Part shown: positions 1-64,000 of the stretch, one piece after another
How positions within the stretch are numbered: position 1 is the first letter of the stretch
How the letters are laid out: each line of letters starts with the position of its first letter
Notes under the pieces: generated by a model
What the model was told of the DNA's origin: nothing
Database searches by the model: none
What the model saw: the letters and a program-made list of their open reading frames with translations, nothing else
Position numbers and translations under genes: made by a program
Source of the DNA: a virus
Strand: one strand, 5' to 3'
DNA length: 64,000 bases
IMG/VR virus record: IMGVR_UViG_3300050821_007764
Coordinates: 1-64,000 of that record

Positions 1-136
1 TGGCCGCATATTCGTCCACCGCTCGCATCGCGATCCGGAGCCGCACTTCGGTGGGCTGTTGCATGAGTCGTCGGAGTACTGCTTCGACTACGGGTCTGCT
101 GACGGCGCTGTTCGGTCGTTTGATCAGTGGTGCCAT
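1..136 (-). CDS. partial CDS running off the window (MAPLIKRPNSAVSRP...), probably the first gene of a leftward operon
   Basis: ATG at complement 134-136, open to the window edge. Confidence 0.45.
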   Translation of the reverse strand, partial: MAPLIKRPNSAVSRPVVEAVLRRLMQQPTEVRLRIAMRAVDEYAA

Positions 137-185
137 TTTGTCAGTCTACTCGATCCACAAAGTTGAGTCTCCTAGACTCAATTAG

Positions 186-203
186 TGTGCGAGAACTCGC
201 ACA
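186..203. promoter_or_regulatory. perfect inverted repeat TGTGCGAG-AA-CTCGCACA, candidate operator
   Basis: 8-bp arms, 50 nt upstream of the leftward ATG; related TGCGAGAAGTGA inside two promoters. Confidence 0.5.
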
Positions 204-326
204 TTTTACAACCTGTAAAGGTGAACCTCGCGCGAGATCGTACACCGTACGCAGTTCTCTGACCTGCACAGATCGTCATTTTGTCCTACTTTGTAATTTC
301 CCCAGGAAAATGGTATATCCCAACTC

Positions 327-452
327 AGCATATGTTGACCACCCCCACAGGGAATATTATGTATCGGTTCGTAGCATATGTTTGACCACCCCCAGCGCAG
401 TAAAAGGAGGTGGGTACCCCCTCCCCCGTGCCCCCTGCCTGGGGGTGGGTCA
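327..452. repeat. direct repeats AGCATATGTT(T)GACCACCCCCA (327-347, 373-394) plus a partial inverted copy (441-452)
   Basis: read directly from sequence. Confidence 0.7.
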
Positions 453-456
453 CCGT

Positions 457-981
457 CTACACCCCTTCAACCCCCTGTACGCCCTCCTGGGCCTCGATTC
501 CGGCCTGGACGGACACACGCAGCCTCGTGGCGTCCACTGCGTCCTCCAGGGCCTTGTGGGCGGCTTTCCAGGCGTCTTTCTCGCGGGTGACGGCCTGGCG
601 CAGGCTCATGCCCCGGTGGGTGGGTGTGGGGGTGTGTTCGAGGGGGGCTTCCCAGGCCAGGTTCTCGGCCCTGTCGTCCCAGCGGTATCCGTTGAGGTGG
701 ACGGGTTTGCTGTCGGGGGCTGGTTTGTTGCCGAGGAAGGTGTCGGCTACGAGCATGTCGACGCGGTAGAGGCGGCTCTGTCCGTGGTGGAGGTCGCTGA
801 GCCAGACGGTGCGCCGGTCTCCGCTGGGGTTGTCGGGCCCTTCACCTCCCTTGATGATCTTCCCCTCGAAGCCGTAGTTCTGGCTGCGTACGCGTCCGAG
901 GGTGCTGACTTCGTAGCGGCTCTCCTCATTGAAGCGGTCGATGATCTTGCGCCATTCCTCGTTTTCGGTGTCCATAGGCAC
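457..981 (-). CDS. NUMOD4 / HNH homing-endonuclease-like protein
   Basis: EEWRKI..YEVSTLGRVRS (NUMOD4); VDMLVADTFLG..HLNG..DDRAENLAW (HNH_3-like). Confidence 0.8.
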   Translation of the reverse strand: MPMDTENEEWRKIIDRFNEESRYEVSTLGRVRSQNYGFEGKIIKGGEGPDNPSGDRRTVWLSDLHHGQSRLYRVDMLVADTFLGNKPAPDSKPVHLNGYRWDDRAENLAWEAPLEHTPTPTHRGMSLRQAVTREKDAWKAAHKALEDAVDATRLRVSVQAGIEAQEGVQGVEGV

Positions 982-1506
982 ACTCTACCAAACCAGTGTT
1001 GAGGTCACAAGGCGGGCAGGTTTGTTCCGTGTCCTCTTTCCTCCAGTATTAGAGTCGTACATTTTCACTACACCACTTCAGTGCACTGTTTTTACACTGC
1101 TCTTCCAGAAAAATCCCACCAGAAATCACCTACCTATCCTACCTCTGTTTCATAACCCCAGGTCAGAAGCTTTTATTAGGTACCTGGCAGGCCACCTCAG
1201 CCCACCTCCCCACCTACTAAGGTAGTTATAGCGTCACTCTCTGTTATGTATCAGTTACTCTCCGCTTGATGCAACGTACTGAGACAGCACAAGCTGCCGA
1301 CAATACTGCTTCACGCCGTATCAGTTCCGTGTTGCTGACATGGCTAATTCCAGGAGTTTCACCGGTCGTCCAATCACACGGGTAGCTGTGTGACTTCCAA
1401 CGCCACGCACTCCCTCGTGTCACTGCCTACAGAGCCGTTCACAGCACATTTCGGTGTAGGGACCGGATGTCCTTGAGCGAGGCTGCGGTGTGATACGCTG
1501 GGTGGC

Positions 1507-2475
1507 ATGGTGACTGAAAGCACGAAGTTTGACCTGTCCTCTGTCCGGTCTGTCGACGTGGACGGCGATGAGTGGTACTGCCTCACGGATGTTGCAGCCG
1601 CAGTTGGTTGCGACGTTGATGACCCGGATCTGATGGGCGCGTTCCTCGGAACCGCCGTGGAGCACCGATCCGTCCGTATGTTGTACGGCTCGGACGGTAC
1701 TGCTCAGCAACTTCCGGTCGTTTCACGTACCGGTATGGCGCAGCTCCTCCTCGAATCCCCTCCGGCTGCACTGAAAGGTTTTGCCGTTTCGGTGCTTTTT
1801 GACGGACTGGCTTCGGTGCTGCGTCCGCAGGCCCAGGTACGTCGTGGTGCGGTCCGGCCGGTGACGCAGTGGGGTGAGCAGCCCGCTCGTCAGGTGATGC
1901 GGGGGAAGGGGGTGTCGGTGTCGGCGCTGCGGGATCTGGTGAATGTGGTTCCGGGCCGGGAGCATGCCTCGTATGCGGTGTCGACGTTGAACGCGGTGCT
2001 GTTCGGGCGTCAGTTGCCGTCGGCGGATCTGGTGTACCGGGTGCAGTACGTGTTGCAGCGTCCGCCGTCGGATTTGTTCTCGTCGGGTGTGGTGGGGGCG
2101 GTGGCTGAACGGGGCAAGGCGGCCCCTTCACCTGCGGAGCGTCCCCGTCCGAAGACCCTGGGCATGGTGAAGAGCGCCCCGTCGGATCTCTCCTCGCAGG
2201 AGGGTTTCACCCCCTCGGTCCTCACGGTTCCGGACAAGCCTTCGAGGGTGCCGAACCCCTCGGTGTCTTCGGAGGAGTTGGAGGGGGCTGCCGCTCGTGC
2301 GTATCAGGAGGCTCTGGATTCGCAGTTCGACCCTGACTCGGATCCCCACGCCCTCGCCGCCGTCCCGCTGACGGTCCCCTCGGAGGAGGAGTTCGACGCG
2401 GCGATGGTGGAGGCGTTTGGTGTGGGGGGTCTGGATCCGTCCGGGATCCTGCCTACCTCGGATCCTTCCCTCTAG
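1507..2475 (+). CDS. Bro-N domain protein with central HTH-like region and acidic tail
   Basis: VRSVDVDGDEWYCLTDVAAAVG Bro-N signature. Confidence 0.7.
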   Translation: MVTESTKFDLSSVRSVDVDGDEWYCLTDVAAAVGCDVDDPDLMGAFLGTAVEHRSVRMLYGSDGTAQQLPVVSRTGMAQLLLESPPAALKGFAVSVLFDGLASVLRPQAQVRRGAVRPVTQWGEQPARQVMRGKGVSVSALRDLVNVVPGREHASYAVSTLNAVLFGRQLPSADLVYRVQYVLQRPPSDLFSSGVVGAVAERGKAAPSPAERPRPKTLGMVKSAPSDLSSQEGFTPSVLTVPDKPSRVPNPSVSSEELEGAAARAYQEALDSQFDPDSDPHALAAVPLTVPSEEEFDAAMVEAFGVGGLDPSGILPTSDPSL

Positions 2476-2675
2476 GTTCCTAGTCTTTCCTTCCCACCTT
2501 ACCCACGTCAATCCTTCCCACCTCAATCCCTCACCACCAGTCTTCCATCCCACCTCACTACCCCCGTAGGTGGGATGGATCGGGGGTGTCGGGGCGTCTT
2601 CCACTCGCCTCGGCACCCCTTTTGTCCGGGTCTGTCCTATTTCCTGACTCCGGGAAAACGTCTGTTGTACCGTTC

Positions 2676-2704
2676 TTGACACTTATCCCGGTAGGTTGTA
2701 CCGT
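2676..2704 (+). promoter_or_regulatory. sigma70/HrdB-type promoter
   Basis: TTGACA-N17-TACCGT. Confidence 0.6.
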
Positions 2705-2730
2705 AGAGATACATCAAGGAAAGAGGAATC

Positions 2731-3003
2731 ATGTCGGACATGGAACTGGATACCGAGTATGTGTATCAGGACATCATCTCGGGCCGGTGGACGTCGCGGA
2801 TGCTGTCCCGGGTAGAGGCGTACGAGACGGTGGGCGCGTCGCTGCACATCGGGGACGACGCGGTCGTGCGGTACCGGGTGCTGCTGCCGGACGGGAGCCC
2901 CCGGGTGCTGCTGGCGGTGTTCTTCCGGGGGCAGCTGAAGGGGGTGTTCGTGCTGGAGGACTACGACCGTCTCCGGCGTCCCGAGAACATCATCGGCATC
3001 TGA
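2731..3003 (+). CDS. hypothetical protein
   Basis: RBS GAGGA, ATG, promoter upstream. Confidence 0.75.
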   Translation: MSDMELDTEYVYQDIISGRWTSRMLSRVEAYETVGASLHIGDDAVVRYRVLLPDGSPRVLLAVFFRGQLKGVFVLEDYDRLRRPENIIGI

Positions 3004-3040
3004 CCCTATTCCCTCGACTCTCCCCTCCCCGCTTCTGTTT

Positions 3041-3586
3041 GTGTACGATCTGTATATCCGCTCTCCAGTGTCAGGTTTTTCTGTGCGTGAGTTCACTCGT
3101 GGTTCCCTGTGGGTGCTGGGTCTGGCCCCGGTGGTGATCTATATTTCGTCGACGGGCACGTTGCTGGTGCGGTCGGCTCTGTATCCGGCTCCGCCTCGTC
3201 CGGTCATGTCGGTGTCCTCCTCCTCCTCCTCCTCCTCCTCCTCGCCTCCGTCTTTCTCCCCCTCCCCCATCGCTTCCCGTACGCGTTCCTGGGTGTACAC
3301 GCCCCCGCGTTCATACGCCCCGGTGCACCCCTCTCCCACCTACGCCCCCTCGGCCCCCTCTTACGTCACCCCCTCGGTTCACCCGTCTCCGCGTCTGTCG
3401 CGCACGTGGTCCCCGTCTCCGTCGGTGTCTCCTACGGGAGTCCCTTCACCGTCTTCGGTTCCCTCGTCTGCGCCTGTCTCTCCCCCGCCGTCTGCGCCGT
3501 CCGTGTCCGCGCCGACCTCGAATGCCTCGCCGTCCTCGGCCCCGTCTCCTGCCACAACTCCATACGTTCGAGTTGTGGTACAGTAG
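3041..3586 (+). CDS. Ser/Pro-rich protein with N-terminal hydrophobic segment (start uncertain)
   Basis: poly-Ser from (TCC)n, TM-like LWVLGLAPVVIYI. Confidence 0.45.
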   Translation: MYDLYIRSPVSGFSVREFTRGSLWVLGLAPVVIYISSTGTLLVRSALYPAPPRPVMSVSSSSSSSSSSPPSFSPSPIASRTRSWVYTPPRSYAPVHPSPTYAPSAPSYVTPSVHPSPRLSRTWSPSPSVSPTGVPSPSSVPSSAPVSPPPSAPSVSAPTSNASPSSAPSPATTPYVRVVVQ

Positions 3587-3615
3587 GGGCAAAGGAATCC
3601 AGGAAAGGAAGCGCA

Positions 3616-3753
3616 GTGAAGCTCTTTGTGCGTGTCTCGGTCACCGTCCTTCTCACCGTCTCGGTGCTCGCCCTGTCGGCGTGTAAGTCGGCAGGCAACG
3701 TGAAGCAGGTTCCGGCGTCGGGTGCGACGGTTGTGGTGCGGTCTCTGTACTAG
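3616..3753 (+). CDS. small lipoprotein
   Basis: RBS, GTG start, MKLFVRVSVTVLLTVSVLALSAC lipobox. Confidence 0.65.
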   Translation: MKLFVRVSVTVLLTVSVLALSACKSAGNVKQVPASGATVVVRSLY

Positions 3754-3821
3754 GCCGGGTTACGCATCTGCGTAAGCTGGCTGACCTGCGTTTTTGGCGG
3801 CCCGTGCTTTGGTGCGGGCCG

Positions 3822-4658
3822 CTATGGCGTAACGGCGAGTCGGCGTTTTCCGGCGATGTTGATCTCGCTGTCGATCACACTGATCCACAGTTCCATGGTG
3901 ATGTGCACGCCGTCCTCGGAAAAGTCGCTGGCGCGGGTGGCGATGTCCCGGACAAGCCGGTTGAGCCGACGCAGTTCGGCTTCGTAGAGGTAGTTCTTGG
4001 CTGTGTCGTAGTCCTTCTGGACGGGCTTTCCGCGTTTTCCGTATGACCACGTCTGGATGGGTCGCATGTGTTTGATCTGGCTGGCCGTGAAGCCGGTGAT
4101 GTCCCTGTACAGCTTGTTCTGGAACTCGCTGAAGTAGTGGGTGTTGTTCCGATCGGTTTTGTTGTAGTCCGGCGCGTTGTCAGTGATCATGTCGAGGAGC
4201 TGCCGGTAGTCGAGTTTTTCCCGCGCTCGTGCCTGCTGGAGCGGTGTGAGCACGGCTACCGGTGTGGGGGTTTCGTACCGGCCGGTTTTGCGGAGGGTCG
4301 GCAGCACCTCGTGGGTGACCCAGCGTTTGAAGTCCTTGGCCTGCTGCTTCTCGCTCCAGAGGATCAAGGAATAGAGGCCAGGCTCGTTGACGACGGTCAT
4401 CGGTCGGTGCGGCGGCTGCCCGTCTGGCTGACGTACATTGGGGCTGACCTGCGAAAATTCGGCCAGACGGTAGTCGTCGTCTTCGAGGCGGCGCACCGCG
4501 CTGGGGGTGTGGTTGTACCCCAGCACCTCGCACACGTCGGCCGCGACCCACCACGGCTCGCCGTCGATGATGATCATGCGGACGGGCTGCCCCGTGGTGG
4601 GGAAGACCAGCGGGTTGGCCTGCTCGGTCTTAGGAATGCTAAGGTTGGTATCGTTCAT
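3822..4658 (-). CDS. Bro-N antirepressor-like protein
   Basis: VRMIIIDGEPWWVAADVCEVLG..VNEPGLYSLIL..AKDFKRWVTHEVLPTLRKTGRY. Confidence 0.9.
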   Translation of the reverse strand: MNDTNLSIPKTEQANPLVFPTTGQPVRMIIIDGEPWWVAADVCEVLGYNHTPSAVRRLEDDDYRLAEFSQVSPNVRQPDGQPPHRPMTVVNEPGLYSLILWSEKQQAKDFKRWVTHEVLPTLRKTGRYETPTPVAVLTPLQQARAREKLDYRQLLDMITDNAPDYNKTDRNNTHYFSEFQNKLYRDITGFTASQIKHMRPIQTWSYGKRGKPVQKDYDTAKNYLYEAELRRLNRLVRDIATRASDFSEDGVHITMELWISVIDSEINIAGKRRLAVTP

Positions 4659-4782
4659 CGAGTACTCCAGCCTGCTCGTGGACCATTCCCCCGGCGACTC
4701 CCATCGCGCGGGGGTGTTTCTTGTTTCGCCGCGATCTTAGCACTCCGGGTTGTGTGCGGACGATTACAGGCGTATTCGGCTC

Positions 4783-4811
4783 TTGACACACTTCCTCGCA
4801 TGGTCTAGTGT
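4783..4811 (+). promoter_or_regulatory. sigma70/HrdB-type promoter
   Basis: TTGACA-N17-TAGTGT. Confidence 0.75.
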
Positions 4812-4852
4812 CATACCTGTCAGCAGGTACCAGGAAAGCGGGAGGCGTGATC

Positions 4853-5122
4853 ATGGACCGCATCGTGTGGAAGCAGCGCACGGGTCTGGGTGTGTCGGGC
4901 TGGACGGGGACGGTGGGCCGCCTGCAGCTGTTCACGGTCTCGCGTTCGATGGTGCGCGGCGAGGGGTGGAAGCTGTCGACGCGGCTGCCGTGGCATCTGA
5001 TCGAGTCGCGTTCCTGCGGCGCGGAGGACGCTGTGAAGGCGTATGCGGAGCAGGTGGTGTCACGGTTCTTGATGGCCACGGGTGCGGTGTGGCCGGACCG
5101 GGAGGTGTCTGATGCCGAGTAA
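4853..5122 (+). CDS. hypothetical protein
   Basis: GGAGG RBS, ATG. Confidence 0.7.
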   Translation: MDRIVWKQRTGLGVSGWTGTVGRLQLFTVSRSMVRGEGWKLSTRLPWHLIESRSCGAEDAVKAYAEQVVSRFLMATGAVWPDREVSDAE

Positions 5123-5363
5123 CCGTCCAACCGTCCGTCAGGTCCAGGATGCCTTGCGGCAGTTGAACCAGGCGCAGGAGTCCCTGGCGCAGTTCCTGGA
5201 CCCGGGGGACGAGAACTGCCACGTGCGTCCCTCGGCGCGCACCGAGTCAGGTGCGTACTTGTCCTCCTGGGTGGGCTCTCCCCTCGATCTGGCGGTCAAG
5301 CGTCTGGAGTGTGCGTTGGAGGGCCGTCCGTACCGTGCGTGGGACGAGTCGGAGTCGGTGTAG
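5112..5363 (+). CDS. hypothetical protein
   Basis: GGAGG RBS, overlaps upstream gene. Confidence 0.7.
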   Translation: MPSNRPTVRQVQDALRQLNQAQESLAQFLDPGDENCHVRPSARTESGAYLSSWVGSPLDLAVKRLECALEGRPYRAWDESESV

Positions 5364-5398
5364 TGCCCCGTAGTCGGAGAAGTGAGGGATGGAGAAGC

Positions 5399-5605
5399 AT
5401 GGCCAAGGAGAAGAAGGCGAAGCCCCCGAAGGTGGAGAAGCAGAAGGGGCGGGGTTCCGGCGGGACACTGTCGGAGGAGGAGCTGCGGAAGATCGTGGAC
5501 CGCAGGAAGAAGGACCGTCCGGATCCGGGTGTGGATGACTCGGAGCAGACGGCCCGGGATGCACGGCTGGTCGACGACGCGTACGACAAGGACAACGACA
5601 AGTAG
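5399..5605 (+). CDS. small charged hypothetical protein
   Basis: RBS, ATG, G/C-ending codons. Confidence 0.7.
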   Translation: MAKEKKAKPPKVEKQKGRGSGGTLSEEELRKIVDRRKKDRPDPGVDDSEQTARDARLVDDAYDKDNDK

Positions 5606-5637
5606 CTTCCGGGCTCAGCAGAACAGGGAGGGCGGTC

Positions 5638-5841
5638 ATGGAGCAGGAGTACACCCCGCAGGACGGGAAGCCGGGGGATGTCGCGGCGATGCGTACAGGC
5701 AACCGGACGTTCGAGACGGTGTTCTGCACGGTGCACGGGTGGGTGGACAAGCGCGGGGATCTGGTGCGGCCCGGCGAGTTGTCGCTTCTGGCGCGCGGTG
5801 ACGGGATGCTGGCTCCGCGCGGTGAGTTCGAGGACGAGTAG
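5638..5841 (+). CDS. hypothetical protein
   Basis: GGAGG RBS, ATG. Confidence 0.7.
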   Translation: MEQEYTPQDGKPGDVAAMRTGNRTFETVFCTVHGWVDKRGDLVRPGELSLLARGDGMLAPRGEFEDE

Positions 5842-5846
5842 TGCAG

Positions 5847-5878
5847 ACGGTCGGCGTGCCTTCGGGTGCGCCGACCGT
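5847..5878 (+). terminator. stem-loop with cUUCGg tetraloop
   Basis: ACGGTCGGCGTGCC-TTCG-GGTGCGCCGACCGT. Confidence 0.55.
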
Positions 5879-5911
5879 ACGTTCGTTAAGGAGAAAGGGA
5901 AGGGAGCAGTT

Positions 5912-6481
5912 ATGGCTGTGTCGAAGGATCGTCTGCCGACGCCTACGGTGGCGGAGCTGGTGCGGTTGAACTCGGAGGAGGGTCTGACGGTGACGCAGAT
6001 CGCCCGGCGTTTCCGGGTGGATGTGTCGGCTGTGTCGACGCGTTTCCGGCGTGCGGGTCTGGTTCCGGTGAAGTATTACGCGCGGGATGCGGCGCGTCGT
6101 GCCCTGGAGCGTGCGGAGCGGGGGGAGGTGGTGCAGCGGTCTGCCGGGCAGTCCCTGGGTCGTCCTTCCTCGGTTCACCCCAGGTGGGCGGAGATTGTGC
6201 GGGATTACCGGGCGGGTGATTCGACGGTGGTGCTGGCGGCGCGGTACGGGGTTCTGGCGTCGTCGTTGCACCGGAAGCTGAAGGCGGAGCCGGGGTTGGT
6301 GAAGCGCACCCCCTCGGAGGCGTCGTTGGTGGCGTTCCGTCAGTCGGTGGAGGCGTCCCAGTGGCGTCTGCGGGTGCGTACGGGTGCGCTGGTGGCCCTG
6401 GCGGGGGAGCTGTACGTGGACCCTGCCGTGCTGCGTGAGGCTCTGATCCGGCACGGTCTGTTCCTGTTCGACGAGGACTAG
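5912..6481 (+). CDS. HTH DNA-binding protein (two HTH-like repeats)
   Basis: EGLTVTQIARRFRVDVSAVSTRF; GDSTVVLAARYGV. Confidence 0.7.
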   Translation: MAVSKDRLPTPTVAELVRLNSEEGLTVTQIARRFRVDVSAVSTRFRRAGLVPVKYYARDAARRALERAERGEVVQRSAGQSLGRPSSVHPRWAEIVRDYRAGDSTVVLAARYGVLASSLHRKLKAEPGLVKRTPSEASLVAFRQSVEASQWRLRVRTGALVALAGELYVDPAVLREALIRHGLFLFDED

Positions 6482-6507
6482 ACACAACTCCCAACACCCT
6501 GTAGTGT
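6479..6507 (+). promoter_or_regulatory. HrdB-type promoter
   Basis: TAGACA-N17-TAGTGT followed by a CAGGAA-repeat leader. Confidence 0.65.
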
Positions 6508-6545
6508 TTGAGTTGTCAACCAGACAGGAACAGGAAAGAGGAGTC

Positions 6546-6851
6546 ATGGCAACGCACTACCCCCCTCGGATCCAGCAGGACGTGGACCGGTTCGAGGACC
6601 AGAAGGACGTGTTCCTCAAGGAGGCCACGCCGCAGGAGATCGTCGAGGGGGTGGGGAAGGCGTCCCGGCATCTGGAGCGCGAGGCGGAGCGGGCCAACCT
6701 CAACTTCAACCACACGAACAACGCGACGTCTCTGGTGTGCAGTGCGGCACTGGAGCTGGATCGGCGTCTGGCCGCGGCTCAGGCCCGTATCGCGGAGCTG
6801 GAGCTCCAGGTTGCGGAGCTCCAGGTTGCCGCGCCGGAGGTGCAGTCATGA
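6546..6851 (+). CDS. coiled-coil hypothetical protein
   Basis: RBS GAGGAG, heptad C-terminus. Confidence 0.75.
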   Translation: MATHYPPRIQQDVDRFEDQKDVFLKEATPQEIVEGVGKASRHLEREAERANLNFNHTNNATSLVCSAALELDRRLAAAQARIAELELQVAELQVAAPEVQS

Positions 6852-7201
6852 CGTACGTGCAGCCCCCGGTGGGCAGCAGGGTCCGGGTCACGGTCGAGGG
6901 CACGGTGGAGGAGTCCCACGCGTACTCGATGCAGCTCACTTCGGGTCTGTACCTGGAGTGGGATGAGGACGGTGCCACTCCCCCCTCGGTCCAGATCCTC
7001 GCCCCGGATTTCCGGATGGGCGACGTTGGTTCGTACCGGAACTCCAGCGGCGAGCCCCGGACGGTGTTCTACATGTGCCTGCCGGGCAGGTCGTCGGGCT
7101 GGTACAACGCGCAGGGCACCCCGGTCCATTTCGACACCAACCAGCATCCGGAGATGGTGGTCCGGTACGACGGCGCGCTGGTGAAGGAGATCGTGCGGTG
7201 A
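6848..7201 (+). CDS. hypothetical beta-rich protein, paralog 1
   Basis: GSRVRVTVEGTV..FRMGDVG; ATGA overlap. Confidence 0.75.
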   Translation: MTYVQPPVGSRVRVTVEGTVEESHAYSMQLTSGLYLEWDEDGATPPSVQILAPDFRMGDVGSYRNSSGEPRTVFYMCLPGRSSGWYNAQGTPVHFDTNQHPEMVVRYDGALVKEIVR

Positions 7202-7806
7202 ACGAGACCGTGCAGAAGGGGCACCGGGTCCGGATCGTCTTCGAGGGCGACGTCGTGGCAGTGCGGACGCATCACAACATGGTCCGGCTCCGCACCAGTG
7301 TCGACGGTGGCAAGGAGGGGTGGGTGACCTGGGACTCCAGTGTCACCCCCTCGATCGAGCAGTTGACCCCGAAGTACTCCCCAGGTGATATCGGCGTGTA
7401 TGAGGGTGTGTGCGACGTGCGGCTCACGGTGGTGTTCCGGGGTGAGCAGGCCGGGCATGCGGCGGGCTGGTATGACGTGCAGCCGCATTTCGCGAAGAAG
7501 GTGGCGTCTCCGTTCAACCCGAAAGTGCGTCTGCTGGTGCGCGCGGACGGCACGCCCGCCGACCAGCCTGCCCCCGTTCTTGCCCCGGCCCCCGAGAATC
7601 CCCCGTATGTGCCGCAGGTGGGTGACGTGGCGCTGTGCACGTTCGACGGTGTCCCGCACACGATCATGCGCACCAGGACCGCGCCCAATTACGTGGCGTG
7701 GGTGGACGAGACCGGTCTCCCTCGGCTGGTGGATCCGAAGCTCATGAATTTCGAGCTGGTGGTCTCCGGCGGGAAGCTGGTGGAGGGGGTGGGTGTCCGT
7801 GACTGA
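7198..7806 (+). CDS. hypothetical beta-rich protein, paralog 2
   Basis: GHRVRIVFEGDV..YSPGDIG..PQVGDVA; GTGA overlap. Confidence 0.75.
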   Translation: MNETVQKGHRVRIVFEGDVVAVRTHHNMVRLRTSVDGGKEGWVTWDSSVTPSIEQLTPKYSPGDIGVYEGVCDVRLTVVFRGEQAGHAAGWYDVQPHFAKKVASPFNPKVRLLVRADGTPADQPAPVLAPAPENPPYVPQVGDVALCTFDGVPHTIMRTRTAPNYVAWVDETGLPRLVDPKLMNFELVVSGGKLVEGVGVRD

Positions 7807-8173
7807 CTTCGTGCCCCCTCGGGTGGGTGATGTGGTGCGGGTGACGCTGGAGGGCACGGTCACCAGTACGCGGAAGTTCGTGCACGACGGCGGCCAGATC
7901 GAGTTGACGATGAGTCCCGGGATGGTGGGTTTCACCGGCTCGGTGCGGTGGGGTGACTCGGTGTTCCCAGAGGTGCGGGTTATCCGGGCGGCGTACCGGC
8001 CAGGTGACGTGGCGGACATCACGCGGAGCAGCGGCGTGGTGGAGCGTGCGATGTTCCTGCGTTACCCGAACGGCGAGGAGGTGTGGAAGACCCTCTCGGG
8101 CGCGACTTTGCGGGCGCTCGCTACGTCGCAGATCAAGCTCGTCTTCCCGGCCGAGTGCGGGGAGGGGTCCTGA
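7793..8173 (+). CDS. hypothetical beta-rich protein, paralog 3
   Basis: GDVVRVTLEGTV..YRPGDVA. Confidence 0.75.
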   Translation: MSVTDFVPPRVGDVVRVTLEGTVTSTRKFVHDGGQIELTMSPGMVGFTGSVRWGDSVFPEVRVIRAAYRPGDVADITRSSGVVERAMFLRYPNGEEVWKTLSGATLRALATSQIKLVFPAECGEGS

Positions 8174-8457
8174 TGTTCCGTTTTCTGCACGCGGTTTTAT
8201 ACGTGGCGTCGGGCAGTGCGGACCGGGACCGGCGGGTGCGCAGGGAGGTGTCGCGTCTCGCGGAGGAGCTGGCCCCGGTGCTGCTGCGGGAGGCGGCGTG
8301 CCGGATCCGGCGGTTCTACCTGACGCGGCCTGCGTCCCGGTCTCCGGAGTACGACCGGGGGTACGGTGATGCGGTGCTGGATATCACGCGGGTGCTGGAG
8401 CTGGGTCCGCAGGTTCCTGCCCAGCGCCGTCCTCGGTCTGGTTCGTCTACAAAGTAG
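8173..8457 (+). CDS. hypothetical protein
   Basis: TGATG coupling, RBS. Confidence 0.65.
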   Translation: MFRFLHAVLYVASGSADRDRRVRREVSRLAEELAPVLLREAACRIRRFYLTRPASRSPEYDRGYGDAVLDITRVLELGPQVPAQRRPRSGSSTK

Positions 8458-8460
8458 GGA

Positions 8461-8757
8461 GTGTACGGAATGGATCTGGACAGGATGCGGCAGCAGGCGG
8501 AGCCGATGATCACCCGGGGCCTGGACAGGTTCGCGCACCGCGCCGACCTGGCCATCAGTTTCACGGTGGCGGGGGTGGAGATCACCTCGAAGTCGCACAA
8601 TGACACCATTCTGGCGTTGGTGCACGGGTTGCTGGCTCCGGTGTTTTCGCAGGCAGGGTGGGGGTTCCGGTCCCGTCAGGGTTACCGGAAGCACACGCTG
8701 GTGTTCTCGCCGCCGCTCGATGCGGCTGCTACGGGCCGCCGTCGCGGGATGCGGTAG
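8461..8757 (+). CDS. hypothetical protein
   Basis: ORF tiling within operon. Confidence 0.6.
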   Translation: MYGMDLDRMRQQAEPMITRGLDRFAHRADLAISFTVAGVEITSKSHNDTILALVHGLLAPVFSQAGWGFRSRQGYRKHTLVFSPPLDAAATGRRRGMR

Positions 8758-8771
8758 AGGGGGGCAGGCGG

Positions 8772-9209
8772 ATGACCAACGACGAGGTTCTCGATCTGGC
8801 GTTCGAGGCGCTGAAGCACGCGGCTTCCGGTGAGCTGGAGGCTGCGTCGGACATTCTGACGCGGGTGCATGTGGACGGCCCGCAGAGTGTGACGTGGCTG
8901 CTGATCTCTCTGGCGGCGATCGGCCGGTCGTGTGTGGAGGCGGTGGCGGGTCCGGTGCCCCGGGAGGCGGTGGTGTCGGTGCAGCAGCTGCCGGGGGATG
9001 ACCGGGTGCAGTCTCCGGCGGAGCTGTTCGCGTCGCGGTTCTTCGGGGCGTACATGAACAATGACACGGATACGGCGCAGGCGTTGCTGGATGTGCTGTT
9101 CGATCAGGGTGAGGATGCGGTGGGGGACGGGGAGGTGGCGTTGCTGGCGCAGACGGTGCAGTTCGGTTCGATGGCTGCGCAGCTTGCCCCGGACGGCGAT
9201 TCGGAGTAG
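8772..9209 (+). CDS. hypothetical protein
   Basis: RBS, ATG, codon bias. Confidence 0.7.
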   Translation: MTNDEVLDLAFEALKHAASGELEAASDILTRVHVDGPQSVTWLLISLAAIGRSCVEAVAGPVPREAVVSVQQLPGDDRVQSPAELFASRFFGAYMNNDTDTAQALLDVLFDQGEDAVGDGEVALLAQTVQFGSMAAQLAPDGDSE

Positions 9210-9303
9210 ACCACACCCCCGGGGTGTGTTAGAGTTGACACAACAACAACAACAACAGCAGGAAACGGGATCAGGAAGAGGAAAGCATGGAAAGGATAAG
9301 GGT

Positions 9304-9804
9304 ATGAGGGAGCGTACGCCGTACCGTCCGACCCGCAACTGCCCGCACCGCCTGTGTCCAGGGCTGCACCTCGGGGTCATCCCGGTCGGCCTGGTCATTG
9401 CGGCGCAGACGCTGTTCACGGGCCTGCCGAGTGTCCTGTACCTGCTGCTCGCGGGGGCGGCCGTCGCCCTGGTGCTGCGGGCACTGGGCGGGAAGTCGGT
9501 CACGGAGGAAATGGCGCAGGAGGCCATGGAGCGCGCGGCGGGGGTGCATCTGGTGGTGCGTCCGAGGTGGGCGCTGGTGGCGGCGGGAATGGATGCGGTG
9601 TTCCTGCTGGGCGGCGGGTCGACGATTGCGGTGCTGTTCGCGCATCCGCACCAGTCGTCGGTTCCCTCGTCCGCGCTGTTCGGGTATGCGGCGGTGGTGA
9701 CGGCGGTGGGGATGGTGTGGTTCACCCGGTTCGCGCACCGTCAGGCGACGCGTCCGGTGAAGCCGAAGCGGGTGTCGGTTCCGGCGCTCGGCGACACGGC
9801 CTGA
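9304..9804 (+). CDS. multi-pass membrane protein (about 4 TM)
   Basis: four hydrophobic segments; promoter at about 9207-9235. Confidence 0.7.
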   Translation: MRERTPYRPTRNCPHRLCPGLHLGVIPVGLVIAAQTLFTGLPSVLYLLLAGAAVALVLRALGGKSVTEEMAQEAMERAAGVHLVVRPRWALVAAGMDAVFLLGGGSTIAVLFAHPHQSSVPSSALFGYAAVVTAVGMVWFTRFAHRQATRPVKPKRVSVPALGDTA

Positions 9805-9862
9805 TCCGGCAGAATGGGGCCGTCCGGATTTCCCGGGCGGCCCCATTCGGAAAGGAGTGGAC

Positions 9863-10321
9863 ATGGGTACTGACCGCCCGATTCAGCCGCACAAGCTGAC
9901 GCCGCGCGAGTACGAGGTGTACGCGGCAGGTTATACGGCGGCGTGGCTGCACGTGTCGCAGCAGGCGCAGTTGCGGGGTGCGGATTTCGACCAGGACATG
10001 ATCCTGGTGTTCCTGGAGGGCGGCGCACAGCTGCGGGCGGACCACGCGGCGCGGATGCGGGCTGCGGAGGTCCAGCAGCCTCCTCGCCTGCTCTCCTGCG
10101 GCTTCTGTTACGAGGAGAACGGCGAGGAGGTGCACCCGCACCCCCAGTGCCCGGTGACGGCCCCGCGCCCGGTCAACTGGGAGGTCATTCGGGGTTATGC
10201 GCGGCAGTTGCAAGAGGGTCTGTGGGATGTCGAAGACGCACCCTCGGGTCCGGCTGCCCCTTCCGCACACTCTTCCGATGGCCTGCTGGCAGGGTTTTCC
10301 GAGGGGGCGGACGAGCTGTGA
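9863..10321 (+). CDS. hypothetical protein with CxxC..HxHxxC motif
   Basis: RBS AAAGGAG; CGFC..HPHPQC. Confidence 0.7.
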   Translation: MGTDRPIQPHKLTPREYEVYAAGYTAAWLHVSQQAQLRGADFDQDMILVFLEGGAQLRADHAARMRAAEVQQPPRLLSCGFCYEENGEEVHPHPQCPVTAPRPVNWEVIRGYARQLQEGLWDVEDAPSGPAAPSAHSSDGLLAGFSEGADEL

Positions 10322-10701
10322 CCTCCGTCCTCTGGACCCTCGGCAGCATCGCGTACAGTGCGGTGGCGTTGTGGTGGATGCGGTACGTGTATGGGCACTG
10401 GCGGGCGAACTGGATCGACGACAATCCGACGCTCGGGGTGGAGTACTGGGGGCGGAACGAACTCGGCATGTTTATGGCCGTCTCATGTGTCGTTGGTGTG
10501 GTGTGGCCCTTGTCGATTCCGTTCCTGGGTGCGACGCATCTGCTGGCGGCGTGGCTGGATTCAACGCCGGTGCGCTCGGACACGGAGCTGCGGGAGCGGG
10601 AGCGTCAGGAGCGTGTGGCGCAGGATGCGCTGCTGAAGGAACAGGCGGCGTATATCGAGCGGTTGGAGCGCGAACTGCTGCCGGGAGGAAGCGATGAGTG
10701 A
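10318..10701 (+). CDS. membrane protein with C-terminal coiled coil
   Basis: GTGA overlap, two TM segments. Confidence 0.7.
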   Translation: MTSVLWTLGSIAYSAVALWWMRYVYGHWRANWIDDNPTLGVEYWGRNELGMFMAVSCVVGVVWPLSIPFLGATHLLAAWLDSTPVRSDTELRERERQERVAQDALLKEQAAYIERLERELLPGGSDE

Positions 10702-10918
10702 GGCGATGAGTACCCGTGAGCCGGACGCGGATGAGGAGCTGTGCCTGTCGGATCCTCCGGCGGTGATCGGTGATCCGGAGGGGGAGATGTGGTACCCCGG
10801 GGACTGCTGGTGCACGCTTGCGCCGGGCCATGAGGGTCTGTGTTTCTGCGGCCCGTGCACGGAGCGGTACGGCGCACCAGGCTGGCCACACAAAGAGGGG
10901 TGCTGCGGCGATGAGTGA
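10694..10918 (+). CDS. small Cys-rich protein
   Basis: CWCTLAPGHEGLCFCGPC. Confidence 0.6.
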   Translation: MSEAMSTREPDADEELCLSDPPAVIGDPEGEMWYPGDCWCTLAPGHEGLCFCGPCTERYGAPGWPHKEGCCGDE

Positions 10919-11126
10919 GCAGACGGCGGTCGAAACACTTCGGGCTGCTGCCGAGCTGCTTCGGGCGAGTGTGGGTCCGTCCACATGGGCTGCTCTCGCC
11001 GACTGGCTGGAGGCGGTCGTTGCGGAGATGACGGGCTTGGAGGGCACAGAGTACGCCTATGGGGAGTACACGTCCTGGGAGGCCGCTCTGACTACTGCCC
11101 GAGCGATTCTGAAGGAGGGTTTCTGA
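10911..11126 (+). CDS. hypothetical protein
   Basis: operon tiling. Confidence 0.65.
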   Translation: MSEQTAVETLRAAAELLRASVGPSTWAALADWLEAVVAEMTGLEGTEYAYGEYTSWEAALTTARAILKEGF

Positions 11127-11461
11127 TGTCCGAGCCGTTGTCGCGGGAGCGTGAGGGCGGTATCCGGCTGTACCGGAAGATGATGGTCCGGGATGGTGAC
11201 CAGTTCCTGGGGCCTGCCATGATGCTGGATGATCTTCTTGCGGAGATCGACCGGCTGCGGCAGGAGCTGCGGGGCGTGCGCACGCAGCTGTCCGTGCACG
11301 AACGGCATGGCCGGGTGGTGTGGGCAAGCATGTTCTCGGAGGGTGAGCGGGCGATGATGCGGTTCGCGCTGGAGGAGGCGCAGGAGCGGATCTTCGAGCG
11401 GGGCGGCTTCACGGAGGAGGACCGGGTGGCGCTGACGAAGCTGATGGAGTGGTTCGGGTGA
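11126..11461 (+). CDS. hypothetical protein
   Basis: AGGAGG RBS, TGATG coupling. Confidence 0.7.
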   Translation: MSEPLSREREGGIRLYRKMMVRDGDQFLGPAMMLDDLLAEIDRLRQELRGVRTQLSVHERHGRVVWASMFSEGERAMMRFALEEAQERIFERGGFTEEDRVALTKLMEWFG

Positions 11462-11703
11462 TCGGAGTGGACCTGGACACGGAGGAGGAGGAGTGCCTGA
11501 CGCAGACCACGCTCACGTCCGGCGGCGGCGACGGCATTGTGCATCTGTGGTGCTGCGACGAGAATGTGGCGTGGTGCGGGCACGACATCTCGGACGCGGA
11601 GGAGTGGGCGCAGTCGGCGGAGTCGGACGAGTGTGTGGTGTGCGTGTACATGTGGCGTACGGGGTACCCGTGCTCCCCCAACTGCAAGGTGGTCAGGTCA
11701 TGA
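11458..11703 (+). CDS. Cys-rich putative zinc-binding protein
   Basis: HLWCC..AWCG..CVVC..CSPNC. Confidence 0.65.
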   Translation: MIGVDLDTEEEECLTQTTLTSGGGDGIVHLWCCDENVAWCGHDISDAEEWAQSAESDECVVCVYMWRTGYPCSPNCKVVRS

Positions 11704-12026
11704 AGCACTATGAGCCGGGCTGGTATGCCGACGGCAGGCTGGTGGAAGTCTCCCTGGTCGACGGCCCGGGTCCCTGCGGCCCTGTGGTGACGGTGTCGAG
11801 GCACCCCCTTGCCCCGGGGACGCCGGTGCGGCACGTGAACCAGGAGTGGGCGCGGGAGGCCACGGCGGTGATCGTGCAGGCGCATGGTCCGTTCCTGGAC
11901 GACGTGTACGAGTACGTGGTGGCAGCAGGAGTGGACTTCTCGCGGCCCGTCTCGCAGAGCAATCCGATGACGCGCCCGGCCCAGTGGTCCTCGTTGGCCG
12001 TGGCCGTGGTGGAGGCCCCGCTGTAG
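11700..12026 (+). CDS. hypothetical protein
   Basis: ATGA overlap. Confidence 0.6.
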   Translation: MKHYEPGWYADGRLVEVSLVDGPGPCGPVVTVSRHPLAPGTPVRHVNQEWAREATAVIVQAHGPFLDDVYEYVVAAGVDFSRPVSQSNPMTRPAQWSSLAVAVVEAPL

Positions 12027-12095
12027 GTCTTGCGGGTGTCACCCTCACGGGTGTACGATCAGTGCAACAGGAAAGCAGAAGGAAAGGAGGCGGTG

Positions 12096-12326
12096 ATGAA
12101 CTTCCACGAGTTCCTCGATCACGTGGTCGACCAGCGGTTCGAGCGTTCGAAGATCCCCGGCGGGGACCCGTGGCGCAGGGGTCAGACGTACATGAACCTG
12201 CTCCAGACGGTACGTCCCGGCCTGTACGGAAAGCTCGTCGGGTCGGACACCGATCCGTTCCACGACGACGCCCGCATTCCGCAGTTCCTCGCGTGGCTGG
12301 CGAAGGAGTGGCCGGGCGATGACTGA
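12096..12326 (+). CDS. hypothetical protein
   Basis: AAGGAGG RBS, CAGGAA leader. Confidence 0.75.
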   Translation: MNFHEFLDHVVDQRFERSKIPGGDPWRRGQTYMNLLQTVRPGLYGKLVGSDTDPFHDDARIPQFLAWLAKEWPGDD

Positions 12327-12606
12327 CATCCTCTGCCCCGACGGCACGGTCCGGCACGTCTTCAATGTCCCCCAGGCCCGGGTCCAGCCCCAGGCACCCC
12401 CTCGGGTGTCCCTGCCGGTGCGGGTCCTGAACGGTTTCGAGCTGGTTCGCTGGCCGATCGCGATGACGCTGCTGGCTTCGGTGTGGACCGGCGACAACGG
12501 TCTTTCCGTGTTGCGGCTGCTGGACCATGCGATGCTGTTCCTGTTCGCGGCGGTGATGAACCGGATGATGCCGGGGGCGCTGTTCGGGAAGAAGGCGAAG
12601 CGTTGA
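12319..12606 (+). CDS. small membrane protein
   Basis: RBS, two hydrophobic segments. Confidence 0.65.
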   Translation: MTDILCPDGTVRHVFNVPQARVQPQAPPRVSLPVRVLNGFELVRWPIAMTLLASVWTGDNGLSVLRLLDHAMLFLFAAVMNRMMPGALFGKKAKR

Positions 12607-12920
12607 CGCAGGAACCACCCAGGGTGCCCGTGGACGAGGCGCGCATTGCGGCGTTGTCGATGTTCGCCGGGCAGGTGCCGTGCTTCTTCCAGGTAGCGGA
12701 TCCTTCATGTGAAGAAAACGCCAAGTGGATGGTGTACTTCGACCACGAAGAGCACGCGGGTGATTGCACCTACGACATGGTGTGGCCGGTGTGCGCAGGG
12801 CACCTGGGTATCGTCCGGCGGATGATGAGCCCGTTTTGGCAGGTGTGGTCCCAGGCGGAGGCGCTGAAGTGCGAGCGTTGTACAGTGCCGGTGCGCATGA
12901 ATCGGTTCGAGGCGCTGTGA
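12603..12920 (+). CDS. putative zinc-finger protein
   Basis: TTG start overlap; CAGH, CERC motifs. Confidence 0.6.
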   Translation: MTQEPPRVPVDEARIAALSMFAGQVPCFFQVADPSCEENAKWMVYFDHEEHAGDCTYDMVWPVCAGHLGIVRRMMSPFWQVWSQAEALKCERCTVPVRMNRFEAL

Positions 12921-13081
12921 TGTACGTGAATCCCTGTGCGCAGCATCGGTGGGCGGAACGCCTGAGGAAAGCCTCGGAGCGCGGTATGGGGTGGCCGTCC
13001 CGGTCGCTGCCGCAGCCACCCTCGGTACTGGACGCCCAGTACACGATCCGGCAGCGCAACCGGCGCAGGCGGGGGCGGTAG
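12920..13081 (+). CDS. small basic hypothetical protein
   Basis: TGATG coupling. Confidence 0.5.
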   Translation: MYVNPCAQHRWAERLRKASERGMGWPSRSLPQPPSVLDAQYTIRQRNRRRRGR

Positions 13082-13518
13082 TGGGCACACGGAAGCAACG
13101 GTTGAACGCGGACTTCCTGATGGAGTTCGCCCGGGAGTGGAATGCGCATGTGGCGGCGGGCTGGCCTCCGATTCGTGCGATGGCAGTGTCGCGCGAGGCT
13201 ACAGAGGCTGCGGTTGTTTCGTGGGCGTCCGAGTGCCGGGAGCAGGGTTTTTCTCTGGAGTCGGCCGTGGGTCTGCGGCACCACCATCCGGCCTGGGCAC
13301 TGAGACTCGGGCCGGTCGTTGTCGGGAAGGAAAGAGGGGTTATGACGGAGGAAGAGCTCAAGGCTGTGATCAAGGCGGCCCCGCCGGAGGACGCGGCCCA
13401 GCACCATGACCGGGTGGACGAGGCCGATCCGGCGTTCCAGGAGAGCGTGCACCATCTCGCGGAGCTGTGCAGCGCGTGCGGGCAGCCGGTGCCGGAGCTG
13501 CCGTTGGAGGAGTGTTGA
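13081..13518 (+). CDS. hypothetical protein (strong internal RBS/ATG at 13342 suggests a second start)
   Basis: GTG abuts upstream stop; CSAC near the end. Confidence 0.5.
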   Translation: MGTRKQRLNADFLMEFAREWNAHVAAGWPPIRAMAVSREATEAAVVSWASECREQGFSLESAVGLRHHHPAWALRLGPVVVGKERGVMTEEELKAVIKAAPPEDAAQHHDRVDEADPAFQESVHHLAELCSACGQPVPELPLEEC

Positions 13519-13733
13519 GCGCGCATCCGGATCCGGTGTGCGCGAACCCGGACGTACGCCTGGTGAAGGTGTACGGGATCTCCGGCGAAGGGCTGTTCTA
13601 CCGCTGTGAGCAGTGCAGGGCGGCGTGGCACCGCTGGCCGGAAGGACATCCTCTGCGGGTACAGGCGCAGAAGGTGATGGACCGGTGGGAGACTCTGAGG
13701 GCGCGCCGGAACAATCCTCCGAGGGAGTCCTGA
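13515..13733 (+). CDS. small zinc-ribbon protein
   Basis: GGAGGAG RBS, TTG; YRCEQCRAAWHRW. Confidence 0.6.
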   Translation: MSAHPDPVCANPDVRLVKVYGISGEGLFYRCEQCRAAWHRWPEGHPLRVQAQKVMDRWETLRARRNNPPRES

Positions 13734-13999
13734 TGTCTGTCTATCGTCTTGGTACCGCGCCTGGAAACCGCACGGGGGTCGACCGCAGTATGCAGGGCAG
13801 TAACTGTCCTGACGTGTTCCAGCTCGGTGACATGGTGCTGGTTATCGGTACGCATCTCCAGGGTGGTGATCTGCTGGGAATGCTGCCGCCGGATGCGTCG
13901 GTGGGGCCGGAAGAGACAGTGGTGCGGATTCCACTGTCAGTGTTCCTCGACGCCGCCCTGGATCTTGTCAAACCGTATACGAAAGAGGAACAGGAATGA
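13733..13999 (+). CDS. hypothetical protein
   Basis: TGATG coupling; CPDVFQL motif. Confidence 0.65.
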   Translation: MSVYRLGTAPGNRTGVDRSMQGSNCPDVFQLGDMVLVIGTHLQGGDLLGMLPPDASVGPEETVVRIPLSVFLDAALDLVKPYTKEEQE

Positions 14000-14427
14000 C
14001 GCTTCGTAGCCTGACCAGGGACCGGGACGACCGGCAGCGGAACTGTGTACACGCGTTTCCTACGGGGGCTCCGCACAGTGAGCAGGCCCCGGGCCCGTGC
14101 GAGCGGTGCGACATGCTCTGGGAGGACTTGACGATGCGTCAGAAGCATGTGTTCTCCGCAGGGGCCTACCGGGCCGACACCCCGCAGGGCGACCAGGACG
14201 ACCTGAACGCTGCGGCGGAGCTGTGCCGTTCGGCTGCGGACATCATGAAACAGGATGTCGGGGACCTGATGGCGGAGCTGTTCGAGCTGGCGGCGGAGGA
14301 TCTGCGGATGTGCGAAGCGCAGAACTCCCGGGACCCCGACAACCCCGGTAAGACGCGGATCCTGCCGCAGCCGTGGGTGGGGTACATGGTGAAGCTGGCC
14401 CGCGCCCTGCTGACGGTGAAGGAGTAG
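13996..14427 (+). CDS. hypothetical protein
   Basis: ATGA overlap, CERC. Confidence 0.7.
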   Translation: MTLRSLTRDRDDRQRNCVHAFPTGAPHSEQAPGPCERCDMLWEDLTMRQKHVFSAGAYRADTPQGDQDDLNAAAELCRSAADIMKQDVGDLMAELFELAAEDLRMCEAQNSRDPDNPGKTRILPQPWVGYMVKLARALLTVKE

Positions 14428-14429
14428 GC

Positions 14430-14750
14430 GTGTCCGCTATTGACGCGGTGCTGGGGATGGCCATCGAGGCGGTGACAGTGCTGAGCGTCGGCGCGGTGGG
14501 GTTCGTCCTCGGCCGGTCGGTGCAGGGTGCGAGCACCTCGGGAGCCCTGACTGCGGAGGTCTGCCAGTGTACGCACGGTTCGGCTTTCCATGACGGGAAC
14601 GGTTGCCGGGCGGTTGTCGTGGAGACGGATCCGCTGACGAAGATCCAGCGGAACCGGACGTGTTCGTGTGTGCACTACGTGGGCCCGTCCACGTCGTATG
14701 TGCCCGAACTGGACGGTCCTGACGGGCCGTTGAACGGGGGCTGGAAGTGA
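14430..14750 (+). CDS. membrane-anchored Cys/His-rich protein
   Basis: N-terminal TM, CQCTH..H..C..CSC. Confidence 0.65.
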   Translation: MSAIDAVLGMAIEAVTVLSVGAVGFVLGRSVQGASTSGALTAEVCQCTHGSAFHDGNGCRAVVVETDPLTKIQRNRTCSCVHYVGPSTSYVPELDGPDGPLNGGWK

Positions 14751-15352
14751 GTGCCGAGGAGGAAGCCGAGATCGTCCGCCTGTCCCGGGAGCTGGAGCAG
14801 GCGTGTGCGGAGCGTGACGCGGCGATCGACGCCCTGTCCCGGACCCCGCTGGACGGCATGAAGGGCACGGCGCTGATCCGCAGGGTTGCGGTCGTCGGAG
14901 CGCAGCGGCGGTGGATCGCGGCCTTGCAGCAGCGGGACCGTTACCGCTCCGCGTGGCTGTCGGCACGGCGCGGCCGGAATCTGTGGCGTGCCCTGTATTG
15001 CGGGGCGGTGACCGGCCGCAAAGGTGAGATGAACGTCGTCTCCCGTGATCTGTACCAAAAGCACGTGGTGACCGTGGCCCGGGAGAATCGCCGCGCGCGG
15101 AACAGGATCGAGAAGCTGGAGAACGACCTCGCCGATCTCCGCCTCGCGTTCTCCGAGTACCAGGGTGCCCAGGTCCGCCCCCGCCCTTTCGGTCTGACGG
15201 GCTGTCAGAGCACCACGCATTGCGCCAACTGGGGCTTCTGCCACCGCTGTCAGCCGGAACTCACCGCAGAGGCCGGGCGGTTGTTCAAGGACACCGACGG
15301 CAGCTCCGACGCCTACACGGCCATCATCTGGAAGCTCACCGGAAGGGAGTGA
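14747..15352 (+). CDS. coiled-coil hypothetical protein
   Basis: GTGA overlap; C-terminal CxxxxHC..CHRC. Confidence 0.65.
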   Translation: MSAEEEAEIVRLSRELEQACAERDAAIDALSRTPLDGMKGTALIRRVAVVGAQRRWIAALQQRDRYRSAWLSARRGRNLWRALYCGAVTGRKGEMNVVSRDLYQKHVVTVARENRRARNRIEKLENDLADLRLAFSEYQGAQVRPRPFGLTGCQSTTHCANWGFCHRCQPELTAEAGRLFKDTDGSSDAYTAIIWKLTGRE

Positions 15353-15360
15353 CCAGTATC

Positions 15361-15450
15361 ATGCTGGCCGTTGTCAGTCTCCCTGCCGCTATCGGGGCAG
15401 TCATTGTGGTCGGCCTGCTGCACTACATCCTCAACCGCATATCGAGGTGA
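15361..15450 (+). CDS. small single-TM peptide
   Basis: hydrophobic 29 aa, fills gap. Confidence 0.5.
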   Translation: MLAVVSLPAAIGAVIVVGLLHYILNRISR

Positions 15451-15794
15451 ATTCCGTGGATATCACCACCAGCGTCAGTTATTCCATCAATGTGCACAGC
15501 AATCAGAACGTCGGTGCTGCGCGGTTCGGGTTCGCATCGCGGGACATCGGCTGTACCCAGGGCACCACCCTTACCTACAACAGCGTGGTCATCGCCCGGT
15601 TCCGGCCCGGGACACGGTACTGGGACCGCGCCCTGGAAAGCGCACAGGAAGCGTTGAAGACGGTCTTCGAGCGGCTGGAGGCCACGGGCGCACTGTGGGA
15701 CATGGACGCGTTCAACCGGACGCTCCAGGCCGTCCTGACGGAGCAGCAGTGCCTTCCGTGGGACGGCAACGACCTGGACGGGGAGCTGGAATGA
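15447..15794 (+). CDS. hypothetical protein
   Basis: GTGA overlap. Confidence 0.65.
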   Translation: MNSVDITTSVSYSINVHSNQNVGAARFGFASRDIGCTQGTTLTYNSVVIARFRPGTRYWDRALESAQEALKTVFERLEATGALWDMDAFNRTLQAVLTEQQCLPWDGNDLDGELE

Positions 15795-16333
15795 AAATGA
15801 AGACCTCGCCCCGGACCACGTTCTCCGAGCGGGCCCGCAGCCCCCTGAACGTCCGTCGGGCCGCCGACGCGATCGAGGCCGAAGCCGGGCGGCTCGGTGT
15901 GCCGATGAAAACGTGGGAGGCTGACGCCCTCGCCATTGCCGCCCTGTCGGACATCCGGCACGGCGCGCACGCGGGGGCGACCATCGACGCGGTGTTTCCC
16001 GGGGAGGAAGAGGACCCCGCAGAGGAAGAGGAGGGAATGGAGGATCCTGTACCGGACCCCCTCGCGCCGGTCCAGCGGGTGTTCCTCGCCCCCCGGCAGC
16101 TCCAGGTGCTGAAGTGCGCCGCACGGGGCCTGTCGTCCGAGCAGACCGCCGCCGAACTGTTCATCACCGTGAACACCGTCAAAACGCATCTGCGGTACAT
16201 CCGCAAGCATCTCGGTGCGAGCGACCGGGGGCGGATGGTGGCACTGGGCTTTGCGTACGGCCTGCTGACCGTTGCTGACGTTCAAGCGCCCCTGCTGCGG
16301 GAGTGGCCGGTCATCGGGGAAGGGGATCAGTGA
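15791..16333 (+). CDS. LuxR-type HTH regulator
   Basis: LAPRQLQVLKCAARGLSSEQTAAELFITVNTVKTHLRYIRKHLG. Confidence 0.85.
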   Translation: MKMKTSPRTTFSERARSPLNVRRAADAIEAEAGRLGVPMKTWEADALAIAALSDIRHGAHAGATIDAVFPGEEEDPAEEEEGMEDPVPDPLAPVQRVFLAPRQLQVLKCAARGLSSEQTAAELFITVNTVKTHLRYIRKHLGASDRGRMVALGFAYGLLTVADVQAPLLREWPVIGEGDQ

Positions 16334-16758
16334 CAGGTCAGCAGCCCCGGGACAGGCACATCGAGGCCGCCATCGCCCGTGCGGCGGACGCGATTGAGGC
16401 AGAGGCGGAGCGCCTTGCCGAGCCGATCAGCAAGTCCCGCGCCTACGTCCTGGCCCGTGCCGCCCTGTCGACGGTCGGCCCGGCCGCCCCGCTCGGCGCA
16501 CGCACTCCTGCGGGGGACTTGTACGGGCTGCTGTCGGCCCGGCATCTTCAGCTCCTGAAGCTCACCGCGCGGGGGCTGACGTACGAGGAGATGGGCCGGG
16601 TGCTGGACCTGTCGGAGAAGACCGTGAAGGTGCATGTGCGGTCGATGCTGAAGCGGATGGGTGTCCACAACCGGATGCATGCGCTGGCGCTGGGTTTCGT
16701 CCACGGCCTCGTGACGGCCGAGGACGTATTCGAGGAGAAGGAGCAGGATGATGGCTGA
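16330..16758 (+). CDS. LuxR-type HTH regulator (paralog)
   Basis: LSARHLQLLKLTARGLTYEEMGRVLDLSEKTVKVHVRSMLKRMG. Confidence 0.85.
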   Translation: MTGQQPRDRHIEAAIARAADAIEAEAERLAEPISKSRAYVLARAALSTVGPAAPLGARTPAGDLYGLLSARHLQLLKLTARGLTYEEMGRVLDLSEKTVKVHVRSMLKRMGVHNRMHALALGFVHGLVTAEDVFEEKEQDDG

Positions 16759-17011
16759 GAAGATCAGGCTGTACAAGAAGAACGCGATCACGGTCGAGGG
16801 GCTGCGGTGGGACGGCAGCAACAAGCAGCAGATGCTCGACTTCACCGATGGCAACTTCCGCACCACGTGGCGCGGGGCCCAGGTGTACGACAAGCTGCAC
16901 CGGTCGTGGATCAAGGTGTTTGAGGGGAACTCGGTCCTCAAGGGCACCCAGAACGAGTTCTACCCGATCGACGAAAGGGCGTTGGCGGCCACGTACACCG
17001 AGCTCCCGTAG
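16748..17011 (+). CDS. conserved phage-type hypothetical protein
   Basis: YKKNAITVEGLRWDG..KGTQNEFYPID..TY. Confidence 0.75.
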   Translation: MMAEKIRLYKKNAITVEGLRWDGSNKQQMLDFTDGNFRTTWRGAQVYDKLHRSWIKVFEGNSVLKGTQNEFYPIDERALAATYTELP

Positions 17012-17081
17012 CAGTTGATTCCCGGACACCCCCGGGGTATGCTGAGCGCGATAGTCGAGGGACAGGAAAGCGAGGGATCCG

Positions 17082-17294
17082 GTGCCGGGCTCCACATGCC
17101 CCAGGTGCAGCAATGCGTACAACGGCCATCTGCCCTTGTGTGGTGCCTGTACGAAGGAACTGAATTTCGCGCGGAAGAAACTGATCCGCCAGGGCAAGTA
17201 CACGGAGGCGTCGTTCTTTACGACGTTCCTCGCCCCGTATCTGAGCAGGGAGCGCGCGGACACGATGCTGGAAGCCTGGAGGAATGAGCAGTGA
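17082..17294 (+). CDS. small zinc-finger protein
   Basis: CPRC..CGAC; promoter at about 17015. Confidence 0.55.
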   Translation: MPGSTCPRCSNAYNGHLPLCGACTKELNFARKKLIRQGKYTEASFFTTFLAPYLSRERADTMLEAWRNEQ

Positions 17295-17608
17295 CTGCCG
17301 AACAGGCGCAGTGGACCGGCTCCCCCATGCGGGAAGCCTGCGAGACCACCGGGTTCTTCGAGCCGGACACGGTCTACGTGGACGACAGCAACCCGTCCCG
17401 GGCCCCGGAGTTCACCCCAGAATTCTGGTGCAGGGCGGTGTTCAGCCATCCGGACGTCCGTGTGCTGTACGCGGTGGGCCTGTTCCGGCAGGGGCACTTT
17501 ATGCGCTGGCATCTGTCGCCGGTGATCTGGACGTTCACGGACTGGAAGCGCGCGCAGTGGATCGAATCGCCGTACGGGGATAAGGGCCTGCCGGAGGTGG
17601 AGCGTTGA
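17291..17608 (+). CDS. hypothetical protein
   Basis: GTGA overlap. Confidence 0.65.
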   Translation: MTAEQAQWTGSPMREACETTGFFEPDTVYVDDSNPSRAPEFTPEFWCRAVFSHPDVRVLYAVGLFRQGHFMRWHLSPVIWTFTDWKRAQWIESPYGDKGLPEVER

Positions 17609-17985
17609 CCCCGAGCGGGCGGCGGGAGGTGGCGGCAGCGGCTCTGGGCGCAATCTGCGCGAGCCCGCAGACCCTGGACATGCTTGAGTGGTCCACGACC
17701 GACCTGGCCCCGGAGCAGGACCCCGCAGCGTGCGGTACCCGGCTGTGCCTGGCAGGATGGGTCGCCCACCTTCTCGGGTACAGCATTGAAGGTGAGACGG
17801 GCGAGATACCCTGCAATGCTATGGGTGTCTCTGATCACGTTTTCCATGTTGCCATGCTCGCGCTGGAATTGACACGGGACCAGGCCCTTCGGCTGTTCCA
17901 CACGGCAGAGGAGCCGCTCGTGTTGAATGTACTGCGGGAGATGGCGGCGGGCCGGTTCTCGGAGGGGTTCTTCAATGATCACTGA
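17605..17985 (+). CDS. hypothetical protein
   Basis: CGTRLCLAGW motif. Confidence 0.65.
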   Translation: MTPSGRREVAAAALGAICASPQTLDMLEWSTTDLAPEQDPAACGTRLCLAGWVAHLLGYSIEGETGEIPCNAMGVSDHVFHVAMLALELTRDQALRLFHTAEEPLVLNVLREMAAGRFSEGFFNDH

Positions 17986-18406
17986 CGCAACAGGAACCCC
18001 TCTCACTCCTGGGGACCGTATCGGGACGGTGACGGCGGGCCGCTGGCAGGTCGTGATGACCGCCGAGGTAGTGCGGATCGGTACGGTGATGCTCACGTGC
18101 CGGGTGCTGACGGCCGCGTGGTCCGGGGCCCCAATGTCGGAGTACGCGCGGCTGCCGCAGTCCGGCCAGGAGGTGCGGCTGAACGCGTGGCGGGTGTTCC
18201 GGCTGGAGAACCCTCCGCAGCCGCCGGACCTCGTCGCCGCCGACCTGCGCATCGAAACGGCCCAGCCGGGTAACTGGGTGAGGGTTACGCATCTGCCGAC
18301 GGGGCACGAGGTGACAGTGTCAGACCACATGTCCCTGTTTGAGTCGAAGGCGGAGGCGCTGCGGCTACTGGCCGATCTGGTGGACCGGCACGGGAAGGAG
18401 GAATGA
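17975..18406 (+). CDS. protein with C-terminal class I release factor (RF-1) domain lacking the GGQ loop
   Basis: DLRIET..VRVTHLPTGHEVTVSDHMSLFESKAEALRLL. Confidence 0.7.
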   Translation: MITDATGTPLTPGDRIGTVTAGRWQVVMTAEVVRIGTVMLTCRVLTAAWSGAPMSEYARLPQSGQEVRLNAWRVFRLENPPQPPDLVAADLRIETAQPGNWVRVTHLPTGHEVTVSDHMSLFESKAEALRLLADLVDRHGKEE

Positions 18407-18684
18407 GTTCGTTGACGAATCAGTGCTTCGCATGCGGCGAGCGGCTGGAGCCGGTGTTCAAGGACGCCGCGCCGCAGTACAGCGGGGCGGTGATGTTCTA
18501 CGCGTCGGGGAACTACGGGTCAACGGTGTTCGACATGCCGCCCCGGGGGGTCCGCCTGGTGATCAACATCTGTGACAGATGCCTGGTGGCGGGCGCGGAC
18601 CGGGTGCTGGAGGAGACAGCACCGGTGGTGCGGCCGGATGTCTCGTACGCGCAGTGGAAGCCGGAAGGGGCTGAAGACTGGTGA
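18403..18684 (+). CDS. zinc-ribbon protein
   Basis: CFAC..GNYGSTVFD..CDRC. Confidence 0.7.
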   Translation: MSSLTNQCFACGERLEPVFKDAAPQYSGAVMFYASGNYGSTVFDMPPRGVRLVINICDRCLVAGADRVLEETAPVVRPDVSYAQWKPEGAEDW

Positions 18685-19019
18685 GTGTGGAGAGTACTGC
18701 CGTACTGCTGTACGGCTTCCGGATCCCGTATCCGCAGGGTGTGGATGATGTGGACCGGTATTTCGATGCGGCTCTGCGGGTGGCCAACCTCTCGCAGGCG
18801 GGGGTCGGCTATGCGAAGGTCGGCCTGTGGGACCAGGAGAAGCTGTACCTGTGTACGGCGTACCACGAGGCGGAGGCGGTTGAGGCGCGGTACCTGTCGC
18901 TGGACCACGAGGCGGAGGACTGTGCGCGGTGGGACGGCCTGCTGAACGCGGCGGCGCGGGCGTTCGGGATTATGCACCACGAGCCGGGCAACTGGATTCT
19001 GCTGGTACACGAAGCATGA
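18681..19019 (+). CDS. hypothetical protein
   Basis: GTGA overlap. Confidence 0.65.
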   Translation: MSVESTAVLLYGFRIPYPQGVDDVDRYFDAALRVANLSQAGVGYAKVGLWDQEKLYLCTAYHEAEAVEARYLSLDHEAEDCARWDGLLNAAARAFGIMHHEPGNWILLVHEA

Positions 19020-19318
19020 AATGGGACCCCGGCCTCGGGTTGTGGTCATTGCTGGACACGCCACGGTTGCAGCTCTACGGGGCGACGCCACGGCACGCGG
19101 ACCTGTGGCGGGTTGCGGTGAAGTCCGGGAGGTTCTTCCTGGAGCTCTCAGTGGAATACCGGTTCGTGTATGCGAGTGCAGAACTCTGGTGGGGACGCCA
19201 TGTGCGGCATTGTGTCCTTGGGCGGCATCGGATGCACCGGAAGTTTTCCGCACAGTACTTTGGTTCATGCTCATGTCAAACAGGAATGTTTTCTGAGGCG
19301 GGGAGGAAAAAATCATGA
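19016..19318 (+). CDS. hypothetical protein
   Basis: ATGA overlaps at both ends. Confidence 0.55.
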   Translation: MKWDPGLGLWSLLDTPRLQLYGATPRHADLWRVAVKSGRFFLELSVEYRFVYASAELWWGRHVRHCVLGRHRMHRKFSAQYFGSCSCQTGMFSEAGRKKS

Positions 19319-19668
19319 CCGCAGACCCGGACAACGAGCTGGCCGACTGCTGCCCGTGCTGCGACTTCGGAAACCACACCGAGCCCTGCACCTGCGACGG
19401 CTTCGAATGCTGCCACCCGCAGTACCACTTCCGGGGCAACAAGCCGGACCGCAGCACCTTCCCGGAACTGGTGGGATCCCAGGAACTCCAGACTCTCCTG
19501 GACGTCGGCTCCGCACAGGCGTGGAAACTGCTTCAGGCCCAGGGTGCCCCGCAGCCAGTGGCGAAGCTGAAATCCGGACACATCTACCTCGCCGAGGAGA
19601 TCAGGGAATTCCAGCGCACCCGCAACCGCAAACGCGGACGCCGGGCGGCTCCGAAAGACAGCGTATGA
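19315..19668 (+). CDS. Cys-rich N-terminus plus AlpA/excisionase-like HTH
   Basis: PELVGSQELQTLLDV..PQPVAKLKSGHIYLAEEI. Confidence 0.65.
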   Translation: MTADPDNELADCCPCCDFGNHTEPCTCDGFECCHPQYHFRGNKPDRSTFPELVGSQELQTLLDVGSAQAWKLLQAQGAPQPVAKLKSGHIYLAEEIREFQRTRNRKRGRRAAPKDSV

Positions 19669-19886
19669 CCGATCTCCGCTGCGACGTGATGCAGGCTGCG
19701 GGAATGGGCCATGACTTCCTGCGCTGCATCAACGAGGGCACTCATGAGTATGTGTGGGAGGGTTGCCCGTGCAAGGATAAAGATCCTGACGTGTGCTTCG
19801 AAGGCGGCTGGGGTTCCTCGTGGGAATGCGACGGCACGCACGTCTTCGGGGAGTGGAATGAGAAGGAAGGCCATGCAGGAAGCTGA
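19665..19886 (+). CDS. small Cys-rich protein
   Basis: ATGA overlap. Confidence 0.55.
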   Translation: MTDLRCDVMQAAGMGHDFLRCINEGTHEYVWEGCPCKDKDPDVCFEGGWGSSWECDGTHVFGEWNEKEGHAGS

Positions 19887-20328
19887 ACTATTCGACCTTG
19901 ATGGTACGCTGGTGGACAACACCATCATCAGGAGATTCGAGCCGCAATTGCTCGCTGTGGACTACCGGGATGTCTATCAGGAAAAAGTGACGTACTGTCC
20001 GCCGAATCTCGAAGTAGCAGCAGCATTCCGAGTATGTCAGCAGGCAGGTCGGGCGGCTTTGGTTCCGACAGCGCGACAGCGGAAGTTTCAGGACTGGACC
20101 GAAGAATGGCTCGCTAAGTGGGAACTGGTCCCGGACGGTCTGTGGATGCGGAACACGGGTGACCCGCAATCGGATGTGTCCTTGAAGGAGGGTTTCCTGA
20201 CGGAGATCCTCTCAGAATATACGGTGGTCCGGTCCTGGGAGGACAACCCGCACGTGGCAAAGATGTACGCCGACCGTGGAATTCCGACAGAGCTTATTCC
20301 CGGGTACGTAGAGGAAAAGGAAGCATGA
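19873..20328 (+). CDS. HAD-family phosphatase (polynucleotide kinase/phosphatase phosphatase-domain like)
   Basis: FDLDGTL, TAR, WEDNP motifs. Confidence 0.85.
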   Translation: MQEAELFDLDGTLVDNTIIRRFEPQLLAVDYRDVYQEKVTYCPPNLEVAAAFRVCQQAGRAALVPTARQRKFQDWTEEWLAKWELVPDGLWMRNTGDPQSDVSLKEGFLTEILSEYTVVRSWEDNPHVAKMYADRGIPTELIPGYVEEKEA

Positions 20329-21566
20329 AGTCACTGAAATCCAAGCCCATCGAGCTGCCTGACATCCCCTGGAAAATGACCCGGGGAGAGAAGAAGCGGC
20401 ACCGCGAACTGGGCAAGCAAATCGGTAGTCCTTTCGTGAGGACCGTTCGGCTTCACCACAGGCTCCAGGAGTACCGGGAAAGCGCGTGGTTCGAGACTGT
20501 CCACGCTTTCGAGGCCAACCCTGGCGACTTCTACAACGCCTGGCACTACCTCAACAACCACCCCGTCTTCTGGACCTTCGGCGAACCCCGCGACGGCACA
20601 GTCCCCGAGGTCCACGAACGGAACCTCCAGCACGAGTACGGGATGCTCTTCGGGAACGGCATCGAGGTCACCGTGCACCGGGTGGACCCGAAGACCCGCA
20701 GTGTCTCCGACGACCCCGCGCGGAACACCCGTACCGAGGTCTGGTACGAGCTGTCCCTCACCCACTGGCCCACCCATGAGCACTACCCGCACCGCATTCA
20801 CGACTACGAGGGCGACGGCGGCGCGAAGACCTACGAGAAGGCCATCGTCAAAGCCGCCCGGAAGGTCCACGAGCTGTACGGCAACGACCGACGGATCCTG
20901 GATGCCCAGCTGAACAAGGAGCCGGAGCCGGAGAACGCCTGCCACTGTCCCGCGCACCAGAAGTCCCGTGAGACCCTGATCGAGGCAGCTCCGGGCTGGA
21001 CCGGCTGCCAGGAGTGCTACTCCTTCGGGTGCAACGCCGCCGTGTGCAACTGCGCCTGCCACCCGAAGGAGGAACAGGCAAAGACTGAGCCGACCCTCGC
21101 CGAGGCGCTGGCGGAGCTGGGACCGAGCCAGGTGCTCCCGGTGGCCGAGCTGGCCAAGACCGTCGGCTGCGGACGACCGAGCCTCACGCAGATCACTGTG
21201 GAGACCCGCAGGCCCGGCAAGTGGCGCTTCGTGGACACCGAGACCCAGCAGGTCTGGCGCTGGCGGGACGGCGCGTTCGAGCTCGTGGACCCGATCGCGG
21301 ACACCCAGGAGCTGACGGATGCCGACCTGCTGGCCGACCCGGAGCTCCAGGAGTCCATCGCGCAGTGTCAGCACGGCGAGACCGTCCCCGCCACCACCCT
21401 GGCCGAGGAGGAAGCGGACTGGCAGGCACGGGCCGAGAAGGCTGAGGCGTCCCTCGCGAGGGTCAGGGGCCTGCTCCCGGAGTTCAGGGGCCGGTCCGGA
21501 TACGCGCCGACGTACAGCGTGGCGCTAGGCTTGATCGAGGCAGCCCTCGCCCAGGAGACCTCATGA
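20325..21566 (+). CDS. hypothetical multidomain protein
   Basis: 413 aa, RBS, strong codon bias, Cys cluster. Confidence 0.8.
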   Translation: MKSLKSKPIELPDIPWKMTRGEKKRHRELGKQIGSPFVRTVRLHHRLQEYRESAWFETVHAFEANPGDFYNAWHYLNNHPVFWTFGEPRDGTVPEVHERNLQHEYGMLFGNGIEVTVHRVDPKTRSVSDDPARNTRTEVWYELSLTHWPTHEHYPHRIHDYEGDGGAKTYEKAIVKAARKVHELYGNDRRILDAQLNKEPEPENACHCPAHQKSRETLIEAAPGWTGCQECYSFGCNAAVCNCACHPKEEQAKTEPTLAEALAELGPSQVLPVAELAKTVGCGRPSLTQITVETRRPGKWRFVDTETQQVWRWRDGAFELVDPIADTQELTDADLLADPELQESIAQCQHGETVPATTLAEEEADWQARAEKAEASLARVRGLLPEFRGRSGYAPTYSVALGLIEAALAQETS

Positions 21567-21961
21567 CCGATGACCCCCGCCCGACCTTCGCCGAGGTCCA
21601 TGCCCGGCGCGGCTACACCTTCGGGGCGTTCTTCCCTCCCGAGGCCCCGTGGGAGGTCGTGGAGGCCGCGTTCGACTGGTTCGCCGATGCCTTCATGCTT
21701 CAGGGGGACGAGGGCGGCGGCTGGGACACGTTCGTGGTTGGTCTGGCCGGTGACCAGCTCAGCATCGACATGGATCTGCCCAGAGGCACGCACATCTACC
21801 TGTCCACGAGCTGCCTGCACGGGGACCACGAGCACTGCAATGCCATGGTCGGCGTCAACGGATCCAAGCGGCCCGGCCGGTGCAAGTTCTGCGACGAGGT
21901 CTGCCGCTGCCCGGTCTGCCGCCATGACATGCCACCACGTGCTGACTGCACCCATGGGTAA
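21563..21961 (+). CDS. Cys/His-rich hypothetical protein
   Basis: HIYLSTSCLHGDHEHC..CKFC..CRCPVC. Confidence 0.7.
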   Translation: MTDDPRPTFAEVHARRGYTFGAFFPPEAPWEVVEAAFDWFADAFMLQGDEGGGWDTFVVGLAGDQLSIDMDLPRGTHIYLSTSCLHGDHEHCNAMVGVNGSKRPGRCKFCDEVCRCPVCRHDMPPRADCTHG

Positions 21962-21977
21962 TCCGGCCCACAGCCCA

Positions 21978-22151
21978 ATGGATCGCATGATGACACCTGT
22001 CAGCACCGAGGCCGGTTCGACGGCCGCCAGCAACCGCCCGTCCCTGACTGAGCTGTGCCAGCGGGCGCGGGCCGAGGCCACCGTCACCCGGGTCCTGTCC
22101 GGTGACAGCGGCGGCCGGGACGGGGTCAGTGCTTTTCAGTCCTCGATTTGA
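21978..22151 (+). CDS. FxSxx-COOH RiPP (cyclophane) precursor-like peptide
   Basis: 57 aa ending ..RPSLTEL..VTRVL..GVSAFQSSI-stop; no clear RBS. Confidence 0.6.
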   Translation: MDRMMTPVSTEAGSTAASNRPSLTELCQRARAEATVTRVLSGDSGGRDGVSAFQSSI

Positions 22152-22285
22152 TCATGGATGTGCAGCTGCTCCCCGGTCTTTTCCCGGCTGGGGAGCTTCT
22201 GCGTTCCCTTGCCCAACCGTTTGAGATGTGATACGGTCGGGCCAGGAAACCAGGAACACCGACCTGTACCGAGGAAGAAGGAATC

Positions 22286-22495
22286 ATGTCCGGACACGAC
22301 TGGAGATCACAGCAACGCCTGGCAACACGCATTGGGCGACTGGGCGGCTACCAGGTGAAGCAGACCAGCAAGGGTCACCTGCTCATCACCAATCTGCTGA
22401 CCAACGAGCGCGGCATGGTCACGTGCAGCAAGTCCGACCATCGTTCGCCGAAGAACAATGCCGCCGAGCTCAAGCGCCTCGGCATCGAGCTGTAG
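22286..22495 (+). CDS. HicA-like small protein
   Basis: GYQVKQTSKGHLLI..SDHRSPKNNAAELKRLG. Confidence 0.55.
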   Translation: MSGHDWRSQQRLATRIGRLGGYQVKQTSKGHLLITNLLTNERGMVTCSKSDHRSPKNNAAELKRLGIEL

Positions 22496-22530
22496 AACTC
22501 AGGACCCGGACCAGGAAAGCAGGAAAAGGA

Positions 22531-22839
22531 ATGCCACGGAGCATGGCCCCCGCAGAGCTCATTCACCAGCTCTACGAGATGTGCGGGCACACAGTCAACA
22601 CCATCGGCAGTGCTGTCCCCCGCAGGCTGGCGCTGGCCCTGGACGAGTACCGGGGGCGCAGTGAGCTGCTGGACGAGCGGATGGCCCGGTTCGACGCGGC
22701 CCGGCAGGCGCTTGAAGGGCGCAGGATGCGCGGCTACCTGGGACGGGCGGAGTGGGAGGAGCTTGTCGCCAGCGCGCCGCCGGTTGCGCTAGCCCTGCGG
22801 CCCCTGGTCCCCGCGTCGGCTTCGAGGGTGGACGCCTGA
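22531..22839 (+). CDS. hypothetical protein
   Basis: CAGGAA leader, RBS. Confidence 0.7.
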   Translation: MPRSMAPAELIHQLYEMCGHTVNTIGSAVPRRLALALDEYRGRSELLDERMARFDAARQALEGRRMRGYLGRAEWEELVASAPPVALALRPLVPASASRVDA

Positions 22840-23033
22840 TGCTGACGATTCTTGAGGTCTTCGGCGGCCTGGAGGCGGCACTGCTCATCCTGAGTGCCGC
22901 ATGGTTCTACCGGGCACAGGGGATGGAGATATTCGCCTGGATGGCCGTCACCTTCTACGGTACGGCGTTTCTGGCAGGAGCCTTCCTGCTCACCGTCGTG
23001 ATTCACGACCATGTTCATCTGAACCTGCGGTAG
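22839..23033 (+). CDS. small membrane protein
   Basis: TGATG coupling, two TM segments. Confidence 0.65.
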   Translation: MLTILEVFGGLEAALLILSAAWFYRAQGMEIFAWMAVTFYGTAFLAGAFLLTVVIHDHVHLNLR

Positions 23034-23119
23034 GAAGCCCAAGGGGACCGGTTGACACCGGTCCCCTTGGTGTGTCAGTATTAAAACACAAGGAACGAGG
23101 AACCCAGGAAGAAGGCATC

Positions 23120-23659
23120 ATGTCCGAGAGTCTTGAGAGCAGGCTCGTAAACGCCGTCCGGACCCGGCGCGGCATCAGTCCCAAGGCCGCCACATCCCAC
23201 GTCCACAAGAACCTGGTCAAGCACCCGAGGCAGCGGGGCTGGGAGCCCTGGCAGGGCTACGGCCTCGACTCGCTGGAGGACTTCACCGGCATGGTCAAGG
23301 CGTGGCTCGGGGACAAGTCCAACCTCTCCGGCGCGACCCTGGACGCCGCCAACTACGGCGAACTGCTGGAGCACTTCCGCGAGATGGCTGGCTGGAAGCC
23401 GCCGCGCAAGAAGGCCGCCAAGCCGAAGGCGGCGAAGAAGGACTACGCCGGATTGCGGGGGCTCCTCCAGCTCGATACAGGACCGGAGCCCAAGCCGCAG
23501 CGCGGTACTGTCGCCGCCGCTGCCAAGCGTGTCCCCCGCGTCGTCACCGCCCGCATCGTCCCCGGCAACTGGCGCTACATGGCCGACCACGCCGACACCG
23601 CCTCCGCCCGCGCCTGGTGGTCCGAGTACTGCGACAAGCGCATGCGCGGTGAGGTCTGA
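23120..23659 (+). CDS. hypothetical protein
   Basis: promoter TTGACA at about 23051, RBS. Confidence 0.75.
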   Translation: MSESLESRLVNAVRTRRGISPKAATSHVHKNLVKHPRQRGWEPWQGYGLDSLEDFTGMVKAWLGDKSNLSGATLDAANYGELLEHFREMAGWKPPRKKAAKPKAAKKDYAGLRGLLQLDTGPEPKPQRGTVAAAAKRVPRVVTARIVPGNWRYMADHADTASARAWWSEYCDKRMRGEV

Positions 23660-23970
23660 TGACGTACGACCTCGTTCGGCAGGACTTCATCGACGCGTAC
23701 GCCCAGAAGTGGGGCTGCACGCCGGAGTACGCCGAGGGCATGCTCCGGCACGTCGAGCTCACGGCGATCGAGAAGGCCCAGGAGTGGCAGGAGGGCGACT
23801 GGGAGTTTCGGCTCTCCCCTGACGGCCGGGACTTCGCGTTCTTCGACCAGGGCAACGGCCCCTGGTTCATCCCCCGGCCCGCCATGACCGGACGGTTTGT
23901 CAGCAGTGTGCAGATGGACGCCATGGGCTGGACGAGGTTCGTCAAGGCCCAGGATGCGGACACGGAGTGA
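23659..23970 (+). CDS. hypothetical protein
   Basis: TGATG coupling. Confidence 0.7.
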   Translation: MTYDLVRQDFIDAYAQKWGCTPEYAEGMLRHVELTAIEKAQEWQEGDWEFRLSPDGRDFAFFDQGNGPWFIPRPAMTGRFVSSVQMDAMGWTRFVKAQDADTE

Positions 23971-24206
23971 AAGGCTTCCACTGCATCCGGCACGACGCCG
24001 TGGCCGACGCCTGCCGGAAGCAGCCCGGGACGTGGATCCACGTCGGCACCTACAGTACGAAGACCTCCGCACAGGCCACCGCCCGCAGGATCGGCGAAGG
24101 TGCTGTCTACAAGGCGTACCGCCCCGCCGGAACCTTCGAGGGCCGGTCCGAGATGAGCGACCTCGGCTACACCGTCTACGCCCGGTACACCAGGGGGAAG
24201 CCGTGA
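23967..24206 (+). CDS. hypothetical protein
   Basis: GTGA overlap; VYARY terminal motif. Confidence 0.7.
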   Translation: MKGFHCIRHDAVADACRKQPGTWIHVGTYSTKTSAQATARRIGEGAVYKAYRPAGTFEGRSEMSDLGYTVYARYTRGKP

Positions 24207-24313
24207 GGATCTACCGCACCATCCCCAGCATCTGGGGCTTCGGCATCGCACACCACCCGGGCGGCTGGTCCGTGCAGTTCGCCTGGTGGGTCGTCACCAC
24301 CGAGCCGTACTGA
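24203..24313 (+). CDS. small hypothetical protein
   Basis: GTGA overlap. Confidence 0.5.
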   Translation: MRIYRTIPSIWGFGIAHHPGGWSVQFAWWVVTTEPY

Positions 24314-24371
24314 CCCTCTTCCCCCAGGCCAGCGTGACACGGTATGATTCCTGAGACAGGAAGGACAGGAA

Positions 24372-24500
24372 ATGTACACGATCACCATGGGCGACATCGG
24401 AACCGAGCACGAGATCGTCCGCTTCGAACCGCTCCCCGACACCGTCCCCGTCGAAGAGCCGGTGCAGGTCCCGGCCGAGCCAGAGAAGGTCCCCGCCTGA
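24372..24500 (+). CDS. 42-aa acidic Pro-rich peptide
   Basis: MYTITMGDIGTEHEIVRFEPLPDTVPVEEPVQVPAEPEKVPA; RBS; TGATG coupling to next gene. Confidence 0.65.
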   Translation: MYTITMGDIGTEHEIVRFEPLPDTVPVEEPVQVPAEPEKVPA

Positions 24501-25468
24501 TGGTCTACGGGTTCGCCGCAGAGGCCGGGGAACACTCCAGTGACGTCCAGGTCTACCCGAACAAGCTCACCGCGTTCCGCAGGTTCCGGTTCCGGCCGCG
24601 CCCCGCCTACTCACCGCCCCGGGGGTGGAACGGTGAGTGGGCGGACTTCGCGGACGGGAACGAGCCCGTCGTGCAGATGCCGTCCGATGTCAGCTTTCTC
24701 AGCCTTAATGACCCACGGAAGGTCAAGGAGAGGAACGAGCTGTACCACGGCAAACCGCAGTGGGAGCCGTGCCTGACAGCAACCAGCTACGGGCATGTCG
24801 TCTACACGGCAGGAGCGCACACGGCGTACTGCGCCCAGAACTTCTACCAGGAGAACGCCGTCCACCGGGCACCCCAGAAGGGATGCTCCTGCGGGTACTG
24901 GTGCTACTACACCCCCGACTACGCCACCGACATCGGCACCTCCACCGCGTGGACGTGCCTGGCCGCCGTAGAGGTGTGGGGTGACATCGTCCCTGGCACC
25001 AAGGGCGTCCGGGCGGAGCACATGCAGATCGTCGGCATCCTGCCCCCGGCCGAGCTGCTGGGCACGGTGTACCCCGTCGTGAAGGCGTGGCAGGAGGTGC
25101 TGGCGGGGCTGCACGTTCCGCAGTACGGGGGTCTGGGGGAACTGCTGGAGTTCCACCCGCCGCAGGACGTCTCCGGGTTGATCCCGAAGGAGCCGGAGCG
25201 GTCGACCGTACCGTACGAGTTGACATATTCTCCTGGTCAGTCGTTCCTCGGGACGTGGAACAGCGGACTGTCCTGGAGCATCACGCACCCGGCGGCGAGC
25301 TACTACTCCATTCCTGTGCCACTGTATGTGCCGCAGTACTCGGACTCCTGTTCCCTGTGCAGCTACGCGTTCACCGCACGGACACAGGCCGACCTCGACC
25401 GCCTGGTCGGCACCCACTACACCACCGTCCACCTCATGCCCAGCACAGCAACCGCCATCGCGGCCTGA
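24500..25468 (+). CDS. hypothetical protein with C..H..CxCG motif
   Basis: AYC..HRAPQKGCSCGYW..VEVWG..GVRAEH. Confidence 0.75.
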   Translation: MVYGFAAEAGEHSSDVQVYPNKLTAFRRFRFRPRPAYSPPRGWNGEWADFADGNEPVVQMPSDVSFLSLNDPRKVKERNELYHGKPQWEPCLTATSYGHVVYTAGAHTAYCAQNFYQENAVHRAPQKGCSCGYWCYYTPDYATDIGTSTAWTCLAAVEVWGDIVPGTKGVRAEHMQIVGILPPAELLGTVYPVVKAWQEVLAGLHVPQYGGLGELLEFHPPQDVSGLIPKEPERSTVPYELTYSPGQSFLGTWNSGLSWSITHPAASYYSIPVPLYVPQYSDSCSLCSYAFTARTQADLDRLVGTHYTTVHLMPSTATAIAA

Positions 25469-25503
25469 CGCGCTGGCGGTGATCTTGCCGTTTCTCCGGC
25501 CCG

Positions 25504-25815
25504 GTGCCTAAGCTGGTACAGCAGCACACCGAGCCGGAGGCCCGCATGACGTACTCAGTACCACAGATCGACCCAGAGTTCGTCCACGCACTCATGGCAC
25601 AGGACGACCCCGACATCGTCACCACAGCGCTCACGCTTTTCACCATCGGAATGCTCCAGGGCATCTCCGCCGTCATGCGGGAACACGCCATGGTCCTCCT
25701 GCTCCAGGGCATGCAGCAACCGTACGTGAACGGATGGCTGGACGCGGCCGATACCTTCGACGCCAACCCGCCACCTCATGAACCGGCATGCAGGGAAAAA
25801 GAAAAGGAAACCTAG
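25504..25815 (+). CDS. hypothetical protein
   Basis: ORF tiling; alternative ATG at 25546 with GGAGG. Confidence 0.6.
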   Translation: MPKLVQQHTEPEARMTYSVPQIDPEFVHALMAQDDPDIVTTALTLFTIGMLQGISAVMREHAMVLLLQGMQQPYVNGWLDAADTFDANPPPHEPACREKEKET

Positions 25816-26007
25816 ATGCAGCTCGACAAGGAGACATACACAGCTCTGCGGGACGACATGCGCCAGGAACTCGTACGGCTCCATCGCACCCGCGCCCAGC
25901 CATGGGAAACCAACGCGGTCCTGCGGCGCATCAGCCGCCTGGACATGGCCTGGGCCCGCAACCAGGAATGGCACGACAGCAGCGCAGGAACTCTCATCGA
26001 ACCGTGA
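25816..26007 (+). CDS. hypothetical protein
   Basis: RBS AAGGA. Confidence 0.6.
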   Translation: MQLDKETYTALRDDMRQELVRLHRTRAQPWETNAVLRRISRLDMAWARNQEWHDSSAGTLIEP

Positions 26008-26042
26008 GGGGCACGTAACGACACGCGGAAGGCGGACAGGGA

Positions 26043-26273
26043 ATGCCGGTACAGCACGTGGACTACACGGAGGTGCTCAAGCAGCTCGAAACCAAGCGGC
26101 AGGGGCGGGACCTGTCCTGGCGGCAGGTGGCCACCGAGATGGATATCCCCGCCGGGACGTTCAGCCGGTTGCGCAATGGCGAGGGGTGCTCGAACGACGC
26201 CCTGGTGACCATGCTGTCATGGCTCGGGGCGGATAGGTCGATCAAGCCGTTCCTGGTGGCCGCACCGGAGTAG
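26043..26273 (+). CDS. XRE-family HTH protein
   Basis: RDLSWRQVATEMDIPAGTFSRLRNG. Confidence 0.8.
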   Translation: MPVQHVDYTEVLKQLETKRQGRDLSWRQVATEMDIPAGTFSRLRNGEGCSNDALVTMLSWLGADRSIKPFLVAAPE

Positions 26274-26311
26274 GATCAGTGGACCACCGCAGTGCACGCG
26301 AAGGAGCTGCT

Positions 26312-26647
26312 ATGTCGAAGCCCCGTAAAGACGACCGCATCCGTGTCCTGCCCCAGGCCATGGCCGCGTACGCGTCCGGCACGTCCATCCGGGCCATCGC
26401 CGAGGCCATCGGGTTCTCCTACACGGGTACCCGGCGGATGCTGATGGCGGAGGGCGTACAGATGCGCCCCCGGTACACCCGTGTACTGCGGCAGGGTGAA
26501 CTCCAGGACACCGACCCCCGCACGGTGCCCTGCACCTACTGCGGGGCCGAAGCGGGGGGCGGGTGCCACAGCAAGTATGGTAAGCGCCTGTCCAAGCTGC
26601 ACAGGTCACGCCGGTACGCGGTTGGCAGTGCGGCTCCCACGACTTGA
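26312..26647 (+). CDS. HTH plus zinc-finger protein
   Basis: YASGTSIRAIAEAIGFSYTGTRRML; CTYC..C..H. Confidence 0.75.
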   Translation: MSKPRKDDRIRVLPQAMAAYASGTSIRAIAEAIGFSYTGTRRMLMAEGVQMRPRYTRVLRQGELQDTDPRTVPCTYCGAEAGGGCHSKYGKRLSKLHRSRRYAVGSAAPTT

Positions 26648-26672
26648 CAGTCCATGCGAGAAGTGAAACACT
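26644..26672 (+). promoter_or_regulatory. promoter with TGCGAGAAGTGA box in its spacer
   Basis: TTGACA at 26644; box 26655-26666. Confidence 0.55.
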
Positions 26673-26721
26673 ACGTATCAGGAACAGGGACCCGGCACAC
26701 CGGAACCCGGAGCAGTAAGGA

Positions 26722-27198
26722 GTGTATGTGGCACGCCACATGAATTCGGGCGTCAAGGCGTACGGCGTCAGCAACGCCCTGCGCGCCAGGGGTCTCACCC
26801 GCAGCGAGGAACTCAGCAGGAGCCGCAAGGACCACCGCATGAGCGCCGGGTACCAGGTGGCCCAGCTCGATGACGACTCCGTCCGCATCAGGCACCACCT
26901 CGGCAACGGCCACCGCATCACCCTCGCCGCCGACCGTGCGGCCAAGGTGGAGGCGGAGCTCACCAAGTACACCGAGATACTGGAGAACGGGTACGCCGTC
27001 GTGCACCACGGCGAGGGCGAACAGGCGTACCTCATCGTGCGCAACCCGGTGAGCCCCCTGGTCGGCGAGACTCTGCGCAAGGCGGCCAAGCTCGTCCGTG
27101 AACTGCCGGGCTCCGCAGCCAGGACAGCCAACGCGGCGATCGTCGCCGAGCACCTGGAGGACTGGGCAGTCCTTGCCGACGGCGGCAAGGACTGGTAG
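26722..27198 (+). CDS. hypothetical protein
   Basis: RBS, codon bias. Confidence 0.7.
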   Translation: MYVARHMNSGVKAYGVSNALRARGLTRSEELSRSRKDHRMSAGYQVAQLDDDSVRIRHHLGNGHRITLAADRAAKVEAELTKYTEILENGYAVVHHGEGEQAYLIVRNPVSPLVGETLRKAAKLVRELPGSAARTANAAIVAEHLEDWAVLADGGKDW

Positions 27199-27227
27199 GC
27201 CCCATGGGGCCGGAGGGAAGCGAGAAC

Positions 27228-27440
27228 ATGTCTGAGATCAAGTTTGAAAGCGCAGACGTTGAACGCGTTTGGTCGTCCGCCATGAAGACCAAGGACCGCT
27301 TCGACCGGGAAGGCTTTGAATCCGTCGAGGTCCACGAGTCGATGGACCTCCTGGTCGAGTTCTGCGACCTGCTCATGGGGCGCGGGGCCAGGACCGTGGA
27401 CACGTTCCTGTCCAACAATGACATGGAGATCCCGCAGTAA
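27228..27440 (+). CDS. hypothetical protein
   Basis: GGAGG RBS. Confidence 0.65.
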   Translation: MSEIKFESADVERVWSSAMKTKDRFDREGFESVEVHESMDLLVEFCDLLMGRGARTVDTFLSNNDMEIPQ

Positions 27441-27603
27441 CCTGCGGACGCCACTCGGCATCAACCGGCGAGCCCCCAAAACCGATCGCACTCTTCGTGA
27501 ACGCGGGTATGGCGGCCGACACGGGTCCACGACCCCCGGCGAGCCGACGGCCGGGCGGGAGCCGCAATCCCCGCCACCCGCAGCCCAGACGGAAAGAGAA
27601 ACC

Positions 27604-28329
27604 ATGAAAATCTTCGGCAGAAGCTCCAAGCAGGCCGACGCACAGACCCCGGCCCAGGAGGTCACCGTCCCCGACGGCATGATCTCCCTGGTCAAGCAGG
27701 CCGCCGTCAGCCTGGAGAAGCACGGGGCGGGCAAGGAGAAGGCCGCCGTCTACCTGGTCCTGGACCACTCCGGCTCCATGGACGGGTTCTACGGCATCGG
27801 TGCCGTGCAGGATCTCGCCGAAAAGGCCCTCGGCATGTCCGCGAACCTGGACGACGACGGCCACGTACCGGTCGTGTTCTTCGAGAGCAGTGCGCACAGC
27901 CCCCAGGTGGTCGGCCTGGACAACTACCAGGGCTGGGTGCAGCGCGCCCACCAGTCCGTCCCCTACGGCTCCACGAACTACGGCGGTGCCATGGACGCCG
28001 TGGTCAAGCACTACCGCAAGTCCGGGGCCATCGATCCGGCGCTGGTGATCTTCCAGACCGACGGACGGCCGGACAGTGAGGCCGCCGTCGAGCGCAAGCT
28101 GCGCGAGTACTCCGCCGAACCCATCTTCTGGTTCTTCGTCGGCTTTGGCAGCGGTGCCGGGTACCTGAACACCCTGCCGGGGCTCTCCGGTCGCACGTTC
28201 AGCAACGTCGGCGTATTCCAGTGCGGCGCGGACCCGCAGGAAGTGTCGGCGGGCAGTCTCTACGAGGCGCTGACCATGGACTTCGCCCGCATGCTTGGGG
28301 AGGCCCGGGCCGCCAGCGTCCTGAAGTAG
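27604..28329 (+). CDS. vWA domain protein (TerF-associated vWA-like)
   Basis: VYLVLDHSGSM MIDAS; NLDDDG; FQTDG; FWFFVGFG. Confidence 0.85.
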   Translation: MKIFGRSSKQADAQTPAQEVTVPDGMISLVKQAAVSLEKHGAGKEKAAVYLVLDHSGSMDGFYGIGAVQDLAEKALGMSANLDDDGHVPVVFFESSAHSPQVVGLDNYQGWVQRAHQSVPYGSTNYGGAMDAVVKHYRKSGAIDPALVIFQTDGRPDSEAAVERKLREYSAEPIFWFFVGFGSGAGYLNTLPGLSGRTFSNVGVFQCGADPQEVSAGSLYEALTMDFARMLGEARAASVLK

Positions 28330-28334
28330 AGCTC

Positions 28335-28364
28335 TTGACACGGCTGTGCGAGAAGTGACATAGT
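28335..28364 (+). promoter_or_regulatory. promoter with TGCGAGAAGTGA box in its spacer
   Basis: TTGACA-N18-CATAGT; box 28347-28358. Confidence 0.6.
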
Positions 28365-28396
28365 CGAAGCAGGAAGAACACAGGAAGAAGGACGAC

Positions 28397-28786
28397 ATGA
28401 AAACCCTCGCACGCAGCCGCAGCATGGCACTGTTCAGCGACGCCTACCAGGCCGGGTACAGGGCCGCCGTCGACACCTCCACCCCTGTGCTGGAGCCGGA
28501 GACGGCCACAGCGCCGGAGACGGACGTCTTCGCCGCTGCGGCGGCACTGGGGGCGTGGTTCGAGGCGAACGAGGCGTCGAAGGTCTGCGACCGGGACAAG
28601 CGACGGGCCCGCAAGCTCATCGACACGCTCGCGGCGGGCGTCTACGGCGGCTGGGTCCTGCGCTGGAAGCCCTCCGTGCGCATGACCCCCGATCTGGAGG
28701 CCATCGCCGAGACCTACCGGCGGCTGGGCCTGGGCGAGGTGCCCATGCGGCAGTGCGCCGACAGCCTGGGGGTGGAAAAGGCGTGA
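28397..28786 (+). CDS. hypothetical protein
   Basis: CAGGAA leader, RBS. Confidence 0.75.
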   Translation: MKTLARSRSMALFSDAYQAGYRAAVDTSTPVLEPETATAPETDVFAAAAALGAWFEANEASKVCDRDKRRARKLIDTLAAGVYGGWVLRWKPSVRMTPDLEAIAETYRRLGLGEVPMRQCADSLGVEKA

Positions 28787-29034
28787 GCCGGAGCCTCCCG
28801 GACGTCTTCGTCAAGAAACGGGGCCGGTACCTGTGCGTGCGCGCTCTGTGGTCCGAACCCGGCAAGGGCTGGGCGATCAGCATCGAGGACGCGAGCCCTG
28901 GCAAGGACACCGATGGTATGCGGATCGGTGAAATGGTCATCGGGAAGACCGCCGTGTGGTGCTACACCCAGGAAGCAGCCCAACGAATGCAGGACCGGGC
29001 AGTCCGACTCGCCAAGGTGGGCCGGATCCGTTGA
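28783..29034 (+). CDS. hypothetical protein
   Basis: GTGA overlap. Confidence 0.6.
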   Translation: MSRSLPDVFVKKRGRYLCVRALWSEPGKGWAISIEDASPGKDTDGMRIGEMVIGKTAVWCYTQEAAQRMQDRAVRLAKVGRIR

Positions 29035-29387
29035 CCGCCGAAGCCGTGCGGTGGCTGGAGGGGGAATTCGACAGCCACCGCATTCAGGAAGTAGCCGGGT
29101 TCGAATACGAGCCACCGGCCCACAGCTCCACCGAGTACCAGCGGCCCGTGCTGGAATTCATCGACGACGTGGACGGGTGCTGTTTCATGTGCCGGACGGG
29201 ATCCCCGGAGCGCTGTTCGTGGTTCAGATCCGTGTTCCCTTCGCCATGGGCGTCCACCATGTTGCTGGGGCTTCCTTGGACGGAGGAGCGCGAAAGGGCG
29301 TGGCTCAGCTGGGAAACCCTGTCTGACTGCGAGTACGACCAGCGAATAGACGTCTACCTAGAGAAGACAAGAAAGGAATGCGCATGA
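29031..29387 (+). CDS. hypothetical protein
   Basis: TTGA overlap. Confidence 0.55.
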   Translation: MTAEAVRWLEGEFDSHRIQEVAGFEYEPPAHSSTEYQRPVLEFIDDVDGCCFMCRTGSPERCSWFRSVFPSPWASTMLLGLPWTEERERAWLSWETLSDCEYDQRIDVYLEKTRKECA

Positions 29388-30313
29388 GTGAGCAGCTCGA
29401 CTTCTCCGGCCTGGTGTTCCCCACCGAGCCGACAGCCAACTTCATGGAGATCACGCCGGTGATGGCAGAGATCCTCTTGGGGTTCAACGTCAAGAACCGC
29501 GTCGTGAACGACCGCCTGGTCAAGGAGCACGTCCGCACCATCCTCGCCGGTGACTACCTGGTCAATGGCGAGACCATCAAACTCTCCTGGCCGCTCCTCA
29601 ACGGCAAGAAGGACCCCACCGGCAAGGGCCTGCCCATTCTCCTGGACGGGCAGCACCGGCTGGAGGCCGTGGTCGAGGCAGGAAAGTCGATCATGATCCT
29701 GGTCGTCTACGGCCTGGACCCCGGCACCCAGGCCACCATCGACACCGGCCGCAAGCGCACCACCGCCGACTGGCTCAAGATCAACGGCGAGACCGAGTAC
29801 ACCACCTTCGGGGCCGTCCTGACCGGGATCTGGAAGTGGAACGCGGGGGATCGGATGTTCAACACCAACCCCAAGCCCACCCCCCTGGAGACGGCCCAGC
29901 TCCTGGCGGACCACCCGGAGATCCGCCGGTCCGTGGAACTCGGGGTCCAGGCATCCCGGGGGTTCCCGGACCTGCGGCGGTCCTCCCTGGCCGTCTGCCA
30001 CCACATCATCTCCCAGCTCGACACGGAGCACGTGCCCTACTTCATGCGCCTGATCGAGACCGGCGCGGGCCTCGAAGAGGGACACCCGGTGCTGGCTCTG
30101 CGTCGGCGGGCGTCATCCTACCGGCGGCGCAAGGAGCCGATGCCGCTGCGGCGTGAGGCGGGCCTGATCCTCACGGCGTGGAACAAGTGCGTACTGGACG
30201 AGCCGACCTCTCGCATCATCCAGCTCTTCAACGAGCCCGCCCCCGAGGCGCAGCACCCGATGGGGCGCTACCTGGAACTCCTCCAGGACGCGAAGACCCG
30301 CACGGACAGCTAG
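29384..30313 (+). CDS. ParB-like / DGQHR-motif protein
   Basis: ITP..A..L..N..NR; LLDGQHRLEAV; IDTGRKRT. Confidence 0.8.
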   Translation: MSEQLDFSGLVFPTEPTANFMEITPVMAEILLGFNVKNRVVNDRLVKEHVRTILAGDYLVNGETIKLSWPLLNGKKDPTGKGLPILLDGQHRLEAVVEAGKSIMILVVYGLDPGTQATIDTGRKRTTADWLKINGETEYTTFGAVLTGIWKWNAGDRMFNTNPKPTPLETAQLLADHPEIRRSVELGVQASRGFPDLRRSSLAVCHHIISQLDTEHVPYFMRLIETGAGLEEGHPVLALRRRASSYRRRKEPMPLRREAGLILTAWNKCVLDEPTSRIIQLFNEPAPEAQHPMGRYLELLQDAKTRTDS

Positions 30314-30316
30314 CGT

Positions 30317-30345
30317 TTGACCCCGCTCCTTTCCCCCTCTAGAAT
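30317..30345 (+). promoter_or_regulatory. HrdB-type promoter
   Basis: TTGACC-N17-TAGAAT. Confidence 0.7.
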
Positions 30346-30375
30346 AGGGGAAGGAAAAGGAACGGATGGATATAC

Positions 30376-30885
30376 ATGAGCATGATCCTGTTCACCATGC
30401 TTCAGCGGTGGGCGGCGGAGAAAACCAGTGACCTCATCGGGAATGGCCTGATCGTCGCTCTCGATGACTCCCAGGAATTCTCCGCCGAACCCCGACTGGT
30501 TCTGGAGCTGGAGAACCGCAGATACCTTGCACGGCTGACGCTCAAAGAAGACGGTAGCACGGCACTCGAATGCCTGGACAAGAAGGCAGAAAAACTCCAG
30601 CAGGGCACGTGCGCGGTTTTCACCGAAGGGCAGCTCGAAAGCGCTGTTGGGCACCTGCTCGAATGGATGGGTGAGCAGTCCGACCAGCCGGACACCCAGC
30701 CAGTGGTCTTCAATTGCCCGGACCAGAAAGCCGTCTACGTCTCACGCGGCGAAGCACGGATGATCAAGAAGCGGGCCAGGCTCCCCGGCACCGTCGTGGA
30801 GTACAAGTGTCAGCGCTGCGGGAACTGGCACCTCGGCGACAAGAAGAGCCGTGGCACCATGAAGCGGCGGACGTTCAGAAGCTAG
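30376..30885 (+). CDS. hypothetical protein with C-terminal YxCxxCxxWHL zinc finger
   Basis: YKCQRCGNWHL. Confidence 0.7.
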   Translation: MSMILFTMLQRWAAEKTSDLIGNGLIVALDDSQEFSAEPRLVLELENRRYLARLTLKEDGSTALECLDKKAEKLQQGTCAVFTEGQLESAVGHLLEWMGEQSDQPDTQPVVFNCPDQKAVYVSRGEARMIKKRARLPGTVVEYKCQRCGNWHLGDKKSRGTMKRRTFRS

Positions 30886-30891
30886 TACGGC

Positions 30892-30991
30892 GGGTCTGGC
30901 AGTACCAGGGTGCCTGTGGAAGGGCGCACTCTGGTTTGGTGCGGCGGTTGCCGCGAATCCTCCGCCCCGGGTTCGACTCCCGGCAGACCCA
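30892..30991 (+). ncRNA. D-arm-less tRNA-like RNA (acceptor stem, long hairpin, T arm)
   Basis: GGGTCTG/CAGACCC-A acceptor; CCGGG-TTCGACT-CCCGG T arm; ACCAGGGTGC/GCACTCTGGT hairpin. Confidence 0.7.
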
Positions 30992-31046
30992 CGGACTGCG
31001 GCAGCCAACCGCAGCGCACACGTAGGAAACACAGACAAGGAACCAG

Positions 31047-32618
31047 ATGACCGACAGCCACACCCCCCAGGCAGCCGTCGAGAACGACGACATCATGCAG
31101 GAGATGGCCCGTCTCGCCGAGGCCGCCACCGCCAACGGCCTCGCAACCCAGGCCAACGGGGTCTCCCCGCAGCTCGCCTCGGCAGCCGCCACCCTCGCCC
31201 TGCTCAGCGCACTGGGCGGCAACAAGGTCGCGGAGGACAGCCTCCACTTCGAGGGCACCTCCTTCATCCTGCCGAAAAACTACGAGGGCCGCATCGACGA
31301 CGCCATCGAGTTCCTGGTGCAGTACCGGTCCCAGCAGGCCGCCAAGGTCGACATCACCCGAGTCTTCGAGTACCGCCCCCTGGACGTCGCCCACGCCGTG
31401 CAGGCCGCTCTCAAGAAGGTCTTCGGCCACACCGGCAAGGGCATCGCCATCAAGACGATGTTCGGCGACATCGAGCCCCTCTTCGTGGACGTGCCGACCG
31501 GCGTGGACCAGGTCACCCAGGTCCCCTGGAACCGCGTCGCGTTCCCGTCCCTGAACGGGCACATCGACATCAAGTCCAAGGACTCCCCGCAGGGCCCCGT
31601 CGGACAGATCACCGTCAACGCCCCCCGCGCCTACCGCAGCGCCGTCGACGGCTTCTTCAAGGCGGTCGAGGCCGAGCTGCGTGGCGGCTCCATCTACCGG
31701 GGCAAGGCCATCGTCCAGACCGAGGCCGACGAGATCAAGTTCATGGACCTGTCCAAGGTCAAGCGCGAGGACGTCGTCTACGGCGACGAGGTCTTCGCGC
31801 ACCTGGAGGCCAACCTCTGGGTGGCCCTGCGCAACCTGCCCGCCATGCGAGCAGCCGGGCAGCCCATCAAGCGGGCCGTCCTGCTGGAGGGCCCGTACGG
31901 CACCGGCAAGTCCCTCGCGGGCTACCTCACCGCGCAGCAGGCCGTCGCCAACGGCGTCACGTTCATCTTCGCCGAGCCGGGTGCTGACCTGCACCTGGCC
32001 CTGAACACCGCCCAGCTGTACGCCCCCGCCGTCGTTTTCTTCGAGGACATCGACGTCCTTCAGTCCAACGACCCCGAGGACGTTTCCAAGCTCCTGGACG
32101 CGTTCGACGGCGTCGGCGGCAAGGGCAAGGAGGTCATCGCGGTCCTGACCACCAACAACCGCGACAAGATCCACAAGGGCATGCTGCGGCCCGGCCGCCT
32201 GGACGCCGTCATCCACATCGCCGACCTGGACCTCGGCGGTATGCAGCGACTGATCGAGGCGTCGTTCCGGGGCAGCGACGTCAAGCTCCTGGACATCGAC
32301 TACGAGGCCGTGTTCGAGGCGTGCGAGGGCTACCTGCCCGCGTTCGTCCGCGAGGTCGCCACCCGCGCCCTGCGGTACGCCATGGTCCGCGTGAACGGCA
32401 TGCCGAACGAGCTGACCACCGACGACCTCCTCAAGGCCGCACACGGCCTGCGGGAGCAGTACAGCCTCATGATCGGCGCGCACGAGATCCAGCAGACGGC
32501 GACGCTGGAGGCCGCGCTGCACAACGTCATCGCGGAAACCCTGGAGAAGGCCGTCGCCCTGGACGCCGACGGGGACCAGAACTACAACATCCGTGGGTTC
32601 GAGATCGCCCGCAAGTAG
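31047..32618 (+). CDS. AAA+ ATPase
   Basis: Walker A GPYGTGKS, Walker B VVFFEDID, TTNN, LRPGRLD. Confidence 0.9.
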   Translation: MTDSHTPQAAVENDDIMQEMARLAEAATANGLATQANGVSPQLASAAATLALLSALGGNKVAEDSLHFEGTSFILPKNYEGRIDDAIEFLVQYRSQQAAKVDITRVFEYRPLDVAHAVQAALKKVFGHTGKGIAIKTMFGDIEPLFVDVPTGVDQVTQVPWNRVAFPSLNGHIDIKSKDSPQGPVGQITVNAPRAYRSAVDGFFKAVEAELRGGSIYRGKAIVQTEADEIKFMDLSKVKREDVVYGDEVFAHLEANLWVALRNLPAMRAAGQPIKRAVLLEGPYGTGKSLAGYLTAQQAVANGVTFIFAEPGADLHLALNTAQLYAPAVVFFEDIDVLQSNDPEDVSKLLDAFDGVGGKGKEVIAVLTTNNRDKIHKGMLRPGRLDAVIHIADLDLGGMQRLIEASFRGSDVKLLDIDYEAVFEACEGYLPAFVREVATRALRYAMVRVNGMPNELTTDDLLKAAHGLREQYSLMIGAHEIQQTATLEAALHNVIAETLEKAVALDADGDQNYNIRGFEIARK

Positions 32619-32695
32619 CACCCCGGGGGCGGTCCAGGCGGTACGCTGCCTGGACCGCCCTACCCGTTGCCGGACAGGAAGAGGGAGGAGACATC

Positions 32696-32890
32696 ATGGA
32701 CCCGAACGATCTTGCCATTCAGGGTGGCCCGGTGAACCGTGTCACCTGGGAAGCCGCCCGGCTTCTGGGTGCGGGCTGCGGCGTCGAGGTGTCCGATGCC
32801 GGGTACGGCCTGCGGTCCACCGGCTTCAACCGGTCCAACCGCGTCAGCCAGCAGGCGTACCTGGAGCAGATCGAGGAGCGCCAGCGGTGA
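32696..32890 (+). CDS. hypothetical protein
   Basis: GGAGGAG RBS. Confidence 0.6.
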   Translation: MDPNDLAIQGGPVNRVTWEAARLLGAGCGVEVSDAGYGLRSTGFNRSNRVSQQAYLEQIEERQR

Positions 32891-33417
32891 CAGGACGCGA
32901 GGGGTTCATCCTGGCGACTGGTAGCCGCACCGCGCCGCCCTGGCTGCGGGACGAGGTCCACACGCGCCTCACGGAGCTCTCCGAGGATGCCCGCAGCAAC
33001 CATGGCGTGCAGCGTCTCACTGTCGTCCACGGGGCTGCCGCCGGTGTTGACACCGACGGTCGGGTCTGGGCGCACCGGGACCACGGCTGGCCGGTCGGCC
33101 ACAAGGCGTTCCCGGCGATCTGGGCGGGCCCCTGCGACCCAGCGCGCTGCACCCCTGGGCATCGCAGGACCCGGGAGGGCGGCTCGGACTGGTGTCCGGC
33201 CCAAGGCAGTTATCGCAACGGTGCTATGGCCACGTATCTCCACCGGCAGTATCATGATCTGGGTGCCTGGGTGCAGGTGGCGGCGTTCTACCGGATGCCC
33301 AATTCGGTGGGAACACTGGACTGCGTACGGCAGGCACGGACGCTGAGACTACCTGTGCTGGAGTACGGCAATGCCCCGAGGACCGGAACCGAAGAACCCG
33401 GGGAAACGCTGTTCTGA
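32887..33417 (+). CDS. SLOG-family (YspA/DUF2493-like) protein
   Basis: ILATGSR..VVHGAAAGVD..RNGAM..GTLDC. Confidence 0.75.
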   Translation: MTGREGFILATGSRTAPPWLRDEVHTRLTELSEDARSNHGVQRLTVVHGAAAGVDTDGRVWAHRDHGWPVGHKAFPAIWAGPCDPARCTPGHRRTREGGSDWCPAQGSYRNGAMATYLHRQYHDLGAWVQVAAFYRMPNSVGTLDCVRQARTLRLPVLEYGNAPRTGTEEPGETLF

Positions 33418-33571
33418 GTGCGGCCGGAGAGTCCGCCTCTCTTTCGACGGTACCGTGCGCACACATTTCCTGAAGCAGGCGTCCTACGATCCGCAGACGC
33501 GGGAGATGTGTATCGGGTCCAACCAAGAATTCGTACAGGAACTGCGCCGGGAGCGCATCACCAGAAGGTAG
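33371..33571 (+). CDS. small zinc-binding protein
   Basis: CSEC..H..C. Confidence 0.5.
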   Translation: MPRGPEPKNPGKRCSECGRRVRLSFDGTVRTHFLKQASYDPQTREMCIGSNQEFVQELRRERITRR

Positions 33572-33647
33572 CAGCCCGGCCGATTGTCAGACCCGGGTGC
33601 GAGGATGGAGTCCTGGCACCCTGCACCGCACAGAGAACAGGAACAGC

Positions 33648-34733
33648 ATGAGCACGTTCGTCGACAAGCACCTCGTCAACCATGTCATCTTCGTCCTGGA
33701 CGCGTCCACCTCCATGGAAGGCAGCAGGGCCCGGCAGCTCGTCAAGGCAGTCGCCGAGGAGGTCAGGAACCTCGCCATCGAATCGGGCTCCGAGAAGCAG
33801 AACCAGGAGACCCGCGTCGCGATCTACACCTTCGCGGACAAGGCACAGTGTGTCGTCTCAGAGCGTGACGTGATGCGTCTGCCAGAGATCGGGGACGTCT
33901 ATGAGCCCTACGGCAACACCGCTCTGTGTGACGCCGGGATCCTGGTGCTGGACGACATCAAACTGGTCTGCCAGAAGTATGGCAGCCATGGCTTCCTGGT
34001 GTACTTCCTGACCGACGGCGAAGAGAACCGCTCCCACCCCGTTGCGCGGGCCAATCTGCCGAAGCGCCTGGCGGACCTGCCGGAGAACGTCACCGTCGCC
34101 TGCCTGGTCCCGGAGGGGCGGAACTACAGCGGCAACACGTGCGCCGAGGACGCCATCCGCTACGGCTTCCCGCCCGGCAACGTCGCCACCTGGAATATCA
34201 ACGCCGCAGACGGAGTGAAGAAGGCCGTCCAGAGCACCATGCGTACGGCGACGGCCAACTACATGACCGCCCGTGCATCCGGCCTGCCCGGCAGCACCAC
34301 GCTGTTCTCCACGAGCAGTGCGGCGGACAACGAGGCCGCCGTCAAGCAGAACCTCACCCCGCTGTCCACGGACGAGTACACCCTGATCCCGGTCGTGCCG
34401 CCGCCCGCCTCCAACAACGGCAAGCCGTGGGAGATCAAGCTGTTCGCGGAGCACTGTGGGCACAGGTACACGGCTGGGTACAGCGGTTACTACGAACTGG
34501 TGGCCACCAAGAAGAAGCCCTCGGAGGTCATCCAGGGCAATAAGAAGATCATCGTCGTCGAGAAGGCCACCAACCAGGCATTCGGCGGGGACGCCGCACG
34601 CTCCCTGCTTGATCTCACTAACGAAACCAAGCGCGTGCGCCCCAAGGACTACCCCGGTTACAAAATTTACGTGCTGTCCGGCTCGGTGAACCGCCACCTG
34701 GTCCCCGGCACCCACCTGTTGATCAAGAAGTAG
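33648..34733 (+). CDS. vWA domain protein with C-terminal extension
   Basis: VIFVLDASTSM, GNTALCDA, FLTDGEEN. Confidence 0.85.
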   Translation: MSTFVDKHLVNHVIFVLDASTSMEGSRARQLVKAVAEEVRNLAIESGSEKQNQETRVAIYTFADKAQCVVSERDVMRLPEIGDVYEPYGNTALCDAGILVLDDIKLVCQKYGSHGFLVYFLTDGEENRSHPVARANLPKRLADLPENVTVACLVPEGRNYSGNTCAEDAIRYGFPPGNVATWNINAADGVKKAVQSTMRTATANYMTARASGLPGSTTLFSTSSAADNEAAVKQNLTPLSTDEYTLIPVVPPPASNNGKPWEIKLFAEHCGHRYTAGYSGYYELVATKKKPSEVIQGNKKIIVVEKATNQAFGGDAARSLLDLTNETKRVRPKDYPGYKIYVLSGSVNRHLVPGTHLLIKK

Positions 34734-34738
34734 GAAAA

Positions 34739-35098
34739 GTGAAGAAGCAGCTGACCGGGGACGCGATGTTCTACCGCGCCTGGTCCTCCGGACTGAGCGT
34801 CAGCCATGCGGCGTTTCTCGCGAACATGGTCGATTTGCCCGAGGGGGAGTACGCCGACGCGTTCATCCGGGCCATACTGCGGGGTGTTTCACTTCACCGT
34901 ACGCCGAGCCGGATGCGGCGGTACATTGTCCGGAACCGCCGGGCGTACCACCACGACCAGGCACTCATCGCCCGGCACGAACGGGAAGTCCTGCGGGCCC
35001 GGGATGGCATGCGCTGCCACCAGTGCCGTGCCGTCCCGCCGCAGCCGGGCGAGATCATGGACCCGGAGTCCATCGAGTACATTGCCAGCTTGACCTAG
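34739..35098 (+). CDS. hypothetical protein
   Basis: operon tiling. Confidence 0.6.
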   Translation: MKKQLTGDAMFYRAWSSGLSVSHAAFLANMVDLPEGEYADAFIRAILRGVSLHRTPSRMRRYIVRNRRAYHHDQALIARHEREVLRARDGMRCHQCRAVPPQPGEIMDPESIEYIASLT

Positions 35099-35115
35099 GA
35101 AAAGGAAGGCAGGAC

Positions 35116-35616
35116 GTGAACGCCATCAAATACGTGATTGGCGACGCCACCGCACCGATAGGCGAAGGCCCCCAACTGATCGCGCACATCTGCAACGACC
35201 AGGGCGGCTGGGGATCCGGCTTCGTCCTCGCCGTCTCCAAGCGCTGGCCCGAACCGGAGGAGATGTACCGGTCCTGGGCACGCATGGGCAGCGGCGGAGG
35301 GTTTCGCCTCGGAGAGACACAGTTCGCGCACGTCTCGCTCAACCACAACATCGTCGTGGCCAACATGGTGGCCCAGCGCGGATTCGTCACCGGGGACAAC
35401 CGCCGGGCCGTGGACTACGACGCGTTGCGCACGTGCCTGGAGACCGTCGCGCTGGTGGCCACCGGTAGCGCCGTCGTGTTCACCCCCCGCTCCTCCGTGC
35501 ACATGCCCCGCATCGGCTGTGGCCTGGGCGGCGGCACCTGGGAGGAGATTGAGCTCATCATCACGGAGACGCTGGTGAACAGCGGCGTGGACGTCACCGT
35601 CTACGACCTGCCGTGA
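35116..35616 (+). CDS. macrodomain ADP-ribosylhydrolase (SCO6735/TARG1/DarG-like class)
   Basis: GDAT..IAHICNDQGGWGSGFV..HMPRIGCGLGGGTW..VTVYD. Confidence 0.9.
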   Translation: MNAIKYVIGDATAPIGEGPQLIAHICNDQGGWGSGFVLAVSKRWPEPEEMYRSWARMGSGGGFRLGETQFAHVSLNHNIVVANMVAQRGFVTGDNRRAVDYDALRTCLETVALVATGSAVVFTPRSSVHMPRIGCGLGGGTWEEIELIITETLVNSGVDVTVYDLP

Positions 35617-35885
35617 GCGGCACCGCACTGGACGACCTCGTCATCACCTTCACGGACGAGGTGCATGAGGACGTCTGCGAAGCCCCAAACAGCACCTGCT
35701 CCAAGGCGGCCATCTGGGACTTGATCAACGGCTGTGGCTGCACTTGGGCCATCTGCCACGACCACAAAGTGTGGGGGGAGAAGAAGTTCCGCGAACTCTT
35801 CCCGGACGGTACGGGCTACATGTGTGCCAGATGCCTCGCCAATGAGCCGCCCTACCGTTTCGTACCGCACCGGAGGAACCGTTGA
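35613..35885 (+). CDS. Cys-rich hypothetical protein
   Basis: GTGA overlap, several CxxC motifs. Confidence 0.6.
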   Translation: MSGTALDDLVITFTDEVHEDVCEAPNSTCSKAAIWDLINGCGCTWAICHDHKVWGEKKFRELFPDGTGYMCARCLANEPPYRFVPHRRNR

Positions 35886-36172
35886 GCCGATACTCCCTCG
35901 TTCACCGTAAGGACAACACCGTCCGGGACCTCACCTTCCGCCGGTACAAAGGAATGCACCGGCCGATGGAATGGAGCGCCTACAACTTCTACGTCGGAAA
36001 GGAACGCTGGGGATTCGTCACCCACACGCTCGGCAGCAAGGGCCGCCAGTGGACAGCGCACTCCTTCAATCAGGACGTTCCCAAGGGCCTGCGTAAGCAG
36101 AACGGCTTCGCCACGCGCTTCGAGGCCGGACGCTACATCATCAAGACCTACGGCTACTGGGAGAACGACTGA
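35882..36172 (+). CDS. hypothetical protein
   Basis: GGAGG RBS, TTG. Confidence 0.65.
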   Translation: MSRYSLVHRKDNTVRDLTFRRYKGMHRPMEWSAYNFYVGKERWGFVTHTLGSKGRQWTAHSFNQDVPKGLRKQNGFATRFEAGRYIIKTYGYWEND

Positions 36173-36582
36173 TGGACATGGAGGAGCTGGCCGACCCGAT
36201 ACTGCGAGAGATCCGCAAAAGAAGCGCGGACAGCAACCCGGTCGACTTTCTGGTGGAAGGGCACCGCCACGGCCTGCGCGGGTGCCGGTGCCTGTCCTGT
36301 GACGTCACCACCGGCTACATGATCAGCACGGGTGTCACCTGTGACGAGATTCCCGAGGCGGCTGACGCGTGTGATGGTGGCTGTCTCTGCCCTGTGCTGA
36401 CCGAGGGACAGGCGGAGTCCCTCATCCGGGCGGACCTGGACCGCTCGTGGCTGCTCGGGGAGGTCCGGCGGCTGGAGGGTCTTGTTGCGGCCCACCAGCG
36501 GGTTGAACTCCGGCTGGCCCGGGAGGCGGCAGGACCGTGGCCCTTCCAGGTGGTTCGCAGGCGAAGGAAGGAACAGGCGTGA
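36172..36582 (+). CDS. Cys-rich hypothetical protein
   Basis: TGATG coupling. Confidence 0.6.
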   Translation: MDMEELADPILREIRKRSADSNPVDFLVEGHRHGLRGCRCLSCDVTTGYMISTGVTCDEIPEAADACDGGCLCPVLTEGQAESLIRADLDRSWLLGEVRRLEGLVAAHQRVELRLAREAAGPWPFQVVRRRRKEQA

Positions 36583-37268
36583 ACGGCGAGGTACTACTAC
36601 AGGGCATCGTAGGAAGCCAGGCGTATGGCTTCGCGCATGAGGGGTCGGACATCGACCGCCTCGGACTGTACGCCGCGCCGACGTCCTCATTCTTCGGGCT
36701 GGGGAAGCCGCAGGAGTCCTACGTCACCACCAAGCCGGACCTCACCCTGCACGAGGCCCAGAAGTGGTGCCGTCTGGCCCTCAAGTGCAACCCCACGGCC
36801 ATGGAACTCGTCTGGCTGCCGGAGGGTCTTTACGAGGTCCGGCACCCCCTCGGGGATGACCTGATCGCTATCCGGCGGTCCTTCCTGTCCGCCAGGGCCG
36901 TCCGCAACTCCTACCTCGGTTACGCCAGCAGTCAGCTCAGCAAGCTGAAGCACACGGCCATCAAGATGGACACGCACGAGGATCCTGCCGCTGTGCAGGA
37001 CCGGCGGCGTAAGCACGCACGGCACCTGGTCCGCCTCATGCTGCAAGGCGTCGGGCTGCACCAGGGCGATGACCTTGTTGTCCGGTTGCCGTCTCCTGGT
37101 TACGTGGTGGAGACGGCCAGCGCGATCGTCCTGGATCCCAGGATCGGGGACATGCTGCTGGCTGGTGCGGAGAAGGTCTTCGACAAAACCAGCCAGCTGC
37201 CGGAGGAGCCGAACACGGTCGTGGTGGAGGCGTGGCTGCACGGGGTGCGCCGGTCGTTCCTGGAGTAG
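36579..37268 (+). CDS. Pol-beta superfamily nucleotidyltransferase (YcgL/RlaP-like)
   Basis: GSQAYG..GSDID; KCNPTAMELV; KHARHLVRL. Confidence 0.85.
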   Translation: MNGEVLLQGIVGSQAYGFAHEGSDIDRLGLYAAPTSSFFGLGKPQESYVTTKPDLTLHEAQKWCRLALKCNPTAMELVWLPEGLYEVRHPLGDDLIAIRRSFLSARAVRNSYLGYASSQLSKLKHTAIKMDTHEDPAAVQDRRRKHARHLVRLMLQGVGLHQGDDLVVRLPSPGYVVETASAIVLDPRIGDMLLAGAEKVFDKTSQLPEEPNTVVVEAWLHGVRRSFLE

Positions 37269-37321
37269 ACGACCACTCCCAAGTGTGCTAGTATTCAAAC
37301 ACACGAGGGAACGGAGGAACC

Positions 37322-37516
37322 ATGGACTTGACTGACGCAGAGCTCACGCTGCTGCTGAACGACCTGCTGGACCGCGTCAACAACGAGATCCGCCACGACA
37401 CCGACGGTCTCGATGACGCCCAGCGGGCGGCCGTCGACAGCCTCGGCGAGAAGGCGTACGCCGAGGCCCGTGCCCGCAAGCAGCTGCGCCCCGCAGAGTT
37501 CTGGTGGGTGCACTGA
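37322..37516 (+). CDS. hypothetical protein
   Basis: promoter at about 37266, GGAGG RBS. Confidence 0.7.
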   Translation: MDLTDAELTLLLNDLLDRVNNEIRHDTDGLDDAQRAAVDSLGEKAYAEARARKQLRPAEFWWVH

Positions 37517-37692
37517 TGGCTGGAGCACGGGGGCCCGCATTCCGGGACATCTGTTCCGTCTGCGAGGGCAGTTACGCACTCACCGTCAAGGGCCTCATCG
37601 GCAAGCACCCGGCCTCCGCGCAGGAGTTCGCCGACGACAAGGGCAAATGCCGGGGCGGGGGCAAGCTGCCCAAGCCCAAGAACAGTCGCTGA
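37516..37692 (+). CDS. small zinc-binding protein
   Basis: CSVC..H..C; TGATG coupling. Confidence 0.6.
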   Translation: MAGARGPAFRDICSVCEGSYALTVKGLIGKHPASAQEFADDKGKCRGGGKLPKPKNSR

Positions 37693-37793
37693 CCCCTCGT
37701 CTGCTACGCTCAGCCGCGCGACAGGTCGAGGGGTCGCCAGGGACGCCACAGGCATGTGGCGTCCCCTCCCTCATGTACAGGAAAGAGGAAAGC

Positions 37794-38237
37794 ATGTCCG
37801 GCGAAAGAGTCGCGTCCTACGACGAGTTCATGAACATCCTGGCCGACGCCAGCAAGCTCGGTCTGTGCAACGCACCCGACCCCAGCAGCATCAAGAACCT
37901 CACCCCCGGGGCGGACGTCGTCCTGTCCCTGGAGGAGATGGGCTGCGACTTCACGGCTTTCAGGGCCCCCTACCACCACCGCGTCCGCGCCGTCGTCCTG
38001 TACGAGCGCACCGCCCACATCGTGGACATCCAGGACACGACCTGGGTCCTCCTGAAGACCGTCGAGGAGTGGATCGCCTCGCTCCCGATCATGGTTCTCC
38101 CCGCCGAGGTCATCGCGGCGACCGAACCTGACGCCCCCGAGGAGGACGGCCCCGCCGGGGTGCGGGAGCCGTCCGAGCCCGCCGCGCCGACCGACGATGC
38201 GGGGGCGGCCGTTCCGCACGAGGCCCCCGTGGGGTAG
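37794..38237 (+). CDS. hypothetical protein with acidic/Pro tail
   Basis: RBS, codon bias. Confidence 0.7.
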   Translation: MSGERVASYDEFMNILADASKLGLCNAPDPSSIKNLTPGADVVLSLEEMGCDFTAFRAPYHHRVRAVVLYERTAHIVDIQDTTWVLLKTVEEWIASLPIMVLPAEVIAATEPDAPEEDGPAGVREPSEPAAPTDDAGAAVPHEAPVG

Positions 38238-38319
38238 AGTGACCCAGGAGAAACGACGAAGGCCCGCGCCTGGCTCGGCAGCGGGCCTTCGGTCGTCTCC
38301 GGACCCTCTGGCAGGCAAG

Positions 38320-38348
38320 TTGATCATGCCTCGACTGCTGCCTAGAAT
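38320..38348 (+). promoter_or_regulatory. HrdB-type promoter of the replication module
   Basis: TTGATC-N17-TAGAAT. Confidence 0.65.
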
Positions 38349-38442
38349 GGGGTGATCACCGCACTTCACGGCACCTCTGGTGCCCTGCCGGAGGGAGCTC
38401 TCGTGTGTACTCTGCACCTGCGGCAGGCAAAGCGAAGCGCGC

Positions 38443-41082
38443 ATGAACACGAGTGACGTCACCGCGCAGCCACCAGCTGCGGTCAACGACCTCACTCCGT
38501 ACCGAGCGGCCCTCTGGTACCAGGAACGCGGCCTGTTCCCCATCCCCTGGATTGTCCAGGGCGGCCAGAAGATCGCCGCCACGGGCAAGTTCACCTATGA
38601 AGCGTACACCTCACAACCCCAGGGAATCACCTGGGTCATGGACGAGTGGCCCTACCATGACGAATGGCAGGTCGGCCTCGCCCTCCACGAGAACACCGGC
38701 GTCTTCGCCGTGGACGTGGACGACCCCGAACAGCTGACCCGCTGGGAGAGCGAGAACGGCCCCCTCCAGGGAGACACCTGGACCCAGACCACTGGCCGCG
38801 ACGGCGGCGGAGAGCACCGCCTGTTCCGCCTCGCCGGGCGCAATGCCGTCTGGCCCCGGCAGGGCTCCTTCGACGCCGCGTACCCCAAACTGGAGTTCCG
38901 CTCCAACGGACTGGTCGCCGTCGCCCCCTCCATCCACCCCAGCGGCCGGAAGTACCGCTGGAAGGACGATTCCCCTGTCGAGATCGCCGAGACGGCCTGG
39001 GGCCTCACCTCACTGATCGGGGCCCGCGCCGTACGCAAGGACCGGAGCGGATCCTCCGGTTCAACGCGCGCGCAGGTTCAGCCGGACGGGACCCGCGCCG
39101 TTGTCGCCGACATGGACGCACTCCTGACCGGCGGAGTCCCCGCAGGCCAGTCCCAGCACGTCGCCCTGCGGGACCTCGTGTGGGACGCCGCCAGCCGTGG
39201 CATGTCCGATATCATGATCCGCGTCCTGTGGGACACTGTTGTCGCCCGCACCCCCCTCGCCCGGCCCGACCAGCCATGGACCTCGGCCGACTTCGACCGG
39301 CACCTGGCCGGGGCCCGGGACAAGCTCGGCGGCGGCGTCAGCACCAAGCTGCTGCGCTGGGCCGTCCGGGTCCACAACGAGGCACAGCAGGCCAGAATGG
39401 CAGCCCCAGCGCCCGCCATCACTTCCCCAAGTGGTGAAGTGACACCGCCGCCGCCGCCGACACCGTCAGTCGATCCTGCTCCGGCGAACGACACGACGGC
39501 CTACCTGCTGCGACCCCTCCCCTTCACTGAGCTCAAGCAGTACGGACCGCACCAGGAAGGCATGGGGGAGCTCTTCGCCGACCGCTTCCATGATGTATTC
39601 AAATGGTGCAATGAAGAGAACGCCTACTACACCTGGTTCAGTTTCGACGGCACACCAGTAACCCACTGGAGCCGTGAAGCATTCAACGGCATATCACCAA
39701 AGTTCGTACACATGGTACGTAAACTCGGCCTGGTTGTCCGGGAAAGCGTCAATGCGCATATCGCATCCGTCGACCAGAGCACGGCCGATGGGCGGCAGAA
39801 AGTCAAGGAAGCAAACGCATACCTTCTCCCCTTCCAGAAGGCTGACACCATCCGGGGCGTAGCGAAAATCGTCGCCAGTGACCAGCGCGTTGCTGTAACA
39901 CCAACAGACTTCACAGCAAAACCGCACCTCCTCAACTTCCGCACCGGAACCTACGACGTCCGCACCGGACAACTCCTCCCGCACCGCCGCGAAGACATGA
40001 ACACCGTCACCATCAACCGGGACCTCGACCTCGCCATCGCGGAAAAGCCCCTCAGGGAAGTAGCACCGCTCTTCGACAGCATGATCTGGCGCATGTGCGG
40101 CGCACCCGGTGAAGTCGACCACGACACCCACACCAAGCGCGCTGACGCCGTCAAGCGCTGGCTTGGATACCAGCTCCACGGATCCAACCCGGAGAAGAAG
40201 ATGGGCGTCTTCGAAGGGGCGACCTCCATCGGCAAGAATCAGGTGGTGGAAGCCCTCGGTGACATCGTCTCCGAGTACGCCTACACCTCCTGCCCGCCGA
40301 GCCTGCTCATCCGCAGCCGCCAGGACCGGCACAGCTCGGTGGAGGCGAACCTCTCCGGCAAGCGCATGGTCGTCGTCAACGAGATGACGAAGGACCAGGT
40401 GCTGGACGAAGCCCAGGTACTGCGCCTGGTCAACCCGGAGGGCACCCGCGTGGACCTGCGCAAGATGCGGGAGAACGCCATCTCCACAGAGATCACCTGG
40501 TCCCTCACCGTTACCACCAACGCCATGCCCCGCACTGACACCACCGACCAGATTCTCGGACGCCTCGCCTTCTACCCCCTGTCCAAGCGTGCCGTCCCCG
40601 AAGAGGACCGCGACAGCAGCCTCAAAGCGCGCATCCTCCAGCAGGAGTCCGACGAGATCCTCGCCCACGCGGTGACCTGGTGGCGGCAGTGGTGGGTTGC
40701 CCGCGAGAACGGTGACAAGAACGCCCTCGCCCTCCCGCAGGAGTCCCGGGAGACGCTGGCCGAGTTCGTCGAGGACAATCTCACCCCCCTGCACGAATTC
40801 ATCGACGACCTGTGCGAAATCGTGCCCGGCGAGTACGTGGACGCGAAAGACCTCTGGCGCAAAGCCGTCGCCTACTGGGACGACCAGCACCGTGACAAGC
40901 GCCTGGAATACTCCGGAGGCCGCAAAGAGTTGTACAAACTCCTCAGCGAAATCCCAGGGATCGAGCGGCGCACACGGGGGTCGAAGAAGAACCTCATCGG
41001 CTTCGGGAACCTTCGTGTACGGGCCCTGTACGGAGCCGCAGACGCGGCCCTGCACGCCTGGGCCGGTCGGCAGGGGGACTAG
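38443..41082 (+). CDS. bifunctional primase-polymerase fused to D5/P4-like SF3 helicase
   Basis: AVDVD..TGRDGGGEH..APSIHPSGRKYRW; LNFRTG; GATSIGKN Walker A variant; VVNE. Confidence 0.9.
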   Translation: MNTSDVTAQPPAAVNDLTPYRAALWYQERGLFPIPWIVQGGQKIAATGKFTYEAYTSQPQGITWVMDEWPYHDEWQVGLALHENTGVFAVDVDDPEQLTRWESENGPLQGDTWTQTTGRDGGGEHRLFRLAGRNAVWPRQGSFDAAYPKLEFRSNGLVAVAPSIHPSGRKYRWKDDSPVEIAETAWGLTSLIGARAVRKDRSGSSGSTRAQVQPDGTRAVVADMDALLTGGVPAGQSQHVALRDLVWDAASRGMSDIMIRVLWDTVVARTPLARPDQPWTSADFDRHLAGARDKLGGGVSTKLLRWAVRVHNEAQQARMAAPAPAITSPSGEVTPPPPPTPSVDPAPANDTTAYLLRPLPFTELKQYGPHQEGMGELFADRFHDVFKWCNEENAYYTWFSFDGTPVTHWSREAFNGISPKFVHMVRKLGLVVRESVNAHIASVDQSTADGRQKVKEANAYLLPFQKADTIRGVAKIVASDQRVAVTPTDFTAKPHLLNFRTGTYDVRTGQLLPHRREDMNTVTINRDLDLAIAEKPLREVAPLFDSMIWRMCGAPGEVDHDTHTKRADAVKRWLGYQLHGSNPEKKMGVFEGATSIGKNQVVEALGDIVSEYAYTSCPPSLLIRSRQDRHSSVEANLSGKRMVVVNEMTKDQVLDEAQVLRLVNPEGTRVDLRKMRENAISTEITWSLTVTTNAMPRTDTTDQILGRLAFYPLSKRAVPEEDRDSSLKARILQQESDEILAHAVTWWRQWWVARENGDKNALALPQESRETLAEFVEDNLTPLHEFIDDLCEIVPGEYVDAKDLWRKAVAYWDDQHRDKRLEYSGGRKELYKLLSEIPGIERRTRGSKKNLIGFGNLRVRALYGAADAALHAWAGRQGD

Positions 41083-41156
41083 GACGCCTGTCCGACACGC
41101 CCCTGACCTGGTAAAGTCGGATCTTGTACAAGGAACACCGAACCGAAGGAGGATCC

Positions 41157-41720
41157 GTGGAAGCAGTAAAAGCCACCACGCCGCCGCAGGAGACAATCCA
41201 CATCCTCCCGGACGCCGCCGGGCAGCCCCGCAAGCGGTTCTCCGGCACCCACCTCGCGTTCGCCTCCACCGGGGACTCCAAATGGAAGCGCCCCCGCTGG
41301 CTGACCCTGGACCTGTACCGCAAGGCCGACGGCACCTACATCCTGCACCGCACCGGGTACAGTGTGGTCTACCACGACCCGGACGGCTGCGAGGGCGGCG
41401 AGGGCATGACGCTGTCCGAGCTGCTGGAGGTGACCTCCGAGGGCGTCCCGTGCGAAAAGTGCAGCCCGATGCCGTTCGATGCTGTCAAACTGGCCATCGA
41501 ACGCGGTCGGGGCAGCGAGATCATCCTGCTGGAGCGCATCTACTACAAGGTGATCGAGGCCGCCACCGTCCCAGAGCTGGTGAAAGCGCTGGAGTTCGTC
41601 CCCAAAACGTCGAGCACCGGCACCCCGGTCATCAGCCGTCCCGGACAGGAGCTGCTGCTGCGAGCCGCCGAGCATGATGCGCCCATCGCCGCCACGTTCG
41701 ACGCCGTTGAGGACATCTGA
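41157..41720 (+). CDS. hypothetical protein
   Basis: AGGAGG RBS, GTG; RWLTLDLYR..GYSVVYH. Confidence 0.75.
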   Translation: MEAVKATTPPQETIHILPDAAGQPRKRFSGTHLAFASTGDSKWKRPRWLTLDLYRKADGTYILHRTGYSVVYHDPDGCEGGEGMTLSELLEVTSEGVPCEKCSPMPFDAVKLAIERGRGSEIILLERIYYKVIEAATVPELVKALEFVPKTSSTGTPVISRPGQELLLRAAEHDAPIAATFDAVEDI

Positions 41721-41727
41721 TTGAGAT

Positions 41728-41757
41728 TTGACACACCAGCCCGGCGGGGGGTAGGCT
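41728..41757 (+). promoter_or_regulatory. HrdB-type promoter
   Basis: TTGACA-N18-TAGGCT with CAGGAA leader. Confidence 0.7.
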
Positions 41758-41793
41758 GGCACCACACCAGGAAACAGGAAAGGAACACCCGCC

Positions 41794-43038
41794 ATGCCCG
41801 AACTCCGCGACATTGCCCGCGTCCGCAATGTCACCACCACTGCCACGACTGAGCTCGTGAACATCCCCGAGGTGGGAACCCCCGAGGGGCTCAGGACCGC
41901 CGCCGAGCTCGTTTACCACTCGGTCAGGGCGAAGACCACGAACAACTCCCCGCAGTACCCCAGGGACGGCACGCCGGGCAAGCACTGGCAGGGACGCATC
42001 CGCACCGAGGTCTTCTACGAACTGTGGCCCCAGCTGGACGACCGCATGTACGTGTCCGCCACCCAGCGCAACGAGATCATCGAGGCAGTCACCGACTACC
42101 TCGACACGTGCAAGGTGCTCGTCCGCAAGTCGGCGGACACCAAGTACAACCCGTCGATCTGGTGGGTCAGCGACCACTGGACCCCCATGGAGGTACGAAC
42201 CGTGCAGCCCGAACCGGCACAGGCACCGCAGGCCGTGCCAGGCGCAGGCTACCAGTGCCGGGGCTGTGACGAGACCTTCTCGATCCCGTCGGCACGCGGT
42301 ACGCACGAGTACCGCTCGCACAAGATCGCCATCGACGACGCGGGCACCGTCTACGCCTTCGACGAGAACTTCAACGAGGCATACACGGAGTCCCTCGTCC
42401 TTCGAGTCCTGAAGGACGTTGACAGCGTCGGCGAGTCCGTGTCCTTCCGGACGGTCCAGGTCTGTGCACACGACATCGACCCGCGCATGGGGAAGGTGAT
42501 CGTCAAGGGGGCAATCGGCAGGCTCGTCAGCAAGGGATCCGTCCGGCAGCTGGCCCACGGTGTCTACCCGAAGTACGCACTGGCTACCGCCGCCCCGGCC
42601 GAGGATGACACTGCCCCCGGCATCCCGGAGGAGGCCGCCGCCGTACTGCCCGGCCTGGAGCCGGAGACGGCCCCGGAGCCCGCCGTGCAGGTGACCTCCG
42701 TGGGCCCGGCCGTCGACAGCCTCACGGTCTCGCTGGACGGCCTGCGGCACATCCTGTCCACGACACGGGGGCAGTTCGAGAGCGCGGAGGCGGCCACCAT
42801 CGCCGTGTTCGAGCGGGCCAGCTGGTTGGAAGGACAGCTGGCCCGGACCGAGCGGGAGCTTGCCGCCGCCAAGATGAAGCTCATCCCGCGCGGTACGGCT
42901 GGTCCCGAGGCGGAGGCTCTGCGTGCGACTGTTCAGGAGCTCTCCGAGAAGCTGGCAGAGGCTGTCAGGGAGCGGGACGAGGTCCAGAGCAGGCTGGACA
43001 ACTTCCAGCAGGCACTGCGGGGCCTCGGCGTCCAGTAG
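41794..43038 (+). CDS. protein with C2H2-like zinc finger and C-terminal coiled coil
   Basis: YQCRGCDETF..HEYRSH; heptads. Confidence 0.75.
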   Translation: MPELRDIARVRNVTTTATTELVNIPEVGTPEGLRTAAELVYHSVRAKTTNNSPQYPRDGTPGKHWQGRIRTEVFYELWPQLDDRMYVSATQRNEIIEAVTDYLDTCKVLVRKSADTKYNPSIWWVSDHWTPMEVRTVQPEPAQAPQAVPGAGYQCRGCDETFSIPSARGTHEYRSHKIAIDDAGTVYAFDENFNEAYTESLVLRVLKDVDSVGESVSFRTVQVCAHDIDPRMGKVIVKGAIGRLVSKGSVRQLAHGVYPKYALATAAPAEDDTAPGIPEEAAAVLPGLEPETAPEPAVQVTSVGPAVDSLTVSLDGLRHILSTTRGQFESAEAATIAVFERASWLEGQLARTERELAAAKMKLIPRGTAGPEAEALRATVQELSEKLAEAVRERDEVQSRLDNFQQALRGLGVQ

Positions 43039-43050
43039 CAGGTCACGACC

Positions 43051-43082
43051 AGGACCAGGGTAGCTTCTGCTGCCCTGGTCCT
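43051..43082 (+). terminator. intrinsic terminator-like hairpin
   Basis: AGGACCAGGGTAGC-TTCT-GCTGCCCTGGTCCT then TT. Confidence 0.6.
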
Positions 43083-43116
43083 TTAGTATGGGCGCACGCA
43101 CAAGGAAGGGGAACAG

Positions 43117-44901
43117 GTGGCGTCGCTCGACAACGTGGACCTGCGGCTGGTGGACTCCGTTGCCGAGGCCGTGGAGTTCAAACGGTTCCTGTCCGGGCGG
43201 CACGACAGCAACATCCTGGCCATTGACACAGAGTCATCATCACTCATGTGCTATGGAGCCGGTGAAAAACTCCGACTCATACAGATCGGCGACAAGCACT
43301 CCGGCTGGGTCATTCCCTGGGAACAGTGGGGTGGCGTCGCCGTCGAGGCCATCAGAGAATGGGAAGGCGACTGGGGCCTCCACAACGCCCCCCATGACTA
43401 CCAGTGGCTCAGCCACCACGCCGGAGTCGAACTCCCCTGGCACCGCATCCACGAGACCATGGTGCAAGTGGCCCTGGTGGACCCGCTCAAACCCAAGGGC
43501 CTCAAACCGGTCAGCGAGCGCATCTTCGGCAAAGCCGCACTGGCCGGGCAGAGCACCCTCAAGGCCGCCATGCAGGAACAGGGCTGGACCTGGGCAACCG
43601 TCCCCCTCGACTTCATGCCGTACATCATCTATGCCGCCCTGGACCCCGTGCTCACCTCGTGGATCGATGACGAGTACCGGCCGCAGGTCATGGAGGCAGC
43701 CTCCCAAGCGTACGACCTGGAACGCGGCGCACAGCGTGTCTGTACACGAATGATGCAGCGCGGAATGCTTCTGGACGTACCCTATGTAAACGCGGCACGG
43801 GACAAGCTCGTCGCTTACTCGGAGAAGGCCCGTGAATGGCTGAAGAGCCGTCACGGAATCACATCGCCAAACTCCGCCGCACAGCTCCGCCGGGCCTTCG
43901 AGGCGTACGGGCAGGAAATCCTGTTTTACACGAATGCCGGAGCACCGCAGTTTGACAAGCGCGCGCTGACATTCTATAAGATTGAAGGACAGAACCGGGA
44001 CATTGAACAGGTAGCGGATTGTGTCCTGAAGATCAGGCATGCCGAGAAAATTATCGGATCATACATGGATAATTTTCTCAAGTTCCGTGACCCGGATGAC
44101 GTCATTCACGCCAGTATCAATACCCTGGCGGCGCGTACGGGAAGAATGTCTGTAACGGGTCCGGCACTCCAGACCCTGCACCGTAATGACAAGATTGTCC
44201 GTGGCTCCTACATCCCGCGCCCAGGGCATGTATTCGTCACCTGTGACCTCTCCCAGGTGGAGTCAAGGCTCGCGGCCCACTTTACAGGCGACAAGGGCCT
44301 CGTGGACGCCTTCTGGGCAGCGGAGAGGGACGGCACGGACTTCTTCTGCGAGCTGGGCGAGTCCATTTTCGGGGAGCCGATCAGCAAGAAGGACCCCCGC
44401 CGGAACATGGTCAAGACCATTGTTTACCGCACCAATTACGGCGGCGGCGACAATATCGAGGAAATGGCCATCACCGCCGAGGTTCCCGTGGCGCAGATGG
44501 CCAAGGCAAAGGCAGGATTCGACAGCCGTTTCCCTGGCGTCAAGGCGGAACTCCAGCACACGGCGGACGTTGCCAAGCGCCGCAACCCGCCGCACCTGTT
44601 CAGCCCGTACGGACGGCGTTTCATGCTGGACCGGGGCAGCGAATACACCCAGGGATTCAACGCCAGAATCCAGGGACACGCGGCAGAGTATTTCAAGAAA
44701 AACCTGCTGGACATCGACGCGGCTGGGCTCGGCGAATATATGGTGTTGGTTGTTCACGATGAGGTGATTGCCGAAGTGCCAATCGACATGGCCGAAGAAG
44801 CCAAGCATGTCATCGAAACCTGCATGACCGACCGTGAAGGGTACAAGGTGCCCATCACAGCCGAAGCCAACATCCTCACGGAGCGGTGGGCAAAGACATG
44901 A
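43117..44901 (+). CDS. polA: DNA polymerase family A with 3'-5' exonuclease domain
   Basis: AIDTE, HNAPHD, YAALD; ARTGRMS, CDLSQVESR, KTIVY, NARIQG, VHDE. Confidence 0.95.
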   Translation: MASLDNVDLRLVDSVAEAVEFKRFLSGRHDSNILAIDTESSSLMCYGAGEKLRLIQIGDKHSGWVIPWEQWGGVAVEAIREWEGDWGLHNAPHDYQWLSHHAGVELPWHRIHETMVQVALVDPLKPKGLKPVSERIFGKAALAGQSTLKAAMQEQGWTWATVPLDFMPYIIYAALDPVLTSWIDDEYRPQVMEAASQAYDLERGAQRVCTRMMQRGMLLDVPYVNAARDKLVAYSEKAREWLKSRHGITSPNSAAQLRRAFEAYGQEILFYTNAGAPQFDKRALTFYKIEGQNRDIEQVADCVLKIRHAEKIIGSYMDNFLKFRDPDDVIHASINTLAARTGRMSVTGPALQTLHRNDKIVRGSYIPRPGHVFVTCDLSQVESRLAAHFTGDKGLVDAFWAAERDGTDFFCELGESIFGEPISKKDPRRNMVKTIVYRTNYGGGDNIEEMAITAEVPVAQMAKAKAGFDSRFPGVKAELQHTADVAKRRNPPHLFSPYGRRFMLDRGSEYTQGFNARIQGHAAEYFKKNLLDIDAAGLGEYMVLVVHDEVIAEVPIDMAEEAKHVIETCMTDREGYKVPITAEANILTERWAKT

Positions 44902-45098
44902 CCAACGTAATAGACCTCGATGCGTACCGGGGGCCCGACGATGACGGTCACGACGGTAACGTCCGCTGCCCAGAATGCGGAGACGCCTGGTGGGTACCAG
45001 CTGGAGTGACAATCTCCGAGGACGGCCAGATCAACGGGTACGCCTTCCCCGTTAAGTGCCATGAGTGCGCCTATGAAATGCCGGTACCGCATGCTTGA
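44898..45098 (+). CDS. zinc-ribbon protein
   Basis: CPEC..CHEC; ATGA overlap. Confidence 0.7.
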   Translation: MTNVIDLDAYRGPDDDGHDGNVRCPECGDAWWVPAGVTISEDGQINGYAFPVKCHECAYEMPVPHA

Positions 45099-45573
45099 TA
45101 TTCCTGAATTCGTGGTCTGGCTCGATCCGGGCCTGCACACAGGCTGGGCCACCCTCTTCCACGGCGAGCACTTCGACTCCGGCGAGGGCATTCTCCCCGA
45201 GATCGGAGAACTCCTAGAGGATTACGCAGGCATCTACCAGGACAGGATGGCCATCGGCTGGGAGCAGTTCATCATCACCCCCGGCGGCGGCCGGAGCAGT
45301 ACCGCAGGACCCGCCATCGAGGTCATTGGAATGGCACGCTGGCTCGGCTACAAGCACCACTGCGAGATGCTCAAGCCGGTGCCGTCCGCCATGCGCACCA
45401 GCGTCTCCGTGGATGTACTGAAACGGCTCCAGTGGCACGCACCCGGCATGGACCACGCCACTCAGGCGGCCCGTCACCTGGCGGCGTGGATGCTCCGGGA
45501 GAACCTGTTCACCCCGAAGGAGAAGGCGCAGATGTTCGCCGAGGAGGATTGTCAGACCCCAGTCGTAGAGTGA
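45091..45573 (+). CDS. RuvC-like Holliday junction resolvase
   Basis: WLDPGLHTGWA, WEQF, DHATQAARH. Confidence 0.7.
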   Translation: MLDIPEFVVWLDPGLHTGWATLFHGEHFDSGEGILPEIGELLEDYAGIYQDRMAIGWEQFIITPGGGRSSTAGPAIEVIGMARWLGYKHHCEMLKPVPSAMRTSVSVDVLKRLQWHAPGMDHATQAARHLAAWMLRENLFTPKEKAQMFAEEDCQTPVVE

Positions 45574-45593
45574 GGGCACTGGAAGGGGAACCA

Positions 45594-47342
45594 TTGCCAC
45601 TCGCTGAACTCAATGCCGCCAAGAACCGCATTGACGTCACAACTGCGTACACAGACAGGGAGCAGGTCAGCCAGCTTCCCGGGGCCCGCTACGACCGCAG
45701 CGACAAGACCTGGACCGCCCCGGTCAGCTGGGCCAGCTGCCTCATTCTGCGGGGACTGTTCGGGGACACCCTGGAAATCGGACCACTGTTGCATCACTGG
45801 ACCTGGGTCGAATACCGCAAACGCGTCGGACCGGCTCTGCGCCTGCGGGACGTCCTGAAAGACACCACACCATTCCCCGAGCTGGACGCAGTGGAGGAGG
45901 GCAGTACGTTGAAGCTCTACCCCTACCAGCGTGTGGACGCCGCCTTCTTGACTGTCAACCGGCGTGCGCTCCTGGCCCAGCCGATGGGATTGGGCAAGGG
46001 ACCAGTCGCTATTCGTACACTCCAGGTTCTCGCGTACCGGGGAATGAACCCTTTTCCGGCACTGGTCGTCTGCCCGAACAGCCTCAAATACACCGTGTGG
46101 GCGCGGGAATTGGAACGCTGGGCACCCGAACTCGTGGTGCAGGTCGTGGACGGATCAGCCGTCAAGCGCCGCAAACAGCTCACCGAACCTGTAGATGTGC
46201 TGGTGATCAACTGGGAGGGCCTCAAGTTGCACTCCCGTGTCTCCGGTTATGGCACCATCGCGCTCTCCGACAAGGACAAGGAGGAGAAGGAACTCAACGC
46301 GATGGGCTTGCGGTCCGTCATCTTTGACGAGGTCCACAAAATCAAGGACCCCCACGCACAGCAGACCCGGGCTGCCTGGCAGCTCGCCCACAACGCCGAG
46401 TACTGCTTCGGTCTGACCGGAACACCCGTCGGCAACAACATTGGCGATTTGTGGTCCATCATGCATGCCATTGAGAAGGACTGGTTCCCTCGGCGTACGA
46501 AGTTCCTGGACCGCTACGCCAAGACCGCCCTCAACTACTTCGGTGGCCACGAGATCCTCGGCATCAACCCGCACACCAAAGCCGAACTGTTCTCCATCAC
46601 CGACCCGTTGATGCGCCGCGTACTGAAAGAGGCGGCACTCCCCCAGCTCCCGCCGAAACTGCCCGTGGCGTACCGGCACACGCCGCTGACCGCCAAGCAG
46701 GCCAAGGCGTACAAGGAGATGGAAAGCTCCATGATCGCCCGCCTCAACGAGATCCTGGTCGCCCCCTCGCCACTGGCCGCTCTCACCCGGTTGTTCCAGT
46801 TCGCCGCCGCCGCAGCGGAGATCGACGAGAAGGGCCGCGTCCGATTGTCAGTGCCGTCCCCTAAGGTGGACGACATGGTGGAGCTGCTGGAGGAGATGGG
46901 GGAAGAACCCCTGGTTGTGGCCGCTGTGAGTCGTCAGCTGATCGAGCTGGCGGCGGAGCGGCTGACCAAGCTGAAGATCCCCCACGGCCTGATCACCGGG
47001 GCCCAGGGATCGGCTCTCCGGGCCCAGGCGGTCGATGAGTTCCAGGCCGGTCAGACGCGGGTGATGCTGATGACGATCGGGGCCGGGGCCGAGGGGATCA
47101 CGCTCACCCGGGCGTCCACGATGCTTTTCATGCAGCGGGATTTTTCTGAAATCAAGAATGCCCAGTCGGAAGATCGCGTTCACAGAATCGGGTCAGAACG
47201 GCACTCCGCCATTCAGATCATTGATCAGATCACACCCGGTACGGTGGAGGAGCGTAAGCTTGATCTCCTGGCTGTGAAGCAGGGCCGCATGGAGGAAATT
47301 GTCCGGGACAAGGACTCGCTCCTGAAATTGCTGGGGCGGTGA
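45594..47342 (+). CDS. SNF2-family helicase
   Basis: MGLGKG, DEVH, LTGTP, EGITLT, QSEDRVHRIG. Confidence 0.92.
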   Translation: MPLAELNAAKNRIDVTTAYTDREQVSQLPGARYDRSDKTWTAPVSWASCLILRGLFGDTLEIGPLLHHWTWVEYRKRVGPALRLRDVLKDTTPFPELDAVEEGSTLKLYPYQRVDAAFLTVNRRALLAQPMGLGKGPVAIRTLQVLAYRGMNPFPALVVCPNSLKYTVWARELERWAPELVVQVVDGSAVKRRKQLTEPVDVLVINWEGLKLHSRVSGYGTIALSDKDKEEKELNAMGLRSVIFDEVHKIKDPHAQQTRAAWQLAHNAEYCFGLTGTPVGNNIGDLWSIMHAIEKDWFPRRTKFLDRYAKTALNYFGGHEILGINPHTKAELFSITDPLMRRVLKEAALPQLPPKLPVAYRHTPLTAKQAKAYKEMESSMIARLNEILVAPSPLAALTRLFQFAAAAAEIDEKGRVRLSVPSPKVDDMVELLEEMGEEPLVVAAVSRQLIELAAERLTKLKIPHGLITGAQGSALRAQAVDEFQAGQTRVMLMTIGAGAEGITLTRASTMLFMQRDFSEIKNAQSEDRVHRIGSERHSAIQIIDQITPGTVEERKLDLLAVKQGRMEEIVRDKDSLLKLLGR

Positions 47343-47343
47343 A

Positions 47344-48306
47344 ATGAGCAATCTCGTCCTGAGCAATTCGACAATACAGCAGTTCAAGAACTGCAAAAGG
47401 TCGTACTACCTCCGCTACTACCGGCAGCTTGCCACACCGAAACGCCGCCACAATCCCTGCGCCGTCACGGAGATCGGCACACGTGTCCACACCATCCTTG
47501 AGGCGTACTACGGATACGACGTCCCCGTGTCCACGGCACTGAGCATCATCTACAACGCCGCCGCCGTCGAATACCCCGACCACGCCGACCAACTGGACGA
47601 GGAAGCCGTCCTCACCGAGATCATGGTGAACGGATGGTTCGAATGGGCGGCCGAGCACGGTATCGACGAAGCATTCGAAGTCGTCTCCACCGAGCAGACC
47701 ATTTCCACCGAGATGGACATCGGCGGCGGCCGGAGCGTCACCCTGATCGGGAAGTTCGACCAGCAGGTACGGCGGCGGTTTGACGATGTCCTCCTGTTCA
47801 GAGACTGGAAGACGACCGGCAACCTTTCCAAGGTCGACGACCTGGTACGCGACGAGCAGTTCCGCTTCTACTCCATGCTCTGGTCCCTTGCGGCCCCCGA
47901 GGGAGAGCGCGTCGGAGGCGGTCTGTACACCCAGCTCCGCCGGTCCAAGCAGTCCGAACGCTCCAAGGGCCCGTACTACCAGCAGACCTCCGTCTCCTAC
48001 AACCGGCACGACCTCAACTCCATGTGGCTGCGCACGCGGGAGATCGCCATCGAGATCGACCGGTTCCACCAGCGCCTGGACAACGGGGAGAACTTCCTCG
48101 CCGTTGCCTATCCACACCCGTCCATGACCTGCTCATGGATGTGCCCGTTCGTCAATGTGTGCCATATGGCGGATGACGGGTCACGGTTCGAGGATGCGCT
48201 GAACAATCTGTATGAATCGAAGGATCCATATTATTACTACGGAACAGAAGGCATCGACTTGATCAAGGAAGTCATGGGAATCAAGGAGGAACCCCGTGAG
48301 CAGTGA
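47344..48306 (+). CDS. PD-(D/E)XK exonuclease (RecB/Cas4-like)
   Basis: C..Y, GTRVHTILE, GKFD..RDWKT, CSWMCPF..C. Confidence 0.88.
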   Translation: MSNLVLSNSTIQQFKNCKRSYYLRYYRQLATPKRRHNPCAVTEIGTRVHTILEAYYGYDVPVSTALSIIYNAAAVEYPDHADQLDEEAVLTEIMVNGWFEWAAEHGIDEAFEVVSTEQTISTEMDIGGGRSVTLIGKFDQQVRRRFDDVLLFRDWKTTGNLSKVDDLVRDEQFRFYSMLWSLAAPEGERVGGGLYTQLRRSKQSERSKGPYYQQTSVSYNRHDLNSMWLRTREIAIEIDRFHQRLDNGENFLAVAYPHPSMTCSWMCPFVNVCHMADDGSRFEDALNNLYESKDPYYYYGTEGIDLIKEVMGIKEEPREQ

Positions 48307-49057
48307 GCACCTCGGAATCTCCGTCATCGTCCACGGCCCCGCAAAATCCGGAAAATCCCACCTGGCAGACACCATGCCAGCTCCCCGCCTGGTCCTCGAC
48401 TCAGAAATGGGCAGCCGGTTCACACCCAGCAAGAAAAAGGTCTGGGACCCGGCAAAAGAAGCACCACCCGTCGCCGACGGCACCTGGGAAACGTGCATCG
48501 TCTACGTGCGCGACTACCGCTCCGTGCTGAAAGCGTACGAATGGCTCGACAGCGGAAAGCACCCCTTCCGATCCGTCGCGATTGACTCAATTTCCGAGAC
48601 TCAGCAGCGGGCCATCGACAGCCTCGCCGGAATCCAGCAGCCCACCCAGCAGGAATGGGGAACCCTCCTGCGGCAGGTTTCCGACCTCGTACGCCGCTTC
48701 CGGGACCTCACCACCAACCCGGTCAAACCGCTGGACGCCGTGGTGTTCATCGCCATGACCAAGCAGGGCCGGGACGGCGACGCAACCTGGCGTCCGCACG
48801 TCCAGGGGTCGCTGGCCACGACCCTCCCTTACTACTCGGATATCGTCGGCTACCTGTGCAACACCCAGGGAGTGGACGGCACCTCGGTCCGGCGGCTGTT
48901 CGTCGGACCAGTCAACGGCTTCGAGACGGGTGAGCGCGTCGGCGGACGGCTCGGCACCCACATCGACAACCCCAACGTCACCGAGATGCTCGCCCGCGTC
49001 CGCGAGTGCAGCGTCGAAGACGTCCTCGGAACCACCAGCAAAAAGGAGCTGAAGTGA
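48296..49057 (+). CDS. Sak4-like AAA ATPase (annealase)
   Basis: HGPAKSGKS, LDSE, VAIDSISE. Confidence 0.85.
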   Translation: MSSEHLGISVIVHGPAKSGKSHLADTMPAPRLVLDSEMGSRFTPSKKKVWDPAKEAPPVADGTWETCIVYVRDYRSVLKAYEWLDSGKHPFRSVAIDSISETQQRAIDSLAGIQQPTQQEWGTLLRQVSDLVRRFRDLTTNPVKPLDAVVFIAMTKQGRDGDATWRPHVQGSLATTLPYYSDIVGYLCNTQGVDGTSVRRLFVGPVNGFETGERVGGRLGTHIDNPNVTEMLARVRECSVEDVLGTTSKKELK

Positions 49058-49623
49058 GCGTTCTCCCCTGGCAGGACATCCGCACCGCGATGAAGGAGGG
49101 CAACGGCAAGACCCGCGTCCCCGACGGCCAGTACGACTGCAAGATCGCTTCGACTGAGCTCGGGCAGACCAGCGGCGGCTACGAGAAGGTCCGCGCCCGC
49201 TTCGTGGTCCTGTCGGGCCCGTACGAGGGCGGCAGCATCTTCATGGACTTCGTCGTCACCGTGGACAAGCCGGGCGGCCTCAGCATGCTGGGCGAGCGCC
49301 TCGCAGTCCTGGGCATCACGGAGGACATGCTGACCGATGACCTCAAGATGGCTGGCCTGGCCACCATGATGATTGGGCGTACCGCCCAGCTTCGTCTGGG
49401 TACGCGCACCTTCAATGACAAGGAGTACGACAACGTCACGTCGATCAAGCCCCTCGCCGCTCCAGGTGGTGGGTTCTCGTTCGGGGAGCCGGTCCCGTAC
49501 GCCACACCAGCCGTAGGGGTGCCGTCGGTCCCGGGGGACAGCACGCCGGTTCCGGCCGGGTTCTCCTCCCTGGTCCCAGGCTCTCCGGCCGGTGATGACC
49601 TGCCTCCGGAGCCGCCGTTCTGA
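49054..49623 (+). CDS. DUF669-like single-stranded DNA-binding protein
   Basis: VPDGQYDCKI..GPYEG; PPEPPF tail; follows Sak4. Confidence 0.75.
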   Translation: MSVLPWQDIRTAMKEGNGKTRVPDGQYDCKIASTELGQTSGGYEKVRARFVVLSGPYEGGSIFMDFVVTVDKPGGLSMLGERLAVLGITEDMLTDDLKMAGLATMMIGRTAQLRLGTRTFNDKEYDNVTSIKPLAAPGGGFSFGEPVPYATPAVGVPSVPGDSTPVPAGFSSLVPGSPAGDDLPPEPPF

Positions 49624-49683
49624 TAGTCTCTGGGGTGCTGGTCCTGCATAGAATCCAGTGATGGAGAGCCGGGACCAGCACCT

Positions 49684-49757
49684 CGGGACGTAGCTCAGCC
49701 TGGTAGAGCATCCGCTTTGGGAGCGGAGGGCCGTCGGTTCGACTCCGGCCATCCCGA
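49684..49757 (+). tRNA. tRNA-Pro(TGG)
   Basis: cloverleaf, loop TTTGGGA. Confidence 0.92.
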
Positions 49758-49829
49758 CAGGAGGGGCTTCAAGGCGATGTGGAACCGGGTCGTCACGGCC
49801 CCTATCTCGCACCAGGGAACCGGTTCACT

Positions 49830-49902
49830 GCCCCTTTGGCCAAGCTGGTAAGGCACCGTACTCGTAATACGGAGATCGCTGGTTCAAGTCCAGCAGGGGG
49901 CT
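49830..49902 (+). tRNA. tRNA-Thr(CGT)
   Basis: cloverleaf, loop CTCGTAA. Confidence 0.92.
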
Positions 49903-49903
49903 C

Positions 49904-49986
49904 GCGCTCGTGGCGGAATGGCCTACGCGTCACCCTCAAAAGGTGGTCCTCTGCGGAGGGTGTGGGTTCGAATCCCACCGGGCGTA
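49904..49986 (+). tRNA. tRNA-Leu(CAA), long variable arm
   Basis: cloverleaf, loop CTCAAAA. Confidence 0.92.
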
Positions 49987-49992
49987 CGAGAG

Positions 49993-50021
49993 TTGACACA
50001 CCCGTCAGATGTGGGTAGTGT
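49993..50021 (+). promoter_or_regulatory. HrdB-type promoter
   Basis: TTGACA-N17-TAGTGT. Confidence 0.75.
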
Positions 50022-50069
50022 TCTACTCATCAGCCCGCAGGGGGCAGCAGGAACAGGAAAGAGGCACCC

Positions 50070-50702
50070 ATGGACATGGAAGACTTCGCCACGCGGTACG
50101 CCGAGCGGGCGTCGGATCTGACCGATCGGTGGAACGAGGCCAGGGAGGCATCCCAGTGTGGGTATGACCACGCCGAGGAAGAGGCGCGGGTACGCCGCAC
50201 CGAGGCCCGCAGGGCACTCGATGCGGCGTACATCACGGAGACCGACGAAGCGGAAAAGGTCCGCAGCGCAGCCCGCAGCGTGGCGGACGCCCGGCTCGCC
50301 GAGGACACCGAGGCCCTGATCCAGGAGCTGACCGGCAACGGCGGGGACGATGTCAGGCTCGCCGCCTGGATGATCAAGGCTGGCTGGTGGAGGCGCTTCC
50401 CTGAACACTGCACCCAGATCATCGAGGCCATGCCCATGACCTTCGAGCAGTTCCAGGGGTTCAAGGAGCAGCACAGCCCGGCCTGGTGCTCCGACTACGA
50501 CATCTTCCTCAGCAACGCGCTCCAGGCTGGTGTCATCCCCGGCGTCACCCCGCTGGCCGGTGCCATGTACGTGATGCAGCAGGCCATCGCCAAGGCTGAC
50601 ATCTACAGCTCTGACCGCCGCCCCCTGACGGCCGCCTTCGAGCAGCTCGCGGCCCTTCTCCCGCAGACCGCCGACGCCGTCACGGAGAAGTCCGAGGCGT
50701 GA
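50070..50702 (+). CDS. hypothetical protein
   Basis: promoter, CAGGAA leader, RBS. Confidence 0.75.
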   Translation: MDMEDFATRYAERASDLTDRWNEAREASQCGYDHAEEEARVRRTEARRALDAAYITETDEAEKVRSAARSVADARLAEDTEALIQELTGNGGDDVRLAAWMIKAGWWRRFPEHCTQIIEAMPMTFEQFQGFKEQHSPAWCSDYDIFLSNALQAGVIPGVTPLAGAMYVMQQAIAKADIYSSDRRPLTAAFEQLAALLPQTADAVTEKSEA

Positions 50703-50772
50703 CACCCCGTGACCGCCCGGCCGACACTCTGAGGGGGGTGTCGGCCGGACAACCACCATGGTACAATTCAGT

Positions 50773-50846
50773 GGCGGGGTAGGACAGTTCGGTAGTCCGC
50801 TGGGCTCATAACCCAGAAGTCGCAGGTTCAAATCCTGTCCCCGCCA
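50773..50846 (+). tRNA. tRNA-Met(CAT), initiator-like anticodon stem but G1-C72 paired
   Basis: CTGGG-CTCATAA-CCCAG. Confidence 0.92.
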
Positions 50847-50972
50847 CCGAGTCCCGGTCAGCTGCTCACTCCCAGCTGACCGGGACTTTCCACGTTTGAC
50901 CCTTGACACACGGAGTGCAACACCGCTAAGCTGACGGCATACCGAAGGAACAGGAAAGAGAAGGGTACACTC

Positions 50973-51638
50973 ATGAGCGCCGTGCACACCAATGTCATCG
51001 ACCTCGAAGCCGAGCAGCGGGCCCGCAGGGGCATCCTCATGGGTCGAGGACGGCACCGCCGCACCCCCGAGTCGTGGAAGGCCATGCTCCGGGACCTCAC
51101 CGAGATGCAGACCGACCGGGACCGGCTCACCGAGGAACGCGACCAGGCACGCCAGGAAGCCGCAAAGCTGCGGGCCAGCAGCACGGACATGGCGCAGGAG
51201 GTGCGCGCGATGCGCCGGGAACTCGCCCACCTGCGGGCCCTCATGACTCCCGACCGGGACAACCCCGTCAACCAGACCACCCACGTCTTCACCATGCCCG
51301 AGCGCCCCCGCGACGAGGACGACCCGGCCGAGGTGAGTACGCACCCCATCTCCGTCAGCGACCTCTTCGGCGACGCGGAACCGACGGTGCCTCTGGACAT
51401 CCGCACCATGCGCCCCGTGGTCACCGTCCACCCCATCCCGGCCGACGACCCGCCCATGCCGGACCACGAACCCCGGACGCCGGACGGCCAGGCCGGACCC
51501 AGGCTGGTCCAGCGGCTGCGTACCGGCTTCAACAGCGCCTCGGAGCGCGTGCAGCACGACACGACCGAGATGCAAATCCTCAACCTGTGGGACAGCCCGC
51601 AGGCAAAGACGCGGACCGACGCGCAACGCACCGCCTGA
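50973..51638 (+). CDS. coiled-coil hypothetical protein
   Basis: promoter 50903-50932, RBS. Confidence 0.75.
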   Translation: MSAVHTNVIDLEAEQRARRGILMGRGRHRRTPESWKAMLRDLTEMQTDRDRLTEERDQARQEAAKLRASSTDMAQEVRAMRRELAHLRALMTPDRDNPVNQTTHVFTMPERPRDEDDPAEVSTHPISVSDLFGDAEPTVPLDIRTMRPVVTVHPIPADDPPMPDHEPRTPDGQAGPRLVQRLRTGFNSASERVQHDTTEMQILNLWDSPQAKTRTDAQRTA

Positions 51639-51684
51639 CCTGCGGTTTGTGCTACAATGAGAGCGCAGGACAGGGGACGTACTG

Positions 51685-52122
51685 ATGGAAAAGCAAGACG
51701 CGGTCATCTTCGACTACCAGGGCACGCTGGTCGACGTGCGCGGAATCCGGCACCTCATCGACGGGCCCGGAAGCTTCGACGCCTTCCATCTGGCCACCGT
51801 GAACTGCCTCCCGATCACGTGGGTCACCGCCGCAGCCAGCAAGGCCCACGAAGACGGGCTCATTGTCCTGGTCGGCACCGGCATGAACGATCCGTACCGG
51901 CGGCACCTGGACTGGTGGCTCGCTGATCACGGGGTCCATGCGGACGACGTGCAGATGCGGGTTGACAAGGACTACCGCAAGGACTTCATTGTCAAGCGGG
52001 AGATGCTGGAACGCTGGCGGCAGAAGTACAACATCATCAGGGCGTACGACGATCGACCAGAGATATGTGATCTCTGGGAGTCGGAAGGAATTCCGGTCAT
52101 CATGGTTCCAGGTTGGGAGTAA
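51685..52122 (+). CDS. HAD-family phosphatase (PNKP phosphatase-like; DxQ variant)
   Basis: IFDYQGTLVD, TG, MR..D..D..VK, YDDRP. Confidence 0.85.
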   Translation: MEKQDAVIFDYQGTLVDVRGIRHLIDGPGSFDAFHLATVNCLPITWVTAAASKAHEDGLIVLVGTGMNDPYRRHLDWWLADHGVHADDVQMRVDKDYRKDFIVKREMLERWRQKYNIIRAYDDRPEICDLWESEGIPVIMVPGWE

Positions 52123-52130
52123 ATTCGCGG

Positions 52131-52859
52131 ATGGCTCACCAGGAATTTACCGACGCAGAAGCCATTGATATCTTGGCGTTGCATGAAGAAGGTTTCAGCA
52201 ACATCGTGATAGCCGAACGGCTTGGTTTTGAGCGTCATCGTGTCGGTTACTTTCTCAGGAGCAAGGGTCTGCGATCCACAAGGCGTCGTCAAGCAATCAT
52301 TATGGTGGACGACGTAAATGCATGTTGCACTAAGTGCGAAAAGATCGTACCTCGATCGGATCTTCCTTGGGGAAGAGTAACTGCGTTCTCTTACCAGCTC
52401 TCTTACTGCCGTAGGTGCTTGACGGACGCGACCATAAAGAATATTTCAAGCTCTGTGCCACAGTATCTACGACACAGGGAGCGTGCGCTTAAGGCCAGGG
52501 CGAAACGTGCGGGCATAACGTATGACCTCCCGGGCGGATATTTGTACGATCTCTATGCATTGCAGCAGGGGTTGTGTTTCTACACGGATGAGCAAATGAA
52601 AATCTATTTTGGGACAGAAAAAAGTGGTTCCCGTAGAGATTCGCTATCCGTTGACAAAATCATCCCCGAGCTGGGATATGTACCGTATAACGTGGTTCTT
52701 TGCATCGCTCGCGCAAATGCAGTAAAGTACAACTGCACCCTGCAAGAAATAAAAGAATGGCTGCCCGGTTGGTACATCCGGCTGTTGCCTAAGATCGAAG
52801 CATTGGAAATCGAGGGCACCCCCTACACGGTGGTGCCCGGATGGGACGGACCGACGTGA
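52131..52859 (+). CDS. putative zinc-binding homing endonuclease, lower GC
   Basis: N-terminal HTH, CTKC/CRRC, QQGLCFYT..SVDKI..GY..NVVLC..N. Confidence 0.7.
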   Translation: MAHQEFTDAEAIDILALHEEGFSNIVIAERLGFERHRVGYFLRSKGLRSTRRRQAIIMVDDVNACCTKCEKIVPRSDLPWGRVTAFSYQLSYCRRCLTDATIKNISSSVPQYLRHRERALKARAKRAGITYDLPGGYLYDLYALQQGLCFYTDEQMKIYFGTEKSGSRRDSLSVDKIIPELGYVPYNVVLCIARANAVKYNCTLQEIKEWLPGWYIRLLPKIEALEIEGTPYTVVPGWDGPT

Positions 52860-53053
52860 CGGACATCGGACTCGTAGAGGCGCTCAATGCCTGCGAGTCA
52901 CAGCACGAACCCGGGCAGGACGAGGCGGGGACAGCATGGTGGCAGAAGCTGCTCCTGCTGCTGGCTATCCTCGCTGCGGTGAGCGCCGGGGTGGCAGGGA
53001 TTTGCTATCTGACGGCGTGGATGACCTTGCACATACTGTTCGGCGGCTGGTAG
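52856..53053 (+). CDS. small membrane protein
   Basis: GTGA overlap, hydrophobic C-half. Confidence 0.6.
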   Translation: MTDIGLVEALNACESQHEPGQDEAGTAWWQKLLLLLAILAAVSAGVAGICYLTAWMTLHILFGGW

Positions 53054-53099
53054 AGTTCCACTAGTCGTACAGGGGCGGGAAAAGGAAAGAAGGACCATC

Positions 53100-53351
53100 G
53101 TGGGACACACGCGCATCACCAACAGCGATCGTGGGGCCAGCGTCATCGGCCAGGGCGCACACCCGGACACCGGCCGCAGCCTCAACGGCAGGCGGGGCAA
53201 GGTTGTGGATGTCAAAGATCACTTCGGCGAGGAGCTCGTCGGTGTGAGGTGGGAGGGCTCCAGCGAGGTCGACTACGTCCGACAGCGCAACGTCTCCGGA
53301 ACCGGCCCGTCCGAGGAAACACTCCCCCAGCACCAGCGGCGGAAGCGGTAG
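53100..53351 (+). CDS. hypothetical protein (SH3-like)
   Basis: RBS, GTG. Confidence 0.65.
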   Translation: MGHTRITNSDRGASVIGQGAHPDTGRSLNGRRGKVVDVKDHFGEELVGVRWEGSSEVDYVRQRNVSGTGPSEETLPQHQRRKR

Positions 53352-53364
53352 GATCCAGAAGCAT

Positions 53365-53444
53365 GCCGCGTTCGGTCTAGGAAGACCAGGCTGCCTGTAA
53401 AGCAGCTGCCTCCGGCTAACCAGGATCGATACCTGGGCGCGGCA
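53365..53444 (+). tRNA. atypical tRNA-Tyr(GTA)
   Basis: GCTGC-CTGTAAA-GCAGC; 6-nt D loop; T loop ATCGATA. Confidence 0.75.
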
Positions 53445-53446
53445 CG

Positions 53447-53523
53447 GAATACCCTGGGTGCACAGGCCCTACTAAGACGGGTCGACTGCTGGAGGAGGCG
53501 GGCATTGACCGCCCAGGGTATTC
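53447..53523 (+). ncRNA. structured RNA motif, copy 1 (CCCTACTAAGA element)
   Basis: 14-bp closing stem; shared core with 55155-55231. Confidence 0.65.
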
Positions 53524-53544
53524 TTCGTCCCACAACTCAAGACT

Positions 53545-53721
53545 CCCGCCCCTCGAAGTGGCCAGCGACTGCTACAGCTGGCTCCCGGTCAACCGGCCAG
53601 ACCGGCAGACGAGAAGGCGGGTCCCGGTTCCGCTGCTGCACTCCCGCATCCGAGTGCGGTGATCTACTGGACACAGGTCTCGCCGACTTCCCCCGTCGGT
53701 GATGAGTGCAGTAGCGGAACC
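53545..53721 (+). ncRNA. two multibranch structured elements
   Basis: CCCGCC/GGCGGG closing two hairpins; 18-bp stem 53626-43/53704-21 closing three hairpins. Confidence 0.55.
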
Positions 53722-53729
53722 CTGAACGG

Positions 53730-53803
53730 GGGCCTGTAGCTCAACTGGTCAGAGCATCGGACTTTTAATCCGAGGGTTGCGGGTTCGAGACCCGCCGGGC
53801 CTA
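53730..53803 (+). tRNA. tRNA-Lys(TTT)
   Basis: cloverleaf, loop CTTTTAA. Confidence 0.93.
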
Positions 53804-53824
53804 CGCGCGGAAGGAGAAGGAAAG

Positions 53825-54004
53825 ATGGTCGAGAACGATCCCAGTGAAGCCATCGCAGGGGCGACCCAGGAGGAACTGGACGCCCTTCAGCGGGCCTACG
53901 AGAAATCCCATCAAGAAGGGACGCTCGCCAGGATCGACCTGGAGCAGAAGCTCCGGCAGGACGCACGGCGCAACAAGGAAAAACCCAAGGGCAACCACCC
54001 TTGA
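53825..54004 (+). CDS. small hypothetical protein
   Basis: RBS, ATG. Confidence 0.6.
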   Translation: MVENDPSEAIAGATQEELDALQRAYEKSHQEGTLARIDLEQKLRQDARRNKEKPKGNHP

Positions 54005-54010
54005 CACGAT

Positions 54011-54127
54011 GGGGCTGCCAGTGGTGAGTACAGCAGACGGCACCGAAACGTCCGTACGGCCGGTGAATACCGTCAACTCACCCGGAGGGGGCGCGCGACT
54101 GCGGGTTCGAATCCCGCCAGCTCCACC
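54011..54127 (+). ncRNA. mini-tmRNA-like / D-arm-less tRNA-like RNA with G3-U70
   Basis: GGGGCTG..GCGGGTTCGAATCCCGC-CAGCTCC-ACC. Confidence 0.75.
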
Positions 54128-54314
54128 GGTTCCCGCTGCATAAAGCACAGTAGGAACCACCGGGTCCAGCCGTGAGGTGGCTGGACCCACCCGGGGCCGC
54201 AGGTTGCCAAGGGAGTCCTGATCCGCTCCCCCAAGATCCCTTCAATGGGACTGGCCCCACCGAGCAAAGTATGCTAAAGTAGGACGAAGAACAGGAAGAA
54301 GGAAGCTGAATCTC

Positions 54315-55052
54315 ATGACCAGTCCCATGCTCAGCCAGATGATCGCGGTACGGAAGGGCCTCAAACTCCGCACCGCCGCCGCCGTGGACGTGATCTACAA
54401 GGATCTCCAGAAGGCCGCACTCTACGCAGGCTTGACCCGCACGTACAAGCCCAAGGCCGAGGACGGCGACAAACTCCCCCCGGAGTACACCAACGTCCAG
54501 AAGTCCGTCGAAGCATCCCTGCGTGCAATCGCGGACGAATGGACGAAGCTCCTTGACGTCGAGCTGACCGTGGACGAAGGCAACACCCACGCACGCGGGC
54601 GCGTCATCGTGGACGGCGAGGAACTGTTCAGCGCGCCGCCGACGTTCCTCCTTACCGTCGAGAAGAAGCTGATCGACGTCCGCACGGCCTTCTCCAAGGT
54701 CCCCGTCCTGGACCCGGCCGTCCGCTGGGAGCCGGACACCACCGGAAATGCCACGTGGCGCTCCGTCCCGGAAGAGACCACCCGCAGCAAGAAGGTGCTC
54801 CGGAACCACGTCAAGGCCGAGGCCACCGAGAAGCACCCGGCCCAGGTGGAAACGTACAGTGCGGACGAGATCGTCGGCACGTGGGAGCTGACCAAGTTCT
54901 CCGGGGCCGTCAGCGCGGACACCCGCAGTCACCTGCTCCAGCGCGTCAACACCCTCATCGACGCTGTACGACACGCCATCGAGGAGGCCAACTCCACCCT
55001 GGTTGAGCAGCAGCACGTCGGCGAGACGGTCTTCGCCTACCTGCTGGGGTAA
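54315..55052 (+). CDS. conserved hypothetical protein (recalled as a family also present in Streptomyces chromosomes)
   Basis: LSQMIAV.KG.K; RTYKPK..DG..LPPE; EATEKHPAQV; KFSGA; EEAN. Confidence 0.85.
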   Translation: MTSPMLSQMIAVRKGLKLRTAAAVDVIYKDLQKAALYAGLTRTYKPKAEDGDKLPPEYTNVQKSVEASLRAIADEWTKLLDVELTVDEGNTHARGRVIVDGEELFSAPPTFLLTVEKKLIDVRTAFSKVPVLDPAVRWEPDTTGNATWRSVPEETTRSKKVLRNHVKAEATEKHPAQVETYSADEIVGTWELTKFSGAVSADTRSHLLQRVNTLIDAVRHAIEEANSTLVEQQHVGETVFAYLLG

Positions 55053-55154
55053 ACTCCGCTGGTCGACATCGCGGTAACGACGAAGGGGATGAGGACAGGC
55101 GATGATTGGTCCTCCCCACTCTGGCCAGATCCTCTTCGTGACCAGTTCAAGACC

Positions 55155-55231
55155 GGTGTTCCGGGTTCACAGACCCTACTAAGAAGCGGGTCGAGGATGG
55201 CTGAATCTCCTCATTGACCGCCTGGAACACC
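55155..55231 (+). ncRNA. structured RNA motif, copy 2 (CCCTACTAAGA element)
   Basis: 11-bp closing stem; shared core with 53447-53523. Confidence 0.65.
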
Positions 55232-55274
55232 CCCAAAGACTCCCGGTTTGAGCGACCGGGTGCCCGTGAGGGCA

Positions 55275-55640
55275 AAGTTGAAGCACAAGCTGAAACTGAT
55301 GGAGCAACCTCGTTCAACGTGCAGGTTCGATCCCTGCCCGGGGCTCTGTGCCCATGCCTGTCGACGTCAGACATGGGCACGCGCACTTCCTCTGCTTGGA
55401 CACGGCAGAGGAAGTGCACCCGCCCCGGTGGCCCAAATGGTAGAGGCGTTCGAGGGCCATGAAGCTGAAGCTCTCGCTCCAACATGAAACAACAGCGCCA
55501 AACCCGTAATCGACGAGACCAGCACTACAGTGGGAGAATGGCGGTTCGAATCCGTTCCTGGGCACTCCGAGCCCGGGTGGCCGTAATGGGAACGGCAGCC
55601 TGCTTTGAAGCTGAAACTGGTCCGACAGTGTACGGGCGAG
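55275..55640 (+). ncRNA. ncRNA with two circularly permuted tRNA-like domains and AAGCUGAA repeats
   Basis: T arm, acceptor, D arm order at 55321-55447 and 55540-55597. Confidence 0.75.
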
Positions 55641-55649
55641 GGTGCAGTG

Positions 55650-55722
55650 ATATTGGTAGCGCATTTGGCAGCGCGTCAGCCTCAAAAGCTGAAGGTAGCG
55701 GGTTCGAATCCCGCCCAACACA
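55650..55722 (+). tRNA. atypical tRNA with CAA anticodon, short variable loop, imperfect acceptor stem
   Basis: TCAGC-CTCAAAA-GCTGA; AGGTA; GCGGG-TTCGAAT-CCCGC. Confidence 0.6.
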
Positions 55723-55766
55723 AAACTCTATTGGGGGCGTAGGATGGTGATTCCTACGCCCCTCCA

Positions 55767-55839
55767 GGTTCCGTAGCTCAGTGGACAGAGCATCGCCCTT
55801 CTAAGGCGACGGTCGCTGGTTCGAATCCAGCCGGTCCCA
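55767..55839 (+). tRNA. tRNA-Arg(TCT), two acceptor mismatches
   Basis: TCGCC-CTTCTAA-GGCGA; GGTTCCG/CGGTCCC. Confidence 0.85.
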
Positions 55840-55957
55840 CGGTCGTTCAGGTGGTCCTAGGCCACCATCCTGAACACCCGCACAGTTCATGAACGAAGCC
55901 CTGGAGCAGTGGCCACTGCTATGATGGGGTGGACAAGTCCTCTCTTCTGTGCGTCAT

Positions 55958-56030
55958 ACGCTTATAGCTCAATCGGCAGAGCAGCCGACTGTTAATCGGC
56001 AGGTTCCTGGTTCGAATCCAGGTAGGCGTG
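55958..56030 (+). tRNA. tRNA-Asn(GTT)
   Basis: GCCGA-CTGTTAA-TCGGC; G73. Confidence 0.92.
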
Positions 56031-56111
56031 CGTAAGGGTCCAGTACGCAGGAAACTGCGTAGGTCATGTGATTCGTTGGCCGGGGAGCAGGAGATTTGGT
56101 ACCCTGCAATT

Positions 56112-56185
56112 CACGATGTAGCTCAGCTCGGTAGAGCACCACCCTGATAAGGTGTAGGTCCCTGGTTCAAATCCAGGCGTCGTGA
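56112..56185 (+). tRNA. tRNA-Ile(GAT)
   Basis: loop CTGATAA. Confidence 0.9.
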
Positions 56186-56277
56186 CTGGTCTCTTTCTCA
56201 CAGCATCGGGGCGAGACCAGGCGCAGTCGGTGAGCTTGGCGGCTCGCAGTACCGGCTGCGCCACAACTTCATACCGA

Positions 56278-56362
56278 GGAGAGCTGGCCGAGTGGCCGAA
56301 GGCGTCCGTCTCGAAAACGGAATCGGGTAACACCGACGGGAGTTCAAATCTCCCGCTCTCCG
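56278..56362 (+). tRNA. tRNA-Ser(CGA)
   Basis: loop CTCGAAA, long variable arm, G73. Confidence 0.92.
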
Positions 56363-56464
56363 CAAGCTGGACAGCCAGCTGACCGACCGTTGGCCACTGT
56401 GGCAGGTGGTCTCCAGAGCCGGGAGGTCAGCCCCTGCGGGGAAGCATGGCTGTCCAGCCGCCAC

Positions 56465-56548
56465 GGAGGGCTGGCCGAGAGGCTTAAGGCGCGGCACTGC
56501 TAATGCCGTGGGGTAACACCCACGTGGGTTCGAATCCCACGCTCTCCG
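56465..56548 (+). tRNA. tRNA-Ser(GCT)
   Basis: loop CTGCTAA, long variable arm, G73. Confidence 0.92.
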
Positions 56549-56549
56549 C

Positions 56550-56885
56550 ATGGAACTGCAAGAACAGCTCAAGCGGGATCTCACGTGGCTCGAAACGTGG
56601 ATCCAGCAGCACCCCAAGACCCGGGCCGCACAGCACCTGGCACCCGTCCTGGACGCCTACAAGGAACTCGCCGAAGCGCACCAACCGGCCGAGGAAGGCG
56701 TACCGCTGGCGGAGACCGCCCAGAAGTACATCCGGCTCAGCAGTGAGATCGTCAGCCTCGTACCGGCCGGATCCGTCTTCGAGGCCAGCATCACCGACCG
56801 GGAAGTACTCGCCGCCAACTTCGTCCAGCACCTCTACCGCAGCCACACCCTCGGCTGCGTAGAATGCTTCGGTGGACGCCATTGA
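56550..56885 (+). CDS. hypothetical protein
   Basis: codon bias; ATG immediately after tRNA-Ser. Confidence 0.6.
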   Translation: MELQEQLKRDLTWLETWIQQHPKTRAAQHLAPVLDAYKELAEAHQPAEEGVPLAETAQKYIRLSSEIVSLVPAGSVFEASITDREVLAANFVQHLYRSHTLGCVECFGGRH

Positions 56886-57357
56886 GTTCGACGAGCTGGA
56901 ACGCCTCAAAGCCAAGATCAAGATTTTGAAGGGCTCCCTGACGCGCAACCTCCTGCGGGCCATCGCCTTCCGGATCGAAGAGGTCTACCCGGAGGCCACC
57001 CGCGCGCACATCGTCCAGTACCCGGACAACGTCTACCGGTGCTGGGCCCTGTCCAAGGGCAAGCAGTGGGTGACCGTCTGCGAAAATGACGTCGCCCCCA
57101 CCTGGACCAGCATGAACCTGGACCAGGACATCGACCTCATCGTCCGCCTCGGCTGGTCCCCCCGGATCCGCACCTACACCCGTACGGACGGTGTGGAGGT
57201 ACACTCGCTGGCGTTGAGGACATGGGACGCAGAGAAGGAGCGCAGGGATGTCGGAGACTGGCGGACCAATCGTCTGGGTCAAGTACAAGTACCTGGCCCC
57301 CAAGAGCAGCGGCCGGTACAAGGGCAACAGCAACGGCAGCGCACTGAAGAAGCGTGA
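56872..57357 (+). CDS. hypothetical protein
   Basis: codon bias; 3' part overlaps next ORF. Confidence 0.6.
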   Translation: MDAIEFDELERLKAKIKILKGSLTRNLLRAIAFRIEEVYPEATRAHIVQYPDNVYRCWALSKGKQWVTVCENDVAPTWTSMNLDQDIDLIVRLGWSPRIRTYTRTDGVEVHSLALRTWDAEKERRDVGDWRTNRLGQVQVPGPQEQRPVQGQQQRQRTEEA

Positions 57358-57466
57358 AGGACAGCGCCGGAAGTCCCCGCAGCCGCCGTCCGAGTTCGAG
57401 ACGGTGATGGTGCTCAAGAAGACGGGGAAGGTCGGGTGGATCTCCCGGCGGAAGACCGGAAAGTAA
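57248..57466 (+). CDS. small basic protein
   Basis: AAGGAG RBS, ATG. Confidence 0.6.
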   Translation: MSETGGPIVWVKYKYLAPKSSGRYKGNSNGSALKKREGQRRKSPQPPSEFETVMVLKKTGKVGWISRRKTGK

Positions 57467-57518
57467 TCACGAGGGTGCTTCCTTTCCTTTTCCCCGGCAT
57501 TATGCCTATATTGGGTCC

Positions 57519-58178
57519 GTGAACGATCGACCAGACCCAGGCGGGGTCCGGGCCAGCCTCCTGGAGGCAACCCGGACCTCGTGGCGTTTGTCCGAGCACC
57601 TCGAATCCGTCATCGCAGAACGCACCACGCCACCCCCAGGTCCCAGTGGCGGCAAGCGCAAACCCGGCTCCACCGCCCCCTGGAACGCCCCCGCAGCCAG
57701 TCTGATATTCGACCTCCGCCTTCTCGCCAGGCACCTCGAAGAAGATCTCCGGCTCCGTGTCACTGGAGGCCGTGTGACCCGGGGAACCAGCGACCGTAAT
57801 ACATGGCTCTCCCTCAAAGCCCTCACCGAGCTGTCCGTCATGGCACAGGACTCGGACGTCGCCGTCGCCCTGTCCCAGCTAGGAGGATGGCTCGAACGCG
57901 CCCGCCCGGCCGTCGGCGAGACTGAGCCACTGCGCCGCGTACCGCGTGTTCCCGGCTACGTGGAACCACGCTGCCCGTGGTGCCAGTACTGCACCTTGCG
58001 CTGCAAGCTCGCCGCCGGGCTTCTGTTCTGCATCAATCCTTCGTGTACAGACGAGGATGGCAGGCGACCGCAGGGGATTATCGAGGTCGGTATGGTCATT
58101 ACGGATGTTTTCCTGCGCTGGCAGGACAGCACGTACGGCATGCCGCAGTACACCGTGCAGGAGGTGTATGCGGCGTGA
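57519..58178 (+). CDS. hypothetical protein with zinc ribbon (possible late regulator)
   Basis: PPGPS..PPW-like motif; CPWC..C..C. Confidence 0.7.
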   Translation: MNDRPDPGGVRASLLEATRTSWRLSEHLESVIAERTTPPPGPSGGKRKPGSTAPWNAPAASLIFDLRLLARHLEEDLRLRVTGGRVTRGTSDRNTWLSLKALTELSVMAQDSDVAVALSQLGGWLERARPAVGETEPLRRVPRVPGYVEPRCPWCQYCTLRCKLAAGLLFCINPSCTDEDGRRPQGIIEVGMVITDVFLRWQDSTYGMPQYTVQEVYAA

Positions 58179-58447
58179 CGAAAGGCTGGACGTCGATCGG
58201 CCTGAAAACGGTCGGCGACGACGACGCGCTGTGGACCGCCTCGGAGGCCGCTGTCCTGCTCGGTCCGCCTGATCTGAGCCCAGACGAGGTGCGGCACCTG
58301 ATACGGCTCTTCAGCATCGAACCGGCCGGAAAGCGCCGGACGACAGGCCACGGCATCGCAGGGCGGCATGCGAGGGTGTACCGGGCCAGTGAGCTTATTG
58401 AGGCGTACGACAGGCTCTCCAGGGGCGTCGGAAGGGGGATGCAGTGA
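58175..58447 (+). CDS. small HTH-like protein
   Basis: LWTASEAAVLLG..VYRASELI. Confidence 0.65.
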   Translation: MTKGWTSIGLKTVGDDDALWTASEAAVLLGPPDLSPDEVRHLIRLFSIEPAGKRRTTGHGIAGRHARVYRASELIEAYDRLSRGVGRGMQ

Positions 58448-58980
58448 GGGTCACGTTCGACTGGGAGTTCCTGGACGATGACGGTGAGCGGATTCACCCC
58501 ATCTCCCTGGGAATGGTGCGTGAGGACGGCACCGAGTACTACGCCATCAACCAGGACATGCCGTTCGGGCCGATCTCCCGGAATGCGTGGCTGATGCAGA
58601 ACGTCATGCCATCCCTACCGGTTCGTACCGGGCACAACGACCCATGGGACCGGGAGCACCCCGATTTCATCCACGTGAAGCCGAAGAACCAGATCCGTCA
58701 GGAAGTACTCCATTTCCTGATGCAGACCCCGTCCCCAAGTCTGTGGGCGTGGTTCGCGGCGTACGACTTCGTACTCTTCGCGCAGTTATTCGGCCGCATG
58801 CTGGATATCCCGGTCGGGCTTCCACAACGCACCAACGACATCGCGCAGGAGTGGGAGAGCCTCGGGTACCCGCGCCTGCCGGAGCAGCCGCACGGGAATC
58901 ACAACGCTTTGCAGGACGCCCGATTCAACCTCGTTCGGCTGCTTTGGCTCGATCAGATCGCCAAGGAAGGAAAAGAATGA
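58444..58980 (+). CDS. DEDDh 3'-5' exoribonuclease (RNase AS / Rv2179c-like)
   Basis: FDWEFLDD, ISLGMV.EDG.EYYA, WAWFAAYDFV, HNALQDAR. Confidence 0.9.
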   Translation: MRVTFDWEFLDDDGERIHPISLGMVREDGTEYYAINQDMPFGPISRNAWLMQNVMPSLPVRTGHNDPWDREHPDFIHVKPKNQIRQEVLHFLMQTPSPSLWAWFAAYDFVLFAQLFGRMLDIPVGLPQRTNDIAQEWESLGYPRLPEQPHGNHNALQDARFNLVRLLWLDQIAKEGKE

Positions 58981-59243
58981 AACCGACTGTCGGCCGAATC
59001 GTCAACTACGTTAGTGCTGGAAGCGCGGACGGAACCTATCCATCAGTTTGCCGCGCCGCGATTGTCACCGCCGTACTGGACTGCAAGCACGGCAGGGAAT
59101 CCTGTGTTTCCCTGACGGTATTCAATCCAGAGGGGCTGCACTTCAATATGCACGTGCAGTACAACAACGATCGATCGCCCCTCAAGGCAAGACGTCAGAC
59201 GTGGCACTGGCCCGAGCGGGAGCCGGAGGAGCACAACCTGTGA
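58977..59243 (+). CDS. conserved phage-type hypothetical protein
   Basis: MKPTVGRIVNYV..CRAAIVT..TWHWPER. Confidence 0.8.
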   Translation: MKPTVGRIVNYVSAGSADGTYPSVCRAAIVTAVLDCKHGRESCVSLTVFNPEGLHFNMHVQYNNDRSPLKARRQTWHWPEREPEEHNL

Positions 59244-59461
59244 GCCTCAAAGCAGCCCCGCACGACCTGGCCGAGCAGCCGGTCTACGGAACCCCGCGCA
59301 CCACTCCTTACGTCCTGCTGTGTCACGCCACGTTGAACTTCTGCGGCCGGACCTGGGTCGCCAACACCATGGACCAGTACGACGAGTACCTCAAGCAGCG
59401 TGAAGCCCACGAGGTCTTCTGCGGCACCGCACAGCAGCACAACCTCAAACTCCCCCTCTAG
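59240..59461 (+). CDS. hypothetical protein
   Basis: GGAGGAG RBS, GTGA overlap. Confidence 0.65.
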   Translation: MSLKAAPHDLAEQPVYGTPRTTPYVLLCHATLNFCGRTWVANTMDQYDEYLKQREAHEVFCGTAQQHNLKLPL

Positions 59462-59469
59462 GAGAATCC

Positions 59470-59910
59470 ATGAGCATCGCCGGTTCCATATCCAAGTTCC
59501 TGCACCGCACCAGGACGGACGCTGCTTCCACCGAGGAAGAGCTGAAGAAGGTCGTCGAAGCCGTCCGGCCCGAGGTCTCCAGCCTCAAGACCCAGGTGAT
59601 CTCCGCCGTGGGCCTGGACCTCGCCCACGTCTCCACCGACGTGAAGAACGCCCTGGAGGTTCTCTCCTACGACCACAAGGCGGACATCGCCGGAGTGGTC
59701 ACCACGATGGAGACGTCCTTCGCGGACATCTTCAAGCGGTTCGATGACATCAAGGACCAGCTGGAGGCGCTGCGGGCAGACACAGCCAGCAAGACGGCAT
59801 CCGCCCGTAAGACGGTGGCCAAGACTGCCGCTGCCGCCACGGCTGCGGCTACAGCTGCTCCGGCCGCTAAGGCTGTTGCAGCACCAGTCAAGGACGCGCC
59901 AGGGAAGTAG
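59470..59910 (+). CDS. hypothetical protein with Ala/Lys-rich tail
   Basis: AGGAG RBS. Confidence 0.75.
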   Translation: MSIAGSISKFLHRTRTDAASTEEELKKVVEAVRPEVSSLKTQVISAVGLDLAHVSTDVKNALEVLSYDHKADIAGVVTTMETSFADIFKRFDDIKDQLEALRADTASKTASARKTVAKTAAAATAAATAAPAAKAVAAPVKDAPGK

Positions 59911-59911
59911 C

Positions 59912-59941
59912 TTGTAGACGCACCGTGAGCACGTGTAGTGT
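59912..59941 (+). promoter_or_regulatory. promoter for the Y-RNA/Ro60 unit
   Basis: TTGTAG-N18-TAGTGT just before RNA unit 1. Confidence 0.55.
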
Positions 59942-59950
59942 CAGAGACGT

Positions 59951-60096
59951 CGGAAGGGCCGGGGTACAGAATCCGGTTACTTCATTTGAATGATAATCAA
60001 AGGTTATGGGTTCGAGTCCCATCGGGTCCACTTGTGGGCCTGTAGCTCAATTGGCAGAGAAACGTGCCCGGTTTCGCTTTGATATCGTCCCTTCCG
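59951..60096 (+). ncRNA. YrlA-like Y RNA 1, permuted tRNA with Ile(GAT) anticodon loop
   Basis: closing CGGAAGGG/CCCTTCCG; TTTGA-ATGATAA-TCAAA; T arm, looped acceptor, D arm. Confidence 0.8.
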
Positions 60097-60110
60097 TCAC
60101 AGACTTCCTC

Positions 60111-60243
60111 TCAGGTGTACAGGTAGCGGTTACTTCCCTCTGCAAAAGGAGAGACGCGGGTTCGAATCCCGTCCGGCCCTCTACGGGTCGGTTGCGTAGC
60201 GGCCTAACGCGCTTAATGTTCCTGCTTCCGCTTTGAAATCTGA
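60111..60243 (+). ncRNA. YrlA-like Y RNA 2, permuted tRNA with Cys(GCA) anticodon loop
   Basis: CCT-CTGCAAA-AGG; GCGGG-TTCGAAT-CCCGT; CCGGCCC/GGGTCGG; D arm. Confidence 0.8.
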
Positions 60244-60261
60244 CTGGCACAACTTCATACA

Positions 60262-60402
60262 CTGCCTGGTGTACAGGAGACGGTTACTTCCCCTTTGGAG
60301 GGAGAGGTCGCGGGTTCAAGTCCCGCCTGGCTGGGGAAACCGGCCGGTAGCTCAGTTGGTTAGAGCGCTCACGTTCCCGTCCCCGCTTTTGAAATCAGGC
60401 AG
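60262..60402 (+). ncRNA. YrlA-like Y RNA 3, permuted tRNA with Gln(TTG) anticodon loop
   Basis: TTCCC-CTTTGGA-GGGAG, AGGTC, T arm, CTGGCTG/CGGCCGG, TAGCTCAGTTGGTTAGAGC. Confidence 0.82.
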
Positions 60403-60405
60403 GTT

Positions 60406-60515
60406 GCAGGAGCCGCTTCCGGTGTACTGCACGCGGATACTTCACCTTTGTTTCTGGTACAAAATAGTGAGAGTCTTCCCCCCGCGTGTGCTTCGATATC
60501 GGAGACGGCTCCTGC
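60406..60515 (+). ncRNA. Y RNA-like unit 4, scaffold plus lone Gln(CTG) anticodon hairpin
   Basis: same GGTGTAC..TACTTC / GCTTCGATATC scaffold; TTTGT-TTCTGGT-ACAAA. Confidence 0.72.
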
Positions 60516-60553
60516 TTGATATCGGCACCCACCGGTGTAGGAAAGGAACAGAG

Positions 60554-62293
60554 ATGGCCCGCTACAACATCCAGAAGCCCCCGCGCACCCAGGTCCAGGG
60601 CGGCTCCGCATACCCCGCCAAGGGCACCAGCAGCCAGCAGGCCACCGCCGTCAACGGTGAGGGCCGCACCGCATGGCTGATGGACGAGAAAACCGGGCTC
60701 TACCTCGGGGCCACCTCGGCGTTCGCCGGACAGGACACCTTCTACGAGAAGGGTGCCGAGCGCGACGAACGCCTCATCGCCTTGGCGCACAAGCTCGCCG
60801 TCGAGGACTTCGCGTGGACCTACGACTTCCTGGTCTGGCTGCGCTCCGAGGGCAATATGCGCACCGCCCCGATCATGCTCGCTGTTGAGGTTGTCCGTGC
60901 ACGCATTGCCGCCAGGGAATACGGCGCTGCCGGGTCCCGTGTACCAGAGCCGGGATCTGGCCAAGTCGCCATGACCAACCGTCGGCTCATCGATGCCGTC
61001 CTCCAGCGCGCGGACGAGCCCGGTGAAATGCTGGCCTACTGCGAGAACATCCACGGACGCCCCACGCCGAAAGCCATCAAGCGCGGTGCCGCTGACGCGG
61101 TTGCGCGCCTGTACAACGAGCGGAACTTCCTGCGCTACAACAGCGAGACCAAGGCGCTGGGGTTCGGTGCCGTGATCGAGCTCGCGCAGATGGACCGCAT
61201 TCCCGGCTGGCAGGGCGACCTGTTCCGGTACGCCATCGACATGCAGCACGGCAACGCCAAGGAGATCCCGGACAGCCTGACCGCCCTCCGGGCCCGTGAC
61301 GCGGTCAACAAGATGACGCCCCAGGAACGGCACAACACTGCCCGCCGCGAGCTGGCAGCACCCGGCTCAACGGTGCTCACGTCCGCGATGGCAGGACAGT
61401 GGGAGTGGCTCCACTCGGCACTCGGTGACACGAAGGGCGTCAAGGGCGCGCTGACCAAGAAAGAGCAGTGGGAGCTCGTTGCCCCGCAGATGGGCATCGG
61501 CGCTGTCGTCAAGAACCTGCGCAACCTGGACGAGGCCGGTTTCCGTACAGGCGATCCGGTGGTTACGCGTTTCTGCGAGCGTCTCGGCAACGAGCAGCAG
61601 ATCGCACGCTCCCGCATGTTCCCGTTTCGGTTCTTCACGGCCTACCTGATGCTAAACAGCGTCACGTGGTCCGCAGCGCTGGAACAGGCCGCCAACCACT
61701 CCCTGGCCAGCATCCCCGACCTGCCCGGCCGCACGCTGGTCCTGGTGGACACCTCGGACTCCATGAACAGCAAGGTGTCCAAGGACTCCGTCATGACCTA
61801 CATGAAGGCCGCCGCGCTGTTCGGCACCGCCTTGAAGATCAAGAGCCCGGACCGGGTCGATCTCTGGGGCTTCGCCGACGGCCAGTTCCGCGCGGACGCG
61901 GGCCACGGGTACAGCCTGCTGCGGTGTGCCGAGGACTTCACCAAGCAGTCCGGCATTGTCGGCCACGGCACCGCCATGGAGGCCGCCATTCGGGCCACCT
62001 ACGACAAGCACGACCGGGTGATCATTCTGTCGGACATGCAGGCGTTTCCCGACGAGTCCACGCTGAGCGGTTGGCCGTACCGGAACTACTACGCCCCCGG
62101 CGGAGCCATTGGCGACGTCGCCGCAGCGGTCCCGGTCAAGGTCCCTGTGTACGGATTCCACCTGGCGGCCGGAAAGACCACGCCGCTCGGAAAGGGCAAC
62201 CGGCACAGCCTGGGCGGCCTGTCGGACGCATCCTTCAAGCAGATCGGTCAGCTGGAAAAGCTGGGTGTCGGTTCCTGGCCCTGGCAGTCCTGA
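60554..62293 (+). CDS. Ro60/Rsr-like TROVE domain protein with C-terminal vWA
   Basis: DTFYE..RDER; WLRSEGNMRT; QRADEPGE; KNLRNLDEAG; SRMFPFRFFTAY; LVDTSDSM; ILSDMQ. Confidence 0.92.
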   Translation: MARYNIQKPPRTQVQGGSAYPAKGTSSQQATAVNGEGRTAWLMDEKTGLYLGATSAFAGQDTFYEKGAERDERLIALAHKLAVEDFAWTYDFLVWLRSEGNMRTAPIMLAVEVVRARIAAREYGAAGSRVPEPGSGQVAMTNRRLIDAVLQRADEPGEMLAYCENIHGRPTPKAIKRGAADAVARLYNERNFLRYNSETKALGFGAVIELAQMDRIPGWQGDLFRYAIDMQHGNAKEIPDSLTALRARDAVNKMTPQERHNTARRELAAPGSTVLTSAMAGQWEWLHSALGDTKGVKGALTKKEQWELVAPQMGIGAVVKNLRNLDEAGFRTGDPVVTRFCERLGNEQQIARSRMFPFRFFTAYLMLNSVTWSAALEQAANHSLASIPDLPGRTLVLVDTSDSMNSKVSKDSVMTYMKAAALFGTALKIKSPDRVDLWGFADGQFRADAGHGYSLLRCAEDFTKQSGIVGHGTAMEAAIRATYDKHDRVIILSDMQAFPDESTLSGWPYRNYYAPGGAIGDVAAAVPVKVPVYGFHLAAGKTTPLGKGNRHSLGGLSDASFKQIGQLEKLGVGSWPWQS

Positions 62294-62300
62294 AACGCAA

Positions 62301-62337
62301 ACAAGAGCCCCGCTCCGGAAAGGAGCGGGGCTCTTGT
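62301..62337. terminator. bidirectional terminator between convergent arms
   Basis: ACAAGAGCCCCGCTCC-GGAAA-GGAGCGGGGCTCTTGT. Confidence 0.85.
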
Positions 62338-62346
62338 GCATACAGG

Positions 62347-63174
62347 CTACTTACCGGCAACCAGGGAGTCGTACTGGACCTTGCTGATCGTGCAGCTCTT
62401 CAGGCCCAGCTTCTGGAACTCCACCAGATCAGCGTCGTCCATGACGTGCCGCAGGGTTCCGGCGCTGGTGAGCAGGAACGTGCCCGGCCAAGTCTTCGGG
62501 TCGGGGTATTCGGCGCGGTTGACGGTGACGAGGTACATGGTTTCCTCCACAGGAAGAACGACAGGGGGGACGACGACCGGCGGAACCGGCTTCGTTGGCG
62601 GAGTCACGGCAACCGGACGCGGAACCTGCCCGAAGTCCGGCACCTCGCTGTAATCGAGATCCGAACCGCCGGACAGGACCGTTCCACCAGGCTGACGGAT
62701 CGTGGCGTACGAGGCCCAGATCCCGCCGCTCCAGGCGACGGTCTGCCACAGGTACTTGATGCCGATGGAATGCGCGCCCTCAATGACGTGCAGACCGCCA
62801 TAGGTGCCCGTACGGCTCAGGCCCAGGACCGAGATGACGCCTTCGAAGTACAGGGCCACAGATGCCCAGGAGGTGTCCTCGTCCACGGCGAAATGGATGG
62901 GGGCAGTTGCTGGCAGCCCTACAGCGGCCCGCTGGGCGTCTGCCGCACGGGCATCCGCAATACCGGCTGCACGGCCCTGTGTGGCACGGCCGGTGGTGGT
63001 CTCCCACACGGAGACGATGCCGAGTCCGGCGGCGAGGTACGCGCTGACCAGAGAGTGGGTGAGGTTCTTGGTGGAATCATTGGAGAAGTACCCGGCACCC
63101 CAGTGCGCCCCGACGGCTTTCGCCTCGGCGGGGGACGGCTTGGACCAGGCGAAGTCGATACCCTCAACTGCCAT
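62347..63174 (-). CDS. endolysin, DUF1906/GH25-like glycoside hydrolase
   Basis: GIDFAW, KNLT, VSVWE, IHFAVDED, TGTYGG, WQTVAWSGG. Confidence 0.85.
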   Translation of the reverse strand: MAVEGIDFAWSKPSPAEAKAVGAHWGAGYFSNDSTKNLTHSLVSAYLAAGLGIVSVWETTTGRATQGRAAGIADARAADAQRAAVGLPATAPIHFAVDEDTSWASVALYFEGVISVLGLSRTGTYGGLHVIEGAHSIGIKYLWQTVAWSGGIWASYATIRQPGGTVLSGGSDLDYSEVPDFGQVPRPVAVTPPTKPVPPVVVPPVVLPVEETMYLVTVNRAEYPDPKTWPGTFLLTSAGTLRHVMDDADLVEFQKLGLKSCTISKVQYDSLVAGK

Positions 63175-63451
63175 CGGAGCCCCCTTCCGTCTTGCTGGTG
63201 ATATGGTCCTTCATTTCCTCGTGCCGGTCGACCTGCCGTTTCTCGGAACGCTTCTGCTCGGAGAGGACGAGCAAAGATACAGTAGCGGAGATGATGTTGG
63301 TGTAATTTCCACCAATGAGTTCGAACTTCTGGTTGGAGCCACTGAACAGGAGGGTGACGCCGAGGCAGAGGATGGCGAGGATGTGCCACCGGTTGATCGC
63401 ACCCAGTTCGACCTTGGTCAGGAGCTTGTCCACGATTTCGGGAAGCTTCAC
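63164..63451 (-). CDS. putative holin
   Basis: two TM segments, charged C-terminus, adjacent to lysin. Confidence 0.6.
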   Translation of the reverse strand: MKLPEIVDKLLTKVELGAINRWHILAILCLGVTLLFSGSNQKFELIGGNYTNIISATVSLLVLSEQKRSEKRQVDRHEEMKDHITSKTEGGSDGS

Positions 63452-63888
63452 GTGATCAGTCCTTTAACGAAGTGCTGTCCTTCGAAATCACTCGCAGATG
63501 CGACGTGCGCTCCTCCGTGACCTCTGTGGTGAAACAGGCAGAGCCACTCAAGATTGGATGCGGATTCCACCCAGGCTCCCAGCTCGTCCGGGTTGGAAAC
63601 TCCCGGGTACTGATTCTCCAGTAGAGTCAGGTCCACACCGTTCTGAAGCGCCCATTCAATATGCGTGTGATGCAGCTCCAGGGGCTTGTCCAGGGTGCAG
63701 TCCGAGGAATCTCCACGGCGCTTGCCTACCGCACATACGTACAGTTCCGGGTCGGCCTTGGTGCGGCGGTGGAACTCGTTGAAGTCTTTGTAGTGCGGGT
63801 CGCCCTCGCGGGTTCCGTGCTCCGGATAATGAATCTCATAGTGACTGGAGTGCGTCTGGGTGTGCGCCGCCACAACTTTGTCCGTCAT
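63448..63888 (-). CDS. HNH-like His/Cys-rich protein
   Basis: LELHHTHIE..NLEWLCLFHHRG..H. Confidence 0.6.
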   Translation of the reverse strand: MTDKVVAAHTQTHSSHYEIHYPEHGTREGDPHYKDFNEFHRRTKADPELYVCAVGKRRGDSSDCTLDKPLELHHTHIEWALQNGVDLTLLENQYPGVSNPDELGAWVESASNLEWLCLFHHRGHGGAHVASASDFEGQHFVKGLIT

Positions 63889-63897
63889 GGTCTCTCC

Positions 63898-64000
63898 TTA
63901 CTTCACCGGGTGCAGCCACGCGAGTAGGGCGAGGCCGACCAGGGCGATAGAGGTGAGGAACGGCCAGATGAAGCGGTGCCACTCCTTGGTCTCAGCGACG
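63898..64000 (-). CDS. partial membrane protein (C-terminal TM)
   Basis: ..WHRFIWPFLTSIALVGLALLAWLHPVK-stop. Confidence 0.55.
   Translation of the reverse strand, partial: VAETKEWHRFIWPFLTSIALVGLALLAWLHPVK

Follow-up and report, generated by a model that had tools for sequence, protein, structure and literature searches.

An orphan FxsA-like precursor peptide gene on a tailed phage: a candidate mimic of the substrate of host Fxs loci

FxsB is a radical SAM/SPASM maturase that makes a three-residue Phe-to-Ser cyclophane in FxSxx-COOH peptides. In the sections of the published survey that deal with them, the FxSxx-type precursors are small and rapidly diverging with a conserved C-terminal peptide; the peptide is modified by a radical SAM-SPASM enzyme and is coupled to a TIR-AP-ATPase with TPRs in the VMAP-ternary conflict systems (Kaur, Burroughs, Iyer and Aravind 2020, PMC7159879). 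A second protein of the locus was read as a metallopeptidase by the same authors (Kaur et al. 2020, PMC7159879); the NCBIfam name for that family is aKG-HExxH beta-hydroxylase. The processed peptide has been proposed to be a toxin or an amplifying signal (PMC7159879). An earlier note on the DNA studied here had described FxSxx peptides as travelling with a radical SAM/SPASM enzyme, a TIR-like protein and TPR proteins, and this description agrees with those sections of the survey and with the NCBIfam names of the genes beside bacterial FxsA peptides. In the part of the survey devoted to actinobacterial VMAP-ternary systems the peptide is always a component of a cellular locus, and a viral copy without enzymes is not described there; a role for Fxs loci in defence against phages is, in that source, a published prediction only (PMC7159879). 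PADLOC v2.0.0 has no models for Fxs loci. We found FxsB in 46 of the 401 genomes sampled from the class (actinomycetes), so many possible hosts of an actinophage would be without the partner enzyme.

Phages disarm host immune signalling with mimics and sponges, and they encode signalling peptides such as the arbitrium peptide AimP. These products act on DNA-binding or nucleotide-signal steps, or have a phage receptor of their own. The peptide described below may be likened to them, by analogy, since in each case something small made by the phage copies or captures a signal of the host or of the community. It differs in having no sequence relation to any of them, and in that the molecule imitated would be the precursor of a ribosomal peptide, dependent on an enzyme of the host.

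The window that we analysed is the first 64 kb of a linear IMG/VR record of 89,048 bp, which CheckV rates as 86% complete and which has a G+C content of 63.6%. The record carries replication genes (primase, family A DNA polymerase and helicase) and virion genes (tape measure, minor tail protein and tail fibre), which establish that the source of the peptide gene is a tailed phage, together with 14 tRNA genes. Searches with the AAA-ATPase and the primase led only to distant actinophages, at 25-40% protein identity, as the nearest cultured relatives, and a megablast of positions 20000-24000 against cultured phages returned zero matches. A search of the 86%-complete record for a tyrosine integrase or a serine recombinase found neither. 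The phage is a tailed actinophage from soil and probably lytic. The peptide ORF occupies a gap of 324 nt between genes for 132-aa and 69-aa proteins, and the features of this stretch are as follows.

21563-21961, plus strand: gene for a Cys/His-rich protein of 132 aa, the upstream context, whose stop codon is separated by 17 nt from the first ATG of the peptide ORF.
21978-22151, plus strand: peptide ORF of 57 codons plus TGA, encoding the FxsA-like (FxSxx-COOH type) precursor.
21990-22151, plus strand: probable true frame of the peptide, from the third ATG, 53 aa (MTPVST...), matching the P0002 form and the starts seen in Kitasatospora.
22035-22055, plus strand: leader motif R-P-S-L-T-E-L, residues 20-26, which aligns with the RPSL(A/T)(E/D)L of bacterial FxsA leaders.
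22089-22103, plus strand: leader motif R-V-L-S-G, residues 38-42, counterpart of the bacterial R-A-L-P-G.
22134-22148, plus strand: C-terminal core F-Q-S-S-I, in which F53-x-S55 is the predicted cyclophane motif; the stop codon follows at 22149-22151.
22156-22207, plus strand: terminator-like hairpin that begins 5 nt past the stop, with an 11-bp core stem at 22168-22196.
22286-22495: gene for a 69-aa protein with no Pfam family, the downstream neighbour of the peptide ORF.

The exact position of the 57-codon ORF within the intergenic gap, and the translation quoted for it in the earlier note, were both borne out. Translation might start at any of three ATGs (21978, 21987 and 21990), and no clear Shine-Dalgarno sequence is visible before any of them. 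The start is probably the third, as judged from related peptides: another contig, 95,929 bp long, is recorded as encoding exactly this 53-aa form (P0002), and the FxsA peptides of Kitasatospora begin MTPVTST. The GC3 of the peptide frame (0.81) is similar to that of neighbouring genes, among them the 132-aa gene upstream (0.86), which belongs to no Pfam or PHROG family. A codon log-odds score trained on 28 long genes of the same phage gave +15.5 bits in the peptide frame and negative values in the other five frames. Windows of 57 codons from real genes had a mean of 27.7 (sd 15.9) in frame and of -45.2 off frame, and none of the 430 off-frame windows reached 15.5 bits. The hairpin downstream of the stop has a folding energy of -32.9 kcal/mol (z -3.91), which was equalled in none of 200 shuffles; it went unlisted in a simple terminator scan because it has no 5-T tail, and a scan for sigma-70 and terminator consensus sequences listed nothing at the peptide ORF. 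It is very probable that the ORF is a real gene. It is probably the last member of a small transcription unit composed of a 413-aa gene, the 132-aa gene, the peptide gene and the hairpin, and it would be expressed as part of it.

The product has the size and the terminal motif of FxsA: it is 53-57 aa long, according to the start, and ends F53-Q-S55-S-I57 immediately before TGA. The AFQSSI type of ending is also found in 25 FxsA-like peptides of actinomycetes. Homologues of the phage peptide share 37-56% identity with it, and all of them end in AF(Q/N)SSI-stop. An exhaustive phmmer search of 1.84 billion representatives yielded P0007, a peptide of 50 aa with 56% identity in that search (E 1.7e-4) and 54% over the alignment, which aligns to the last residue; its cluster mate P0008 (52 aa) is 48% identical over the alignment and has the same ending. 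A further homologue, P0010, is a 46-aa ORF in a related phage, G001, whose AAA-ATPase is 60% identical to its counterpart in the phage studied here; it too sits in an intergenic gap, at another genomic place, and its C-terminal sequence is VAAFNSSI. P0010 in turn has one more relative, P0011. In alignment A1, which holds four sequences, the invariant residues include R20, P21, L26, R38, G42, A52, F53, S55, S56 and I57. The terminal FxSxx is kept throughout the homologues, the related-phage peptide P0010 among them; a peptide is present in only one of five related records.

Other candidates returned by these searches were set aside. The phmmer matches P0003-P0006 are long, repetitive, low-complexity proteins that matched in many stretches, and we rejected them as compositional; P0009 (596 aa) is listed as clustering with the peptide, yet has no likeness to it. 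Pattern scans confirmed nothing among 600 matches for the peptide in genome contigs, 70 for alignment A1 in viral contigs and 89 for alignment A2 in metagenome contigs.

The family model for FxsA, TIGR04268, was the sole NCBIfam match of the peptide (E 3.5e-4, model positions 19-44 of 44, anchored at the C-terminus), and the peptide ORF was also the best six-frame match of this model in the whole 89,048-bp record (E 1.5e-4). The score of 20.8 bits falls below the curated cut-off of 28 bits. That cut-off is an unfair judge for such peptides. It is passed by only three of the ten actinomycete peptides that we tested, and among those that fall under it are bacterial peptides that adjoin FxsB, namely L148 (no match), L143 (14.9 bits) and L166 (21.5 bits). 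The four homologues of the phage peptide that were tested all match the model, at 16-19 bits.

We built a profile HMM from 72 distinct bacterial FxsA peptides, and among the 1,733 six-frame ORFs of the record it matched the peptide ORF only (E 5.4e-5; the next best ORF had 0.48, a gap of 13 bits). A comparison by hhalign of the phage trio with these 72 bacterial peptides gave a probability of 97.6% (P 3.5e-12), and the leader by itself, with the last eight residues cut from both sides, still gave 91% (P about 1e-6). The best leader-only pairwise score was equalled by 2 of 1000 shuffles. A leader-only HMM of all 72 bacterial peptides ranked the peptide ORF first (E 0.011); one made from the Kitasatospora-type subset alone did not. 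The three top feature matches in the ESM Atlas were clusters of FxSxx-COOH peptides at a score of 0.84, a level attained by shuffled proteins in a third of cases, and we treat these matches as a lead only. From these sequence comparisons we hold with good confidence that the peptide is a divergent homologue of the FxsA (FxSxx-COOH) precursors of filamentous actinomycetes. Because its TIGR04268 score lies under the cut-off and it has no FxsB neighbourhood, we class it as a viral orphan of the family and do not count it among the canonical fxs-locus peptides. The identification given in the earlier note, an FxSxx-COOH precursor-like peptide on a phage, holds.

The bacterial peptides used as comparators came from two scans. 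Scan 1, with the back-translated sequence VAAFNSSI-stop and one genome per species, gave at least 120 stretches; among the 80 matches listed, 75 were from filamentous actinomycetes and 5 were chance, and the genera among them were mainly Kitasatospora, Micromonospora and Streptosporangium. Scan 2, with V-x-AFQSSI-stop, gave 38 stretches, made up of 25 actinomycete peptides and 13 chance matches. These comparators are genuine FxsA peptides, as their FxsB and FxsC neighbours demonstrate. Of 100 bacterial loci, 92 have an FxsB-like ORF after the peptide on the same strand; where 1 kb or more of sequence is available downstream, the count is 83 of 87. In L145, L069 and L148 the peptide gene is followed directly by FxsB fused to a HExxH domain, and in L155 by FxsC.

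The phage peptide shares with bacterial FxsA, as defined by the TIGR04268/TIGR04269 system, a length of 53-57 aa, a leader with RPSLxEL and RxL(P/S)G, and the end AF(Q/N)SSI-COOH followed directly by the stop. It differs in being borne on a phage, in having a cysteine (Cys27) in the leader, in a leader middle that is two residues shorter, and in the residues that precede the core, which are G-V-S in the phage and V-(P/A)-V-A in the bacteria. Formation of the Phe-to-Ser cyclophane is only predicted for the phage peptide. The related SjiA family of FXSXX-COOH peptides (NF040585) is matched by P0007 and P0008 from residue 11 to the end (17.5 and 21.8 bits) and by the FxsB-adjacent Streptacidiphilus peptide L148 (27.3 bits), all far under that model's 75-bit cut-off; the phage peptide itself gives no match to it at E values up to 10.

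Among 108 peptides the best matches of the phage peptide were P0007 and P0008, then the viral peptide L190, and then about 19 bacterial peptides, every one of which comes either from Kitasatospora or from a record that is labelled Streptomyces and has a leader of the Kitasatospora type. Common to the phage peptide and the Kitasatospora type are RPSL(A/T)(E/D)L, R(A/V)L(P/S)G..G(R) and the start MTPV(T)ST. The likeness hints at a host in or near Kitasatospora or the Streptomycetaceae, from a peptide set that is enriched for Kitasatospora by the way in which it was retrieved. Hallmark-protein searches, with the AAA-ATPase, the primase and the virion region, pointed to no particular host; a 608-aa protein of the virion region has matches in 2 of the 401 genomes, and these reveal no kinship. 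The core codons of the phage peptide end in A or T, whereas the bacterial loci compared have a G+C content of 72-75%, which suggests that the gene has been in phage DNA for a long time and was not captured recently.

The earlier note had found no FxsB-type gene in the window, and this holds for the whole 89,048-bp record, 86% complete, in which TIGR04269 has zero matches and the radical SAM model PF04055 has only a sub-threshold match of 11.7 bits. The record also has no PqqD-family match over the cut-off, and the TPR and AP-ATPase genes of Fxs loci were not found in it. Neither the HExxH model (TIGR04267) nor the FxsC model (NF040588) matched in this record (G000) or in G001; the genome search with NF040588 gave no signal in any control, although hmmscan does score a true FxsC. 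With the record at 86% of completeness, it is possible that a maturase lies on the missing part.

The enzyme-less state recurs. Two pattern scans of IMG/VR turned up FxsA-like peptides in a further six viral records (G001 and G011-G015); three of those peptides pass the TIGR04268 cut-off. FxsB is absent from all seven viral records, two of which are rated 100% complete. Against cultured phages, tblastn of the phage peptide gave one meaningless match (E 2), and tblastn of two canonical FxsA peptides gave none. The other viral orphans resemble the gene described here in being small and stand-alone, in the AAF(N/Q)SSI end, in their high G+C content and in the absence of FxsB; the phage peptide differs in forming, with P0007 and P0008, a separate divergent branch, and in its position, which is not that of the G001 gene. 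By its sequence it is a divergent branch of a recurring viral theme of orphan FxsA. An enzyme-less copy is a sign of a non-host context, because 92 of 100 bacterial copies adjoin FxsB.

The gene is an accessory one. An FxsA-like peptide is present in one of five related phage records (G001), at another place, so the gene is not conserved in the lineage, and its absence from the other four marks it as dispensable. The right flank, from the 252-aa to the 103-aa genes, keeps its gene order in the closest relative, G002, where the left flank, which holds the peptide, is replaced by other genes. Searches of viral contigs for related loci, made with the peptide and with the 132-aa and 413-aa genes, confirmed nothing. 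As a separate observation, contigs of runs X2 and X3 span both flanks and not positions 21940-22200, and none of them bridges the gap.

Since the phage is without Fxs enzymes, the peptide can act only through the Fxs machinery of a host. The reading that we prefer, with a probability of about 0.5, is that of a substrate mimic or decoy directed at the Fxs pathway of the host; the earlier note had proposed either use of the host maturase or a decoy. The peptide would be produced early in infection from the accessory operon. A host FxsB radical SAM/SPASM enzyme would bind it via its leader and would perhaps close the F53-x-S55 ring. The peptide might then compete with the host's own FxsA for FxsB, or it might supply a look-alike product to the readers of the mature peptide, the TPR, AP-ATPase and TIR proteins of the locus; by either route a system predicted to fight invaders would be blunted or steered. 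The gene, its conservation, its kinship with FxsA and its orphan state are shown by the sequence work, whereas its expression, its start codon, the host, an interaction with FxsB and the sense of any effect are inferred.

The same homologue could instead serve the ends of the phage or of a lysogen and not block the system. Host FxsB would then mature it into an active cyclophane peptide, an agonist or a toxin, which might for example set off the Fxs response of superinfected cells or of cells nearby, exclude rival phages or work as an antimicrobial against competitors. The evidence for FxsA identity (TIGR04268, our own HMM and hhalign) applies equally to this explanation, and the AFQSSI core is intact and identical to bacterial cores, as would be expected of a peptide that is modified and read. 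It also draws on the role put forward for the processed peptide in the sections on FxSxx systems of PMC7159879, that of a toxin or of an amplifying signal. We nevertheless regard it as unlikely, if deserving of attention: a role in lysogenic conversion is unsupported by a record (86% complete) in which no integrase or serine recombinase was found, no gene for an exporter, a protease or a receptor is recognised beside the ORF, and an agonist of a suicide-type system would harm a lytic phage in its own cell.

It is distinctly less probable that the peptide gene is a passenger, a real FxsA homologue captured as a fragment of a host gene and drifting with no selected function. Such a fragment would fit the non-syntenic, variable stretch in which the ORF lies, the want of a peptide in four of the five related records, the lack of a visible Shine-Dalgarno sequence and the sub-threshold TIGR04268 score. 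Drift is difficult to reconcile, however, with a frame, an exact C-terminal end and leader motifs that are kept at 37-56% identity over five distinct peptides, with phage-like codon use and A/T-ending core codons, both of which argue for long residence, or with orphan copies that recur in seven viral records. The idea that the ORF has no relation to Fxs at all, being a chance frame in G+C-rich DNA or an unrelated small protein alike by composition, could appeal to the TIGR04268 score under the cut-off, the low-complexity phmmer matches P0003-P0006, the ESM score of 0.84 that shuffled proteins so often reach and the failure of the leader-only HMM of the Kitasatospora subset, but it is very improbable given that the ORF is the sole genome-wide match of our HMM with a 13-bit gap, that the leader alone reaches P about 1e-6 in profile comparison and a score attained by 2 of 1000 shuffles, that its homologues are conserved to the final residue and that codon use is gene-like in the peptide frame only.

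The preferred reading has a wider form, in which orphan FxsA look-alikes are a recurrent counter-measure: phages of filamentous actinomycetes, by producing a mimic of the precursor, would jam an immune pathway of the host whose signal or toxin is a ribosomal peptide stapled by a radical SAM enzyme. We put this forward tentatively, as a doubtful though possible generalisation. It is difficult to see why a phage should carry the substrate peptide and not one of the enzymes if that peptide did not encounter the host system during infection. A full-text search found no paper on a phage-borne FxsA, with many subscription papers and supplements lying outside its reach. With its cut-off at 28 bits, TIGR04268 passes over many true relatives in bacteria and viruses alike, and such genes are therefore left without annotation.

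Large actinomycete genomes commonly contain Fxs loci, whose biological role is only predicted. If the wider form of the reading is true, it would give viral mimicry of a RiPP precursor its first example, and it would supply indirect genetic evidence that Fxs/VMAP loci are anti-phage systems. Both the role of Fxs loci in conflict and interference by precursor mimicry become directly testable with a small synthetic gene.

The stretch of the phage genome that holds the peptide ORF is variable: in this phage it carries a 413-aa gene, a 132-aa gene and the peptide ORF, whereas in the nearest relative, virus record G002, it carries the gene for a 398-aa multi-pass membrane protein (positions 1519-2715 of locus L005). 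Features of the window that concern us here are as follows.

19711-20328: HAD-type phosphatase (PF25109, E 8.8e-12), similar to the phosphatase domain of PNKP
21563-21961: 132-aa gene, just upstream of the peptide ORF
31047-32618: AAA-ATPase (phrog_10440)

The product of the 132-aa gene had no family match in Pfam, PHROG or PADLOC. Its C-terminal half is rich in Cys and His, STSCLHGDHEHC ... CKFCDEVCRCPVCRHD, and partial relatives are found at two viral loci, L011 (54% over 39 aa) and L020 (34% over 59 aa). The 90% cluster of the window's peptide (P0002) includes P0009, a repeat-rich protein of 596 aa. We rejected P0009 as a relative of the peptide because the two show no likeness despite their common cluster, and its membership is probably a clustering artefact.

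The pyridoxamine 5'-phosphate oxidase gene, pdxH, lies immediately 5' of the FxsA peptide gene at the Kitasatospora and Streptacidiphilus loci L145, L148 and L155, which are all three of the loci in which the upstream ORF was named. One of these, from Kitasatospora sp., encodes the following peptide.

L155, 1997-2179: FxsA-like peptide whose leader contains four Cys residues

This gene is followed directly by that for the TIR-like FxsC and not by that for FxsB, which is present on the same contig but away from the peptide gene. The Kitasatospora aureofaciens locus (L069) contains two FxsB paralogues, one of 794 aa with an HExxH extension and the other of 401 aa without it, and it also encodes a stand-alone HExxH protein.

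The AAA-ATPase is the best marker for finding kin of the window's phage: it has 60-62% identity to its counterparts on two viral contigs, each of approximately 108 kb, and approximately 40% identity to those of Gordonia and Mycobacteroides phages.

Follow-up and report, generated by a model that had tools for sequence, protein, structure and literature searches.

YrlA RNAs are the best-studied bacterial Y RNAs and have been described as tRNA mimics that lack an anticodon loop. According to the reports on them (Rfam RF02553; PMC4201824; 10.1101/312249), their genes lie beside the Ro60 gene on the same strand, and the RNAs combine a basal handle containing a YUAY motif with a T arm, a looped acceptor-like stem and a D arm that carry tRNA-type conserved nucleotides. 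The same body of work describes binding of YrlA by Rsr and its modification by tRNA enzymes, and for M. smegmatis Chen et al. 2014 (PMC4201824) report that RNase P cleaves the acceptor loop of YrlA and that CCA is added in vivo. In the YrlA papers a hairpin 5' of the T arm is treated as a less conserved 'V' arm, and the published alignment already shows the loops CTTCTAA, CTCATAA and ATTGAAA at this place in actinobacterial and mycobacteriophage members. The only solved member, YrlA from S. Typhimurium, is described there as having no such hairpin, its Ro-proximal stem being located at the anticodon-stem position, and is said to lack an anticodon loop; it has been suggested to act as competitive inhibitor, i.e. 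decoy, of an anticodon nuclease (Hughes 2020). In many bacteria Ro60 and YrlA are reported to lie beside RtcB, and a role as repair platform has been proposed.

Tandem arrays have been described in phages. Table S2 of Chen et al. 2014 lists three tandem YrlA genes directly upstream of Ro in Caulobacter phage CcrColossus, and Thermus phage phiLo carries Yrl1 and Yrl2 in a row before its Ro60 gene (PMC12135203). The accessible text of these sources reports no anticodon content for either array and depicts the phiLo RNAs as stem-bulge-stem RNAs with a CGAA motif, mentioning no tRNA domain. The locus presented here resembles both in having several Y-RNA genes in front of a phage Ro60 gene and differs in having four units. 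Both the tandem arrangement and the decoy idea are known already, whereas an anticodon arm of YrlA-type RNAs appears to be undescribed in the literature covered, i.e. these papers in their accessible parts but not the reviews Sim & Wolin 2018 and Sim et al. 2020.

In red algae and in an archaeon, permuted tRNA genes (cited in Wang 2018) have the 3' half first and a short loop that joins the acceptor ends, as is the case here. They are opened in a loop and matured by splicing enzymes through a circular intermediate to ordinary tRNAs; the units analysed here differ in that the break lies between the D and anticodon stems and is filled by a Ro60 handle. In two-piece tmRNA the tRNA-like domain is likewise permuted and processing opens its acceptor loop, and unit 1 of this locus shares the alanine-type G3.U70/A73 end, but tmRNA lacks an anticodon arm, which the units have, and the units lack an mRNA-like reading frame.

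A Y-RNA/Ro60 locus with four tandem units

The window, i.e. the whole stretch of 64 kb that was analysed, belongs to virus record IMGVR_UViG_3300050821_007764 of an uncultured soil phage with 64% G+C; the record comprises 89 kb, is 86% complete and extends 25 kb beyond the window. On the + strand a promoter-like site is followed by four Y-RNA units of about 150 nt each (59951-60512), the Ro60 (TROVE) gene and a terminator hairpin (Table 1). The ORF 60554-62293 matches Pfam TROVE (E 8.6e-8, 32.2 bits, cut-off 23), PHROG 850 'RNA-binding protein' (E 2e-32) and, in tblastn, phage 'Ro-like RNA binding protein' genes with a top identity of 36.5%, and a vWA-type DxSxS motif is present at its C-terminus. 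The units end 42-458 nt 5' of this ORF on the same strand, i.e. within the at most 4 kb from Ro60/TROVE that characterises YrlA. A megablast search of the locus against cultured phages gave no match.

Table 1. Features of the Y-RNA/Ro60 locus, in positions of the window.
Feature	Positions	Strand	Parts	Basis
Promoter-like site	59912..59941	+	TTGTAG 59912-17, 18-nt spacer, TAGTGT 59936-41	read from sequence
Unit 1, Ro-handle and permuted tRNA mimic	59951..60096	+	closing stem 59951-58 with 60089-96; arm 59985-60001, loop 59990-96; variable loop 60002-05; T arm 60006-22; closed acceptor stem 60023-42 (G3.U70, A73); D arm 60045-60	script parse, R1, Rfam YrlA, orthologues
Unit 2, layout as unit 1	60107..60247	+	closing stem 60111-14 with 60240-43, plus CC/GG past a 2x2 mismatch; arm 60135-51, loop 60140-46; variable loop 60152-55; T arm 60156-72; closed acceptor stem 60173-91; D arm 60194-60210	script parse, R1, Rfam YrlA
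Unit 3, layout as unit 1	60262..60402	+	closing stem 60262-68 with 60396-60402; arm 60288-60304, loop 60293-99; variable loop 60305-09; T arm 60310-26; closed acceptor stem 60327-47; D arm 60350-66	script parse, R1, Rfam YrlA
Unit 4, same Ro-handle scaffold without tRNA body (YrlB-like)	60409..60512	+	closing stem 60409-21 with 60500-12; hairpin 60447-63	fold, relatives
Ro60/TROVE gene, 579 aa	60554..62293	+		Pfam TROVE, PHROG 850, tblastn
G+C-rich hairpin	62301..62337	.	between convergent Ro60 and endolysin genes	read from sequence

An initial reading of the DNA (in the following the sequence-only reading) had placed a promoter in front of the units. Its pattern, TTGnnn, a spacer of 17-18 nt and TAGTGT, recurs in L003, a 61%-identical relative, and both hexamers are also present in a close metagenome relative (about 6 differences per 100 bases), where the spacer differs (loose end of the match at 59932), but a strict sigma-70 scan returned no promoter, neither at this site nor elsewhere. 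The hairpin behind the Ro60 gene is followed by a short T-containing tail, TTGTG, on the + strand and is a terminator-like site with 16 pairs and the T-rich tail TTGCGTTTCA on the - strand; it may be the transcription end for either side.

All four units have the same scaffold, consisting of GG(G/T)GTAC...GG(T/A)TACTTC on the 5' side and GCTT(T/TT/C)GA(A/T)ATC on the 3' side, and each has its own closing stem, which bears out the sequence-only reading. GGWTACTTC occurs four times in the 64 kb, at 59975, 60128, 60282 and 60435 (spacing 153/154/153), as compared to 0.36 expected copies, and none of 100 shuffles reached four. The YUAY motif of YrlA lies inside this element, where units 1-3 have UUAC and unit 4 has AUAC. 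The 5' motifs read GGGGTACAG and GGTGTAC(A/T)G; this GGKGUACAG form does not literally match the published Rsr motif GNCGAAN0-1G, and relatives show a series from GGCGAAG via GGTGAAG and GGTGTAG to the form of this window. Binding of the units by Rsr/Ro60 is predicted from these Ro60-binding-type handle motifs. In the close relative, 46 differences and 6 gaps are found over 59932-60700; none of the differences listed falls into the four 7-nt loops, the exchange 60223 T>C replaces G.U by G-C in the inner handle stem of unit 2, and changes at 60416/17 and 60505 improve the closing stem of unit 4.

The phage has 12 tRNA genes. As had been stated, the rest of the window has no called tRNA gene for Cys or Gln, and neither have the other 25 kb of the record. 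The phage also encodes RNA-end-healing or repair-type proteins, i.e. RlaP, a PNKP phosphatase domain, a macro-type phosphatase and an RNase AS-like exonuclease. The first three of these, together with the platform role proposed for Ro60/YrlA beside RtcB, would fit a function of Ro60 and its tRNA-shaped RNAs as cofactors that aid the healing and sealing of anticodon-cut tRNAs, with one paralogue per damaged species. However, the repair-type genes lie 8-25 kb away, outside the operon, the 89-kb, 86%-complete record gave no match for RtcB, RNA_ligase (PF09414; Rnl-type ligases) or PolyA_pol/CCA (PF01743; CCA-adding enzymes), and there is no known mechanism for the guidance of ligation by a tRNA mimic, which makes a repair function distinctly unlikely in our view.

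Units 1-3 belong to the YrlA class

For units 1-3 the script-based parser returned the layout and coordinates of the sequence-only reading, i.e. anticodon arm, variable loop, T arm, looped acceptor and D arm. The arm of unit 1 (TTTGA-ATGATAA-TCAAA, 5/5 pairs) is followed by the variable loop GGTT, an acceptor-like stem with 7/7 pairs and the loop ACTTGT comes after the T arm, and TA precedes a D arm with 3/4 pairs. Unit 3 has the arm TTCCC-CTTTGGA-GGGAG (5/5), the variable loop AGGTC, 7/7 acceptor pairs, TA and a D arm with 4/4 pairs, and unit 2 the arm TCCCT-CTGCAAA-AGGAG (4/5), AGAC, 7/7, TT and 4/4. The loops read GAU, GCA and UUG and have the seven nucleotides, U33 and purine 37 of a canonical tRNA anticodon arm. 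The order of a canonical linear tRNA with free ends is absent, as the D arm is located 3' of the T arm and a loop of 5-7 nt joins the acceptor strands; between D stem and handle stem lie 7-11 nt. In unit 2, previously read as Cys GCA, the 7-nt loop is present, but the assignment is weak, with 4/5 stem pairs, a rival register of four Watson-Crick pairs and an 8-nt loop, and a 5-bp stem with a GCAA loop in the L003 orthologue. Single-sequence folds (z = -0.30 and -1.07 for units 2 and 3), whose MFE structures mispair the tRNA parts, were set aside as weak evidence.

Unit 4 contains the hairpin TTTGT-TTCTGGT-ACAAA within a long stem (MFE z = -4.07). Its earlier reading as Gln CTG is weak, and we rejected it as a conserved anticodon hairpin; the corresponding unit of the closest relative, L003 (unit E), has a 4-nt loop there.

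A search with Rfam YrlA (RF02553) yielded local matches to unit 3 (38.3 bits), unit 1 (26.8 bits) and unit 2 (22.9 bits), which cover the T arm, acceptor-like stem and D arm (model positions 23-86) and stay below the gathering threshold of 69 because the extra hairpin and the divergent handle break the model. With R1, a covariance model from 48 units of other genomes and none from the window, the full-length scores are 84.7 (unit 3), 62.9 (unit 1) and 53.7 bits (unit 2), with E values from 7e-20 to 5e-12, and exceed those of all other matches in the window, the next being tandem tRNAs with 43.5 and 40.1 bits. At gathering thresholds Rfam reported only 11 ordinary tRNAs and none of the units, whose scores with the tRNA model (26.7, 21.7 and 18.9) are below the threshold of 29. 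A weak match to Rfam tmRNA_permuted covers 60006-60044 (19.2 bits), and ARAGORN calls no tmRNA in the 64-kb window. With a T arm, a looped stem at the acceptor position, a D arm, tRNA-type conserved nucleotides and the adjoining TROVE gene, units 1-3 are, by sequence, YrlA-class Y RNAs, i.e. circularly permuted tRNA mimics broken at position 26/27.

Two of the units constitute an annotation trap: ARAGORN labels 59956-60031 tRNA-Ile and 60262-60334 tRNA-Gln. These calls, and the fact that tandem tRNAs score with YrlA-type models, as in R1 and in the methods of Chen et al. 2014, could suggest that the units are tRNA genes of the ordinary kind or in decay, or that tandem tRNAs were mistaken for permuted ones. 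This is extremely improbable and already contradicted by parse and family data, as in these calls the handle stands in for acceptor and D arm, the tRNA model scores are sub-threshold, the acceptor strands pair 7/7 over a 5-7-nt loop with the D arm 3' of the T arm, and the four units have a common non-tRNA scaffold that is found beside TROVE genes in dozens of phages.

The hairpin 5' of the T arm resembles an anticodon stem-loop

The pattern GGTTACTTC-N15-45-GGTTCRANNCC returned 123 IMG/VR stretches of an estimated ~570, and ~2000 stretches are estimated for bacterial genomes from many phyla. TROVE is encoded in 35/50 of the pattern-bearing contigs and in 18/20 of those that are at least 90% complete, and lies ~0.5-1.5 kb from the units in the compared contigs G031, G021, G015 and G010.

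Among 77 phage units of the permuted type, chosen without regard to the hairpin, 52 have an arm with at least 4/5 pairs and 5-7-5 geometry, 4-5 nt 5' of the T stem; with shuffled partner strands the mean was 24 and the maximum 35, and 52 was reached in 0/2000 shuffles. Of all 134 distinct units, 85 accommodate a loop of 7 nt, as compared to 31-49 for other lengths. The pairs 31-39, 30-40 and 29-41 are formed in 60, 63 and 69 of the 77 units (29, 31.5 and 45 expected from composition), with swaps between G-C, C-G, A-U and U-A at the inner pairs, whereas the outer pairs are weak, 28-42 being formed in 43/77 (35 expected) and 27-43 being mostly U.G. RNAalifold predicts the hairpin unaided. Pair counts are anchored counts and counts from a cleaner subset, alignment A2; the first MAFFT alignment (A1, 68 units) was dropped for gaps inside the loop. 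Pairing was a selection criterion for A2 and for the 52 units, which biases their percentages of paired positions upward; the unfiltered 77-unit counts are the fair ones.

Random loops in homologues, which the sequence-only reading had named as evidence against itself, are not what was found. The 52 phage arms display 27 different anticodons, with U33 in 49, purine 37 in 47 and A38 in 41 of them, while positions 34-36 vary; an arm is present in 49/86 bacterial units, among which U33 is found in 45, purine 37 in 42 and A38 in 44. In the phage units G37 follows G36 in 12/13 and A37 follows U36 in 26/31 cases, a rule also obeyed by the ARAGORN tRNAs at the same loci. Moreover, the 7-mers CTGTTAA, CTTGTAA, CTCATAA, CTTCCAA and TTTGGGA of the units are those of real tRNAs with the same anticodon, and when the 52 units were rotated by script, ARAGORN called a tRNA in 40, with the same anticodon in 37 of these. 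Sequence, covariation and comparison identify the hairpin termed 'V arm' in the literature as an isoacceptor-type anticodon stem-loop. This arm, here and in many relatives, is one difference from YrlA as described in print, next to the scores below Rfam's cut-off and the 5' motif.

The 25/77 phage and 37/86 bacterial units that have no good arm count against an anticodon arm. Together with the weak outer pairs and the lack of anticodon conservation between orthologues, they would agree with a relic, i.e. a variable-arm brace inherited from a tRNA-dimer ancestor of YrlA, in which case the Ro-proximal stem would be the anticodon stem and the loop would have neither client nor function. The V arm as modelled by Chen et al. 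2014, the handle stem used as anticodon stem in the solved S. Typhimurium domain and the tRNA-dimer origin model cited in the discussion of Wang 2018 point the same way. However, a functionless loop would hardly keep U33, purine 37 and A38 in 79-94% across many phyla while 34-36 vary, nor the coupling of positions 36 and 37 and the isoacceptor-specific 7-mers. In addition, the hairpin is followed by a class-I-type variable loop of 4-5 nt, NGGUY, whereas a class-II variable arm is followed by 1-2 nt, and the 7-11 nt between D and handle stems break the continuity expected of an anticodon stem. We regard a relic as unlikely.

Anticodons differ between paralogues and orthologues

That a constant scaffold carries interchangeable anticodons, as had been proposed, gains comparative support. 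Anticodons differ in 5/5 arrays with at least two arm-bearing units, and the two tandem units of L179 have common stems and the loops CAGATAA and CTTTGGA. Unit 1 has orthologues in BRock, Gilsonvirus phages and L003. Six orthologues keep the T arm, the acceptor-like stem and most of its loop, and the D-stem sequence varies between subgroups yet stays paired; their loops read ATGATAA, CTGGATA, CTGTGAA or ATTGGAA, and the L003 orthologue has U at position 37. As to a possible mimicry of whole isoacceptors by the individual units, D-arm types across the family partly track the anticodon, e.g. TCGTCTAA-type D arms occur with UCC, whereas acceptor ends and discriminators do not.

The acceptor ends bear on whether the RNAs function as two-piece tRNAs, i.e. 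whether opening of the acceptor loop by RNase P and CCA addition yields a nicked tRNA with a real anticodon, which is then charged and enters translation, be it for use or misuse. The earlier statement that the units cannot be charged is unsafe in view of the processing of M. smegmatis YrlA described by Chen et al. 2014. Units 1-3 have 7-bp acceptor stems and rotated units pass ARAGORN. Unit 1 and five orthologues keep G1-C72, G2-C71, G3.U70 and A73, which we take to be the alanine identity set. On the other hand, acceptor ends are not isoacceptor-specific, with U, C or G at position 73 in seven GUU units, and G.U at 3-70 is not enriched family-wide (17/182 as compared to 29 at position 5), so that we rejected it as a family-wide trait. 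Units with GCU, CAG, UAG and GUA lack the long variable arm of the matching class-II tRNAs, and a handle of 40-50 nt that bears a 60-kDa ring and sits at position 26 would be expected to collide with the ribosome. As, moreover, no bacterial enzyme for excision or maturation of permuted tRNAs is known according to the discussion of Wang 2018, two-piece tRNAs are a very unlikely explanation. It is likewise highly improbable that unit-1-type RNAs, with their conserved G3.U70/A73 alanine end and freely varying anticodon, are aminoacylated and act codon-specifically on ribosomes or on charging or decoding factors; if they did, they would be a programmable tmRNA relative rather than a passive mimic.

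Discussion

We favour, with modest confidence, the reading that the locus is a Y-RNA/Ro60 operon presenting permuted tRNA mimics with anticodon arms to proteins that read anticodon loops. Each RNA has a basal stem whose 5' side (GGKGUAC...GGWUACUUC) and 3' side (GCUUYGAWAUC) carry motifs of the Ro60-binding type, and in units 1-3 this handle bears a whole tRNA mimic, whereas unit 4 would be a handle-only, YrlB-like Y RNA. Once assembled with the phage Ro60 ring, the particle may display tRNA look-alikes to proteins that recognise the anticodon loop and the tRNA elbow. The most plausible role is that of a bait, or competing ligand, for enzymes that cleave or modify tRNAs, and the different anticodons may provide each paralogue with a different client. 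The great abundance of the competing tRNAs speaks against a decoy. As bacterial chromosomes commonly carry RNAs of this type, a phage-specific counter-defence role cannot be general, which weakens a purely anti-defence reading. Moreover, the place of the hairpin in a five-helix junction is only putative in three dimensions, since the solved S. Typhimurium YrlA uses the handle stem as anticodon stem.

Should the 'V arm' of many phage and bacterial YrlA RNAs indeed be a conserved anticodon arm of isoacceptor type, their partners would have to be sought among proteins reading the anticodon loop, and anticodon nucleases, TrmD, the t6A machinery, Tgt and synthetases become candidates. The units of BRock and the Gilsonvirus phages are currently without annotation, and in these cultured Streptomyces phages the anticodon-arm question is directly testable.

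Four YrlA-class units in front of a Ro60 gene

By sequence comparison the four tandem units are YrlA-class genes in an operon-like arrangement with Ro60. The relationship to YrlA proposed by the sequence-only reading is consistent with the Rfam model, which matches units 3, 1 and 2 with 38.3, 26.8 and 22.9 bits over the T arm, the looped stem and the D arm, all three being local matches under the 69-bit gathering score. The units also share one scaffold ahead of a TROVE gene, as had been claimed: its 5' side reads GG(G/T)GTAC, followed after 5-10 nt by GG(T/A)TACTTC, and its 3' side GCTT(T/TT/C)GA(A/T)ATC. GGWTACTTC occurs four times in the 64-kb window, only at the units and 153-154 nt apart (0.36 copies expected, shuffle control). 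At 32-37% identity, the Ro60 ORF resembles genes annotated "Ro-like RNA binding protein" in phages of Streptomyces, Gordonia and Arthrobacter.

A parser resolved units 1-3 each into a T stem of 5 bp, an acceptor-like stem with 7/7 pairs and a closing loop of 5-7 nt, a two-base linker and a D arm. Ahead of the T stem, at a distance of 4-5 nt, it placed a hairpin of 5 bp with a loop of 7 nt, reproducing exactly the hairpin coordinates and loops read from the sequence alone. Unit 4 has the scaffold, lacks the tRNA body and carries a TTCTGGT-loop hairpin within a long stem (fold z = -4.07). The earlier structural interpretation is largely right: the permuted tRNA parts of units 1-3 are supported by the parser and by R1, a covariance model built from units of other genomes, but the unit 4 hairpin differs in the handle-only unit of L003, the nearest relative locus. 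We consider the structural identity of the units highly probable.

ARAGORN called unit 1 (59956-60031) as tRNA-Ile(gat) and unit 3 (60262-60334) as tRNA-Gln(ttg); both are miscalls, as the handle, i.e. the Ro60-type basal scaffold, is borrowed as acceptor and D arm, and the Rfam tRNA scores of the units are below threshold. Phage annotations could miscount such units as tRNA genes. The rival reading of the units as an artefact, such as ordinary or decayed tRNA genes taken for permuted ones, is very improbable.

YrlA RNAs adjoining Ro60 have been described in 254 bacteria and 22 phages, with a conserved YUAY that is UUAC in units 1-3 (Chen et al. 2014, PMC4201824). The array form has a precedent in Caulobacter phage CcrColossus, where three YrlAs stand in tandem ahead of Ro (Table S2 of the same work), and Thermus phage phiLo is reported to have a Ro60 with two Yrl RNAs and PNPase recruitment (PMC12135203, 2025).

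Features of the Ro60 locus and of related loci
Feature	Position	Strand	Remarks
Four ~150-nt units	59951-60512	+	own closing stem each, common scaffold
Unit 1 hairpin			loop ATGATAA, stem 5/5
Unit 2 hairpin			loop CTGCAAA, stem 4/5
Unit 3 hairpin			loop CTTTGGA, stem 5/5
Ro60/TROVE ORF, 579 aa	ATG 60554 to 62293	+	Pfam TROVE; PHROG 850 "RNA-binding protein"
G+C-rich hairpin	62301-62337		after Ro60 ORF
Endolysin gene			convergent with Ro60 gene, beyond the 62301-62337 hairpin
Repair-type genes	35023-37268, 51685-52122, 58444-58980		PHROG 335, RlaP, PNKP, RNase AS-like
L003 unit			loop CTGGATA; unit 1 orthologue, U at position 37
L003 unit			GCAA-looped hairpin; unit 2 orthologue, TGCAAA in common
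L003 unit			loop CTGTTAA
L003 unit			loop ATGCGGA
L003 handle-only unit			hairpin unlike that of unit 4
Streptomyces phage BRock, four-unit array	L301:820-1305		KX925554.1
Gilsonvirus Comrade unit	L001:2950-3100
Gilsonvirus Phredrick unit	L302:1150-1300
Gilsonvirus Moab unit	L303:1156-1306
Mycobacterium phage Snenia unit	L002:2976-3063

An anticodon-type arm in phages and bacteria

The pattern GGTTACTTC-N15-45-GGTTCRANNCC matched at least 123 stretches in IMG/VR (~570 estimated). Gap lengths among the matches listed peak at 21-22 nt, the length needed to fit a 5-7-5 hairpin that overlaps "TTC" and, after it, a variable loop of 4-5 nt. TROVE is encoded in 35 of the first 50 contigs of the matches listed and in 18 of the 20 with a completeness of at least 90%; in the compared contigs G031, G021, G015 and G010 it lies ~0.5-1.5 kb from the units. 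The matches listed, on which all phage counts in this section are based, contain 134 distinct units, 77 of them in permuted layout (acceptor stem at least 6/7 and D stem at least 3/4, both 3' of the T arm, no room for a D arm upstream).

The arm (at least 4/5 pairs in tRNA geometry) is formed in 52 of the 77 permuted phage units, which were chosen without reference to the hairpin. Shuffled partner strands gave 24 arms on average and never more than 35, and none of 2000 shuffles reached 52. A 7-nt loop suits 85 of the 134 units, other loop lengths 31-49. The three inner pairs are present in 60, 63 and 69 of the 77 units vs 29, 31.5 and 45 expected and show all four Watson-Crick types, and the two outer pairs are weak.

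A less probable rival reading, the hairpin as a relic brace, has to be weighed against the loop itself. The refuting case of random loops had been named for U33 and purine 37, and the homologous loops are not random: the 52 arm-bearing phage units have U33 in 49, purine 37 in 47, A38 in 41 and C32 in 29, and all 77 have U33 in 59, purine 37 in 66 and A38 in 54. Twenty-seven different 34-36 triplets occur among the 52, with G36 followed by G37 in 12/13 and U36 by A37 in 26/31. The tRNAs called by ARAGORN in the same loci, a list containing a few miscalled units, show a like coupling (G36-G37 22 vs G36-A37 7; U36-A37 56 vs U36-G37 2), and unit loop 7-mers are identical to those of real tRNAs with the matching anticodon. 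When units were rotated by script, ARAGORN called a tRNA in 40/52 and recovered the parsed anticodon in 37 of these 40.

The pattern extends to bacterial species genomes (~2000 stretches estimated) of Actinomycetota, Acidobacteriota, Planctomycetota, Verrucomicrobiota, Bacillota, Bacteroidota, Pseudomonadota and others. The arm is present in 49 of 86 permuted-type bacterial units. These 49 display 28 anticodons; C32 is found in 40 of them, U33 in 45, a purine at 37 in 42 and A38 in 44.

Alignment A2 comprises 48 cleanly aligned units from other genomes, none from the window. RNAalifold yields the hairpin from it unaided, and 96.6% of the cells of the named structure are paired vs 73.3% in shuffles, A2 having been chosen for pairing. 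The covariation score is 0.622, compared with 0.172 in shuffles and no more than 0.139 when the register is slid; pair 12-22 is GC in 28, CG in 19 and UA in one unit, and pair 13-21 is AU in 30, CG in 14, UA in three and GC in one. R1, built from A2, scores the window units with 84.7, 62.9 and 53.7 bits and also detects unannotated units adjoining Ro-like genes in cultured phages, namely two in BRock and a single one in each of Phredrick, Moab, Comrade and Snenia. These cultured carriers are experimental systems at hand.

Judged by these comparisons, the hairpin, labelled "V" in the YrlA literature, is a conserved, covarying anticodon arm of isoacceptor type. As far as checked, the new element is a large YrlA subfamily, the present array included, with genuine anticodon-type arms and varied anticodons, which is apparently undescribed: in the literature searched, the YrlA-type hairpin was not found to be named an anticodon arm. 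In the seed alignment of Chen et al. (2014, PMC4201824), NGGTY and the T stem come after the loops CTTCTAA in M. smegmatis and Streptosporangium, CTCATAA in Gordonia and ATTGAAA in phage ET08. The solved Salmonella YrlA domain is reported without an anticodon loop, the Ro-proximal stem occupying the anticodon-stem position; its authors discuss an origin from a tRNA dimer and the parallel with permuted tRNA genes (Wang et al. 2018, 10.1101/312249).

Anticodon use is uneven. U36 is found in 31/52 phage units among the matches listed and A36 in just 2/52; GUU is the commonest anticodon in the phage (7) and bacterial (9) sets alike, GUN making up 23/101 arm-bearing units; and units with Ser (GCU), Leu and Tyr anticodons are without the long variable arm of real tRNAs.

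A constant body with a changing anticodon

A constant scaffold with varying anticodons, proposed from the window, was recovered in relatives. L003, the closest, has a TROVE protein 61% identical and five units. Six unit 1 orthologues, the window's included, retain the T arm, the acceptor stem and the acceptor loop ACTYNT, with a D stem that is paired throughout and differs in sequence by subgroup, and display four loops, ATGATAA (window, BRock), CTGGATA (L003), CTGTGAA (Phredrick) and ATTGGAA (Moab, Comrade). Phredrick and Comrade differ at 7/17 arm positions and at few sites elsewhere (hand count). In 49 unit pairs with a body divergence of at most 10%, divergence is 0.061 per site in the body vs 0.339 in the 17-nt arm, the latter including some register shift. 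Two tandem units of a MAG (L179) have identical stems and the loops CAGATAA vs CTTTGGA, and in every array that has two or more arm-bearing units (5/5) the anticodons differ.

Over short evolutionary distances the loops do not change. Along 59932-60700 a close relative has 46 differences and 6 gaps, located in the acceptor and D loops, the T loop, the linkers and compensating positions of the stems, and none of the differences listed (all but two) falls into the four 7-nt loops.

Unit 1 (60023-60042) and its five orthologues (L003:2308-2327, L301, L302, L303, L001) keep G1-C72, G2-C71, G3.U70 and A73, the alanine-identity pattern that is also used by tmRNA. G.U at 3-70 is not enriched family-wide (17/182). 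Among the orthologues position 4-69 is C-G in some and G-C in others, and the anticodon loop is variable.

Possible mode of action

With its anticodon arm, each RNA of units 1-3 is a full tRNA mimic whose break lies between the D stem and the anticodon stem, at the point where the Ro handle is inserted. By analogy with the family literature, Ro60 would bind the handle and the tRNA-like head would recruit or occupy a tRNA-binding protein; the anticodon arm suggests that this partner may read the anticodon loop. TrmD uses the G36-G37 signature and the t6A machinery uses U36-A37-A38; the element of Tgt is U33-G34-U35.

The most economical reading is that the units may act as bait, competitor or sensor in tRNA-cleavage conflicts, since the phage has 12 tRNA genes and several genes of the RNA-end-healing/repair type. 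The tRNA genes lie at 49.7-56.5 kb (ARAGORN) of the window, which has 64% G+C, and the repair set comprises a macro-type phosphatase (PHROG 335), an RlaP nucleotidyltransferase (PF10127), a PNKP phosphatase domain (PF25109) and an RNase AS-like 3'-exoribonuclease. The wide bacterial distribution implies that the function cannot be purely counter-defence. The decoy idea is not new, as YrlA was already suggested as a possible competitive inhibitor of anticodon nuclease (Hughes et al. 2020).

Two further rivals, both improbable, were weighed. A repair platform has been mentioned for Ro with a tRNA-like partner in jumbo phages (Iyer et al. 2021); beside the repair set, neither RtcB nor an Rnl-type ligase nor a CCA enzyme was found in the source record, an 89-kb IMG/VR virus with an estimated completeness of 86%. 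As for processed two-piece tRNAs, RNase P cuts M. smegmatis YrlA in the AS loop and CCA is added in vivo (Chen et al. 2014, PMC4201824), which makes the earlier statement that the units cannot be charged unsafe. We hold the proposed bait, competitor or sensor mode of action only tentatively, as rather doubtful than probable; structure and mode of action taken together come out slightly on the favourable side.

Further features of the locus

A strict sigma-70 scan returned no promoters; 59912-41 reads TTGnnn, a 17-18 nt spacer and TAGTGT, retained in L003, and the hexamers are also retained, with a different spacer sequence, in a close relative from other soil metagenomes (~6 differences per 100 bases).

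One more permuted tRNA-like element, the fifth, is located among the tRNA genes at 55510-55599 (+), 5 kb ahead of Ro60. It comprises a T arm, an acceptor-like stem (7/7 pairs, closing loop ACTCCGA) and a D arm (4/4 pairs), and matches R1 full-length (30 bits); its anticodon-position hairpin is poor (3/5 pairs, without U33), and it has no GGWTACTTC handle and a GCTTTGAA-like 3' motif downstream.

The stretch separating unit 4 from the start codon of Ro60 (60514-60541) has an extra GCTTGATATC (60514-23) and, directly 5' of the Ro60 ribosome-binding site, GGTGTAGG (60534-41). This pair, not seen in L003, could be the leftover of a further unit or a Ro60 site placed in the leader of the Ro60 gene itself. 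Finally, AACTTCAT(A) at 60251-60259, which recurs in spacers of L003, L005, L038 and L039, lies ~3-10 nt 5' of the closing stems of many units in this and other phages, where it may serve in processing or as an element of an internal promoter.
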